A stretch of DNA of 33,405 bases from Nemertoderma westbladi. Its lineage: Eukaryota > Animalia > Xenacoelomorpha. The first letter of the stretch is position 1. The number at the start of each line of letters is the position of its first letter. The notes beneath the pieces are model-generated. The model did no database searches and was not told the origin of the DNA. It was given only the letters and a program-made list of their open reading frames with translations. Below are positions 1 to 33,405 of this stretch, piece after piece. The position numbers and the translations under genes are program-made. The stretch lies in contig JAUCBJ010006072.1 of the NCBI GenBank assembly GCA_032718475.1, positions 1-33,405 on the forward strand. The letters are read 5' to 3'.

Positions 1-2147
1 GTTTCGAGCGCCTCGTGCGCGTTTTGGCCGATGAGTATTTGCACTCCAGGATAATCTGTCTGGAATCGAGGTATCTTAAGATATTGGATGCTCTCATCTT
101 CGTCCCAATTATAAAGGTCTGCTTGAGTAGTAGCAAAGTTCTTTATAGCCACCATTTTTACTGACCTTATACCTTGTGTTCCTAACTTATCCTGGGGGGT
201 GGACAACACACCTACATAGTAATCTGCCGTTAGGGTAGCTTTCCAAACCTGCATAATTCCTGACATATTCAATTTAGTCCGGAACTTGGGTTGTCCAGCA
301 AAGATATCTTCGGCTAGTTCTTGATCGATGAATGTTCCTGTGCTGCCGGAGTCAAGGAGGGCGTTCACTATGTAGCTTTTGTTAAGACCGTGAACTCTTA
401 CTTGAACTACAGGAAATTCTCTGATTCCTACATTGGAAGCTGGAGCTTTCCAAGATGGTTGTTTGGCGAAAGTAGTTGGGGGAAACTCATCGTTGATGTC
501 CTTTTCGTAAGTAAGTGCTCGATACACTGCGGTATTGATTAGATAACAGGATTCGTTGGCGTCGGAGAATTCGTCAGTATAGAATCCTTCCATCTCAGAT
601 TCTTGATCAGTGTCGTTTACATCACTGAATTGGACATGTAGTTCGGGCTCACTTACCTGACTCAGTTTGTCTCGTTCGAACTCACTGTGTAACAAGATGT
701 GATGTTTCGCGCCACACTTTGCACACTTTGCGTCGGAGTAACAGGTTCGCCGTTGGTGTCCGGATCTGAGGCAATTATAGCATAACCGCTTATTCCACAG
801 GACTGTACGTCTGTCTACAAGGGATTTCTTTAGAAATTCAGCACACGCACTCAAACGGTGGGGCCCGTCGCACAGCGCACATTTTGGTTTGATGTTACTC
901 ACCTTAACTTGGTTAACGTTATGCACTCTCGTTCTTTCTTCGGGCTTTCTTCCGTGAATTCTCTTAGGAGACGTAGGAGGAGTTGTTGTTACCTGTTCTC
1001 TCCTGTCACTGGTTCGAGACTTGTATTTACTTACGTCTTTATAGGTCTTGTTGTCATAGTAAGATTTTGCTGTGTCTTTCCCGCTGTCCTCTTCTTGAGA
1101 AGCTTGGCTTTCGCCGTCGTCAGTATAACACACTGGTATTATCCTTCTCCTAGAAACGGGTTTCTCACTTACCTTATTTTCCGATGTTTTCTCTCTGGAC
1201 TGCCTTATGAGTTGTAATTTTACTTCACTATCTAAGAAGGACATGAGATCAGCCATGGTAGGACTTCGTCGTTGTTGTTCATTCATGTACAACACTTTCT
1301 TGTCCCAGCGTGTACATACTCCACCCTTTGGTAAAGTAGAGACTACGGCTCCAATAACCATGGAACTCTGATATTCATGCGACTTACCTAACCAGTCCAG
1401 TTGTCTACAGATCTCTTGAATCTCATCGGAAAACTCTATAATCCCGCTACTAAGGAAGTGTTGGGGGGCTACTAATTTTGCATACAAATACTTAGCTATG
1501 TTATCCTTGTTACCATACCTGATGTTTAATGTATCCCAAACTTGTCTTAATCCATCTGGATGTCCAATAAACTTTAACGCCATTAACTTGGGAGGTCCTT
1601 CCAAGCACTTGATGAGGAATCTAAGTTTCTCTCCGTTAGATAGTACAGAGTTCTGTATGCTATCTTTGTAATATTCGTTGAAAGGTAACCATTTCATCTC
1701 ATCTCCATTGAATTTGACGATCTCTCCCACTTTGACCGCTTGGCGGGCTTCTGTTCTAGCCATCTGACGCGTAAAGCTTTCTTGGGCCATCGTGTTATTT
1801 AATATCGAATTATCGGTATATAAAGTTCTCGGATCATTATCAGGTCTATAGGGAATATCATTAATAACAGGTCTATAATCACCCTTAATAGGGTTTGCTA
1901 TAGGAGTTTCAACTTCACTAGCAGTATAGATGCGTGTAGGCTCCACACCTTGCGCATGTATTACTTCAGACCTAACAGGTTGACACAATGTTACAGGGGG
2001 TATTGGTATGCCGTTTTGTATATTGACTAATTTGTCGCGTTCTAGCGCGATACTTTGCTGCACTTCTTGCAACTCTGCTCTACCTTCCCTCACTGTTCCC
2101 TTAAGTTGGTGGACAGTCTCCTGCATCTGTCCTAGCAGGAGATTCAT
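1..2147 (-). mobile_element. BEL/Pao LTR retrotransposon gag-protease polyprotein segment (continues beyond window start)
   Basis: Hand translation in one frame from ATG 2147 gives a DUF1759-type gag core (KFNGDEMKWLPFNEYYKDSIHNSVLSNGEKLRFLIKCLEG...VWDTLNIRYG, from ~1720). It then gives three BEL-type zinc knuckles (CALCDGPHRLSAC, CYNCLRSGHQRRTC, CKCGAKHHILLH, ~690-880), the protease motif VNALLDSGSTGTFID (~325-368) and ILIGQN near the edge. It is absent from the ORF track, consistent with no stop before the edge. Confidence 0.92.
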
Positions 2148-3747
2148 CCCCCACCGTCCGCTCTTCCACCCACTCAACCGCCGAAGCGGGAGTCGCCAAC
2201 ATAGTAGCGGGCTGACGCGGGACGACGGGAGACAAATTTTTGATTTCTCTCTCTGCTATCTGGACAGGGATATTCTCTTGGACTGTTCCACCGGGTACAG
2301 GCAGTGTAGTACTATGCAAAGGGAATTTAGAGTTAAGCTCTGGAAGTACAGGGGTCTCTAACACAGAAGTGACTTTGGGAACGACAGGCCTAATTATTTC
2401 AGGCTCATCAACTATTGTAGGGAGTCTTGTGACCTGAATAATTTGTTCTGTGGGTTCTATACTACTCAAGTCTGTGCTAGCTAGCTGTCTTCTAACAGCT
2501 GGGGGCAAATCAGGCAATTTGTGACGGTGAGATGTTTTTCTACGCCTGCTTAGACGAGATCTATTTCCTCCGCCTTCAGGATCGGTGGTCTCGCCTTCCT
2601 CCGAGGATGTGTATCCCTGGCGCTTGGGAGTAGATTTTCTCATCATCTGCATTTGATTAGCAGTAAACTGTTTATTTATACTGTCTTGCGTCTCTTGCAG
2701 ATTTTCCAACTCCAGTTGGATAGTCTCCTCAGAAGCTCTCCTTTCTGCTTCCGCCACTGCTGCTTTTCTTTCTGCTTCTGCTTCTGCCGCCTTTCTTTCG
2801 GCTTCTGCTTCTGCCGCCTTTCTTTCGGCTTCTGCTTCTGCCGCCTTTCTTTCGGCTTCTGCTTCTGCCGACTTTCTTTCGGCTTCTGCTTCTGCCGACT
2901 TTCTTTCGGCTTCTGCTTCTGCCGCCTTTCTTTCGGCTTCTGCTTCTGCCGCCGCTGCTGCTGCCACCTTTCTTTTCTCTATCATCCGTTCTTTCTTTAC
3001 TTGTTCTTCTTGGACTCTAACGAGGCGGAGTTTTTCATCACATTCAGCTTGGTTTGCAGCTAACATTTCGGCATCGATTGAGTCCAACACAAGCTTGGTT
3101 CCTTCACTATTAGGGGAAAGTCCAGACAGCCGTCTCCTCAACTCTTCGTCTCCTAGGAATCGCTGATAGTCGGACAAATAAATGTCGATAGCGTCTCTAG
3201 TTCGCGGCTTCTCTGCTGCTGTTAATTCGCTTTCCACTTCGCTTTCCACCTCGCTTTCCACTTCGCTTTCCACCTCACTTTCCACTTCGCTTTCCACCTC
3301 ACTTTCCACTTCGCTTTCCACCTCACTTTCCACTTGAGAAGAAGTGGCGTCGGTTGATTCTTCATAGGTTGGCCGCTCATCATAAACCGTATCCGCCATC
3401 TTCGCTCCGCGTTCTGGCGTCCGCTCAACAGTATCCGAACTACTGGAGCTATCGGGCCGCTGAGAACCAGGTTCTTGGCTAGGAGGTTGCTGCTGTTTTA
3501 TAGCTTCTTCTTGATCCCGCTTGACTTGGGCCCGAGTGCCTATGGCAGACCAACGGCGCTTCACTAACTTCGCAAATTGCGAAATCTTTTCTACCAACCT
3601 AGGTTCTGACACAACCACTGCAGGGGTTGCCCTTCTTACAGTATGAGGGGTTTCAGACCTCGGTCTGGGATTCTCTACACTTTGATCTGAGAAACAGGCT
3701 GTTGTTTCTAGGAGACTATCTGACAGAGTTTGCCTTGTGTCAGCCAT
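2101..3747 (-). CDS. N-terminal low-complexity/coiled-coil ORF of the BEL/Pao element (548 aa), out of frame with downstream gag
   Basis: ORF track; acidic ESEV and AEAEAERK repeats; overlaps the gag-pro frame by 47 nt; same strand and directly upstream of the gag core. Confidence 0.75.
   Translation of the reverse strand: MADTRQTLSDSLLETTACFSDQSVENPRPRSETPHTVRRATPAVVVSEPRLVEKISQFAKLVKRRWSAIGTRAQVKRDQEEAIKQQQPPSQEPGSQRPDSSSSSDTVERTPERGAKMADTVYDERPTYEESTDATSSQVESEVESEVESEVESEVESEVESEVESEVESEVESELTAAEKPRTRDAIDIYLSDYQRFLGDEELRRRLSGLSPNSEGTKLVLDSIDAEMLAANQAECDEKLRLVRVQEEQVKKERMIEKRKVAAAAAAEAEAERKAAEAEAERKSAEAEAERKSAEAEAERKAAEAEAERKAAEAEAERKAAEAEAERKAAVAEAERRASEETIQLELENLQETQDSINKQFTANQMQMMRKSTPKRQGYTSSEEGETTDPEGGGNRSRLSRRRKTSHRHKLPDLPPAVRRQLASTDLSSIEPTEQIIQVTRLPTIVDEPEIIRPVVPKVTSVLETPVLPELNSKFPLHSTTLPVPGGTVQENIPVQIAEREIKNLSPVVPRQPATMLATPASAVEWVEERTVGDESPARTDAGDCPPT
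2736..2951 (-). repeat. Coding 27-bp tandem repeat, (AAEAEAERK) x ~8
   Basis: Unit ttctttcggcttctgcttctgccgcct repeated; visible in translation. Confidence 0.95.
3226..3333 (-). repeat. Coding 12-bp tandem repeat, (ESEV) x 9
   Basis: Unit ttcgctttccac/ctcactttccac; visible in translation. Confidence 0.95.
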
Positions 3748-3884
3748 GTTTGATTGTACAGTTGAATGTCTACTGCTATATTACAGTTAAAGCAAGTCTA
3801 GTAATTCAGTATCACTGTTAGCCTAATAATTAATTACCGATACTGCTACTCAGTGTAGCGTGATATATATATAATATATTAGAA

Positions 3885-4130
3885 TACCGGTATGCTTATA
3901 ATATATATATAAGTATTATTACAGACTAGATTTGTCACAGAGTACCGGTATATAATTTTAGCACAAATATATATAAATATATAATAGGCCTATTGTGAAT
4001 ACCGGTATGCAGCTTACACTTATAGTATATCAGTATAATTTTGGACTAGAATTAATTACAGAGTACCGGTATGATTTCAGCTCAAATTTATAGAAATAAA
4101 TCTAATAAGCCTATGGTAAATACCGGTATG
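3885..4130. repeat. Degenerate ~60/120-bp tandem repeat built around the palindrome TACCGGTA
   Basis: TACCGGTA at 3885, 3943, 4000, 4064, 4121; gactaga...cagagtaccggta blocks at 3924 and 4044 (period 120). Confidence 0.75.
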
Positions 4131-5124
4131 TCAATTATTTTAGAATAATTGAATTTCTGAATATTTTAGGGTTACTTGGTTACTTTAACTTACTTTATTA
4201 CCGTTATTTAAGCAGTAGTCCAACTGATATGGAGACCTAGTTGTTGTATGGCAGGCCTACTATTTATAAATCGTTTGAGTTGATTTATAATATATATATA
4301 CCCGTTTAAAAAGGGTTTTTGTCAATATTTGAAATAAATGTTATTATTTCTGGGGGAGTCACTACACAGAAGCTGTGCGCTCTCAGTGAAGTGCTATTTA
4401 TTGGACACTAAAACAGATAATTCTAATTTACCTAAGTTACTTAATACTACAAATTACTTACGATACGGGTGAGATTAAATCTCTAATTAAACACAACAAA
4501 AATATTACGTACGAAATTTTTAGGGTAATTTTACAGGAAGTCTACAAACCAGCCTAACAAAGGGTTAGAATCCTGGTTATTACAACGGACAGGGTACTAC
4601 GGTATTTGAAAATAATAAGTAGTAGTAAATACACTGCGTTGTCCAGATAGGAAAATACCACCGCCTGACGACCTATAACCGTATCGCTATAGGTACTACG
4701 TTATGTATCACGGATTGTTCCTACCTAGAAGTTAATTACCGCGGACTACCAGATCCAGCGTGCCTATTAACCACTTTACAACACAAATATACTGCCTACA
4801 CACTAATTACTTCGGAAAGCACTGTACACTAAACCCTAAATTAGGTACAAGTACTGGTATAACAAATAATCAGCAGTTAAATATACTTGAACAGTTAAAA
4901 GAACCACGGCATCTGCTGGAGTGACCGAAGCACAAAGTCACCAGTCTTTACCTACGCCAAGCAGCCCGTGTAGTACCGGGGTTAATTTAACTATAACGGT
5001 ATGTATAACAAACACAATTACTGTAGGAATAAACTTGGGGACATGAATGTTGCGAATAATCGCATAAACTCTGAATAATAAATATTACGCTACCCGTACA
5101 GAATACTCAAACAAAATACAAACC

Positions 5125-5649
5125 AAACGCTGGCAGACTACCACCAAGCCTAAATAAACTACTGTATGTGCAGATTCCAAAACGGTTAGTTAGTATGCGT
5201 TCTAACACGGTAGTACGACTTATTCTTCAAGAGGGGATTGACCTTACAGTTATGACTGCCCCAACTTACTAACTGGCACTTTATCAGACAAACTCTACAC
5301 AAGCAGCAATCTCTTCAGACCTAATAATAGCTAGACAACAATCCAGCCTACAAAATATCTGAGTAATAACTATTACGGTACCTGAACAGACCACACAAAC
5401 AAACACAGGCTAAAACGCTGGCAGACTACGATCAAGCCTAAATAAACTACAGTATATGCAGATTCTGAAATAGTTAGTTAGTATGCGTTCTAACACGGTA
5501 GTACGACTTATTCTTTAAGAGGGGATTGACCTTGCAGCATATGGCTGCCCCAACTTACTAACGGCACTTTATCAGACAAACTCTACACACGCCGTAATCT
5601 CTCCAAACCCAACAACAGTCAGACAGCAGTTCAGCCTACAATTATCTGA
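5125..5649. repeat. Direct tandem duplication, period ~288 bp, in the presumed retrotransposon leader
   Basis: aaacgctggcagactac...gttagttagtatgcgttctaacacggtagtacgacttattct...cagcctaca at 5125-5362 and 5413-5649. Confidence 0.93.
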
Positions 5650-5822
5650 ACAATCTGAGCAGACTTACACGTCTTCAGCTCAATATTTACTTACTAGGAA
5701 ATAAAACCGACAGAAATAAGTAAAATCTCAATAAAAACCAGGGCGGCCGTTCCCTGATTAAATACTAAGACCTACCGGTATACTATAATCAAAATCGAAT
5801 AATACTAATGTACTTATACTGG

Positions 5823-5948
5823 AAGTACCGGTTAGGGCAGTTGGGCCTACGGACCTACAGAAGTGCCGGTTCTGGCAGTTGGACCTACTGACCTACAGCA
5901 GTACCGGTTCTGGCAGTTGGGCCTACTGACCTACAGAAGTACCGGTTC
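5823..5948. repeat. 38-bp minisatellite x ~3.3
   Basis: aagtaccggttctggcagttgggcctactgacctacag-type units at 5823, 5861, 5899, 5937 (partial). Confidence 0.93.
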
Positions 5949-7275
5949 AGGTTTACCGGTCGATCGGTACTTTCAACTTTATTGCTTACTGCAATAAAGT
6001 CAATGACTGTTATTGTACGCGCTTTTGAAGACCTTTAGCAGTTTAACCTGCCAAAATTTATATGTCTTTTGATTTATAAATATACTTTAGAAGATGGCAA
6101 ATATTAAATACCAATAAACACAACGTTAGCAGAAGCCAGCCTAGTGCGCGTCCATTCACCCGCTGGATAATCCCGGGAGACTGGATTCTGTCGGCTTAGA
6201 TTATTATTGCAGTGAAGCTTACGGTATTGTATTATTCGATTGATCATTAATAATTAATTTCTGACTAATATTATTCACTTTCGGGAAATATTAACAGTTC
6301 CTTTAGGACGTGGCGCTCTATCTAAGTAAACAGAGATATGACTTATACTAATCACAACGGTAAGTAGGTAAGGCTTATGATTCACGTATGAGGCGCATTC
6401 TTTAGGAAATGCTTAGTTATCAGCCACAATCATGCACACTACCGGTAACGCACAATACTGCTCACTAATTTGCCGACCGTCAATGAATTTTATCATATAT
6501 AAAGAGAATAGCAACGGACTCATGTAGGGCTTATCAAATAGCATTAAATTCAATACACACCACAATAATATAAGTCGCAATCGCTATATATATAACCCGC
6601 CTCTCTAACCTGTAGTGTATCAAGAAAATTGGGAAATTTGGGTTCTTTATAAATGTTCTCCAAATAATATTCCATCCACTGATATAAGATATGACAACAG
6701 TAAAAACATTAAGACGGTAGGTTAAGATATGATATGCACTGATATGGACCGATATGTGAGTTGTTATGAACCGATAACAGTCATACGCTCTATAATCTTA
6801 AGCCTACTAATGTTTCTTTCTAGAGCCGTTGTTTCTGGCTTAGACAGCAATAACATCAGTAAAAATCGTATCAGTAAAAAACTGTAAGACTGAACAATCC
6901 CAGTATGATCGGCTCAAAGCTCCACATCGACAGAGAGAATCGCTCTGATTGGCTGAAGCCAAACAAAGAACCATGCGTCCAATGGCTGTTTCCATTTAAG
7001 CAACCAGCTGCTAGATGTCGTAATCTGAATCATCACGGCTAAGCTGTGTAAAAGTATTTGCCGTATTGCGGGTTTTTTGCCTTACCATGTCCGCTAAAAC
7101 ACGTATATAGCAGAATGACTTTTATGTCCGTTAAAACACCTGTAACGGTACCTTGCGGGCGAGGGGAATATATATACAGTTAGAGAACCTTTTTTAGAGT
7201 ATTCCAGCGCCTGGGGGGAAACTGGATTGCGAAGCAAAGGGGCCAGTTATATCCCACAGAAGCTTTTACAGATGG

Positions 7276-7968
7276 TTTTCAAAATTTGGTGCTAGCACCA
7301 CATTTTGCACCCACTTCCGAAAAATACAAGTTTGAGATGTCTAGTTCGATAATTATATTTTCCATTGAATTCAGAACAGCCATAAACCTCTAAAACGCAA
7401 GAAATAAAATGTCACAAGCAATTTTATATATTGAATGGATTTTCAAAATTTCGTGCTAGCACCAAAATTTGCACACAGCACCGAAAAATACAAGTTTGAT
7501 ACGCTTGGTGCAACTCGTATATATTTCATCGAATCCAGAACCCCAAAAAACCCCAATTGCGTAAAAAACAAGTTTCAAACAATCAATTTACAAAATTGAC
7601 TTATTTCAAAGCACCCATCGAAAAAAACAAGTTTGAAATTTCTAAATCAATTTATATGAATTCCATCCAATTTCTAACACCAAAAAACCGGTGTAAATCA
7701 AAAATAGAGATGTTACAATTAATATTTAACGAAATGTAATTTTCAAAAAACGTCTCAAAAAAAGTGCCAAAAGTAGGGTTAAAAAATGGTGCTATAACTC
7801 GAAAAGTACCCAATATTTTTGAAAACGGTTTTCACTACCATGAAGACAATAGATTTTTAGGAAAAGTCGTAAAATTTCAGATACCCAACTGCGTTTGTTT
7901 CAGAATTATAATAAAAAAACCACGGGGGGGTCATATTGACCCCCCCCCCCCGGGTTTAATAGGGTTAA
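7276..7968. mobile_element. Probable piggyBac-type non-autonomous DNA transposon fragment (one end visible)
   Basis: Ends ...AGGG-TTAA (7961-7968), preceded by a G8-tcatattga-C12 subterminal hairpin; internal ~164-bp direct repeats at 7276 and 7440. No matching TTAACCCT left end found. Confidence 0.55.
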
Positions 7969-8339
7969 ACAAGTTTGAAAGCATTTTTACTACATTATTT
8001 ATCGATCAAAATTCGAAATTTACGCACGATTTAGATATATTCTATATCTGCCATGTTGGCATTTTTATGAGAAAGAAGCACGAACTCAGTTTTATCTGGA
8101 TTTAATTTTCATTTAATTACCTGATAAATGTTTGAAATATTTTTAAATTTGTGTATATATTAATGACGGCAGTGTGTGTCAGGTTTAGAGGTATACAAAA
8201 CACAGTTATCAGCGTAGAATACAAATTTACAGTTACCAGACATATGTTTAGGGAAATTGTTCATATATAAACTAAAGATAAGAGGCCCTAGACAGGTTCC
8301 CTGGGAGACACCTTTCTTCATAGCAAATAAGAAAAAATG

Positions 8340-8520
8340 GGAAATATCGTTCTCAGGTATTGGAGGCGTAACTTCTCCCGACTCATTTCCAGTATAGACT
8401 CCCCAGATATAACTGGTGCTCTTTTAAAGACCATGTTTTAAGGACCATGGCTAAACGAAAACTAACCAGGCTCCCATACCGCGTCGAACCCACGCCCTCC
8501 AGAGAGATGTAAGGCAATGG
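8340..8520 (-). mobile_element. Degenerate tRNA-derived SINE remnant
   Basis: ccccagatataactggtgctctttta (~8401) resembles the core of the 27597-27857 SINE; B-box-like gtcgaacc at ~8483. Confidence 0.4.
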
Positions 8521-9072
8521 ATTCAATACAAAAGTTCTAAAATACCATAATCGTAGAAAAACATTGAATTTGCGTGTTTAATTAAAACATGAATCTTAAA
8601 AAATGGCTTTAAATGCATCCATACATTATATGCTATTAGTTTGAACTGTCAAAATGCTATCACAATATTGCAATTTTAGAGTTAAGATATGGAAATACAA
8701 AGTTATAATCACTTCTGCCTTATCCTTCATCAAATTAACCAAGCATAATAACCTCCTCAGCCTGCGGCATAAGTAATTATACAGGTTATATGCTGCTGGA
8801 AGGGCATCTGTGATTATTTTGTTTTATTCGCTTCAGGTTATTATTTCCGTATATTAGCTCTAGAACACTGCAATATTCTATTTATAAAGCGTAGAGAATC
8901 ATATATACATAGAGTAATGAAATATTGGAGACATATTTTAGACAGCGCACTACAATTACTCAACAATAAAATTACGGTAGACCTATAGTATATAATTTCG
9001 AATGTACTGATCCATTGTCATATTTACAGTAACTGCAGGAGTAAGCTCTCTCTCCTGTGAATACCATTGTGT

Positions 9073-9093
9073 TTATAAGATGGCACAACATCT
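9073..9093 (-). other. C-terminal CaaX box (R-C-C-A-I-L-stop)
   Basis: CAIL fits the CaaL geranylgeranyltransferase-I consensus; the adjacent Cys is a candidate palmitoylation site; basic RKASR precedes it. Confidence 0.8.
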
Positions 9094-12000
9094 ACTTGCT
9101 TTCCGAAATGCGATTCCTTCAGCTTGAGCTTCGCCATAGCCAAATATTGCTTCATTCTGAAGATCTATTTGATCGGATAGTTGCATCATACTCTTTTTGT
9201 CAAAACATCCTAGTTCATCAGTTTCTAGATGCATTTTAATGTTTTGAACGAGCTGAGTAACTCTCACATCATTGTCTAAGTTATTATGTTTATTATAGTT
9301 ACCATGGCTTCCATGAGTTGTAAATGAGTTACAAAACTCCATAAAGACGGTACCGGAGAATGGTATAGCCAATTCTCCTTTAGGGGGCCAACCAGCATTA
9401 CTGCAACAGGTCTTCTGACTCTCAAATAATAATGGCATTATTTTCTTTTTTCTTTCAAAAGCCAATTGGCCTTCAGTAACACAATATCTCGATGTTAGAT
9501 ATCCTTTACTAATACAAGGTATGAACACTTTACAATTTGAGATACCTTCATCGATTCGTCCAAACAGCTTATCTCCACCTCCCATCTGCCCAATGTCCAT
9601 CCAACAAGTAATACCTTGTTTCTCCAACTGTTCTTTCAGCTGTTTTACATTTTCTTGAATCTTCCAATTATAACTTAAAAATATCTCCTTGGTACTATCT
9701 CTAGTTTTGATTTTCCTCTCCTGTGGTTCAGATGGTATTGGACGTTCCTGCGGTACCCATTGCCTAAATTTATGAGTACTCACACGGTTATGTCCACATA
9801 ACATAACCTTCTTTTCTAATGATTCTTCCATGTCTAAGAAATGAATACATTCCATTTCAGGGCAGTGTTCTACTTTGTGGAATTCACACTCGGTTTCACA
9901 AGGACATGCAACAGCTGTCATGTATGATATATTTTTAACCCATAGATGCTTGAAATCATTTAGAGTTGACTCTATAAAGTGTCTTACAGCAGCAAAAGCT
10001 TCAGGTTTTGGAGTCTTTCCTTTATTTACAGATATTTCTCCATCATCGCTTATGACACTAACTCGAACTATACTAACCTTGATTCTAGCCAGTCGAATAG
10101 GTGCCATTTCAAGAATACAATCATGTTCATCATCTATATAAAACCGAACTACTCTGTGATATAGTTTTGGTTCAGAGCTGCCTTGATCTTGGGACCATTT
10201 AACAGCCCTCACTGACAATCTATTAAATAAACCATCCGGGAGGAATCCATCAAATATTATGTGGAAAATAATATCACTTTCGGAGTGAGGAATAAAAATC
10301 TTTTTGTTTGGAACTTTCATCCTGGCTGGAATGTAAAATGATCTGTATGGTAAAATACTTTTTTGTTTCGGTGGCAATTTCTCACACATTAGATCAAACT
10401 TTTCCATCAATGCAATTAAAGTTGATTTTTGTGAGATTATGGAGTTCCACATATGATCCAGTAATGGTTCATCTAGAATACCATTATCGTCTAGATTCTC
10501 CCAATATGGTCTCAGTGCTACCCACTCATTGTCGATATCAGCTATCGTTATGATCTTTTTAAACACATCTATCAGCCACTGTGGATTGAGTATTACAGTA
10601 TTTCTCAAACTGTCATCAGTTGCACCCAAACCTCCATAATAAATTATGGTTCCCAAATCATGGTAAAAATTCAGCATTGTCAAGAATGTAGTATCTGATG
10701 TAATTCCAACTTTGTTTGCAATATCACGGACTTTATCAATATTCGCAAAATTTTGATAATGTATTTTCTGTATGGCATTTTCAAATTTTAACCAAAGCAG
10801 GGGCATTAACTCTCCCATGTACTGCTGCTGTTTGGATATATCCTGAATATGTTGTCTAAGTTTGATAACTTCTTGGTCTGATCCATTTTCTATGTGATTC
10901 TCCACTGCATAACACTCATTCACAAGATGCATTGCATATGACTTCCTCGCAATCATTTCTTTAATTAATTTGAACTTCTGTCTTGCCATTTTATTTTGCT
11001 CCTCCGGGCTAGAATGCAAACTAGCTCTATGAGTTCCTACAATGAATATTGGAGGTGTTTCAACATATTTATCCTTACCAATACATTTCCGTTGTTTTCC
11101 AGTCTGCTTTGAAGTGAAAGCATAAATTGATTTCATCCAAAAGTCGATAAAATCAATATTTCGCATCTCATGATGCACAAATTGACTATCTGGATCATCA
11201 TCAGTGCCACAAGGTCCTCTTCGTTGAAGTGTTTGAGCTGGGGCTTCTAGGTCATCCGTTAGATTGAACACTATCACATACACTGCCCTGTATGTTAGGA
11301 AAACCTGGTGTGTTGCATAATACACTGATTGCCCAGCAAAGTCCCAAATACTTAGTGTAATTTTATCACTTTCTTCAGCCATTTCTGTATAAATATCGCT
11401 TTGTTGTTCCTGATCTAACATCTCAATCAGTAACTCTTTCACCCTGTCAGGTATATCAACACGACTGTCATATATATCTTCCTCTTTCACCTGACTTTCG
11501 ACCAATAATCTACTAATTTGTTGTGTAGATACTGGCCCATCATCTATTGCAATTGAAGATTCGCTTTCGCTTGATTGGATGTGTTCTTTTTCATGATTAT
11601 CTCCATACTGTATATCTTGATTTTCATCATTTTGTAAGCTACTTTTTGCATCTTCATTTATACTTGCTGAGGCAGTTTTCGAAACTCTACTTACTTTACT
11701 TAAAAATTCTTGTTTCTTTTTAATAATTTCCTTTGCAACTAAATATGCCAATCTTCTATTATACTCATCCTCTAGATTTGTTGTTTTATTATCTGCCTCC
11801 TTGGTGTTGTTTGATTGCCATGGCTGCCAGTCACTGACATCTATTTCGCAGTTATCATTTACAGTTATTCCATCTGTTGAAATCTCATTTGGATTAAACT
11901 TTTCACCCATTAGAGAATTCTTCAAACTTGTCTTGCCAGCCCTATCCTGTCCGACAAGCATTAGACGTGTTCTAAATATTGGTTTAGTTCCATTATTCAA

Positions 12001-15000
12001 TGCCAGTTTAAAAGCATTGATAGCATCTGGACCCCTTGCTAAGATTTCGGCCGGCAACTCATCTTTTACATTCGATTTGAGTCGCCCTTCTGCAGCTAAT
12101 AATGATTCAGTCATGTTTTTAAACATTTCTTGTATATTTATGTTACTTTTTGCACTTGTTTCCAAGTATTTCATGTTAAACTTTTTTGCCATTTTCATTC
12201 CAGAGTTTGTAGAAATTTTACGGGTATTTTTGAGATCGCATTTATTTGCAATCAGAAATAATTTTACATGCGGATTTATATGTGGTTGTATGTCATCAAA
12301 CCATTTAGTGACACTGTCAAATGTTTCTCCTTGTGTGACATCATACACAATAAATATACCATTAGCACTTCTATAGTAGGATGCTGACAAAGCTCTGTAC
12401 CTCTCAGCCCCAGCAGTATCCCATATCTGAAGTTTGGTAGTACATCCATTTATATCTAAGACTTTAGCCTTTAATTCTATACCAATTGTTGATTTATATT
12501 CATCCACAAATTCGTCAGTAATAAACTGATGCAATAAACTACTCTTTCCACTCTCTGAATTTCCAACAAGAACAAGTTTTAAAATTGTATTGATAACTTC
12601 TACAGGATAAAATACTTCGACAGATTTCCCATCGTCATGATCTCTTGATAACCATCTATTAACCTCGAAAGTAACATTAGTATTCCTATAAATGTCTCGT
12701 ATGTTTACGGCTTGTAAGTACCACGATTTAGCTTTTATGCCGTTGTATTCATTTGTTACTATTACATTAAGTATTTCCTCTCCTAGATCGATTGATTGTA
12801 TGTTGAATGTCTGCTTGCTTCCTTTACTGAATGTCTGTTGTAGTTGAAATCGCCCTGACATTGCCTTGCTTCCCATTATTTCAAACCAAACAGTCGAATC
12901 TGTTCCAGCATTTTGTATACTCCCTGTTTCAACCTGGATTGCATATGGAATTGTATGCTCTGCTGCTTCTAGAATACTTTCAATTTTGTCGGCAATCCCT
13001 TTGACGCCATTTTCCCAGCTGTCGATTAGTTTATCAGTTAACGTCAGTGTTGCTGATTGCCTGCCAAGAAGGAGTTCACCTATCCAATCTGGCTGCTTAT
13101 AGGCATCAATTGGTATCGATTTATCCTGTACAGAGTGCTGAATCATGGCATGCAGAGCAATAACATAATTACCTGTTTGTAAAGCAAATTTTGTAAATAT
13201 TTCACACCAATTTATGAGGGTTGATTTTATTTGATTATTTGCGAGGTTTATTCCTTTTCCATATGATTTATTGTTATTTGGTGTGATCATAACTATTACA
13301 GGTTGGCAGATTTTCCCCACTTTGTGACCCATCCATTTCATCATCCAGTCGCCCATCAATTTATATTCCTCACTTTTTTTATCAATATTAACATCAGATG
13401 CCAGAATTGCTATGGATATTCCATATTTCTCTAGACTTTTTCCTAATTTGTTGACAATTGCAGCATCTTTTGTGCTGCATATTACATTGACACTCTTGTT
13501 CATTTTGTTTAGAGTAACTTCTTTATCTTTGGTTGGATTTGTCCTTCTGATATTTTCAACTATTTGTTTACTATCTGTCGTTTTTTGTAATAATGATAAA
13601 ATGGATGATTTTTTTGGCTCGTCTGCAGTTAAAGATCCAGCAAACTCTGGGAACTGATGTCCTAATTCCACCTCATTGAATTCTTCATTTAAACTCTCAT
13701 TTTGACTTTCAGCTTCATATTCGGCTGTTTTCTCAACACTAAAATCACTAATATTGTCATCGAAGCTTGCCCCTCTAAAATACCTAGGCATTCTTTCAAT
13801 TTGATCTCCAAACTTTTTTCTTTTATTAATTTTAGTTTCATTGTTTAGTTTTCTGAAATCTTCTTTTGAATGATTGTGTCTAGTTTGTAGTCCCACACCA
13901 ATGTTTCTGATTCCTTTACGGTCAGTATCAATGTTTCTATCTATACTGTCGATGCTTACATCACTAACATTATCATCAAAGCTTCCTCGTCTGTAGTATT
14001 GCCTGGCCTTAGCTGCTTCATGGTCATTTGATTCTTTCTTCCTATATGCCTTAATTTCGTCAATAAATGGCTGTCTCTCCTTTCGGATGGTTTCACGTTT
14101 TACCCTTTCTTCGTTTCTGTTTCTTTCTGTTCTTAGGATTTCTGCCTGCCTTTCCCTTTCCTCTATAAATCTATAATCACTGACAGGCGGACGATACGTC
14201 ACTTCTTGTTTACCTTTATTTCTTCTATGAGCTTTAGATCCGTCACCTTCTGTTTCTATTGTGTTTATTTTATCTTTAAATAAACTCTCACTCTGGTTGA
14301 TTTCAATATCTTCATTGTCCATTCCTTCATGTGTCCTTTTATGGTCCATATTGTATTGCTTTGAAATTGATGCTTGAGTGGCAACGTTCTCACTGATTTC
14401 ACTTTTATTTCCCCCAGCCATTCCTTTTCCGTTAGCTTGTTTGATTGGATTTAGTAGCTGAGGGAATGGGTCAGGTGTCTCATCTATCTTTGAATGTCCG
14501 ACCCACTCGCCATTTTCCACTTCCCATTCTATTGGTCCTGATGAAAATGAATATGACGTTTTAGACTGTTGATGTTTTGGTTGTGATGCTGAATCTGCAG
14601 CTGAAGATTCAGTTTGGTATGATCCAACATGGGCCGAATAAGTTTGGTGTGAACCAACATGGGCTGGTTGAGCTTGCTGAGAACCAACATGGGCTGATTG
14701 AGTTTGGTGTGAACCAACATGGGCTGGTTGAGTTTGCTGTGAACCAACATGGGCTGGTTGAGCTTGCTGAGAACCAACATGGGCTGATTGAGTTTGGTGT
14801 GAACCAACATGGGCTGGTTGAGTTTGCTGTGAACCAACATGGGCTGATTGAGTTTGGTGTGAACCAACATGGGCTGGTTGAGTTTGCTGTGAACCAACAT
14901 AGGCTGATTGAGTTTGCTGTGAACCAACATGGGCTGATTGAGTTTGCTGTGAACCAACATGGGCTGATTGAGTTTGCTGGGCATAGGGAGCATTCTCAGA

Positions 15001-15072
15001 AACAATTTCAAAGGACTTTTTTGATTTTTTAGATTTTGTCTTGCCCTTTTTGAGTTGTTCTGTTAATCCCAT
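9073..15072 (-). CDS. Single-exon 1999-aa Roco-family protein: TIR-like / PLAT / Rab / Roc / COR / TIR / CaaX
   Basis: Uninterrupted 6-kb ORF with an in-frame TAA two codons upstream of the ATG. Two sets of small-GTPase motifs, COR signatures (MGELMPLLWLKFE, LNFYHDLGTIIYY, LNPQWLIDVFKKII, LPDGLFNRL), a TIR, and C-terminal RCCAIL. A possible AATAAA lies at 8823-8828 on the minus strand. Confidence 0.95.
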   Translation of the reverse strand: MGLTEQLKKGKTKSKKSKKSFEIVSENAPYAQQTQSAHVGSQQTQSAHVGSQQTQSAYVGSQQTQPAHVGSHQTQSAHVGSQQTQPAHVGSHQTQSAHVGSQQAQPAHVGSQQTQPAHVGSHQTQSAHVGSQQAQPAHVGSHQTYSAHVGSYQTESSAADSASQPKHQQSKTSYSFSSGPIEWEVENGEWVGHSKIDETPDPFPQLLNPIKQANGKGMAGGNKSEISENVATQASISKQYNMDHKRTHEGMDNEDIEINQSESLFKDKINTIETEGDGSKAHRRNKGKQEVTYRPPVSDYRFIEERERQAEILRTERNRNEERVKRETIRKERQPFIDEIKAYRKKESNDHEAAKARQYYRRGSFDDNVSDVSIDSIDRNIDTDRKGIRNIGVGLQTRHNHSKEDFRKLNNETKINKRKKFGDQIERMPRYFRGASFDDNISDFSVEKTAEYEAESQNESLNEEFNEVELGHQFPEFAGSLTADEPKKSSILSLLQKTTDSKQIVENIRRTNPTKDKEVTLNKMNKSVNVICSTKDAAIVNKLGKSLEKYGISIAILASDVNIDKKSEEYKLMGDWMMKWMGHKVGKICQPVIVMITPNNNKSYGKGINLANNQIKSTLINWCEIFTKFALQTGNYVIALHAMIQHSVQDKSIPIDAYKQPDWIGELLLGRQSATLTLTDKLIDSWENGVKGIADKIESILEAAEHTIPYAIQVETGSIQNAGTDSTVWFEIMGSKAMSGRFQLQQTFSKGSKQTFNIQSIDLGEEILNVIVTNEYNGIKAKSWYLQAVNIRDIYRNTNVTFEVNRWLSRDHDDGKSVEVFYPVEVINTILKLVLVGNSESGKSSLLHQFITDEFVDEYKSTIGIELKAKVLDINGCTTKLQIWDTAGAERYRALSASYYRSANGIFIVYDVTQGETFDSVTKWFDDIQPHINPHVKLFLIANKCDLKNTRKISTNSGMKMAKKFNMKYLETSAKSNINIQEMFKNMTESLLAAEGRLKSNVKDELPAEILARGPDAINAFKLALNNGTKPIFRTRLMLVGQDRAGKTSLKNSLMGEKFNPNEISTDGITVNDNCEIDVSDWQPWQSNNTKEADNKTTNLEDEYNRRLAYLVAKEIIKKKQEFLSKVSRVSKTASASINEDAKSSLQNDENQDIQYGDNHEKEHIQSSESESSIAIDDGPVSTQQISRLLVESQVKEEDIYDSRVDIPDRVKELLIEMLDQEQQSDIYTEMAEESDKITLSIWDFAGQSVYYATHQVFLTYRAVYVIVFNLTDDLEAPAQTLQRRGPCGTDDDPDSQFVHHEMRNIDFIDFWMKSIYAFTSKQTGKQRKCIGKDKYVETPPIFIVGTHRASLHSSPEEQNKMARQKFKLIKEMIARKSYAMHLVNECYAVENHIENGSDQEVIKLRQHIQDISKQQQYMGELMPLLWLKFENAIQKIHYQNFANIDKVRDIANKVGITSDTTFLTMLNFYHDLGTIIYYGGLGATDDSLRNTVILNPQWLIDVFKKIITIADIDNEWVALRPYWENLDDNGILDEPLLDHMWNSIISQKSTLIALMEKFDLMCEKLPPKQKSILPYRSFYIPARMKVPNKKIFIPHSESDIIFHIIFDGFLPDGLFNRLSVRAVKWSQDQGSSEPKLYHRVVRFYIDDEHDCILEMAPIRLARIKVSIVRVSVISDDGEISVNKGKTPKPEAFAAVRHFIESTLNDFKHLWVKNISYMTAVACPCETECEFHKVEHCPEMECIHFLDMEESLEKKVMLCGHNRVSTHKFRQWVPQERPIPSEPQERKIKTRDSTKEIFLSYNWKIQENVKQLKEQLEKQGITCWMDIGQMGGGDKLFGRIDEGISNCKVFIPCISKGYLTSRYCVTEGQLAFERKKKIMPLLFESQKTCCSNAGWPPKGELAIPFSGTVFMEFCNSFTTHGSHGNYNKHNNLDNDVRVTQLVQNIKMHLETDELGCFDKKSMMQLSDQIDLQNEAIFGYGEAQAEGIAFRKASRCCAIL
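9230..9687 (-). other. C-terminal TIR domain (TIR_2-like), from aa ~1796
   Basis: EIFLSYNW...VKQLKEQLEKQGITCWMDIGQMGGGDKLFGRIDEGISNCKVFIPCISKGYLTSRYCVTEGQLAFERKKKIMPL; Glu1867 at 9472-9474. End boundary approximate. Confidence 0.92.
9900..10818 (-). other. COR (C-terminal of Roc) domain
   Basis: MGELMPLLWLKFE start, FYHDLGTIIY, VILNPQWLIDVF, FYIPARM, FLPDGLFNRL; directly follows Roc. Confidence 0.88.
10830..11975 (-). other. Roc GTPase domain with a long insertion between switch I and G3
   Basis: RLMLVGQDRAGKTSL (P-loop 11926-11952), ISTDGI, IWDFAGQSVYYATHQVFLT (W at 11344-11346), IFIVGTHRA, YAVEN. Confidence 0.92.
12097..12582 (-). other. Embedded Rab-family GTPase domain (Rab1/Rab8-like motifs), aa ~831-992
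   Basis: GNSESGKS, YKSTIGIEL (RabF1-like), KLQIW (RabF2) DTAGAE, RYRALS (RabF3-like), YYRSA (RabF4-like), IVYDVT (RabF5), NKCD, ETSAK. Confidence 0.95.
12604..12945 (-). other. PLAT/LH2 domain, aa ~710-823
   Basis: YAIQVETGSIQNAGTDSTVWFEIMG...FSKGSKQTF...DLGE...WYLQAVNIRD...FEVNRWLSRDHDDG matches the PLAT pattern. Confidence 0.92.
12970..13494 (-). other. Degenerate TIR-like domain, aa ~527-701
   Basis: SVNVICSTKDAAIVNKLGKSLEKYGISIAI aligns by eye to TIR betaA-alphaA-betaB; CQPVIVMITPNNNKS to betaC; NWCEIFTKFALQTGNYVIAL to the WCxxE helix and betaD; PDWIGELLLGR and WENGVKGIADKI to the C-terminal part. Confidence 0.65.
14621..14980 (-). repeat. Coding 30-bp minisatellite x 12 (QQTQSAHVGS-type decapeptide)
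   Basis: gaaccaacatgggctgattgagtttgctgt-type units at exact 30-bp spacing, unit starts 14621 to 14951. Confidence 0.97.
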
Positions 15073-15992
15073 TGATTAATTCTTTATTATTCTGCCTTTT
15101 ATTCTAGGCAAATTAAGTTTATATTAAGTTTAAAAACTTTAAATAAAATTTCACTCAGTTCAGTATTCTTGTTTAATTAAAATTATAAAAATTATTGTAA
15201 GTTTTATAAATTAATGTATCTTAATTATTTTCCAATAAGATGATGTTATGAAAGTAATTAATTGTTGGCTCAATAATGTTTTATATTATGTGTTGGAATT
15301 TGGCATAGCAACAATATAAATGTATTATCCCGAACCAACTATATATTAGCAATGCTGTTGAATCAATGAATATTTCCAACACTTGATATTTAAAAAATCT
15401 CTATTTAAGAATTCATTGAATATTTCTGAAGGTATGCGATTGCTTGTGGATGATATATAGTTTGGAAATGTACCAAATAACCTCAATTACACCCTTTTTT
15501 ATTAATAAAGTCATGGCAAGTTTGTTCATTCGGTCAATTATATACCAATTGATATGACTCTAGAAGCCCGGTATCTATTATTCCTGTCAACCAATATTTA
15601 CCATTCTCAAACATAGTTTAGGTGTCATTGCATGCATATACAGAATAGACTCATTTGTGGGGACTCAAACATGTAGCTGTGTCCTGCAGCTGAAAGCTAC
15701 ATTGACTGACATTGTGGTAGTAGAACATGTGTGTACTGGGGTCGTATTCTTATTTTTCACTAGCCCCTTCTAGTCACACTAGATATCACTAAATTTAAGC
15801 TAGATTTAGTGCGAAGTTTGTGCTATTTAGTCAGACTACCTATGGCTTAGTGAGATGAGATCTAACGATGCGGCGCCAGACCTGACTAAAGTTAATTTTA
15901 ATGAAACCGAACTGAGACACTTTTAATTAGGAAGGCTCGAGGCTATTTGATTAATAAGTGTACGTGGTAATGGTGAAAAATTACGAGACTTG

Positions 15993-16052
15993 AAAAATAT
16001 CGAGTGTAAAAATATCGAAAGTAAAAATATCGAGAGTAAAAATATCGCGAGT
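15993..16052. repeat. 15-bp tandem repeat x 4 (aaaaatatcgagagt)
   Basis: Direct reading; may be a subterminal repeat of a decayed DNA transposon. Confidence 0.8.
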
Positions 16053-16440
16053 ATGGCGAAATCTTGCTGAAATAAATATATATAATAATACTAATAATTA
16101 CGTACGGTAACGGGCCTAACTTCCTAATTCATATCATCAGCAATCAGTTCCAGATCAAGCTATTCCAGTACACAGGCAAACAGGCCTATTACTGTAGCTA
16201 ACCCGCTATTAGATATATGTGACAGGTACGGTTCCCGGTAGGTTTCCCTACATAGTTTGATTATACAGTACAGCAGTACACAACAAATGATACGCCTACC
16301 TGATAAGAAATTAATATTTAATTTCGCGACAATTTTATTCAATAATTTAGGAAATTTTCTTATAGAAAAGCAACGCGTGGCTAATTTTATCTAAAAGTTT
16401 GTACCCGGTGTTATTTTTTAGTGCTCTTTCTATTTTCGAA

Positions 16441-16510
16441 TGTGTTCGATTGTGTTCGGCAGTTTTTGGATTGTGTTCGGGTGTGTTCTTGTGTGTTCGC
16501 TTGTGTTCTG
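16441..16510. repeat. Degenerate 10-bp tandem repeat (tgtgttcgat-like)
   Basis: tgtgttc recurs six times at 10-bp multiples. Confidence 0.7.
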
Positions 16511-17321
16511 TAAAAAGAACTATCCTTCAACCAGATAGATATTTAAATTACAAATATGCTGGATCCTGGAGAGAGTAATCCCATATGACTAAATGACATT
16601 TCCTATGTCAGGCTAAGGTACTCTAACATCACTCATGATGGTATGATATAAAATTTGTGTATGAATTATGGACATTATAGACAAACAGGCAAACCAAATA
16701 CAATTATATATTATAAATACAACCATATACAATTTCAAATTTACCGCACTTTTTGCCCTATTATAGTCTCTATTAGCAGTTTTGGTGGAGGACTTAAAAG
16801 TTGTATATTTCGATATATGTAAATAGTGTTAAACGGTAAAAAACAGTAATGGTCAGTAAAAGTAATTGGTTTGTTAGACTCACAATAGTTAACTGATTTT
16901 AAAGTAATACGTAACACTTATAATTTACTATATTAAATATTAGCAGCGATTTCTAGGTGTCTATAATCCGTCTAAATCTGATACTTTGCGAATAAGTACT
17001 AGAACTAAAGCTGTGTCTTTCTGTCTAGCCCTATCCATATGCATTTCTTCAGACTAGAGGGCGATATATGTGAAAGTGAATCTTCTCGCATGTCATTGTT
17101 TATAATCCGTTCAAGCTGAAACTTGCAGAAGATATCTGCTGCCGTTGGTTCTGAGGCTGCATATTTGGTTGGCCTAAAGGGGTGGATAAAGACAGGGGAA
17201 GCCTTAGACCAAGTAATTTAACGAGTTATCAACTGTATGGAACTCGTTGATCGAGGTGTTGTGTTGTAGGGCCGGCGGGTGGTCCATCCTAGTGGATGTG
17301 GCCCGTGTTGGAGTGTTTGGG

Positions 17322-17692
17322 ATAGTACTGTACTCGAATCTGGACCGAACTGGTCCGAACTGAACCGAACTGGATCGAAAGAGTTGCGAACTGGACCGAA
17401 CTGGACCGCCAAATGGAAGATAATCTAAAAATAACCATACCGGTAGGTAGGCTGGTAAAAGCAGTACATAGTTGTTTTATGTGAAGTAAGAAATCTTAAT
17501 TTAGCGACATCTTATAAGCAACTAAATTTACAATGTATGAAAAGACCAAATGAAATACAATATTAATTTTCACCTGTCTGCATGGATGGTTGTTTTTAGA
17601 TTATCTTTCTTTTGGCGGTCCAGTTCGGTCCAGTTCGCCACACTTTCGATCCTGTTCGGTTCAGTTCGGTCCAGATTCGAGTACAGTACTAT
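17322..17692. mobile_element. ~370-bp MITE with ~115-bp terminal inverted repeats containing 10-bp subrepeats (ggaccgaact)
   Basis: atagtactgtactcgaatctggaccgaact...gccaaa..gaagataatctaaaaataacca is mirrored by tggttgtttttagattatct...agttcggtccagattcgagtacagtactat; probable TA target, exact end ambiguous. Confidence 0.88.
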
Positions 17693-18030
17693 ACGAGTGT
17701 TTGTATGTTGACAACTTTTTTTTTTTTTCGTAAAACTTTTGTTTACACTGGGTACGCGGAGTCTCGAAGTTGGCTGATCGCCTTTTTTCGGCTATGCCTT
17801 AACTGACCCTGTCCATAAAAGCTGACGTCCCCAGTATCGTTAAGAATGCCGTGCCGTGGATACTAAAACTAATATTATTTAAGGGTATAACAATTAATTA
17901 GTAACATTTGACATTCATATAATTTACTGTGAAATAAGGGTGATACTGGTAACACCAAAGATGGTAATCTAATATTTGTTATATAATTGTATAATAATCT
18001 ATCCATTTATATTATTTCCGATCTATATTA

Positions 18031-18960
18031 TTATCTGTATGTATATCCACTACCAATAGTATAAATTACATGAATTACTTTTGAAATTTGGTTGGCAAGG
18101 CGCTCTTGATTTGTGTAAATGAAGGCCTCAGGTAATCTCCGTAACTGTTCATAAGATTTCTCCCCCATCAGTTGAATTATCCGAAGATTTCTGCGAGGTT
18201 TCGGGCATTCCATGACTGATCTGCGTTCTTCCTTATCAATCACACCCTTTTCCTGGAGTTGATAAAGTAAAACGCGATTGGTAATCATTTTATCTAGTAA
18301 CACGGGTCTTAGAACTGTAAGTATCTTAACTGGGAAGCTCATTGACTCTGGTGCGTATCGAATAACATGTCTGATACGGATCTCGATATCGTCGACAGAC
18401 GGCATCAATTGCATCAACCAACTACTCGGATCTGGTTCCACTCTTTCGGGTGGTAGCCCGGTGGATGGTTGCTCTACCAACTGTGGTAGCCCGGTGGTGG
18501 ATGGTCCCCCTACCAACTGTGGTAGCACGGTGAAGTTCTTCCCTAGTGGGTGATCTCCTCCATTCCTGTTCGGATCATTTACAAGAATACAATTCAATTG
18601 AGTTCGGTCTATGTCGATTTGGTTGAGTGCATCACAGAATTTAACAACACCGTTATCGTTATTAAACTCAATGTAGTAACTAAAGGAGTACGTATTTTCT
18701 ATTTTTACACAAAAAGGGAAGCCCATAAATTCATCCTCACCTGTGATTATTGAAGTAATGGTTTCAGACTCCGGAAAGAATTCCACAATGGTTCCTTTAT
18801 TTGTCGTTTTCATTTGATTCCAACATAGCGACATTCGACTTTTGATGTTTCCGCCTTCAAAAGTAATCCTCAATGGCTGATCAATATCGATAACTACCTT
18901 TAACAAATCATTTAGAGCTACAATACATTTCGCTGTATCCGAAAGGGTATGGGAGGCCAT
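18031..18960 (-). CDS. Intronless 309-aa protein with C-terminal CARD (death fold) and unassigned N-terminal globular domain
   Basis: ATG at 18960 in a strong Kozak context (aacaccATGG); the track's TTG start is unlikely. KILTVLRPVLLDKM...LLYQLQEKGVIDKEERRSV...RNLRIIQLMGEKSYEQLRRLPEAFIYTNQERLANQI (~18085-18327) follows the CARD helix pattern. Pro-rich duplicated linker at ~18450-18530. Confidence 0.78.
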   Translation of the reverse strand: MASHTLSDTAKCIVALNDLLKVVIDIDQPLRITFEGGNIKSRMSLCWNQMKTTNKGTIVEFFPESETITSIITGEDEFMGFPFCVKIENTYSFSYYIEFNNDNGVVKFCDALNQIDIDRTQLNCILVNDPNRNGGDHPLGKNFTVLPQLVGGPSTTGLPQLVEQPSTGLPPERVEPDPSSWLMQLMPSVDDIEIRIRHVIRYAPESMSFPVKILTVLRPVLLDKMITNRVLLYQLQEKGVIDKEERRSVMECPKPRRNLRIIQLMGEKSYEQLRRLPEAFIYTNQERLANQISKVIHVIYTIGSGYTYR

Positions 18961-19200
18961 GGTGTTGATAAGGTCCAAATGAATTACAATAACTCAAAAC
19001 TAACTTCAGTAACCAACGGCACCTTCATTTAAAATGTTACTTATATTTAATTTTTAGTGGTCTAAAATGTAAAATGTTTCTAATTATTCAAATATAATTA
19101 TTATCACAATTAATATAAGGGTAAAACTAACAAGCTATCAACAATCAATAATTACAAAACATTCTAGAACAATTGCATCTAAATTTCCATGTTCATGTTA

Positions 19201-19509
19201 AGGCCTGTTTACACGTGGCAACTTTACTAGCAACTTTACCAGCAATTTGACCGGCAACTTTTAGAGCAACTTGGCTAGTTTGACTGTAAAATAGTGGGTA
19301 ATTTTATCTACTAGCTAGTTTTTGATAATTTAATTTCATTATCCCGCTTTAATTCGCCAACGCAAATTCCTTCAAGTTGCCGTAAAAGTTGAGCAACTTT
19401 TACGGCCACTTTTTTACGTGTTTACACGGAGCAACTTGATCGGCAACCTGGGTTGCTCTACAAGTTGCATAGAAAGTTGCTCTAAAAGTTGCCACGTGTA
19501 AACAGGCCT
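19201..19509. mobile_element. PIF/Harbinger (Tourist-like) MITE, 309 bp
   Basis: Perfect 25-bp TIR aggcctgtttacacgtggcaacttt; TTA target duplication at 19198-19200 and 19510-19512; many internal gcaact/agttgc motifs. Confidence 0.93.
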
Positions 19510-19858
19510 TTAGTTAGTGATTTTCAGTTTCATTTTATAAGTTTGAAAATGGTTTGAACCATGACTTACAGACTTCCAGACTTTAGCAATAACAGAATAG
19601 GGCAATACTGCAGTAAGGTACGCCTAAACTGACTAAAAAGTTTTATTTAATTATATGGTAGAATGTTTTTTAAAATATTTACAAATATAATATTATAGAT
19701 TTAAAAGGGGGATACACAATTAGAGCTGATAATATATTTACAGTCAGAAAAACGGCGGGGGGGGGGAATATTTTCTTGCTAAAGATGAGAGCCTTAATTG
19801 CTGAGTAATTGTGATTGTAATTGTGAGTAATTGTAATTGTGAGTGATTGTGAGTAACT

Positions 19859-20229
19859 TAATTGCTGACCACCTTACACGGAGCAACTTTTTTTGAAAAA
19901 CTATTTATTATTTCTTAACGAAAAAATCTCTAAAATTATTTTGAGTTACGTGTTAAGTTTCCCTAATGTCCAGTTTCCATTTGTCATACCAATACTCGTC
20001 ATCATTCATTCATTATCATGTAATCAGTCCACAATATTTTACAGAACATAAATCAATAGTCAAAACAGCTATAAAACAGCTATGAAAATAGGCAGAACAA
20101 TGATATTATATCTCCCCATGTATATTATAATACATTTTCATTCAAGCAATCAGAGTAGCAATAATTATACTGATAAGTAATAATTATTAAATTCTCTACT
20201 ACACCCCCCCCCCCCCCCCCCCCCCCCCC
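19859..20229. repeat. ~370-bp dispersed module ending in C26, copy 1
   Basis: Nearly identical to 24541-24908; starts taattgctgaccaccttacacggagcaact. Confidence 0.93.
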
Positions 20230-20459
20230 TACCTTACCTCAGAGTAGCAATAATTATACTAAATAAGTAATAATTATTAAATTCTCTTAATAATTAATAA
20301 CTTAATTCTTAATTAGTTATAGTTATCTTTAAATTGATGTCTCCAAATATGCCTTGTTAATTTTTATTCGTTTGATTCAGTGTGTCGTGCTTTTTGATAT
20401 TAATGGCTTCAAGTCAACTTCCTGAATCTTTGGTGACCTCAGTTTCATTTCTATATAAC

Positions 20460-21290
20460 ATTCAATGACACAATGTGATGAAAAAATTTTAGGGGGTAAA
20501 CACTAAAATGACTACAATTATTTGATAGCAGGCCAGGGCTCCAAAACATAATCGATTGTTGATTTACCACAAGGTCTATTAATTGCATTATCAAAATAGG
20601 TAAATTGACCTATTTTACTATCAGCACCTACTCTTCCGTTAAAAATACGGAGATTTGTACAAATACACATTTCTATGATATGAGGTGTTTGCCAAATTTA
20701 TTAACTTTTTTTATCGCTATTTAATCTGGTGGGTATTGAATCCGTAAGTAATAATTCATGACCCTGGTCTGGTAACAAGTTATCTAATGATTGGCATGTA
20801 GGACTATTGATGACAAAATCATTGGTGATTCCTGTCCTGGAATTAAAATCCCCGATAATTAATATTTCCGATTCCTGCCCAACTAGAGCTATACCGTCTT
20901 CCACTCTGTTAAACATATTTATACTATCGCCCTCATGATTTGTAAAACCTTCTGGAGCTATATACACCCCGCTTATTATGATGCTCTTTTCTAGATTGGA
21001 GTCATCCGTATAGCGAAGCCATAATATATCATCGTGTTGCAATTCTTTTATTTTTTCCATCTTCGAATCAAGTTCGTTTTATATATATATTTTGACCTCC
21101 AGGCCTTTGAGTTTTTATATTTTCGAGGGATACTGTATGAAAAATACCCGGGTATTTCTAGGTTATATACGTTGTTTGGACTTTCCCAAGTTTCAGTATA
21201 AATGAATATATCAGAGTTCGTAACTAGTTCAGTGAAGTCAGGATCTAGAGCAACTTTTAATCCTTCAACATTTAACGATCCGAAACGTAT
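20460..21290 (-). pseudogene. Decayed non-LTR retrotransposon (LINE, CR1/L2-group-like) apurinic-type endonuclease domain
   Basis: Across frames: IRFGSLNVEGL, DIFIYTETW, IPGY, GVYIAP, ILIIGDFNSRTG, NLRIFNGR, GQFTY, GKSTIDYVL, FSSHCV; several frameshifts and stops; no RT domain seen. Confidence 0.9.
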
Positions 21291-21419
21291 TGTGGTGGGA
21301 GAAGCTGTAGTCTGTTGTTTTGGATTATTAACTATGTACCCTGTTTCCGTAGGGAGTTCCCGGGAGGAAAACCGTGTCGCCTTCCCCTGGGCTAATATTG
21401 ACAGAAGTTGTCCCAGATG

Positions 21420-22900
21420 AGGTCTCCCATGAGATGTAAACTCTCTTAGGTCTCCCACGAGATGTACACTCTCTTAGGTCTCCCACGAGATGTACACTCT
21501 CTCAGGTCTCAAACGAGATGTACACTCTCTCAGGTCTCCCACGAGATGTACACTCTCTCAGGTCTCCCACAAGATGTACACTCTCTCAGTTCTCCACAAG
21601 ATGTACACTCTCTTAGGTCTCCCCGAGATGTACACTCTCTCAGGTCTCCCACGAGATGTACACTCTCTCAGGTCTCCCCGAGATGTACACTCTCTTAGGT
21701 CTCCCACGAGATGTACACTCTCTCAGGTCTCAAACGAGATGTACACTCTCTCAGGTCTCCCACGAGATGTACACTCTCTCAGGTCTCCCGAGATGTGCAT
21801 TCTCTTAGGTCTCCCACGAGATGTACACTCTCTCAGGTCTCAAGCGAGATGTACACTCTCTCAGGTCTCCCACGAGATGTACACTCTCTCAGGTCTCCCG
21901 GGAGATGTACACTCTCTCAGTTCTCCACAAGATGTACACTCTCTCAGGTCTCCCACGAGATGTAAACTCTCTTAGGTCTCCCACGAGATGTACACTCTCT
22001 CAGGTCTCCCACGAGATGTACACTCTCTCAGGTCTCCTAGAGATGTACACTCTCTCAGGTCTCCCCGAGATGAACACTCTCTCAGGTCTCCCCGAGATGT
22101 AAACTCTCTCAGGTCTCCAAAGAGATGTACACTCTCTCAGGTCTCCCACGAGATGTACACTCTCTCAGGTCTCCCCGAGATGTAAACTCTCTCAGGTCTC
22201 CCACGAGATGTACACTCTCTCAGGTCTCCCACGAGATGTACACTCTCTCAGGACTCTCACGTGATGTAAACTCTCTCAGGTCTCCCACGAGATGTAAACT
22301 CTCTTAGGTCTCCCACGAGATGTACACTCTCTCAGGTCTCCCCGAGATGTACACTCTCTTAGGTCTCCCACGAGATGTACACTCTCTCAGGTCTCCCCGA
22401 GATGTACGCTCTCTCAGGTCTCCCACGAGATGTACACTCTCTCAGGTCTCCCCGAGATGTACACTCTCTCAGGTCTCCCACGAGATGTACAATCTCTCAG
22501 GCCTACCACGAGATGTAAACTCTCTCAGGTCTCCCACGAGATGTACACTCTCTCAGGTCTCCCCGAGATGTACACTCTCTCAGGTGTCCCCGAGATGTAA
22601 ACTCTCTCAGGTCTCCCCGAGATGTAAACTCTCTCAGGTCTCCCACGAGATGTACACTCTCTCAGGTCTCCCACGAGATGTACACTCTCTCAGGTCTCCC
22701 ACAAGATGTAAACTCTCTCAGGTCTTCAACGAGATGTACACTCTCTCAGGTCTCCCACGTGATGTAGATTCTCAGGTCTCCCACGAGATGTACACTCTCT
22801 CTGGTCTCCCATGAGATGTACACTCTCTCAGGTCTCCCACGAGATGTAAACTCTCTCAGGTCTCCCACGAGATGTACACGAGATTCTCAGGTCTCTCAAG
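21420..22900. repeat. 28-bp (27-bp variants) tandem array, about 53 units
   Basis: Consensus gagatgtacactctctcaggtctcccac; no unique spacers. Confidence 0.97.
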
Positions 22901-23118
22901 TGATGTATAGTCCCTCACCTCTGTCAGTCCGACTAGTTGCCAAATCTCCGACACTATCGATGCCTTTATTCTTGGGAATCCGGAGACGCATTGCACCATC
23001 CGGGCTCCGAATAATAATGTTAAAAAAAGTTAATTATTAATCTTAAACGTGTTTTACATTTTATTAATAAAGCCGTAAAATCCCACCACCTGTATTATTA
23101 AATATCCTCTGATTCACA

Positions 23119-24322
23119 ATTATTGTTTTTCTAGTGCAAAAAACTATAAAATGATCGATTAGGTTAATTAAAGTTTAGACGTGTAAAATATATTATATAA
23201 AATATAACTGTTCGAATGTCCTTTTGTGTGGAGATCCACCAGAGTGTTTTTTATTTTTTGAGAATCGAAAAAATACTATCACCGGTAAAATAAATCGAGA
23301 AGGTCCCGTTTCAAAACAACAAACCAAATTTTACGACATAGGTGACAATTGTGGCGGCCTTGTAACCAAAACAATAAACTAAAAGAAGACATTGCAATTC
23401 CATATACTTCGGATGTAATTTTTATGGGTGAAATTTTTATTTTAACATTATTGGATTATCTTCTTCTGAAACAGCACAAGTAAAGTGGAGAAGCGTGGAG
23501 CTCATATTTGGGACATTTTAAGAAGAATGTGGAAGGCAGATTCGAGCCCTGACACAAAGGTGATCTAAATGTAGAATATTGTATAAAAATTAGTTCTCAG
23601 CTAAGGTTGATCAGAGAATAACAATAATGCTGGGTGAACTGGTTATAGTTTGTAAAATATTCACTTTAAAAGGCGACCCAAACACCACAAATTAAGGGGA
23701 ATTTATATGAAGTTAATTTGAATGGTTGCTACCATCAGAACTGAAACAACCGCCCCAATGGGGTGATCCGCCAAACTAGACGTCGTTGCCTCAACCGTTG
23801 TTGCTGGTGGCTCAATTCCTTCTTGCAAACGTCTTCATTGGCAATAGGCACGCACTCACCCAGCATCTTTCTCTCCTGCTGTACAACAAAGCTTTGGCGG
23901 ACACGCTGTTAATATGCATTATTCCTGGTAATTGCAGGAATAGCAGCTTGCAGGCGGAACAATCCGTTTGAATTTCACCTGGGTGTTCCTCGTACCAATC
24001 CGAATCCGGGAACACATCGGGGCGGGCTGACTTGTAAGTAACCATTGTGTGTTTGTCATTGCAAGCAACCGCTAACACATTGTCAAAATTATCTGTAACT
24101 ATAGAAACCGCAATCAATAGCATTTTCGCCAACTTGACATCCATGTTACATGTGGACCCAAATTTCAAAATGTCGATAATCAGTATAGGCCTATAGCCTT
24201 CAGTTTACCTTATTTGTATATTATTGTTTTAATACCCTATTTACATAGAAATGGTTGACGCGGTGCAACCATATAGGTCTATATTAGTTTCGGAACGTGA
24301 TTTTAATCATTTCTACTTTATC
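23119..24322. repeat. Local segmental duplication copy A (partner 25755-27169)
   Basis: Near-identical from attattgtttttcta to ttctactttatc, apart from a 214-bp deletion and small indels. Confidence 0.96.
23703..24144 (-). pseudogene. Disrupted paralog of the Ly6/uPAR-like gene
   Basis: Same N-terminus as 26335-26991; 1-bp loss in a C run (cacccagc vs caccccagc, ~23860) and a 214-bp deletion at ~23813; premature stop at 23812. Confidence 0.88.
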
Positions 24323-24540
24323 TATAATTTCAGTTTAATACGTTTTATTCTAGTATCCCCAAACAGATTTTCTTTTTTCGAAAGCGTAATATACAATCCT
24401 AGTTTTATAAGGTCAGTATCGTATGTCACTCCTATTAGTTAGTTATTAAAGTAAGTCTCATTTGCCTGACGTGATATTCGGGCTCGGTTCAACCGTCTCC
24501 TTAAATCTTCAGCTCAGCAGCTCTCTTCATTTTTTTTTTT

Positions 24541-24879
24541 TAATTGCAGACCACCTTACACGAAGCAACTTTTTTTGAAAAACTATTTATTATTTCTTAA
24601 AGAAAAAATCTCTAAAATTATTTTGAGTTACGTGTTAAGTTTCCCTAATGTCCAGTTTCCATTTGTCATACCAATACTCGTCATCATTCATTCATTATCA
24701 TGTAATCAGTCCACAATATTTTACAGAACATAAATCAATAGTCAAAACAGCTATAAAACAGCTATAAAAATAGGCAGAATAATGATATTATATCTCCCCA
24801 TGTACATTATAATACATTTTCATTCAAGCAATCAGAGTAGCAATAATTATACTAATAAGTAATAATTATTAAATTCTCT

Positions 24880-24908
<29 letters not shown>
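24541..24908. repeat. ~370-bp dispersed module ending in C26, copy 2 (preceded by poly-T)
   Basis: Nearly identical to 19859-20229. Confidence 0.93.
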
Positions 24909-24910
<2 letters not shown>

Positions 24911-24974
24911 AGCTTCCAACTTATTTATCCAATAAGATGCGAACGATTCCCAGATACTTATCTTACTTAGATAC

Positions 24975-25196
24975 TTACAGAAATTTATCTGAAATCAGCT
25001 GTCTTCCTCTGTCCGAATGTATAGATCTACATGGCCCAAACAAGTTGAACAATAATATGGTTAAGCACCTTTCCATAGTTACCATTGTCATGTCTGGAAC
25101 AGCAAAAGCAAAGGGAAACCTGGAGTATTCATCTACACAAACAAATAAATATTTATTTCGTGTTGCTGATGGTAAGGGACCCTTGAAGTCAATCGA
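24975..25196 (-). mobile_element. Ty3/Gypsy-type integrase core fragment
   Basis: SIDFKGPLPSATRNKYLFVCVDEYSRFPFAF...LFNLFGPCRSIHSDRGRQLIS contains the first two Asp motifs of a DDE integrase; followed by stops. Confidence 0.88.
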
Positions 25197-25207
25197 TTTT
25201 TTTTTTT

Positions 25208-25267
25208 TAATTGCTGACCACCTTACACGGAGCAACTTTTTTTGAAAAACTATTTATTATTTCTTAA
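25208..25267. repeat. Truncated third copy of the ~370-bp module (preceded by poly-T)
   Basis: taattgctgaccaccttacacggagcaacttttttt gaaaaactatttattatttcttaa. Confidence 0.9.
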
Positions 25268-25754
25268 AATGTGAAATGTCTTGAAAATGTGAAAAATCTT
25301 GAAATGTGTTTACTTAACTAGAGTAGGAGATCATGAACTAGCTCACGTTATCTTGCTGAACAATATTTCCATTATAGACTATTATCTTTATTCTCACTTA
25401 TTTTGTTGTACAAATATTCAGATTTCGATTTTATTATTTCTCGTTGGACAAGGAAGGTACTTACAGGATACTTGCAGTAATGATTATACTCAGCTAAAAA
25501 ATGGTGTTTCCTAAATTTATACAAATGGTTATCTCTGTTTCCCTGATAAAAGTAAGAATACGAGTGCAGTGGTGCAGTGGATTGATTAATTATTGGTGCT
25601 ACAGTATTAATATAAATAAAATATATCTTTAAAAACAGCTTAAGCAAGGTTAATGTCATGAGACTTAAAGACATGGTTCTCAGTCAGCTTTACAAACTTA
25701 TAAACCGTTCCTTAAACTGATAAACTGTTACTGTGTTATGCTCCCGGGAAAAAG

Positions 25755-27169
25755 ATTATTGTTTTTCTATTGCAAAAAAACTATAAAATGATCGATTAGA
25801 TTAATTAAAGTTTAGACGGGTAAAATATATTATATATAACTGTTCGAATGTCCTTTTGTGTGGAGATCCACCAGAGTGTTTTTTATTTTTTGAGAATCGA
25901 AAAAATACTATCACCGGTAAAATAATTCGAGAAGGTCCCGTTTCAAAACAACAAACCAAATTTTACGACATTGGTGACAGTTGTGGCGGCCTTGTAACCA
26001 AAACAATAAACTAAAAGAAGTCATTGCAATTCAATATACTTCGGATGTAATTTTTATGGGTGAAATTTTTATTTTAACATTATTTGATTATCTTCTTCTG
26101 AAACAGCACAAGTAAAGTGGAGAAGCGTGGAGCTCATATTTGGGACCTTTTAAGAAGAATGTGGAAGGCAGATTCGAGCCCTGACATAAAGGTGATCTAA
26201 ATGTAGAATATTGTATAAAAATTAGTTCTCAGCTAAGGTTGATCAGAGAATAACAATAATGCTGGGTGAACTGGTTATAGTTTGTAAAATATTCACTTTA
26301 AAAGGCGACCCAAACACCACAAATTAATGGGAATTTATATGAAGTTAATTTGAATGGTTGCTACCATCAGAACTGAAACAACCGCCCCAATGGGGTGATC
26401 CGCCAAACTAGACGTCGTTGCCTCAACCGTTGTTGCTGGTGGCTCTGTCTCTGTGGTAACCGAAACTGTTGTTGTGGCAACCGGATCAAACAAGGGATCG
26501 CTCCAATCCACAGTTCCATTGGGGTACAGGTAGTCGTGTTCCCACACCAAGTCTCCTACTTTGCTGCAGACTTCTGTTCCGTTGCAACACACAGACTGGC
26601 AACTTGGATGTGACAGATCAGCAGAGAAAGCTTCTCCATCTATGCGAAAGTTATCGCTCAATTCCTTCTTGCAAACGTCTTCATTGGCAATAGGCACGCA
26701 CTCACCCCAGCATCTTTCTCTCCTGCTGTACAACAAAGCTTTGGCGGACACGCTGTTAATATGCATTATTCCTGGTAATTGCAGGAATAGCAGCTTGCAG
26801 GCGGAACAATCCGTTTGAATTTCACCTGGGTGTTCCTCGTACCAATCCGAATCCGGGAACACATCGGGGCGGGCTGACTTGTAAGTAACCATTGTGTGTT
26901 TGTCATTGCAAGCAACCGCTAACACATTGTCGAAATTATCTGTAACTATAGAAACCGCAATCAATAGCATTTTCGCCAACTTGACATCCATGTTACATGT
27001 GGACCCAAATTTCAAAATGTCGATAATCAGTATAGGCCTATAGCCTTCAGTTTACCTTATTTGTATATTATTGTTTTAATACCCTATTTACATAGAAATG
27101 GTTGACGCGGTGCAACCATATAGGTCTATATTAGTTTCGGAACGTGATTTTAATCATTTCTACTTTATC
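25755..27169. repeat. Local segmental duplication copy B (intact)
   Basis: Partner of 23119-24322. Confidence 0.96.
26335..26991 (-). CDS. Intronless 218-aa secreted 10-Cys Ly6/uPAR (three-finger)-like protein with Thr-rich stalk and probable GPI signal
   Basis: ATG 26991 (gtaacATGG); hydrophobic N-terminus MDVKLAKMLLIAVSIV; 10 Cys ending CQSVCCNGTEVC; two NGT sequons; TTTVSVTTETEPPATTVEATTSS stalk; hydrophobic tail IGAVVSVLMVATIQINFI with no cytoplasmic part. Confidence 0.7.
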   Translation of the reverse strand: MDVKLAKMLLIAVSIVTDNFDNVLAVACNDKHTMVTYKSARPDVFPDSDWYEEHPGEIQTDCSACKLLFLQLPGIMHINSVSAKALLYSRRERCWGECVPIANEDVCKKELSDNFRIDGEAFSADLSHPSCQSVCCNGTEVCSKVGDLVWEHDYLYPNGTVDWSDPLFDPVATTTVSVTTETEPPATTVEATTSSLADHPIGAVVSVLMVATIQINFI

Positions 27170-27596
27170 CTAGTTATTTGTATTATTTACACGTCTTAAT
27201 AAAGTAAAAATGAAATTTACTTAAAAAATTATTTTGAATTTTATACAGTCTACTGTATCAAATTTTAGAAAATTAAGTAGGCCTATATGTAGTACAGTAC
27301 AGTATATACTGTAGCTACATTATATATTCAAATTTTCCTTAGACTTAATAGCAGAGTTACCCTTGGGTTACAGTAGGCCTACAATTTAATGTGGCCAAGA
27401 TGAAAATTTAAACTCATTTTTTTGGGATAAACTGTAAAGTGGAACGCTGTTTTGAATCTTCACTCAAAAATATACTGTAATTTGTTTTTTTGAATTCGAA
27501 ATAAAAATATATATATACATATTTTAGGTTGCAATTTAAGTAAATAAAAGTTTTTACGTCTTTAATTTTATTAACACATATTAAATTAGGGCACTA

Positions 27597-27857
27597 AAGC
27601 AAAAGCAAACTGTCAGCCGAAGCCGGAGGTGACCCGAAGGCTCCTCTTTCGATAGCTGCTACCCGAGGGTAGGAGTGGGCTACTCCTATCCCAAGATTTG
27701 CTCCCAGATATTTAACTGGTACTCATTTTATCTTCCCCAGTGGATGAAAGGCTGCGTGGACCCTGGCGGGGCTCGAACCTACAACCAATAGATTGCAGGC
27801 CCGGCGCTCAACCAACTGAGCTACCCCGCATTCCGCGGCTGATCGCGTTAGGGTCGC
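27597..27857 (-). mobile_element. Full-length tRNA-derived SINE with 12-bp target-site duplication
   Basis: Minus-strand A box TAGCTCAGTTGG (27812-27823) and B box GGTTCGAGCCC (27769-27779); core cagcctttcatcc...gataaaatgagtaccag; tttgcttttgc tail; TSD attagggcacta at 27585-27596 and 27858-27869. Confidence 0.9.
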
Positions 27858-29029
27858 ATTAGGGCACTATCGGTTCTGTAAAGGGAACATTAATAATTTA
27901 CGGTATTTACGATAATAAAACAATAATAAAGTTTAGATGGGCCATTTTTCAAAATACGAAAATGGCCAGGAATCATCTTTTATATAATTACACTATTATA
28001 GGTAGTTACATAATGACAATAAATTGTTAAATTTCTCCATGTATGTAGGGATTAAAAAAGTATTATTTGTCCTCCTTAATAGTTGTTTTCATCGTCCGTT
28101 AGGCCAGCGATTTCGCACAAGCCACACCATAACTAATTAACGGCTCTTATTTTCCAAAACGGTGTATCTGTCATTATTAATTTTGCTTTTGAAAAAAAAA
28201 TCCCGGTTTGTTTATGGTTATTCATATAAAAATATTTACGGGATAAATTCGGAAGTTTTCATATTAATATTCAATACAGTATAACGCTGTGCAGAATCCT
28301 ATTATGGCAATATAAACAGTGAAAATAAATGAAAATATGACAAATACATAATAGTACACAACAGTTTGTATTGGTTAAATACATCTGTGCCCCAAATGTG
28401 TTGTGTAAAATGCCTTGGCCTATGATCAAATGTGTTACATTGGAATAAGTTGCCAATCCCAGGTATATGTTAGGAATTGTTAGCCCTACAGTAGATACTG
28501 TAAGTCAGATCTGTTTTAACTACAGCTGTCCAAACTTGCGAATTTTTACCGAGGCGAATTTTGAAACAGGCCACAAACAGTAGGCCTACACGCAACAACA
28601 ATACACTTATTGCATTTACTACTGTAGAATGTGTGTAAAGGCATAAAAGTCTAGACCGCCTGCCATACGAGTATGCCCCTGTCTGACACTTCTGTCTTGC
28701 CCCGAAATACTGTATAACAATTCTGAAATGAAAGTCTGACCCTAGATTACTCTAGCATAAAATGTTTGTTTAATAATTATTTTACAAACGTTACAGCACT
28801 TCCGTTAGTAAATCTTATGGTAAAAATTAGTAAACATTTCGAATCATAGGCGAGAAAATAATTTTTTTTAGGCGTTTGTTTATAAACCGATATTATTTCT
28901 AGTTTATTGCAATTATTGTGCTACAGTAGTCGGCATTGACATTCGCTGTACTCCATGTATGCAACCAGTTCTTATTTGATCCCTAACCGTCGGCCAAGAG
29001 TCAACACCCCGACCACGCAGCATCACAAC

Positions 29030-29110
29030 TCCCCCCAGAATTATACTCCCAAGTGGAAACTGGTACTGATTTAGCTACCATTTAAGGATTCAAGGCAGAG
29101 GTGCGCCCTA
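29030..29110 (-). mobile_element. Degenerate SINE core remnant
   Basis: aactggtactgattt...aaggattcaaggc resembles the core of the 27597 SINE. Confidence 0.4.
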
Positions 29111-29421
29111 GATAGCTAGTCCCTTTAAAGCATTCGCAACGAAACGAAAATTACCCTGGTCACAATGCGAGAATTGATGCCTGGGGCTTTTTATATGGGC
29201 CTAAAGCTTTCGGACATCAAAATAAATTTTCTTATTCAATGGGCCTAAAGCTTTCTGGCATCAAAATACATTTTTTTTGTTTACAACGATCACATAGCGT
29301 TTGGTATCAATACGCAAAGTTTTGTGGTGGAGGTGGAGGGATGGCGTCGTAATTCTGGAAACAAATTAAGTTTTTGTTACCGGGATACAATGGGATCCAA
29401 CACTACAGTGATACTATACAG

Positions 29422-30170
29422 TTCAATTTCTTTTGTAGCACTATACACTGCAGTATATCGCTCTATCTTTTATTAAAGAATTAAGCAACTAAAAACTACC
29501 AAGTTAGGAGTAAAATTACGTATTACATGGAGAAAAAAAAGCAGAACATTTTTTGCAATAATTCTCTCGACTCTTTAACCTCGCAAATAAAATGCCTCGC
29601 GAATAGTGAAAAAAGTTATACCTTTTTCGCTACTAAATAATTAATTATGTATTGAATGGGAGATTCTTCTAGGCTCATTATGTAAGCCAAGGAATGTCTG
29701 TTCACCACCATGGGTGATCTTTCATATTAAACCCTTCCACTCTGTTTACCAAGTTGCTTTGGTTCCCTTTTATCGACCACTGAAGGATGAAAGCCAGGGT
29801 TGGGCTAGGCTGCAGCATTAAAAGCACTGCGGGAAATAGTGCTGCCCCATCTAGGGATCGAACCAGGGCTTCCTAATTAGAAGCCCAGTAATGTCACCAC
29901 TAGACCAAGTTTCTGTAATTACAGTATGTTTTTATACATAATTATGTATTACAGTATTACATGGGAAAGTCGAACATTATTTATTATTCTCGAGGCATTT
30001 TATTTACCGCGCACCACCACAGAGGTTAGTAAAGGGTTGAGAGAATATTGTAAAAAATGTCTACGTTTTTTTCCCATGTAATACATAATTTTATTCTTAA
30101 ATTTGAACTTTTTTGCTGCTCAATTCCTTCATAACAGATAGAGAGATATAGGGTTACAAAATAAATTGAA
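29422..30170. mobile_element. Diverged foldback/MITE-like element with ~230-bp inverted arms, interrupted by a SINE
   Basis: ttcaatttcttttgta...tattacatgg...ttctctcga...aaataaaatgcctcg (29422-29650) is mirrored at 29935-30170; a further arm copy lies at ~30784-30890. Confidence 0.75.
29700..29910 (-). mobile_element. tRNA-derived SINE, older copy
   Basis: A box TGGTCTAGTGG (29897-29907), B box GGTTCGATCCC (29854-29864), core ggctttcatccttcagtggtcgataaaa (29768-29795). Confidence 0.8.
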
Positions 30171-30410
30171 TTGCATTATTTTACTACAGTATATTGCTTC
30201 CATAGTTACTGCGATACAAATTACTGAACTCTTCAACTCCTGATGCTGCCTTACTCAACGTTAAATAATTTAGTGTTCTCGAATATTTATTACGTAACTA
30301 GAGAGCCGCTTAACAACATAAACCAATATTGGATATTGAGTTCCGTTTTGGAGTACGCCTTGTAAATACTAAAGTTTCAATAACTATTAAGTGTGCGCAT
30401 GGATTTTCCT

Positions 30411-30774
30411 CAAATTACGTACAAACCTTTTCTGCTTCGATGCTCTTTTAACACATGTAATAAAACTTAAAACATTCTACAAAAATATTATCTAAGAAAT
30501 AAAATTTATTATTCTTAAATTGTTACTTTTTCGCTCAAAATTAAACCAAAATCGGGAGAAAAAAGTTCCAAATAAAATGTAAAGAAAGTAAAATCAATGC
30601 AATCCTATTGGTTACTTTTTTTCTCAAAGGAATAAAAGTAACCCATATGATTGCATTGATTTTACTTTTTTTCACGGCGAAAAAAGTAAAACAAAATATT
30701 TTGGGTGGAATTTCTTAAATTTTATTAAATGTGTTCAAAGAGCATTGACCTAGAAAAGGTTTGCACGTAAATTG
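30411..30774. mobile_element. Foldback element with outer inverted repeats and an inner hairpin (30585-30668)
   Basis: ttacgtacaaaccttttct...atgctcttt pairs with aaagagcat...agaaaaggtttgcacgtaa; aaagtaaaatcaatgcaatc pairs with gattgcattgattttacttt. Confidence 0.72.
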
Positions 30775-31544
30775 TCTCGACCGCAATATTCTCTCGACCC
30801 TTGTTAATCTCTCTGACGCTCGGTAAATAAAATGCCTCGAGAATAGTGAAAAAAAGGTCTACTTTTTTCCCATGTAATAAATAATTATTCTAAAAAGTCG
30901 GCCTACTCCTTTTTCTCCCACTTTTGTTTTACATTATAATCAAATAGAGTTTTATCATTATGACCCCTATGTATTATTAACATCGATTGCTGCGTCACTC
31001 AATCGCACGACACTTCAATTTATAGTCAGTGTCAACGGGAAAAATTTATTTTACTTGTCATAAGTACTGTAGTTTCCTGTTCTGAATTAACATTTATTCT
31101 ACAGTATCTACTGTGTTTGTGTTGGCTACACAACAGAAACTGGAGTGGTGTTATGAATAATGCAATGCACTAACAATATGAACTACATATGAAATAGTAT
31201 GTCGTAGGTTGTACGTCGAGCGAGCTTAGGAAATAAACGCGCTTAATCATTATTATTGATTACACCTTTGTATTCCTAGCATCTGCTGGTAGAAGATAAG
31301 ATAGGAGGAAAACCTCCATGTTATCATGTTAAACCCGAATGGTACACAACGGGGTACTCCACTGATACAGCAGTATGTACGTATATGATATACCATGCAA
31401 GACATTACTATGCAATGGCATATTGCATCCTTCAGCATAAAGTAACTTATATAATCACATTGGCCTTCGGCCTATTAACTACACGAAATGGGGCATTCGC
31501 AAAATAAGCAAAATCTAAGCAGATATCCCCTAATCACTTTACAG

Positions 31545-32122
31545 CCTAGAGGCAGACTGGGTAACAACTGCAGACGATTTAAGACCTCACAAAAATGTTT
31601 TCATTTCAGCTCACTATCGGTAGACTGGAGAACCGCCGATGGATTAGTGTCCCAACAAAGACGCAAGGTAATCTATCGCTAGTGAGCGATGGAAGGAGAA
31701 ACCTGCAGTCGTCCTTTCAGCCTACGGTTGTCTAGCATGTAGGCCTAAACCTGCCAAGTTTCAGCTTAAAAGGAGTAAAATCAAGGAAATGGTGGATTTT
31801 GATTGTTTTCATATTTAGTCATTTCGCCCTCTAGCGACAGAAACGAGAACTGCAGATGAATCAACTTCTTCAAAAAGTAGCAGCATGTGGTCTGGTACAT
31901 ATACAGTGTTTCAAGATTCAATTTGAACAAATTAAGATCAAGGAAATGGGGACTAACTGCAGACTGGAGAACTGCAGACCGATTACTGACCCGATAAAGA
32001 CACAGAATGTGTTCTGTTCTGACAAGTTTCAGCTTGAACGGATCATAAATAACCGAATTGGTCAAAGATTTCACTTTCAGACATTTCGCCCTCTAACGGC
32101 AGACTAGAGAACTGTAGACGGA
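31545..32122. repeat. Degenerate repeats of gcagactggagaactgcagac (six or so copies) with a ~265-bp higher period
   Basis: Motif near 31552, 31620, 31690, 31836, 31959, 32099; caagtttcagctt at ~31755 and ~32023; atttcgccctcta at ~31821 and ~32083. Confidence 0.7.
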
Positions 32123-32964
32123 TTGGCCTCCTATGAATGACACAGCTACTGTAGCTAATGATGTAGTACAAATCTGCAATGTGTGAAAGTCTCCAAAAAT
32201 TCTAAACTTTTGGTCTAATTGATTCCTTCAAATTTTCAAGTCGACGGTACACGAATCCGATTTTTGAATGATCAATTTCTATTCATAATAGGGAAAATTG
32301 TGGCGCCTTGAATTTAAGAACCATCTTAATGGCCGTTTACTTATACACTGAACGGTAAACGGTAACCAGGCTACCGTTTTATCTGTGCTCGGCTTCATAA
32401 TGAACAGTTAACTACAATGTCAGCTTACTGTTGTTGGTTCTATTTGCACAGTGCGATTCATCGCCCTGTGATTGGTTAAATGCTTAAATTGGATTCATTA
32501 TTGGTTTACCAGTATTTAAGGCTGAGTTTATATAACATAATTGTTGTAGATGATTTTTACTGTATAACTAACGGTATATTAATTAGTTCCCCGCCAAGTA
32601 CCACTCCTCAAAGTGGCTACTATTTCTTACCAGTCTGCAAGTTCATTTATAAATATTGCAATTAAGACTAAAATACATATTATTGTTCTAAGCATTATTA
32701 ACTCCTGTTTTATTGGTACTAACTGAAACTGCGTATAAAGACAACGTATCCACTAACTGCCGAACTGACTTCTCCCTTGCATAAGTTGACACTTCCCGCA
32801 ACACTTAATAGAGGAGTCCGGATTATACCCGGAAATGTGTATATCGACAGATTTAAATCCGAAAAAGTGGTAACAACGACGACGAAAACGACAAAAACTA
32901 TTTGCTAATTATTGACTCACCTCCCTCACAGTGTCAGTTCGCTAAGGCTCTGCCAACTTGTGGG

Positions 32965-32987
32965 GTTGTTGTTGTTGTTGTTGTTGT
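32965..32987. repeat. (GTT)n microsatellite
   Basis: Seven full GTT units plus GT. Confidence 0.95.
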
Positions 32988-33035
32988 GGGGTGGGTGACG
33001 GCGTATAAATATATGTTATAGTACATTATGATAAT

Positions 33036-33261
33036 GCTCTCCATAGCGAAAAATATCAACCGCCCCTATTGGGGCTTGAACCCGTTTTTTACAAAGGCCT
33101 AAAAATGATACCCCACTCCTTAGCGAATAAATCCTCTACCGCCCTGGTAGCGCAGTGGTCTTAGGACACACACTCGGCTAATGATAACCGGAAGTTTGAA
33201 ACCTAGGTACCGGATTCGAGCCCCAATAGGGGACGGTTGATATTTTTCGTTTATGGAGAGC
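33036..33261. mobile_element. Two head-to-head tRNA-like SINE fragments forming a ~50-bp inverted repeat
   Basis: 33036-33084 is the reverse complement of 33211-33261 with few mismatches; plus copy has A-box-like TAGCGCAGTGG (33148-33158) and B-box-like GGATTCGAGCCC. Confidence 0.65.
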
Positions 33262-33405
33262 TTATGACCTACTATAGATACGACCCCCCAAGCTGCTGCA
33301 AAGCCCCTAAATAACAAGTAGTGGAAATATGATAATGAAAAATCACCAAGAAAACAAATTGATTCTATGACCATATAGTTTTTTTGGGATGCTGATCACG
33401 AATAT

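Follow-up and report, generated by a model that had tools for sequence, protein, structure and literature searches.

The window analysed here (the whole 33,405-nt stretch of Nemertoderma westbladi DNA) carries at 9073..15072, on the minus strand as are all features given below, a single uninterrupted open reading frame (ORF) of 1999 codons, which runs from ATG to TAA and specifies a Rab-containing Roco-TIR protein with CCAIL as its C-terminus. The single ORF of the original prediction was confirmed as one intronless exon on the basis of the ORF itself and of depth coverage, 30 of 30 depth bins over 9040-14520 being covered in runs X1-X3. A 2787-nt contig covering 11726-14512 (from aa 187 to the G2 motif of Roc, and thereby bridging PLAT, Rab and Roc) shows no differences in X2 and X3 and one difference in X1, where X1 and X2 represent one sample, possibly the source of the window, and X3 belongs to a second study, P2. 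The listed sample matches include no RNA data set, which counts neither for nor against expression. A chimeric assembly, which the original prediction had named as its own potential undoing, is contradicted by this contig, since it bridges the novel junctions without a single difference in the second study, and by the presence of the same junctions in a diverged second copy of the gene; the remaining domains follow the order of the Roco family. Although no contig among those listed extends over the whole gene and the sample with the best match is possibly the source, the ORF is not an assembly chimera, and a chimeric or chance ORF, already largely refuted, retains a negligible probability.

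A Pfam search of the 1999-aa protein returned 18 families at E<=0.1, among which no LRR, ankyrin or kinase domain was found, in line with what had been predicted. PLAT, Rab, Roc, COR and TIR domains were recovered by the same profile search, while a TIR-like domain proposed for the N-terminal half was not. This half begins with a lysine-rich N-terminus (aa 1-31, 14980..15072, 35% charged), followed by 12.5 copies of a 30-nt tandem repeat identified by repeat analysis (14606..14979, encoding a Gln/Ser/His-rich unit of 10 aa) and by a charged, likely disordered region (aa 156-515, 13528..14607, 35% charged and 27% hydrophobic), in which the second gene copy is shorter and aligns in short pieces only. 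The proposed TIR-like segment (aa ~520-705, 12958..13515) is a putative alpha/beta domain, its low-confidence model having strands that alternate with helices. An ESM Atlas lead connected it to TIR clusters at 0.87, below the 0.9 bar of this tool, but neither Pfam, nor an HMM built from 39 TIR sequences (0.1 bits, where 500 shuffles reached 7.6), nor hhalign (probability 0.9%) yielded support for a TIR assignment, and no homologues of the segment were found among 984 candidates (proteins under 1099 aa) or among 199 fetched proteins. The AlphaFold model of aa 521-709 reached a pLDDT of 38.6, too low for a fold assignment, and folding of aa 515-1001 without an alignment gave 36.2; a fold search with the former model listed only helical bundles (best Z 5.7) and no TIR, matches that are meaningless because the model is too poor.

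The PLAT/LH2 domain of the original prediction is present at aa 710-826 (12595..12945; PF01477 at aa 710-817, E 8e-12, above the cut-off) and is directly followed by a Rab G-domain (aa 830-992, 12097..12585), for which the PDB and Pfam matches indicate the Rab1/8/10/Sec4 group. The Pfam Ras profile matches aa 832-991 (two stretches in all, with a whole-protein E of 2e-63), the top PDB matches are Sec4, Rab10, Rab1a and Rab8A (151-155 bits), and the 60 best PDB matches are all Rab, Ypt or Sec4 proteins. In an alignment with 32 Rabs the domain is 40-45% identical to its nearest relatives, retains the G1, G2, G4 and G5 motifs and keeps 19 of the 21 columns that are invariant across these Rabs. 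The sole internal change among these 21 columns is Ala889 (12406..12408), which occupies the position of the switch-II Gln present in all 32 aligned Rabs (DTAGAE for DTAGQE); effector-facing columns are also altered, namely Phe42, Ile70 and Thr71 (A3 numbering). Both the hypervariable tail and a di-Cys prenylation motif of the Rab's own are absent, and the G-domain passes into Roc via a Cys-free linker, the Rab lying approximately 12 aa upstream of the Roc-start motif. Two distinct P-loops, at aa 837 and aa 1041 and each with its own G2-G4 motifs, bear out the prediction of two separate small-GTPase domains in one chain, and the predicted spacing of about 45 aa holds, as the Rab fold ends at approximately aa 992 and strand 1 of Roc begins at approximately aa 1035.

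Considering that both the tail and the switch-II Gln are lost, the domain, judged from its sequence, probably does not go through the cycle of a free Rab. The consequence of the Gln-to-Ala change for its nucleotide state is less easily fixed: in the available part of PMC3919270, Q67A in Rab35 or Rab1 is reported to reduce activation by DENND1 and DrrA and to leave TRAPP unaffected, TBC GAPs are described as bringing a Gln of their own, and the Q67A form of Rab35 is inactive and not locked on. The substitution consequently leaves the state of the Rab unfixed, and a locked-on Rab was rejected as a firm claim.

The Roc domain (aa 1004-1415, 10828..12063; assigned from Pfam, alignment and motifs) includes the long insertion of its family, and its motifs GQDRAGKT, STDGI, WDFAGQ and VGTHRAS (G1-G4) agree with the family columns. 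COR follows directly, with a continuous alignment to the family, and consists of COR-A (aa 1424-1575, 10348..10803; PF16095, E 4e-18) and COR-B (aa 1601-1779, 9736..10272), the latter matching PF25497 weakly at aa 1601-1737 (19 bits, below the cut-off of 27) and aligning to the family throughout. Across Roc-COR, 65 of the 72 columns invariant in 28 relatives are kept, and the Roc-COR core stands as predicted. Between COR and TIR a short linker (9685..9735) replaces the Death domain of the family, which leaves a gap of ~100 aa in the family alignment and which in one relative, L023, is encoded by two phase-1 exons. The predicted C-terminal TIR domain and prenylation box were both recovered: TIR occupies aa 1797-1950 (9223..9684; TIR_2, PF13676, at aa 1797-1886, E 8e-22), and its helix C contains Glu1867 (9472-9474), a residue shared by every one of the 13 aligned rows, which we take to be the catalytic Glu of the domain. 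According to the available part of 10.64898/2026.04.20.719644, cADPR production by animal non-TLR TIRs is Glu-dependent, and Roc and COR are named among the domains drawn in the legend of the cADPR figure. The terminal CCAIL (9076..9090) represents, from its sequence and from comparison with the family, a CaaL prenylation box plus an adjoining Cys. A CaaX box with a second nearby Cys occurs in 23 of 25 family members, so that the tail of the 1999-aa protein is, on this comparison, inherited from the Roco family; its proposed role as the membrane anchor of the Rab in cis was rejected.

The parent of this protein is most plausibly, on sequence grounds, the widespread invertebrate Neuralized-Roc-COR-Death-TIR family, from which Roc, COR, TIR and CaaX would have been inherited. 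Among 41 matches, 25 are Roc-COR-Death-TIR proteins of 35-44% identity, 22 of which contain Neuralized, an architecture reported for oyster and centipede (PMC5094078). In a quick C20 tree the 1999-aa protein groups with this family (SH-aLRT 99) on a long branch, and in an LG+G4 tree of 27 rows (from which nine rows, four long-branch and five close relatives, were removed and to which L001 was added) it lies at an unresolved fork, outside two echinoderm paralogue clades and in no starred clade, with a branch length of 0.97; in both trees its nearest rows are family members. The protein has in common with members such as Saccoglossus 'neuralized PATS1' (P0003) and Amphiura P0002 the Roc-COR core (up to 46-47% identity), the long Roc insertion, the TIR type (WMDIGQMGGGD in each of 13 rows) and the CaaL tail with its two Cys. 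It differs from them in that Neuralized, for which no Pfam match was obtained in the 1999-aa protein, is replaced by ~1000 aa comprising the N-terminal domain, PLAT and the Rab, which sits in the Neuralized position, and in that Death and introns are missing; owing to the missing Death domain it is regarded as a derivative and not as a full family member. Relatives with differing N-termini, including RIG-I helicase and Death-TIR-Macro modules, give alignments that begin at a P-x-E-I-x-A-R-G motif, and L026 has an intron acceptor immediately ahead of this motif. CARD-FN3 and Schlafen modules are also found fused to the family core in relatives. Introns are absent from the 1999-aa ORF, as opposed to 17 exon-like segments in L023. 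Retroelement remains lie close to the gene. No functional studies of the parent Roc-COR-TIR family were found in the literature searched.

The second copy, ~9-25% diverged with the same domain order and frame, is represented in X1, X2 and X3 by a contig of 2394 nt that is collinear over PLAT-Rab-Roc, where the net deviations in length are 0, 6 and 3 nt, with pieces also found in X4, and a diverged version of the gene matches through to the stop codon. An allelic origin was judged unlikely, because both versions occur in three of three samples and are 18-25% apart over PLAT-Rab. DNA divergence amounts to 25% in Rab, 18% in PLAT and 9-10% in Roc-COR, and the greater divergence of Rab and PLAT could reflect relaxed selection or gene conversion of Roc-COR. 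In the conserved Roc core nine of ten altered codons are synonymous; the overall tally is 17 synonymous versus 20 non-synonymous codons, with ratios of 2:12 for the Roc insert, which is variable, and 6:7 where PLAT meets Rab, a count that covers 41 of at least 371 differences in a subset picked by the tool.

The reading to which we give an even chance is that the gene, intronless and present in two copies, derives from the Neuralized-Roc-COR-Death-TIR Rocos, with PLAT and a tail-less Gln-to-Ala Rab swapped in, and that its product serves as a membrane-anchored immune switch. Such a gene could have originated by a module swap at the Roc-start junction, followed by retroposition or intron loss and then by duplication. 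Its CaaL box would be geranylgeranylated and the adjacent Cys acylated, both together with PLAT keeping the protein on a membrane. The Rab would still bind nucleotide but would for the most part escape both the GDI cycle and those exchange factors that depend on the Gln. It may act as a standing binding surface, either tethering the protein to a compartment or sensing, at the position used by the sensing modules of relatives. Engagement at the Rab would shift the nucleotide-dependent monomer-dimer balance of Roc-COR, and the clustered TIRs, with the adaptor Death domain gone, would signal either by cleaving NAD+ (to cADPR) or by acting as a scaffold. An immune role is likely by association with the modules fused in the family. 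Of the switch originally predicted, the membrane-anchored Roc-COR with TIR output is sustained by inference (the TIR Glu in 13 of 13 rows, immune-type modules in relatives), while the Rab input as then framed is not.

It is fairly unlikely, as a first alternative, that the Rab is the output, with Roc-COR as nucleotide-dependent dimerisation device, the Rab recruiting Rab1/8-type effectors for the movement or remodelling of a membrane compartment and TIR being secondary. Civiero et al. proposed this very model for the Ras-like+Roc proteins of Trichoplax (available part of PMC4104024), the G1, G2, G4 and G5 motifs and most Rab-family columns are retained, and PLAT and CaaX are compatible with trafficking; however, the effector-facing columns are altered, the Rab is just 40-45% identical to its nearest relatives, compared with 76% between human and Dictyostelium Rab1 (partial text of PMC3128523), its DNA differs by 25% between the two copies, and the TIR is well conserved. 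Another alternative is a passenger fusion, in which a retrocopy landed in or captured a stretch of PLAT-Rab DNA and Roc-COR-TIR works as in the parent while the Rab decays. The missing introns, the nearby retroelement remains, the long branch, the lost invariant Gln and the faster divergence of the N-terminal half would all fit, but drift would not preserve 19 of 21 invariant Rab columns at an overall identity of only 40-45%, and the frame has been maintained between copies 18-25% apart over PLAT-Rab, which leaves this explanation unlikely. Distinctly unlikely is the LRRK2-like activation in cis favoured earlier, whereby the GTP-bound Rab docks intramolecularly and activates Roc-COR: Rab1A-GTP does bind and activate Roco2, Q67L raising its basal activity (partial text of PMC3128523), and the present Rab is of the Rab1/8 group and lies next to the Roc-start motif, yet the N-terminal repeat domains that recruit LRRK2 (as described in the available part of PMC6337361) are missing from the 1999-aa protein, the short linker limits docking and the kinase is absent.

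LRRK2 and Dictyostelium Roco2 have in common with the 1999-aa protein the Roc-COR core and a tie to Rab1/8/10-group GTPases at membranes; they differ in their kinase output, N-terminal repeats and separate prenylated Rabs, and LRRK-like matches reach 22-23%. A small GTPase also precedes Roc-COR in the Trichoplax adhaerens Rocos TRIADDRAFT_62404, 62498 and 57945, compared here by description only; the available part of PMC4104024 mentions neither PLAT nor CaaX and leaves the small-GTPase class unstated. That fusion and the present one are likely independent, because the window Roc-COR appears closest to the bilaterian NHR (Neuralized) family. As had been suspected, the pairwise combinations are already published, namely Ras-like+Roc in Trichoplax (same source) and Roc-COR-TIR in Aplysia, as a ROCO-containing MyD88-like protein (PMC9334734), and in anemones (PMC9334734, PMC5094078). 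The full PLAT-Rab-Roc-COR-TIR combination, seen in one species, has no second example among the matches listed: it was absent from nine matches out of 7992 scored candidates, from the best 150 of 74,144 matches and from 64 metagenome loci. These searches do not prove absence, since multi-PLAT and multi-Rab proteins filled the lists and the Trichoplax proteins were not visibly returned. Five of 199 fetched proteins matching both Rab and Roc were attributed to a single domain matching twice, the ranges overlapping in four of the five and the fifth fitting P0037.

The gene joins, in a natural fusion that has been maintained, the two GTPase classes whose members work together as separate proteins in LRRK2 and Roco2 biology. 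It thereby makes a single-chain test possible, and such a chain could tell whether the small GTPase acts up- or downstream of Roc-COR, a question asked for the Trichoplax proteins in 2014. It also adds a Rab to the modules (RIG-I, Macro, FN3-CARD, Neuralized) swapped into the N-terminal slot of a widespread prenylated Roc-COR-TIR family. A more specific version of the immune-switch reading, in itself rather unlikely, is that of an integrated decoy, in which a Rab1/8-like bait on the membrane, detached from the usual control of trafficking, would respond to Rab-hijacking microbial attack by Roc-COR dimerisation and TIR cADPR production, the copies differing in specificity. If true, integrated-decoy immunity would come to include animal receptors that are switched by a GTPase. 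The layout of a target-like domain, nucleotide switch and TIR resembles that of plant NLR-IDs (available part of PMC4759884) and NLRP1B (available part of PMC13037943), a likeness that is conceptual, with a STAND NTPase there versus Roc-COR here. Indirect hints of a decoy are the slot position of the Rab and the Rab/PLAT divergence, the two copies being most diverged in these domains.

The gene at 9073-15072 on the minus strand consists of a single ORF of 1999 codons without introns, for which Pfam returned PLAT (aa 710-817), a complete Ras-family domain (aa 832-991), Roc (between the Ras-family domain and COR-A), COR-A (aa 1424-1575), a weak match to COR-B following COR-A, and TIR_2 (aa 1797-1886). 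Two complete sets of G motifs are present, and the chain ends in CCAIL. The domain calls of the original prediction are correct, including the lack of LRR, ankyrin and kinase domains (none being among the 18 Pfam families listed), save for an N-terminal TIR that is unproven. The latter region has no Pfam match, no homologues among 984 candidates and no usable structure model, and scored 0.1 bits against a 39-sequence TIR profile, for which shuffled sequences reached 7.6; an ESM Atlas lead (0.87) points towards TIR.

That the fusion is an artefact has next to no likelihood: the gene is present in four DNA runs from three studies, and one 2787-nt contig spanning 11726-14512, i.e. the N-terminal region, PLAT and Rab and into Roc, shows 0 differences in X3, a run belonging to a study other than that of the possible source. 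A second, 2394-nt contig, found in runs X1, X2 and X3 at lower stringency, is collinear with PLAT and the start of Rab (80 differences in 446 nt, net length change 0 nt), Rab (72 in 287 nt, 6 nt) and the start of Roc (32 in 331 nt, 3 nt). This diverged copy was seen as separate contigs (a 5' contig and COR-TIR contigs) on window positions 9070-14502; versions of Roc-COR diverged by 9-10%, and the likeness reaches the stop codon and ends beyond it. Because both versions occur in all three (X1-X3), the second is most likely a paralogue. Its depth relative to that of the window copy was 27.9 versus 146.6 in X1, 33.5 versus 30.8 in X2 and 23.6 versus 48.8 in X3, the ratio thus differing even between X1 and X2, which derive from the same sample. 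In a codon tally in which 41 of at least 371 differences were visible, 24 of the 41 fell at third positions, and changed codons were synonymous in 9/10 cases in the Roc core, 2/14 in the variable Roc insert and 6/13 at the PLAT/Rab border.

Overall, this is a genuine gene that has been duplicated and is under constraint, and it represents a variant of an already known Roco-TIR family. The top 25 of 41 homologues are Roc-COR-Death-TIR proteins from echinoderms, hemichordates, lancelets, molluscs, annelids and nemerteans, 22 of which carry an N-terminal Neuralized domain (NHR family); the window protein can be aligned with them from aa 1004 to its end, with a clean gap at the position of Death. 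A quick tree placed it with the NHR family (SH-aLRT 99), and a careful tree, for which the model was simpler and the rows were fewer, left it in an open fork, with an Amphiura member as its nearest neighbour and not within the lophotrochozoan or paralogue clades. On these placements the host would probably be an invertebrate close to the deuterostomes. A CaaL/CaaX tail with a second Cys ends 23 of the 25 members (P0002-P0026) across these phyla, and passages of the literature on the family carry no mention of it. The prenylation box is therefore inherited from the Roco family and does not derive from the Rab.

Rab joins at the motif P-x-E-I-x-A-R-G at the start of Roc, where Amphiura paralogues have RIG-I helicase or Death-TIR-Macro modules. 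In one related locus (L026) an intron acceptor lies just ahead of this motif, and in another (L023) Roc-COR-Death-TIR is spread over 17 exon-like segments, with Death on two phase-1 exons. The simplest history would be a module swap at this junction, followed by intron loss and then duplication, the intron loss being likely due to retroposition and possibly to general intron loss in the lineage instead.

The closest solved relatives of the Rab domain are Sec4, Rab10, Rab1 and Rab8, nearly tied, and its identity to 32 unnamed Rabs is 40-45%. It keeps 19 of the 21 columns invariant among these, the exceptions being the initiator Met and the Gln of switch II (Ala889), and it lacks its own tail. 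Passages of PMC3919270 report that the same Gln-to-Ala change lowers activation of Rab35 and Rab1 by certain exchange factors, does not affect the activation of Rab1 by TRAPP and renders Rab35 inactive, not dominant active, and that TBC GAPs supply their own Gln. Taken together with the kept columns and the lost Gln and tail, these data indicate a constrained domain that probably still binds nucleotide and is unlikely to cycle as a normal Rab.

The component pairings were, as anticipated, already catalogued. Passages of PMC4104024 report a Ras-like domain preceding Roc in at least three proteins of Trichoplax and propose a mechanism, while Roc-COR with TIR is reported in parts of the literature from Aplysia (PMC9334734), from anemones, oyster and centipede, the latter two also with Neuralized (PMC5094078), and from a red alga (PMC11378527); Roc-COR (AP-GTPase) proteins with TIR effectors have been placed among bacterial conflict systems (PMC8195603). 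Proteins P0062, P0190, P0116 and P0118 (unnamed) contain two to six small-GTPase domains, some with a DUF294 nucleotidyltransferase, OTU or ankyrin, so the tandem arrangement of small GTPases is in itself common. A search of mainly open-access literature found no published description of PLAT-Rab-Roc-COR-TIR, nor 'PLAT domain' in the 15 papers listed out of 498 matches, and in sequence searches limited to the top matches, many of them repeat proteins, none of 199 fetched proteins combined PLAT with Rab or a separate Rab with Roc-COR. The novel elements are the presence of PLAT and a Rab1/8-type domain at the input position, the loss of Gln and tail from the Rab, and the loss of Death from the chain.

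We see an even chance that the whole chain runs from a membrane-held Rab input through a Roc-COR switch to TIR signalling. The CaaL tail and PLAT would anchor the protein on a membrane, and the Rab, at the input position that varies across the family, would offer a permanently displayed binding surface. Roc-COR would associate differently depending on nucleotide, a behaviour that passages of PMC6337361 propose for Roco proteins, and clustered TIR domains would signal; the TIR keeps Glu1867, a Glu-type residue through which non-TLR animal TIRs produce cADPR according to parts of 10.64898/2026.04.20.719644. Within this explanation, it is doubtful that the Rab is an integrated decoy; such a role fits the slot position, the uncoupled state of the Rab and the fact that Rab and PLAT diverge faster, although this last point is also compatible with relaxed selection or gene conversion. 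The Rab serving as output is unlikely, and its being a passenger of the fusion is quite improbable. Least probable of these is LRRK2-like activation in cis: Dictyostelium Roco2 is activated by Rab1A-GTP (passages of PMC3128523), but the model is weakened because LRRK2 recruitment uses N-terminal repeats, which the window protein lacks.

Related Roc-COR chassis are joined to other immune-type modules in Amphiura filiformis: CARD-RIG-I helicase-CTD-Roc-COR-Death (P0027), Death x3-TIR-Macro-Roc-COR (P0028), Roc-COR-Schlafen AlbA (P0029) and CARD-FN3-Roc-COR-TIR (P0035), some of which may be gene-model joins. Single-frame Death-TIR-TIR sequences, kin to the C-terminal half of the NHR family, occur at three related loci (L004 1580-2872, L005 947-2242, L006 9698-10900).

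Elsewhere in the window, on the minus strand, a 315-aa single ORF at 18031-18978, which lies 3 kb upstream of the gene in the same orientation, is a possible CARD8/NLRP1-like neighbour, its C-terminal CARD/Death matches being weak (E 0.13-0.16) and its Atlas leads pointing to a cluster from sponge (0.88) and to UPA-FIIND+CARD proteins (0.81-0.83). A Cys-rich ORF that begins with a signal-like stretch and has no Pfam match occurs twice, at 26335-27015 and 23812-24168 (minus strand); the 226-aa copy has a Thr-rich stalk and a hydrophobic tail at its end, GPI-anchor-like by eye, and the other runs out of frame after ~100 aa. At 3-3780 (minus strand), ORFs of 559 and 751+ codons overlap in different frames, and the second matches DUF1759 (E 4e-12) as well as an aspartyl protease and a zinc knuckle; they represent the gag-protease of an LTR retroelement, presumably BEL/Pao, cut by the window edge. 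Three stretches on the same strand (8160-8423, 20701-21473 and 24975-25253) contain pieces of reverse transcriptase, integrase and, as a weak match, LINE-type endonuclease, and a 28-bp tandem repeat of ~53 copies with 91% matches occupies 21420-22879.

Follow-up and report, generated by a model that had tools for sequence, protein, structure and literature searches.

The window analysed here, a 33,405-nucleotide stretch from Nemertoderma westbladi (GCA_032718475.1 JAUCBJ010006072.1:1-33405), is animal DNA in which a single reading frame of about 6 kb encodes two GTPase domains, one Rab-like and one ROC-COR, together with a TIR domain. The frame and the features of its product, P0001, are as follows, from N- to C-terminus.

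9073..15072, minus strand: uninterrupted ORF encoding P0001, 1999 codons plus stop
14606..14979, minus strand: 30-nt tandem repeat (Tandem Repeats Finder: 12.5 copies, 90% matches, no indels)
12970..13494, minus strand: orphan domain, aa 527-701, proposed as a "hidden TIR-like" domain; holds NWCEIF (aa 621-626)
13195..13203, minus strand: codons E624-I625-F626, with F626 at the Glu position of WCxxE in the register of the initial annotation
12622..12945, minus strand: PLAT/LH2 domain, aa 710-817 (Pfam PF01477, 8e-12, 46.3 bits, cut-off 23)
12100..12579, minus strand: Rab-like small GTPase, aa 832-991 (Pfam Ras, 2.4e-63)
10873..11967, minus strand: ROC GTPase, aa about 1036-1400, collinear with the ROC of P0007 at 44% identity
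9862..10803, minus strand: COR-A (aa 1424-1575) and COR-B (aa 1601-1737), from Pfam and collinearity with P0007
9790..9906, minus strand: Cys/His-rich stretch at the end of COR, aa 1723-1761, with Cys/His positions common to P0007
9223..9684, minus strand: C-terminal TIR_2 domain, aa 1797 to about 1950 (Pfam, PDB matches, PADLOC TIR models, family alignment)
9472..9474, minus strand: codon of Glu1867, the catalytic-position Glu of TIR NADases by sequence alignment
9076..9090, minus strand: CCAIL at the C-terminus, a CaaX box whose last residue is Leu and which is preceded by an additional Cys, predicted to be geranylgeranylated

The domain order is thus a low-complexity N-terminus, the orphan domain, PLAT, a Rab8/10-like GTPase, ROC, COR-A/B, TIR_2 and CCAIL, with PLAT, Ras, Roc, COR-A and TIR_2 each matched in Pfam above its own cut-off. 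The 30-nt repeat encodes low-complexity QTQSAHVGS repeats near the N-terminus; the first 520 residues are of low complexity. The interval 9230-13494, to which the initial annotation was attached, corresponds to aa 527 to about aa 1948. Judged by its sequence, the ORF product belongs to the invertebrate ROC-COR-TIR (ROCO) family, as a divergent member with an altered architecture. ROC is followed directly by COR, as in ROCO proteins, which is evident from the COR-A score (Pfam 4.3e-18, 66 bits, cut-off 35.3), from the ROC motifs G1 GQDRAGKT (1041-1048) and G3 DFAGQ (1244-1248), with a low-complexity insert of about 160 residues in between, and from collinearity with P0007, a protein of Amphiura filiformis. 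COR-B, with 19 bits, falls short of its cut-off of 27 and is collinear with the COR-B region of P0007. In the PDB, the family profile matches LRRK2 and the C. tepidum Roco.

Of 7265 candidates for aa 1000-1999, 79 proteins reached E<=0.001, the best from Amphiura, sea urchins and Saccoglossus (41-44% identity), and the homologues have the architecture NHR-ROC-COR-Death-TIR. Residues 1007-1779 and 1797-1913 are collinear with the echinoderm and hemichordate Neuralized-ROC-COR-Death-TIR proteins at 44% identity; for P0007 this extends over 805 plus 117 aligned positions and skips the P0007 Death domain. That domain (984-1050 of P0007) lies at the position of the gap between COR and TIR in P0001, where the COR alignment stops at aa 1779, leaving only 17 residues before the TIR domain (aa 1797), and P0001 has no match to the Death domain family PF00531. 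Nor does it match the Neuralized (NHR) family PF07177, and the alignment begins at P0007 residue 164, past the NHR of that protein. At the other end, P0001 has CCAIL and 42 family members have KCxVCxIL; a C-x-x-L ending was found in 43 of the 83 other fetched proteins, 42 of them being these ROC-COR-TIR family members. By these alignments, the ROC-COR-TIR-CaaL core falls, as a divergent member, into the widespread invertebrate Neuralized-ROC-COR-Death-TIR family; P0001 itself lacks Neuralized and Death and has gained the orphan domain, PLAT and the Rab8/10-like GTPase. A related cnidarian protein with the arrangement kinase-SH3-Roc-COR-Death-TIR has been described as "NG3" (PMC5094078), and passages of PMC9334734 describe ROCO-bearing MyD88-like proteins in Aplysia.

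PLAT-repeat proteins were the sole matches in a search with aa 500-830. The Rab-like domain has Sec4, Rab10, Rab8A and Rab1 as its top PDB matches (about 1e-44), and shares with the Rab8/Rab10/Sec4/Rab1 group the G1 (GNSESGKS), G4 (NKCD) and G5 (ETSAK) motifs as well as the switch regions. It differs from that group in being internal to a 1999-residue protein, in lacking a C-terminal prenyl-Cys motif of its own, and in switch II, which reads WDTAGAE where Rabs have WDTAGQE, so that the catalytic Gln is replaced by Ala889. The coral ROCO proteins P0074 and P0078 have an N-terminal Rab-like domain as well.

The orphan domain is the difficult case. The initial annotation had read it as a TIR-like domain in which the sequence NWCEIF puts Phe626 in place of the Glu of WCxxE, with a Glu two residues earlier, and had cast it as a putative pseudo-TIR that would inhibit or scaffold. 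The residues are as described (E624 is encoded at 13201-13203 and F626 at 13195-13197), but the register is ambiguous, since hhalign places G607 at the Glu position. A Glu is absent from the catalytic position in either register, both of which are uncertain, and the WC-x-x-F pattern, being 5 residues long, carries no statistical weight by itself. The broader proposal that aa 527-701 follows the TIR fold pattern did not find confirmation. None of 1.84 billion representative proteins is a homologue of this segment at E<=0.001, no family in Pfam or PADLOC matches it at E<=10, the few NCBIfam and PHROGs rows at E<=10 are all at chance level, it has no PDB match, and it is absent from all 83 fetched proteins. 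Its best BLASTP alignment with the C-terminal TIR spans 15 residues at an E of 0.36. TIR was the top of 8 domain profiles aligned to the segment by hhalign, with betaA, alphaA, betaB and betaC in register; the P values of 0.059 and 0.063 are nonetheless at noise level, as a false control pair (the C-terminal TIR against Neuralized) gave P=0.04, and in a TIR HMM scan 112 of 2000 shuffled sequences equalled or exceeded the score of the real one. From the putative betaC to the "WC", the orphan domain is about 13 residues longer than the C-terminal TIR.

Structure prediction and protein language models gave a different kind of evidence. Single-sequence AlphaFold (AF2) runs on the orphan domain reached pLDDT values of 33.8 and 40.0, which say nothing about its fold, because the known PLAT domain was also unfolded in one run. 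Both low-confidence runs nevertheless agree on a strand at 552-557, a helix at 568-581, a strand at 593-598 and a helix at 613-633; Foldseek returned no match at E<=0.001. The ESM-Atlas neighbours are TIR, TIR_2 and ThsB clusters, both for residues 520-705 (0.91) and for the overlapping cut 508-665 (0.90), and for each cut the ten best Pfam-assigned matches agree in family or clan. These scores draw on 136 of 256 shared features, and according to the text of the tool, which is calibrated on whole proteins and not on parts, 0.9 is reached by 4-10% of shuffled proteins. The language-model neighbours are thus the only positive sign for a TIR here and are to be taken as a lead only. We give slightly better than an even chance to aa 527-701 being a strongly degenerate TIR-like alpha/beta domain, and if it is TIR-like it would be non-catalytic, given that neither candidate position holds a Glu. 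The opposing possibility, which we put only a little short of even, is that the segment is an unrelated or new lineage-specific alpha/beta domain, or is partly disordered, and that the WC-x-x-F match arose by chance. The missing homologues and family matches, the noise-level profile scores equalled by a false pair, the choice between F626 and G607 and the additional residues before the "WC" are all on its side; against it are the TIR neighbours obtained with both cuts, the fact that they name the very family that the initial annotation had independently proposed, and the alternating strands and helices that recur in the two models.

No such ambiguity attends the identification of the C-terminal TIR domain. 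Pfam TIR_2 (PF13676) covers aa 1797-1886 with 78.4 bits (cut-off 28, E 8.1e-22), the BB-loop reads GQMGGGD (1828-1834), and the motif S1861-x-x-C1864-x-x-E1867 follows. In the family alignment, from which 14 of 67 domain rows had been removed beforehand as weak or shorter than 90 residues, all 54 aligned TIR rows agree at each of the columns S1861, C1864 and E1867. PDB sequence matches (Cat1, 7uxr, 7uwg, AbTIR and L6) align E1867 with the CxxE-motif Glu of Cat1, of the bacterial TIR 7uxr and of flax L6. Within the family profile, the TIR part finds the bacterial TIRs 7uwg and 7uxr (3e-6), Cat1, AbTIR, PdTIR and SARM1 (6.6e-5); the best 60 of the 81 PDB matches include Hydra Toll-receptor-related 2 (1.5e-3) as their sole receptor-type TIR, and no TIR of a TLR, IL-1R or MyD88. 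The initial annotation is thereby upheld in its reading of SRYCVTE at aa 1861-1867 and in its claim of a real TIR that keeps the NADase-position Glu; its further suggestion that the domain is an active NAD+-cleaving enzyme gains support from the invariant Glu and from nearest solved relatives that are NADase TIRs. A Glu at this position is required for TIR catalysis, yet is insufficient by itself. Because it is retained, the C-terminal TIR is likely to be an NAD+-cleaving signalling enzyme. A 2026 preprint (10.64898/2026.04.20.719644) reports that many non-TLR animal TIRs produce cADPR in a Glu-dependent manner, with such synthesis described for echinoderm, lancelet and mollusc TIRs, and the source proteins have Roc and COR among the domains named in its Figure 3 legend. 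The preprint also states that most non-TLR animal TIRs keep the catalytic-position Glu; E1867 would therefore be ordinary, not special.

An unlikely alternative would make the C-terminal TIR an adaptor without catalysis, of the MyD88 type, that recruits other TIR proteins by homotypic contact, with the conserved Glu serving structure or binding. The parent family does have a Death domain followed by a TIR, which is the MyD88 arrangement, the Death domain of the family profile matches the death domains of MyD88, NRADD and p75NTR, and the Aplysia members were classed in silico as MyD88-like or TLR-like in the relevant passages of PMC9334734. However, the Death domain is precisely what P0001 has lost, its TIR is nearest in sequence to the NADase TIRs, no TLR, IL-1R or MyD88 TIR is among those best 60 of 81 matches, the Glu is without exception in the aligned rows, and 10.64898/2026.04.20.719644 reports Glu-dependent cADPR synthesis by many non-TLR animal TIRs.

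On balance, then, and from homology, we lean towards P0001 being a divergent ROCO member whose TIR_2 domain, through Glu1867, is predicted to cleave NAD+ once the GTPase core gathers TIR domains at a membrane. TIR NADases need TIR-TIR contact to form their composite active site. Nucleotide-dependent changes in ROC-COR, or its dimerisation, may control that contact, and the TIR activity that follows from the gathering would probably yield ADPR or cADPR-type products. The CaaL tail would be geranylgeranylated and, with PLAT, may keep the protein membrane-bound, while the Rab-like domain, without its catalytic Gln, might remain in the GTP state and serve as a regulatory module within the chain. 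That the GTPases gate the C-terminal TIR is a reasonable guess because the TIR sits directly behind the ROC-COR core. A more elaborate scheme, which we consider distinctly improbable, gives one ROCO chain two TIR-type ends, such that a fast-evolving, Glu-less N-terminal pseudo-TIR restrains the catalytic C-terminal TIR. The intramolecular pair would hold the NADase off until ROC-COR, read out via the GTP-locked Rab8/10-like domain, freed it on a membrane platform anchored by PLAT and the prenyl group. If true, it would amount to an animal TIR enzyme under the control of small GTPases and not of a STAND ATPase or an ARM-SAM module.

Runs X1 and X3, samples from two studies, cover 11726-14512 in one contig with at most one difference, and 13233-13593 was matched without differences in run X4, from a third study. 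A divergent allele or paralogue has 10 synonymous differences against 1 non-synonymous over the ROC core (aa 1017-1071), and the indels observed, of 9 nt and 3 nt, are in frame. A separate contig has in common with the ORF only a 96-nt, 32-codon piece of the orphan domain, and some 5 kb from the frame there is a gag-like retrotransposon ORF. It is very unlikely that the ORF is a young retrocopy or chimera with an N-terminal half that is not co-expressed, or a decaying gene: the intronless frame (whereas related genes are annotated as multi-domain genes), the gag-like neighbour, the low-complexity first 520 residues, the orphan status of aa 527-701 and the 32-codon match can be cited for it, but chance does not explain a stop-free 6-kb frame at about 36% GC, PLAT and Rab are intact with all G-motifs except one, and the agreement among the three runs, the synonymous bias and the frame-preserving indels speak against it.

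Among known systems, a precedent for a cryptic TIR-like domain is TeTIR, for which a bioRxiv preprint (10.64898/2026.09.21.753143) describes insertion-bearing examples in the animal NTPase proteins TEP1, NWD and NPHP3, the last a Glu-less member. As presented there, TeTIR is backed by a crystal structure, by AlphaFold models and by profile-profile matches that reach significance, whereas aa 527-701 comes without matching profile or structural support; moreover, TeTIR stands before NACHT and the orphan domain before PLAT-Rab-ROC. With the TIR NADases SARM1, Acinetobacter AbTIR, CRISPR-associated Cat1 and flax L6, P0001 shares a TIR by sequence and a Glu at the aligned catalytic position. The similarity is distant (E 1e-6 to 1e-3), and unlike those enzymes P0001 has no Trp four residues before the Glu (it has Y1863, at a position that is variable in the family). 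The regulators also differ, being ARM-SAM in SARM1, CARF in Cat1 and ROC-COR in P0001. The ROC-COR tandem itself, by family-profile match, is shared with LRRK2/LRRK1 and the Chlorobium tepidum Roco, but the output domain is a TIR where LRRK2 and LRRK1 have a kinase. LRRK2 has Rab8 and Rab10 as partners and substrates on separate chains; in P0001, by contrast, a Rab8/10-like domain lies within the same chain as ROC-COR. Close as well are the Neuralized-ROC-COR-Death-TIR_2-CaaL proteins, such as P0007 and P0009 ("neuralized PATS1" of Saccoglossus kowalevskii). At 44% identity they are collinear with P0001 and have in common with it the long ROC insert, COR-A/B, the Cys/His-rich COR end, a TIR_2 in which both GQMGGGD and S-x-x-C-x-x-E occur, and a tail of the form C-x-x-L, while P0001 is longer at its N-terminus by about 750 residues made up of repeats, the orphan domain, PLAT and the Rab-like GTPase.

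P0001 is the 1999-residue protein of a single open reading frame in a stretch that resembles animal DNA: long reading frames are sparse, and GC content per kb ranges from about 31% to 51%. Neither the Rfam scan nor the tRNA scan of the whole window gave a match. Two other long frames, which overlap each other, lie at 3-2177 and 2101-3747 on the minus strand; the first carries DUF1759 (4e-12) with weak aspartyl-protease and gag matches, and is BEL/Pao-type retrotransposon-like, with a gag-like character. The N-terminal ~520 residues of P0001 are low-complexity, and its features, all on the minus strand, are these:

9073..15072, minus strand: uninterrupted frame of P0001, 1999 codons
14606-14979: 30-nt tandem repeat, 12.5 copies, encoding QTQSAHVGS-type decapeptides
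aa 527-701 (12970..13494): the orphan domain, proposed as a hidden TIR-like domain
aa 710-817: PLAT (Pfam, 8e-12)
aa 832-991: Ras/Rab domain (Pfam, 2.4e-63)
~aa 1036-1400: ROC GTPase, with G1 GQDRAGKT and G3 DFAGQ separated by a long low-complexity insert
aa 1424-1575: COR-A (Pfam, 4.3e-18)
aa 1601-1737: COR-B, weak (Pfam, 19 bits, under the cut-off)
aa 1797-1886: TIR_2 (Pfam, 8.1e-22)
C-terminal tail of P0001: CCAIL

The repeat region at 14606-14979 has zero cover in one sequencing run, and another run contains weakly supported joints at 13597-14421 that skip 363 and 505 nt; hence the length of the N-terminal repeat region may vary. The disordered N-terminal region also contains the motif R-(R)-G-(A)-S-F-D-D-N-[VI]-S-D twice, at 13969-13992 (aa 361-368) and 13753-13779 (aa 432-440); the RRGSF of the first copy is a putative basophilic-kinase-like site.

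The C-terminal half has many relatives. With aa 1000-1999 as query, 79 proteins were found at E<=0.001 among 7265 candidates, the best of them from a brittle star, sea urchins, acorn worms, a crinoid and lancelets at 41-44% identity, with annelids, molluscs and cnidarians coming next; the domain order in these relatives is Neuralized-ROC-COR-A/B-Death-TIR_2. BLASTP against the Amphiura filiformis homologue P0007 is collinear, aligning 1007-1779 of P0001 to 164-947 and 1797-1913 to 1061-1170, each at 44%, and it passes over the Death domain of P0007 (984-1050). The ROC-COR-TIR-CaaL core of P0001 is a member-level relative of a known invertebrate family, one that is widespread, but two of the family's defining features are missing: on this alignment P0001 is without the Neuralized and Death domains of its relatives. 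A C-x-x-L tail, typically KCxVCxIL, is common to P0001 and, among the 83 other fetched proteins, to 42 family members and the protein P0079. A CaaX-type box with a final Leu is the classical geranylgeranylation signal, and from its sequence we infer that the tail of P0001 is geranylgeranylated. A Cys/His-rich stretch, CPCETECEFH...CGH (aa 1723-1761; 9790-9906), ends COR-B, with Cys and His positions common to P0007; this stretch may serve to bind metal in the ROC-COR-TIR family to which P0001 belongs. The front end of orphan domain, PLAT and Rab-like domain occurs in none of the 83 fetched proteins. In the literature covered, ROC-COR-TIR proteins appear only in in-silico immune-gene catalogues and, indirectly, in the figure legend of one preprint. 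A cnidarian "NG3" protein, kinase-SH3-Roc-COR-Death-TIR, has been described in silico (PMC5094078), as have TLR-like and MyD88-like proteins bearing ROCO in Aplysia (PMC9334734).

The Rab-like domain is nearest to Sec4, Rab10, Rab8A and Rab1 (~1e-44). Its switch II reads WDTAGAE (aa 884-890; 12403-12423), whereas Sec4 and the Rabs have WDTAGQE, and poor GTP hydrolysis is predicted because Ala889 stands in place of the catalytic Gln. In two coral ROC-COR proteins, P0074 (Montipora) and P0078 (Stylophora), a Rab-like domain likewise comes first, matching that of P0001 at 4e-14 and 2.4e-14, respectively; thus, a small GTPase ahead of ROC-COR recurs in other animals.

The initial annotation, spanning aa 527 to ~1948, had proposed paired TIRs in P0001, a C-terminal one that keeps the Glu of the NADase position and an N-terminal one that lacks it. 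The first part is borne out. SRYCVTE is, letter for letter, aa 1861-1867, and phmmer aligns E1867 with the Glu of Cat1 (CWDE), of the bacterial TIR 7uxr (TEYE) and of flax L6 (CLME). The search of PDB sequences behind these alignments gave 10 matches at E<=1, among them Cat1 (1.2e-6), 7uxr and a second bacterial TIR, 7uwg, AbTIR (0.0036), L6 (0.012) and PdTIR; for 7uwg a 2-residue gap displaces E1867, and the AbTIR alignment (8g83) ends ahead of the motif. PADLOC TIR models also match the domain. Across the family, none of S1861, C1864 and E1867 varies in an alignment of the query with 53 segments of fetched homologues (54/54 rows for each; 53 of 67 domain rows were used, the other 14 having E>=1e-5 or fewer than 90 residues), and the BB-loop GQMGGGD is nearly invariant. 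The residue four ahead of the Glu, which is Trp in the classical WCxxE motif, is Y1863 in P0001 and varies across the family. A profile built from 35 full-length members and searched against the PDB matched, through its TIR part, bacterial TIRs (3e-6), Cat1, AbTIR, PdTIR, SARM1 (6.6e-5 to 1e-3) and Hydra Toll-receptor-related 2 (1.5e-3). Among the best 60 of its 81 PDB matches there were no TIRs of TLR, IL-1R or MyD88; the MyD88 entries there were matched via the death domain.

Two preprints state that the Glu is needed for TIR catalysis (10.64898/2026.04.20.719644; 10.64898/2026.09.21.753143). According to the first, most non-TLR animal TIRs retain it, and TIRs of echinoderm, lancelet, mollusc and other animals make cADPR in dependence on it; Roc and COR are named in its Figure 3 legend as domains found in source proteins, which may be of another family than P0001 (10.64898/2026.04.20.719644). 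A retained Glu is common and not exceptional. The retained Glu, the family alignments and the preprint data on animal TIRs together make it likely that the C-terminal TIR of P0001 is catalytic.

The second part of the proposal, that aa ~527-701 follow the TIR fold pattern, found no backing in similarity searches, all of which gave either nothing or scores no better than noise. Pfam and PADLOC gave no family for the domain at E<=10. An NCBIfam row (18.6 bits, cut-off 370), two PHROGs rows (E>0.1) and two phmmer matches among PDB sequences were dismissed as chance. Word-indexed searching returned four homologues of aa 500-830, all of them PLAT-repeat proteins, and, when longer proteins were included, none of the orphan region among 1505 candidates. 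The best E from phmmer --max against the 83 fetched proteins was 1.7; none of 55 pattern matches in a metagenome contig scan was confirmed; and a full HMMER pass over 1.84 billion protein representatives found nothing at E<=0.001. Direct comparison with TIRs gave similarly little. The best local BLASTP match to the C-terminal TIR of the same protein is 15 residues long (VNKLGKSLEKYGISI / VKQLKEQLEKQGITC, E 0.36), and the 1.7 bits scored by a TIR HMM were matched or beaten by 112 of 2000 shuffles. With hhalign, the family TIR profile aligns betaA, alphaA, betaB and betaC in order, at a probability of 0.9% and P=0.059. When the domain was compared with seven family domain profiles and the single-sequence Rab-like domain, TIR came first (P=0.063), ahead of COR-A (0.11) and the others (0.36-0.51). 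We discarded this first place among eight at P ~0.06 as support, because a false control pair, the C-terminal TIR against Neuralized, scored P=0.04, and the TIR ranking is thus within noise. NWCEIF is exactly aa 621-626, with E624 and F626, and the residue that had been assigned to the Glu position of WCxxE is indeed Phe; the register is not fixed, in that hhalign puts the Glu column on G607 (SYGKGINLA vs S..C.rE..LA). In both registers, F626 or G607, Glu is absent at the catalytic column.

Since no homologues were found, an alignment for folding could not be built, and AlphaFold2 was run on single sequences. For aa 515-832 the mean pLDDT was 33.8, and the genuine PLAT domain in the same run was also below 50; the method, and not the sequence, is therefore limiting, and the low pLDDT is no evidence against a fold. 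For aa 520-705 the model had pLDDT 40.0 and pTM 0.33, and Foldseek of this low-confidence model against the PDB found nothing at E<=0.001 (best E 0.5, TM (TMq) <=0.21), a result that likewise does not count against a fold. The same segments recur in both low-confidence models (strand 552-557, helix 568-581, strand 593-598, helix 613-633 and a long terminal helix), a pattern that tentatively fits an alpha/beta domain. A single approach gave a positive sign, the ESM-Atlas feature search: with aa 520-705, clusters named "TIR domain-containing protein" rank highest (0.91), and TIR_2, TIR and ThsB_TIR families are among those below; for a shifted cut, 508-665, TIR_2/TIR clusters are on top at 0.90; and for both cuts all ten best family-bearing matches are of one family or clan. 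In a calibration on whole proteins, scores of 0.9 arise in 4-10% of shuffled proteins and family coherence in a third, and the matches of the orphan domain have 136 of 256 features in common, a level typical of chance or distant relatives. We nonetheless give the result some weight, because the family agrees with an independent guess in the initial annotation. On these neighbours we lean, by a small degree, towards a TIR-like orphan domain; paired TIRs in P0001 are not established.

The P0001 frame is present in four DNA runs from three studies, and among the 6 runs no RNA run is listed as containing it. A single contig spans 11726-14512 in runs X1 and X3, with 0-1 differences; these two runs come from samples of two studies. 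The main contig over the orphan domain is identical in X1, X2 and X3, and hence dN/dS is not computable there. The same DNA runs also contain second versions of 9598-9853, 10564-10866, 11350-11707 and 11590-12056 that differ by 7-10% (about 9-10% for the first three); each is an allele or a paralogue. Length changes keep the frame, with a 3-nt deletion (at 11805) in the divergent contig of X4, a run of the third study, over 11590-12056 and a 9-nt indel at 9302 in X3. Among the 26 differences listed for the X4 contig, 13 are synonymous, and 177 further differences lie beyond these. Of those listed, the ROC core (aa 1017-1071) has 10 synonymous vs 1 non-synonymous, and the low-complexity insert of ROC (aa 1074-1118) has 3 vs 12; the 10:1 bias among the listed differences points to purifying selection acting on the GTPase core. 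A separate 2394-nt contig, found in X1, X2 and X3, matches only 13255-13350, at ~90% identity and with unlike flanks. The match covers 32 codons exactly and in frame (aa 575-606, within the orphan domain), with three synonymous among the six differences listed. It may come from a paralogue at another place in the genome, as an exon or a fragment of it.

A working scheme can be proposed in which P0001 would sit on a membrane by way of its CaaL tail and PLAT, and in which its ROC-COR, like that of other ROCO proteins, would respond to nucleotide state by a conformational change or by dimerising. This response would bring the TIR domains into contact, as TIR NADases require, and the contacting C-terminal TIRs would then consume NAD+, with ADPR or cADPR-type compounds as the probable products. 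Lacking its Gln, the Rab-like domain would serve as a slow or non-hydrolysing, GTP-bound module, and the orphan domain possibly as a TIR-like module that is degenerate and non-catalytic. A second Amphiura filiformis relative, P0049 (2078 aa), has the order Death-TIR_2-Macro-ROC-COR; that one ROCO protein combines a TIR with a Macro domain, which binds ADP-ribose, fits an NAD+-derived product.

To our knowledge, enzymatic TIR signalling in animals so far comprises SARM1 and, per 2026 preprints, also TEP1-type STAND proteins and some TLRs. If the C-terminal TIR is active and GTPase-gated, P0001 would offer a simple, testable system for small-GTPase control of NAD+-derived signalling in animals, and also a natural fusion of a Rab8/10-type GTPase with an LRRK-type ROC-COR. 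Should the orphan domain turn out to be a degenerate TIR, P0001 would exemplify a chain that contains its own pseudo-enzyme partner. Whereas the family is built as Neuralized-ROC-COR-Death-TIR_2, P0001 has neither Neuralized nor Death and carries ~1000 other residues ahead instead: it is a variant in which these two domains are swapped for a membrane-binding PLAT, a Rab8/10-like GTPase without the catalytic Gln, and an orphan domain.

What the first reader, a model, noticed from the sequence alone, without database searches (positions are those of the whole stretch)
12097..12582. Embedded Rab has DTAGAE instead of DTAGQE
Seen: the switch-II catalytic Gln is Ala889 (codon GCT at 12406-12408, several changes from a Gln codon, so unlikely to be a sequencing slip), while G1, G2, G4 and G5 are intact. 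Established: Gln substitutions here reduce intrinsic hydrolysis, and Rab1-class proteins are common targets of bacterial effectors. Inference: a GTP-biased docking module, or an integrated decoy whose modification by a pathogen effector trips the Roc-COR-TIR output, analogous to integrated domains of plant NLRs.
Basis: partly seen in the sequence, partly recalled or inferred. Interest (0 to 1): 0.72.

Follow-up and report, generated by a model that had tools for sequence, protein, structure and literature searches.

The report
Rab bait in animal Roco-TIR receptor
An invertebrate gene carries a complete but heavily altered Rab GTPase, lacking its usual catalytic glutamine, in the swappable front slot of a Roc-COR-TIR protein that is likely an immune signaller, where the Rab would serve as bait for microbial proteins that attack Rabs; the glutamine loss alone is ordinary for Rab domains embedded in larger proteins.

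Summary
Ala889 (GCT, 12406-12408, minus strand) replaces the switch-II Gln, and contigs of 4 of 4 laid runs cover it with no difference. The Rab lies in a 1999-aa ORF without introns: repeats, TIR-like region (lead only), PLAT, Rab, Roc, COR, TIR, CCAIL. The core belongs to the bilaterian NHR-Roc-COR-Death-TIR-CaaX ('neuralized PATS1') family; the Rab ends where the NHR normally ends, and the Death domain is gone. The Gln change is one of 15 changes at 55 near-invariant Rab columns, including P-loop G840E/V841S and triad F867L; 23 of 66 embedded Rab domains also lack the Gln. Published Rab1/Rab35 Q67A data do not support 'lower intrinsic hydrolysis'. The donor leans Rab11; Rab1 is not rejected. 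A second copy with the same domain order, in-frame indels and third-position bias argues against neutral decay, and its switch-I region is too diverged to align. A clam protein shows a likely separate Rab-Roco fusion, also without the Gln. Best reading: a nucleotide-binding Rab, uncoupled from its regulators, acting as bait (0.4, untested). The fusion is the finding, not the alanine.

The parts
9073..15072 (-). Uninterrupted ORF, 1999 aa from the first Met; Roco protein
14606..14979 (-). 12.5 copies of a 30-bp unit (10-aa Gln/Ser/His/Gly-rich repeat)
   Evidence: TRF
12970..13500 (-). TIR-like region, lead only; no Glu at the usual place in the weak alignment
   Evidence: Atlas feature hits 0.83-0.86, mostly TIR clusters; no Pfam TIR hit; hhalign probability 0.12; pLDDT about 35
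12622..12945 (-). PLAT/LH2 domain
   Evidence: Pfam PF01477 E 8e-12
12100..12579 (-). Rab G-domain, diverged, without its own prenylated tail; G1 GNSESGKS, Thr862, Leu867, Ala889, NKCD, ETSAK
12406..12408 (-). Ala889 codon GCT in place of the switch-II Gln
10840..12063 (-). Family boundary (PAEILARGP) and Roc GTPase with an acidic insert; GQDRAGKT, STDG, WDFAGQ, GTHR as in relatives
9862..10803 (-). COR-A and COR-B
   Evidence: Pfam PF16095 E 4e-18; PF25497 E 0.0013, below its cut-off; alignment
9415..9684 (-). TIR domain directly after COR (Death domain deleted); Glu1867 at 9472-9474 kept as in 19 of 19 aligned relatives
   Evidence: Pfam PF13676 E 8e-22
9076..9090 (-). C-terminal CCAIL, CaaX-type motif
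   Evidence: CaaX in 48 of 50 family proteins

Best explanation
A Rab G-domain, likely from Rab11, was captured into the swappable N-terminal slot of a Roc-COR-TIR protein and would act there as bait for microbial Rab-targeting proteins, whose binding is predicted to switch Roc-COR and so assemble the TIR output. Shown: domain order, the exact slot, retained nucleotide-binding residues, an altered partner surface, and a second diverged copy in frame. Inferred: the CaaX tail and PLAT hold the protein on membranes where Rabs are met. The Rab still binds guanine nucleotide but no longer cycles through GEF, GAP and GDI (Q889A, F867L, R849Q, no tail of its own). G840E would loosen the pocket and favour loading by abundant GTP. 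The TIR, which keeps its Glu, would cleave NAD+ or recruit adaptors. The alanine is thus one symptom of release from the normal Rab cycle, not the mechanism.
For: The Rab ends at the PAEILARGP boundary where the NHR ends in relatives. Related Roc-COR proteins carry Macro, RIG-I-like helicase, GT4, KH, ankyrin, FN3/CARD, kinase and NACHT domains (Pfam columns). Of 24 columns invariant in 120 free Rabs, 22 are kept, against 17 of 81 variable columns that match the majority; the model folds as a Rab, pLDDT 89 (alignment-driven). A second copy has the same TIR-like/PLAT/Rab/Roc order in one contig in X1-X3, with pieces in X4. All 4 of 4 indel differences are multiples of 3, and 17 of 28 listed Rab differences are at third codon positions (p 0.003). 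Its residues 848-879 (switch I/interswitch) are too diverged to be laid, whereas free Rab11 is 76% identical between fish and plant, so a conserved host partner is unlikely. Clam P0229 is Rab-Roc-COR-Death with DTPGHE, on another branch of the Roc-COR tree. A marine Vibrio effector binds and cleaves 24 Rabs selected by structure rather than sequence (PMC10153396, abstract).
Against: No pathogen, binding, expression or activity data. Q67A cut DrrA-driven exchange on Rab1 from 6.0e4 to 5.3e3 /M/s and LepB uses the cis-Gln (PMC5902221, passages), so these changes make a poorer mimic for some known effectors. Visible sites show purifying, not positive, selection; the Rab's larger divergence between copies (25% against 7-10% in Roc-COR) is also seen at third positions (0.64-0.71 against 0.18), which fits conversion of the Roc-COR part as well. 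The 279-bp TIR-like stretch was also too diverged to lay. Only 28 of the Rab differences were listed. Only 1 of 263 fetched proteins had Rab plus Roc-COR. An immune role of the family is itself only suggested (PMC9334734, passages).
Confidence: 0.4

Rival explanations
1. Built-in regulator: the Rab is a nucleotide-loaded structural module that clamps or primes Roc-COR in cis, like a fused version of Rab29 acting on LRRK2, and senses nothing foreign.
For: A linker of about 12 residues joins Rab and Roc; core and nucleotide residues are kept while the outward surface drifts; GTP-Rabs recruit and activate the Roco protein LRRK2 (PMC6337361, passages).
Against: That LRRK2 binding is to its N-terminal repeat domains, which are absent here; relatives work with an NHR or other unrelated domains in the slot.
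Confidence: 0.27
2. GTP-biased docking module that binds host Rab11-type effectors to place the receptor on recycling endosomes.
For: Rab11-like switch signatures KSTIG.E and RYRA; W884 and Y899 of the triad kept; G13-type change opens the pocket in Ras (PMC6709685, abstract).
Against: Triad Phe is Leu867, invariant in 120 of 120 free Rabs; the switch/interswitch surface is the shared, most conserved partner site (PMC5902227, passages), yet it is highly diverged between the two copies; only 39% identity to fish Rab11.
Confidence: 0.13
3. Passenger: a captured Rab in neutral or near-neutral decay, kept only as an in-frame spacer.
For: 19 of 65 well-conserved columns changed, against a mean of 1.55 and a maximum of 12 in 120 free Rabs; long branch, 1.8-2.4; Gln loss is common in embedded Rabs.
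Against: 22 of 24 invariant columns kept (p 4e-10 against variable columns); third-position bias between copies; by hand count on 25 codons about 12.5 of 17 silent sites but 15.5 of 58 replacement sites differ.
Confidence: 0.14
4. Sequencing or assembly artefact.
For: Single assembled window; X1-X3 may be its source.
Against: One contig spans all junctions in three runs, X4 matches over the codon, and a second diverged copy has the same order.
Confidence: 0.01

Closest known systems
Bilaterian NHR-Roc-COR-Death-TIR-CaaX Roco family ('neuralized PATS1', Saccoglossus P0011; MyD88-like Roco of Aplysia, PMC9334734)
   Same: Roc-COR 44% identical over 86% of residues 1000-1900; same Roc motifs, TIR with Glu, CaaX end.
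   Different: NHR replaced by repeats, TIR-like region, PLAT and Rab; Death domain deleted.
Mercenaria mercenaria LOC123533811 (P0229), Rab-Roc-COR-Death
   Same: Rab directly before Roc-COR; Gln lost (His) and G13 position changed.
   Different: No PLAT, TIR or CaaX; has Death; the Rabs are 30% identical; other side of the Roc-COR tree, on a long branch.
Rab11 (and Rab1/8/10) small GTPases
   Same: Fold (TM up to 0.95), nucleotide contacts, Rab11-like switch signatures.
   Different: At most 47% identity; Q889A, G840E, V841S, R849Q, F867L; no hypervariable tail or Cys motif of its own.
Plant NLRs with integrated decoy domains (concept recalled; search listing only)
   Same: A host target domain sits inside an NTPase-switch protein with a TIR output.
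   Different: The switch is Roc-COR, not NB-ARC; no LRR; no effector recognition shown.
LRRK2 with Rab29
   Same: A Roco protein coupled to a Rab on membranes (PMC6337361, passages).
   Different: Here the Rab is fused in cis; no kinase, ARM, ANK or LRR domain.

Membership tests
Roco proteins | Roc followed by COR | tested here: met
   Pfam Roc and COR-A above cut-off; alignment
NHR-Roc-COR-Death-TIR-CaaX family | Roc-COR homologous to the family | tested here: met
   E 1e-239; nearest rows in the tree are family members, in a 22-row group at 94/99, not starred
NHR-Roc-COR-Death-TIR-CaaX family | N-terminal NHR domain | tested here: not met
   no PF07177 hit; Rab in its place
NHR-Roc-COR-Death-TIR-CaaX family | Death domain between COR and TIR | tested here: not met
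   gap; no PF00531 hit
NHR-Roc-COR-Death-TIR-CaaX family | C-terminal TIR and CaaX | tested here: met
Rab GTPases | G-domain fold with G1-G5 nucleotide contacts | tested here: met
Rab GTPases | RabF motifs and hydrophobic triad intact | tested here: not met
   F867L; ITS to LSA, RG to RS; W884 and Y899 kept
Rab GTPases | Own hypervariable tail with Cys prenylation motif | tested here: not met
   the domain runs into Roc
Rab GTPases | GTP binding and GEF/GAP cycling | not testable with these tools
   needs biochemistry
Rab1 subfamily | Groups with Rab1 | tested here: inconclusive
   best tree puts it with Rab11 (89/80); Rab1 p-AU 0.138, Rab10 0.102, Rab8 0.101; Rab2/4/14 not sampled
Integrated-decoy immune receptors | Integrated domain copies a host protein targeted by pathogens | tested here: met
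   Rab domain; Rabs as effector targets in PMC5902227 passages and PMC10153396 abstract
Integrated-decoy immune receptors | Effector binding or modification triggers the output | not testable with these tools
   no data
Integrated-decoy immune receptors | Diversifying selection on the exposed surface | tested here: inconclusive
   switch I too diverged to lay between copies, but visible sites show dN below dS
TIR NADases | Catalytic Glu after strand C (position recalled, no call) | tested here: met
   YCVTE, Glu shared by 19 of 19 relatives; activity not testable

The most novel reading that the evidence does not exclude
Invertebrate Roco-TIR/Death proteins are an animal counterpart of NLRs with integrated decoys: Rab domains were captured into their sensor slot at least twice (this animal and the hard clam), each time losing the catalytic Gln, to detect microbial effectors that attack membrane traffic and fire a TIR NADase.
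Probability: 0.3. Interest if true: 0.82.

Novelty: new variant of a known kind. Interest (0 to 1): 0.55.

Why it matters
If the bait reading holds, it gives animals a decoy-type receptor built on a Roc-COR switch rather than a STAND ATPase, and a direct handle on what the unstudied invertebrate Roco-TIR family does. Under the cis-regulator reading it is still a natural Rab-Roco fusion that tests how Rabs control Roco proteins such as LRRK2. I found no description of a Rab-Roc-COR-TIR fusion in the search listings (open-access library only).

Tried and rejected
No whole genome is held. No RNA holder listed. Complex prediction of Rab with Roc-COR gave no answer, score 0.00, alignments not used. 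Single-sequence model of TIR-like+PLAT+Rab failed, pLDDT 35.8. The TIR-like region has no significant profile match. The second copy's residue at the Gln place could not be read: the difference table was cut (100 rows not shown) and both lay calls were used. No orthologue with the full architecture among 263 fetched proteins; those searches were limited by length and top lists. Earlier findings of the scan: nothing by sequence or words. Atlas search with P0229 gave only general Roc-COR-Death clusters. A paper search with a guessed taxon name gave 0 papers; the organism is not identified. 'Neuralized PATS1' occurs in 1 paper, as a table row of a down-regulated clam transcript in QPX infection (PMC4769524, passage); it is an annotation label and not taken as support. 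In one search I mislabelled P0377 and P0319; corrected. Supplements were not opened.

Full report
Observation. The minus strand holds one ORF from 15072 to 9073, 1999 aa. Codon 12406-12408 is GCT, Ala889, in WDTAGAERY. Contigs from runs X1, X2 and X3 cover 11726-14512 in one piece with 0, 0 and 1 differences. X4, from another sample and study, covers 12202-12557 with none. X1-X3 may be the window's source. Neither the alanine nor the fusion is an artefact. Among the 120 best free Rabs (of 1050 hits), 119 have Gln and none Ala.

Anatomy. Pfam gives PLAT, Ras (Rab), Roc, COR-A and TIR_2 above cut-off, and COR-B below it. In front lie 12.5 copies of a 30-bp repeat and a region with weak TIR-like features (Atlas 0.83-0.86) that profiles and folding did not confirm. 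The Roc-COR-TIR part matches the bilaterian NHR-Roc-COR-Death-TIR family at up to 44% (392 hits, 120 listed). The alignment with 19 members shows three things: the Rab ends at the PAEILARGP boundary where the NHR ends; the Death domain is cleanly missing; the Roc motifs and the TIR Glu are kept. The CCAIL end matches the CaaX in 48 of 50 family proteins. In a tree of 28 chosen relatives the Roc-COR falls in a 22-row group (94/99, not starred) with the NHR family and echinoderm Rocos that carry Macro, RIG-I-like, ankyrin or CARD/FN3 domains (domain names). This slot is therefore swappable.

The Rab. It is at most 47% identical to any free Rab; PDB scores for Sec4, Rab10, Rab1a, Rab8 and Rab11 lie within 7 bits. 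Switch signatures (KSTIG.E, RYRA) are Rab11-like. Trees put it on the Rab11 side: 99/93 (42 of the 120 Rabs plus two other domains) and 89/80 (23 of the 120). AU tests do not reject Rab1, Rab8 or Rab10 (p 0.10-0.14), the branch is long, and Rab2/4/14 were not sampled. Fifteen of 55 columns conserved at 95% or more are changed, among them G840E, V841S, R849Q, F867L and Q889A. Yet 22 of 24 invariant columns and all nucleotide and magnesium contacts checked are kept (Ras numbering recalled), against 17 of 81 variable columns. The alignment-driven model is a normal Rab fold. The pattern is a kept core with a changed partner surface.

How special is the Gln loss? Not very. In the fetched multi-domain proteins 23 of 66 Rab domains (30 proteins, mostly unnamed tandem Rabs, picked by score) lack it, against 1 of 120 free Rabs. 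Langemeyer et al. (PMC3919270, passages) found under about 1.5-fold change in basal hydrolysis for the Rab1 and Rab35 Gln mutants, a strong loss of TBC-GAP and DENND1/DrrA action, and an inactive Rab35 Q67A; Rab5 behaved the other way. TBC GAPs supply a Gln in trans (PMC5902221, passages). So 'GTP-locked by Q to A' is not established. If the domain is GTP-biased, G840E may matter as much: KRas G13D opens the pocket and gives intermediate GTP loading (PMC6709685, abstract). That transfer is inference.

Second copy. At 80% likeness a 2394-base contig in X1-X3, with pieces in X4, aligns over the TIR-like region, PLAT, Rab and Roc start. It differs by 25% in the Rab (72 of 287), 18% in PLAT plus strand 1, and 7-10% in the Roc-COR variants, which I take to be the same copy. 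All 4 indels are multiples of 3 (p 0.012), and 17 of the 28 listed Rab differences are at third positions (p 0.003). By hand, about 12.5 of 17 silent and 15.5 of 58 replacement sites differ over 25 codons. Read by hand, the copy has LFKVVLAG and RYTNNVF, nearer the Rab11 pattern, and keeps Arg849. The Rab has thus been kept in frame in two copies while silent sites approached saturation, which argues against neutral decay. Third-position divergence is much lower in Roc (0.18), so conversion may have evened out the core; higher Rab divergence is not proof of positive selection. Paralogue is likelier than allele, since both forms occur in 3 of 3 samples, but this is not settled. Its residue at 889 was not shown.

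A parallel case. Of 263 fetched proteins one, clam P0229, joins a Rab to Roc-COR, followed by Death; its switch II is DTPGHE. The two Rabs are 30% identical and the Roc-CORs lie on opposite sides of the tree, P0229 on a long branch. A separate capture is likely, not proven.

Mechanism. Shown: architecture, slot, conservation pattern, second copy. Inferred: membrane anchoring by CaaX and PLAT; a nucleotide-bound Rab cut off from GEF, GAP and GDI; partner binding shifts Roc-COR; TIR output. Of the possible partners, conserved host effectors fit badly, because the shared partner surface (PMC5902227, passages) is altered and differs between copies. That leaves microbial effectors (bait, 0.40) or the protein's own core (cis-regulator, 0.27), then passenger (0.14) and host docking (0.13). 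Against bait: no positive selection shown, Q to A weakens DrrA action, and there are no functional data. Roco proteins are proposed as immune receptors in Aplysia (PMC9334734, passages) and brown algae (PMC11378527, abstract); AP-GTPase/COR proteins appear in conflict systems (PMC8195603, passages). These are proposals, not tests.

Verdict. Observation confirmed; interpretation partly supported. The protein is a new architectural variant of a known Roco family, not a full member of it, and the Rab is not a standard Rab. Interest 0.55, resting on the fusion, its retention in two copies and the clam parallel rather than on the alanine.

Noticed in passing
window 14233 (run X4): A contig ends in a 21-T loose end about 30 bases downstream of a minus-strand AATAAA at 14269, inside the ORF; this could be an early poly(A) site giving a short repeat-only transcript. 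The run's type is only guessed and contigs cannot show ends.
   Followed up: partly
window 1-3780, minus strand: Bel/Pao-like retrotransposon gag-protease ORF (DUF1759 E 4e-12) running off the window, with an upstream low-complexity coiled-coil ORF.
   Followed up: no
window 23812-24204 and 26335-27051, minus strand: Two copies of the same ORF start (signal-peptide-like, Cys-rich); the longer ends in a Thr-rich stalk and hydrophobic tail, like a GPI-anchored protein; no Pfam hit.
   Followed up: no
window 18031-18993, minus strand: 320-aa ORF without a significant Pfam hit; its C-terminal part looks by eye like a CARD/death-fold domain.
   Followed up: no
window 21420-22879: Satellite of 28-bp units, about 53 copies.
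   Followed up: no
window 11918-12056: Raised depth and loose ends at the Roc P-loop point to more Roco genes in this organism.
   Followed up: no
window 8803-8887: Very high-depth short repeat element just behind the gene, beside a minus-strand AATAAA at 8828.
   Followed up: no
P0173 (search hit): 2322-aa protein with several Ras-family domains beside weak SidM_N/DUF294 nucleotidyltransferase-like matches (below or near cut-off); one of its Rab-like domains also has Ala at the Gln place.
   Followed up: no
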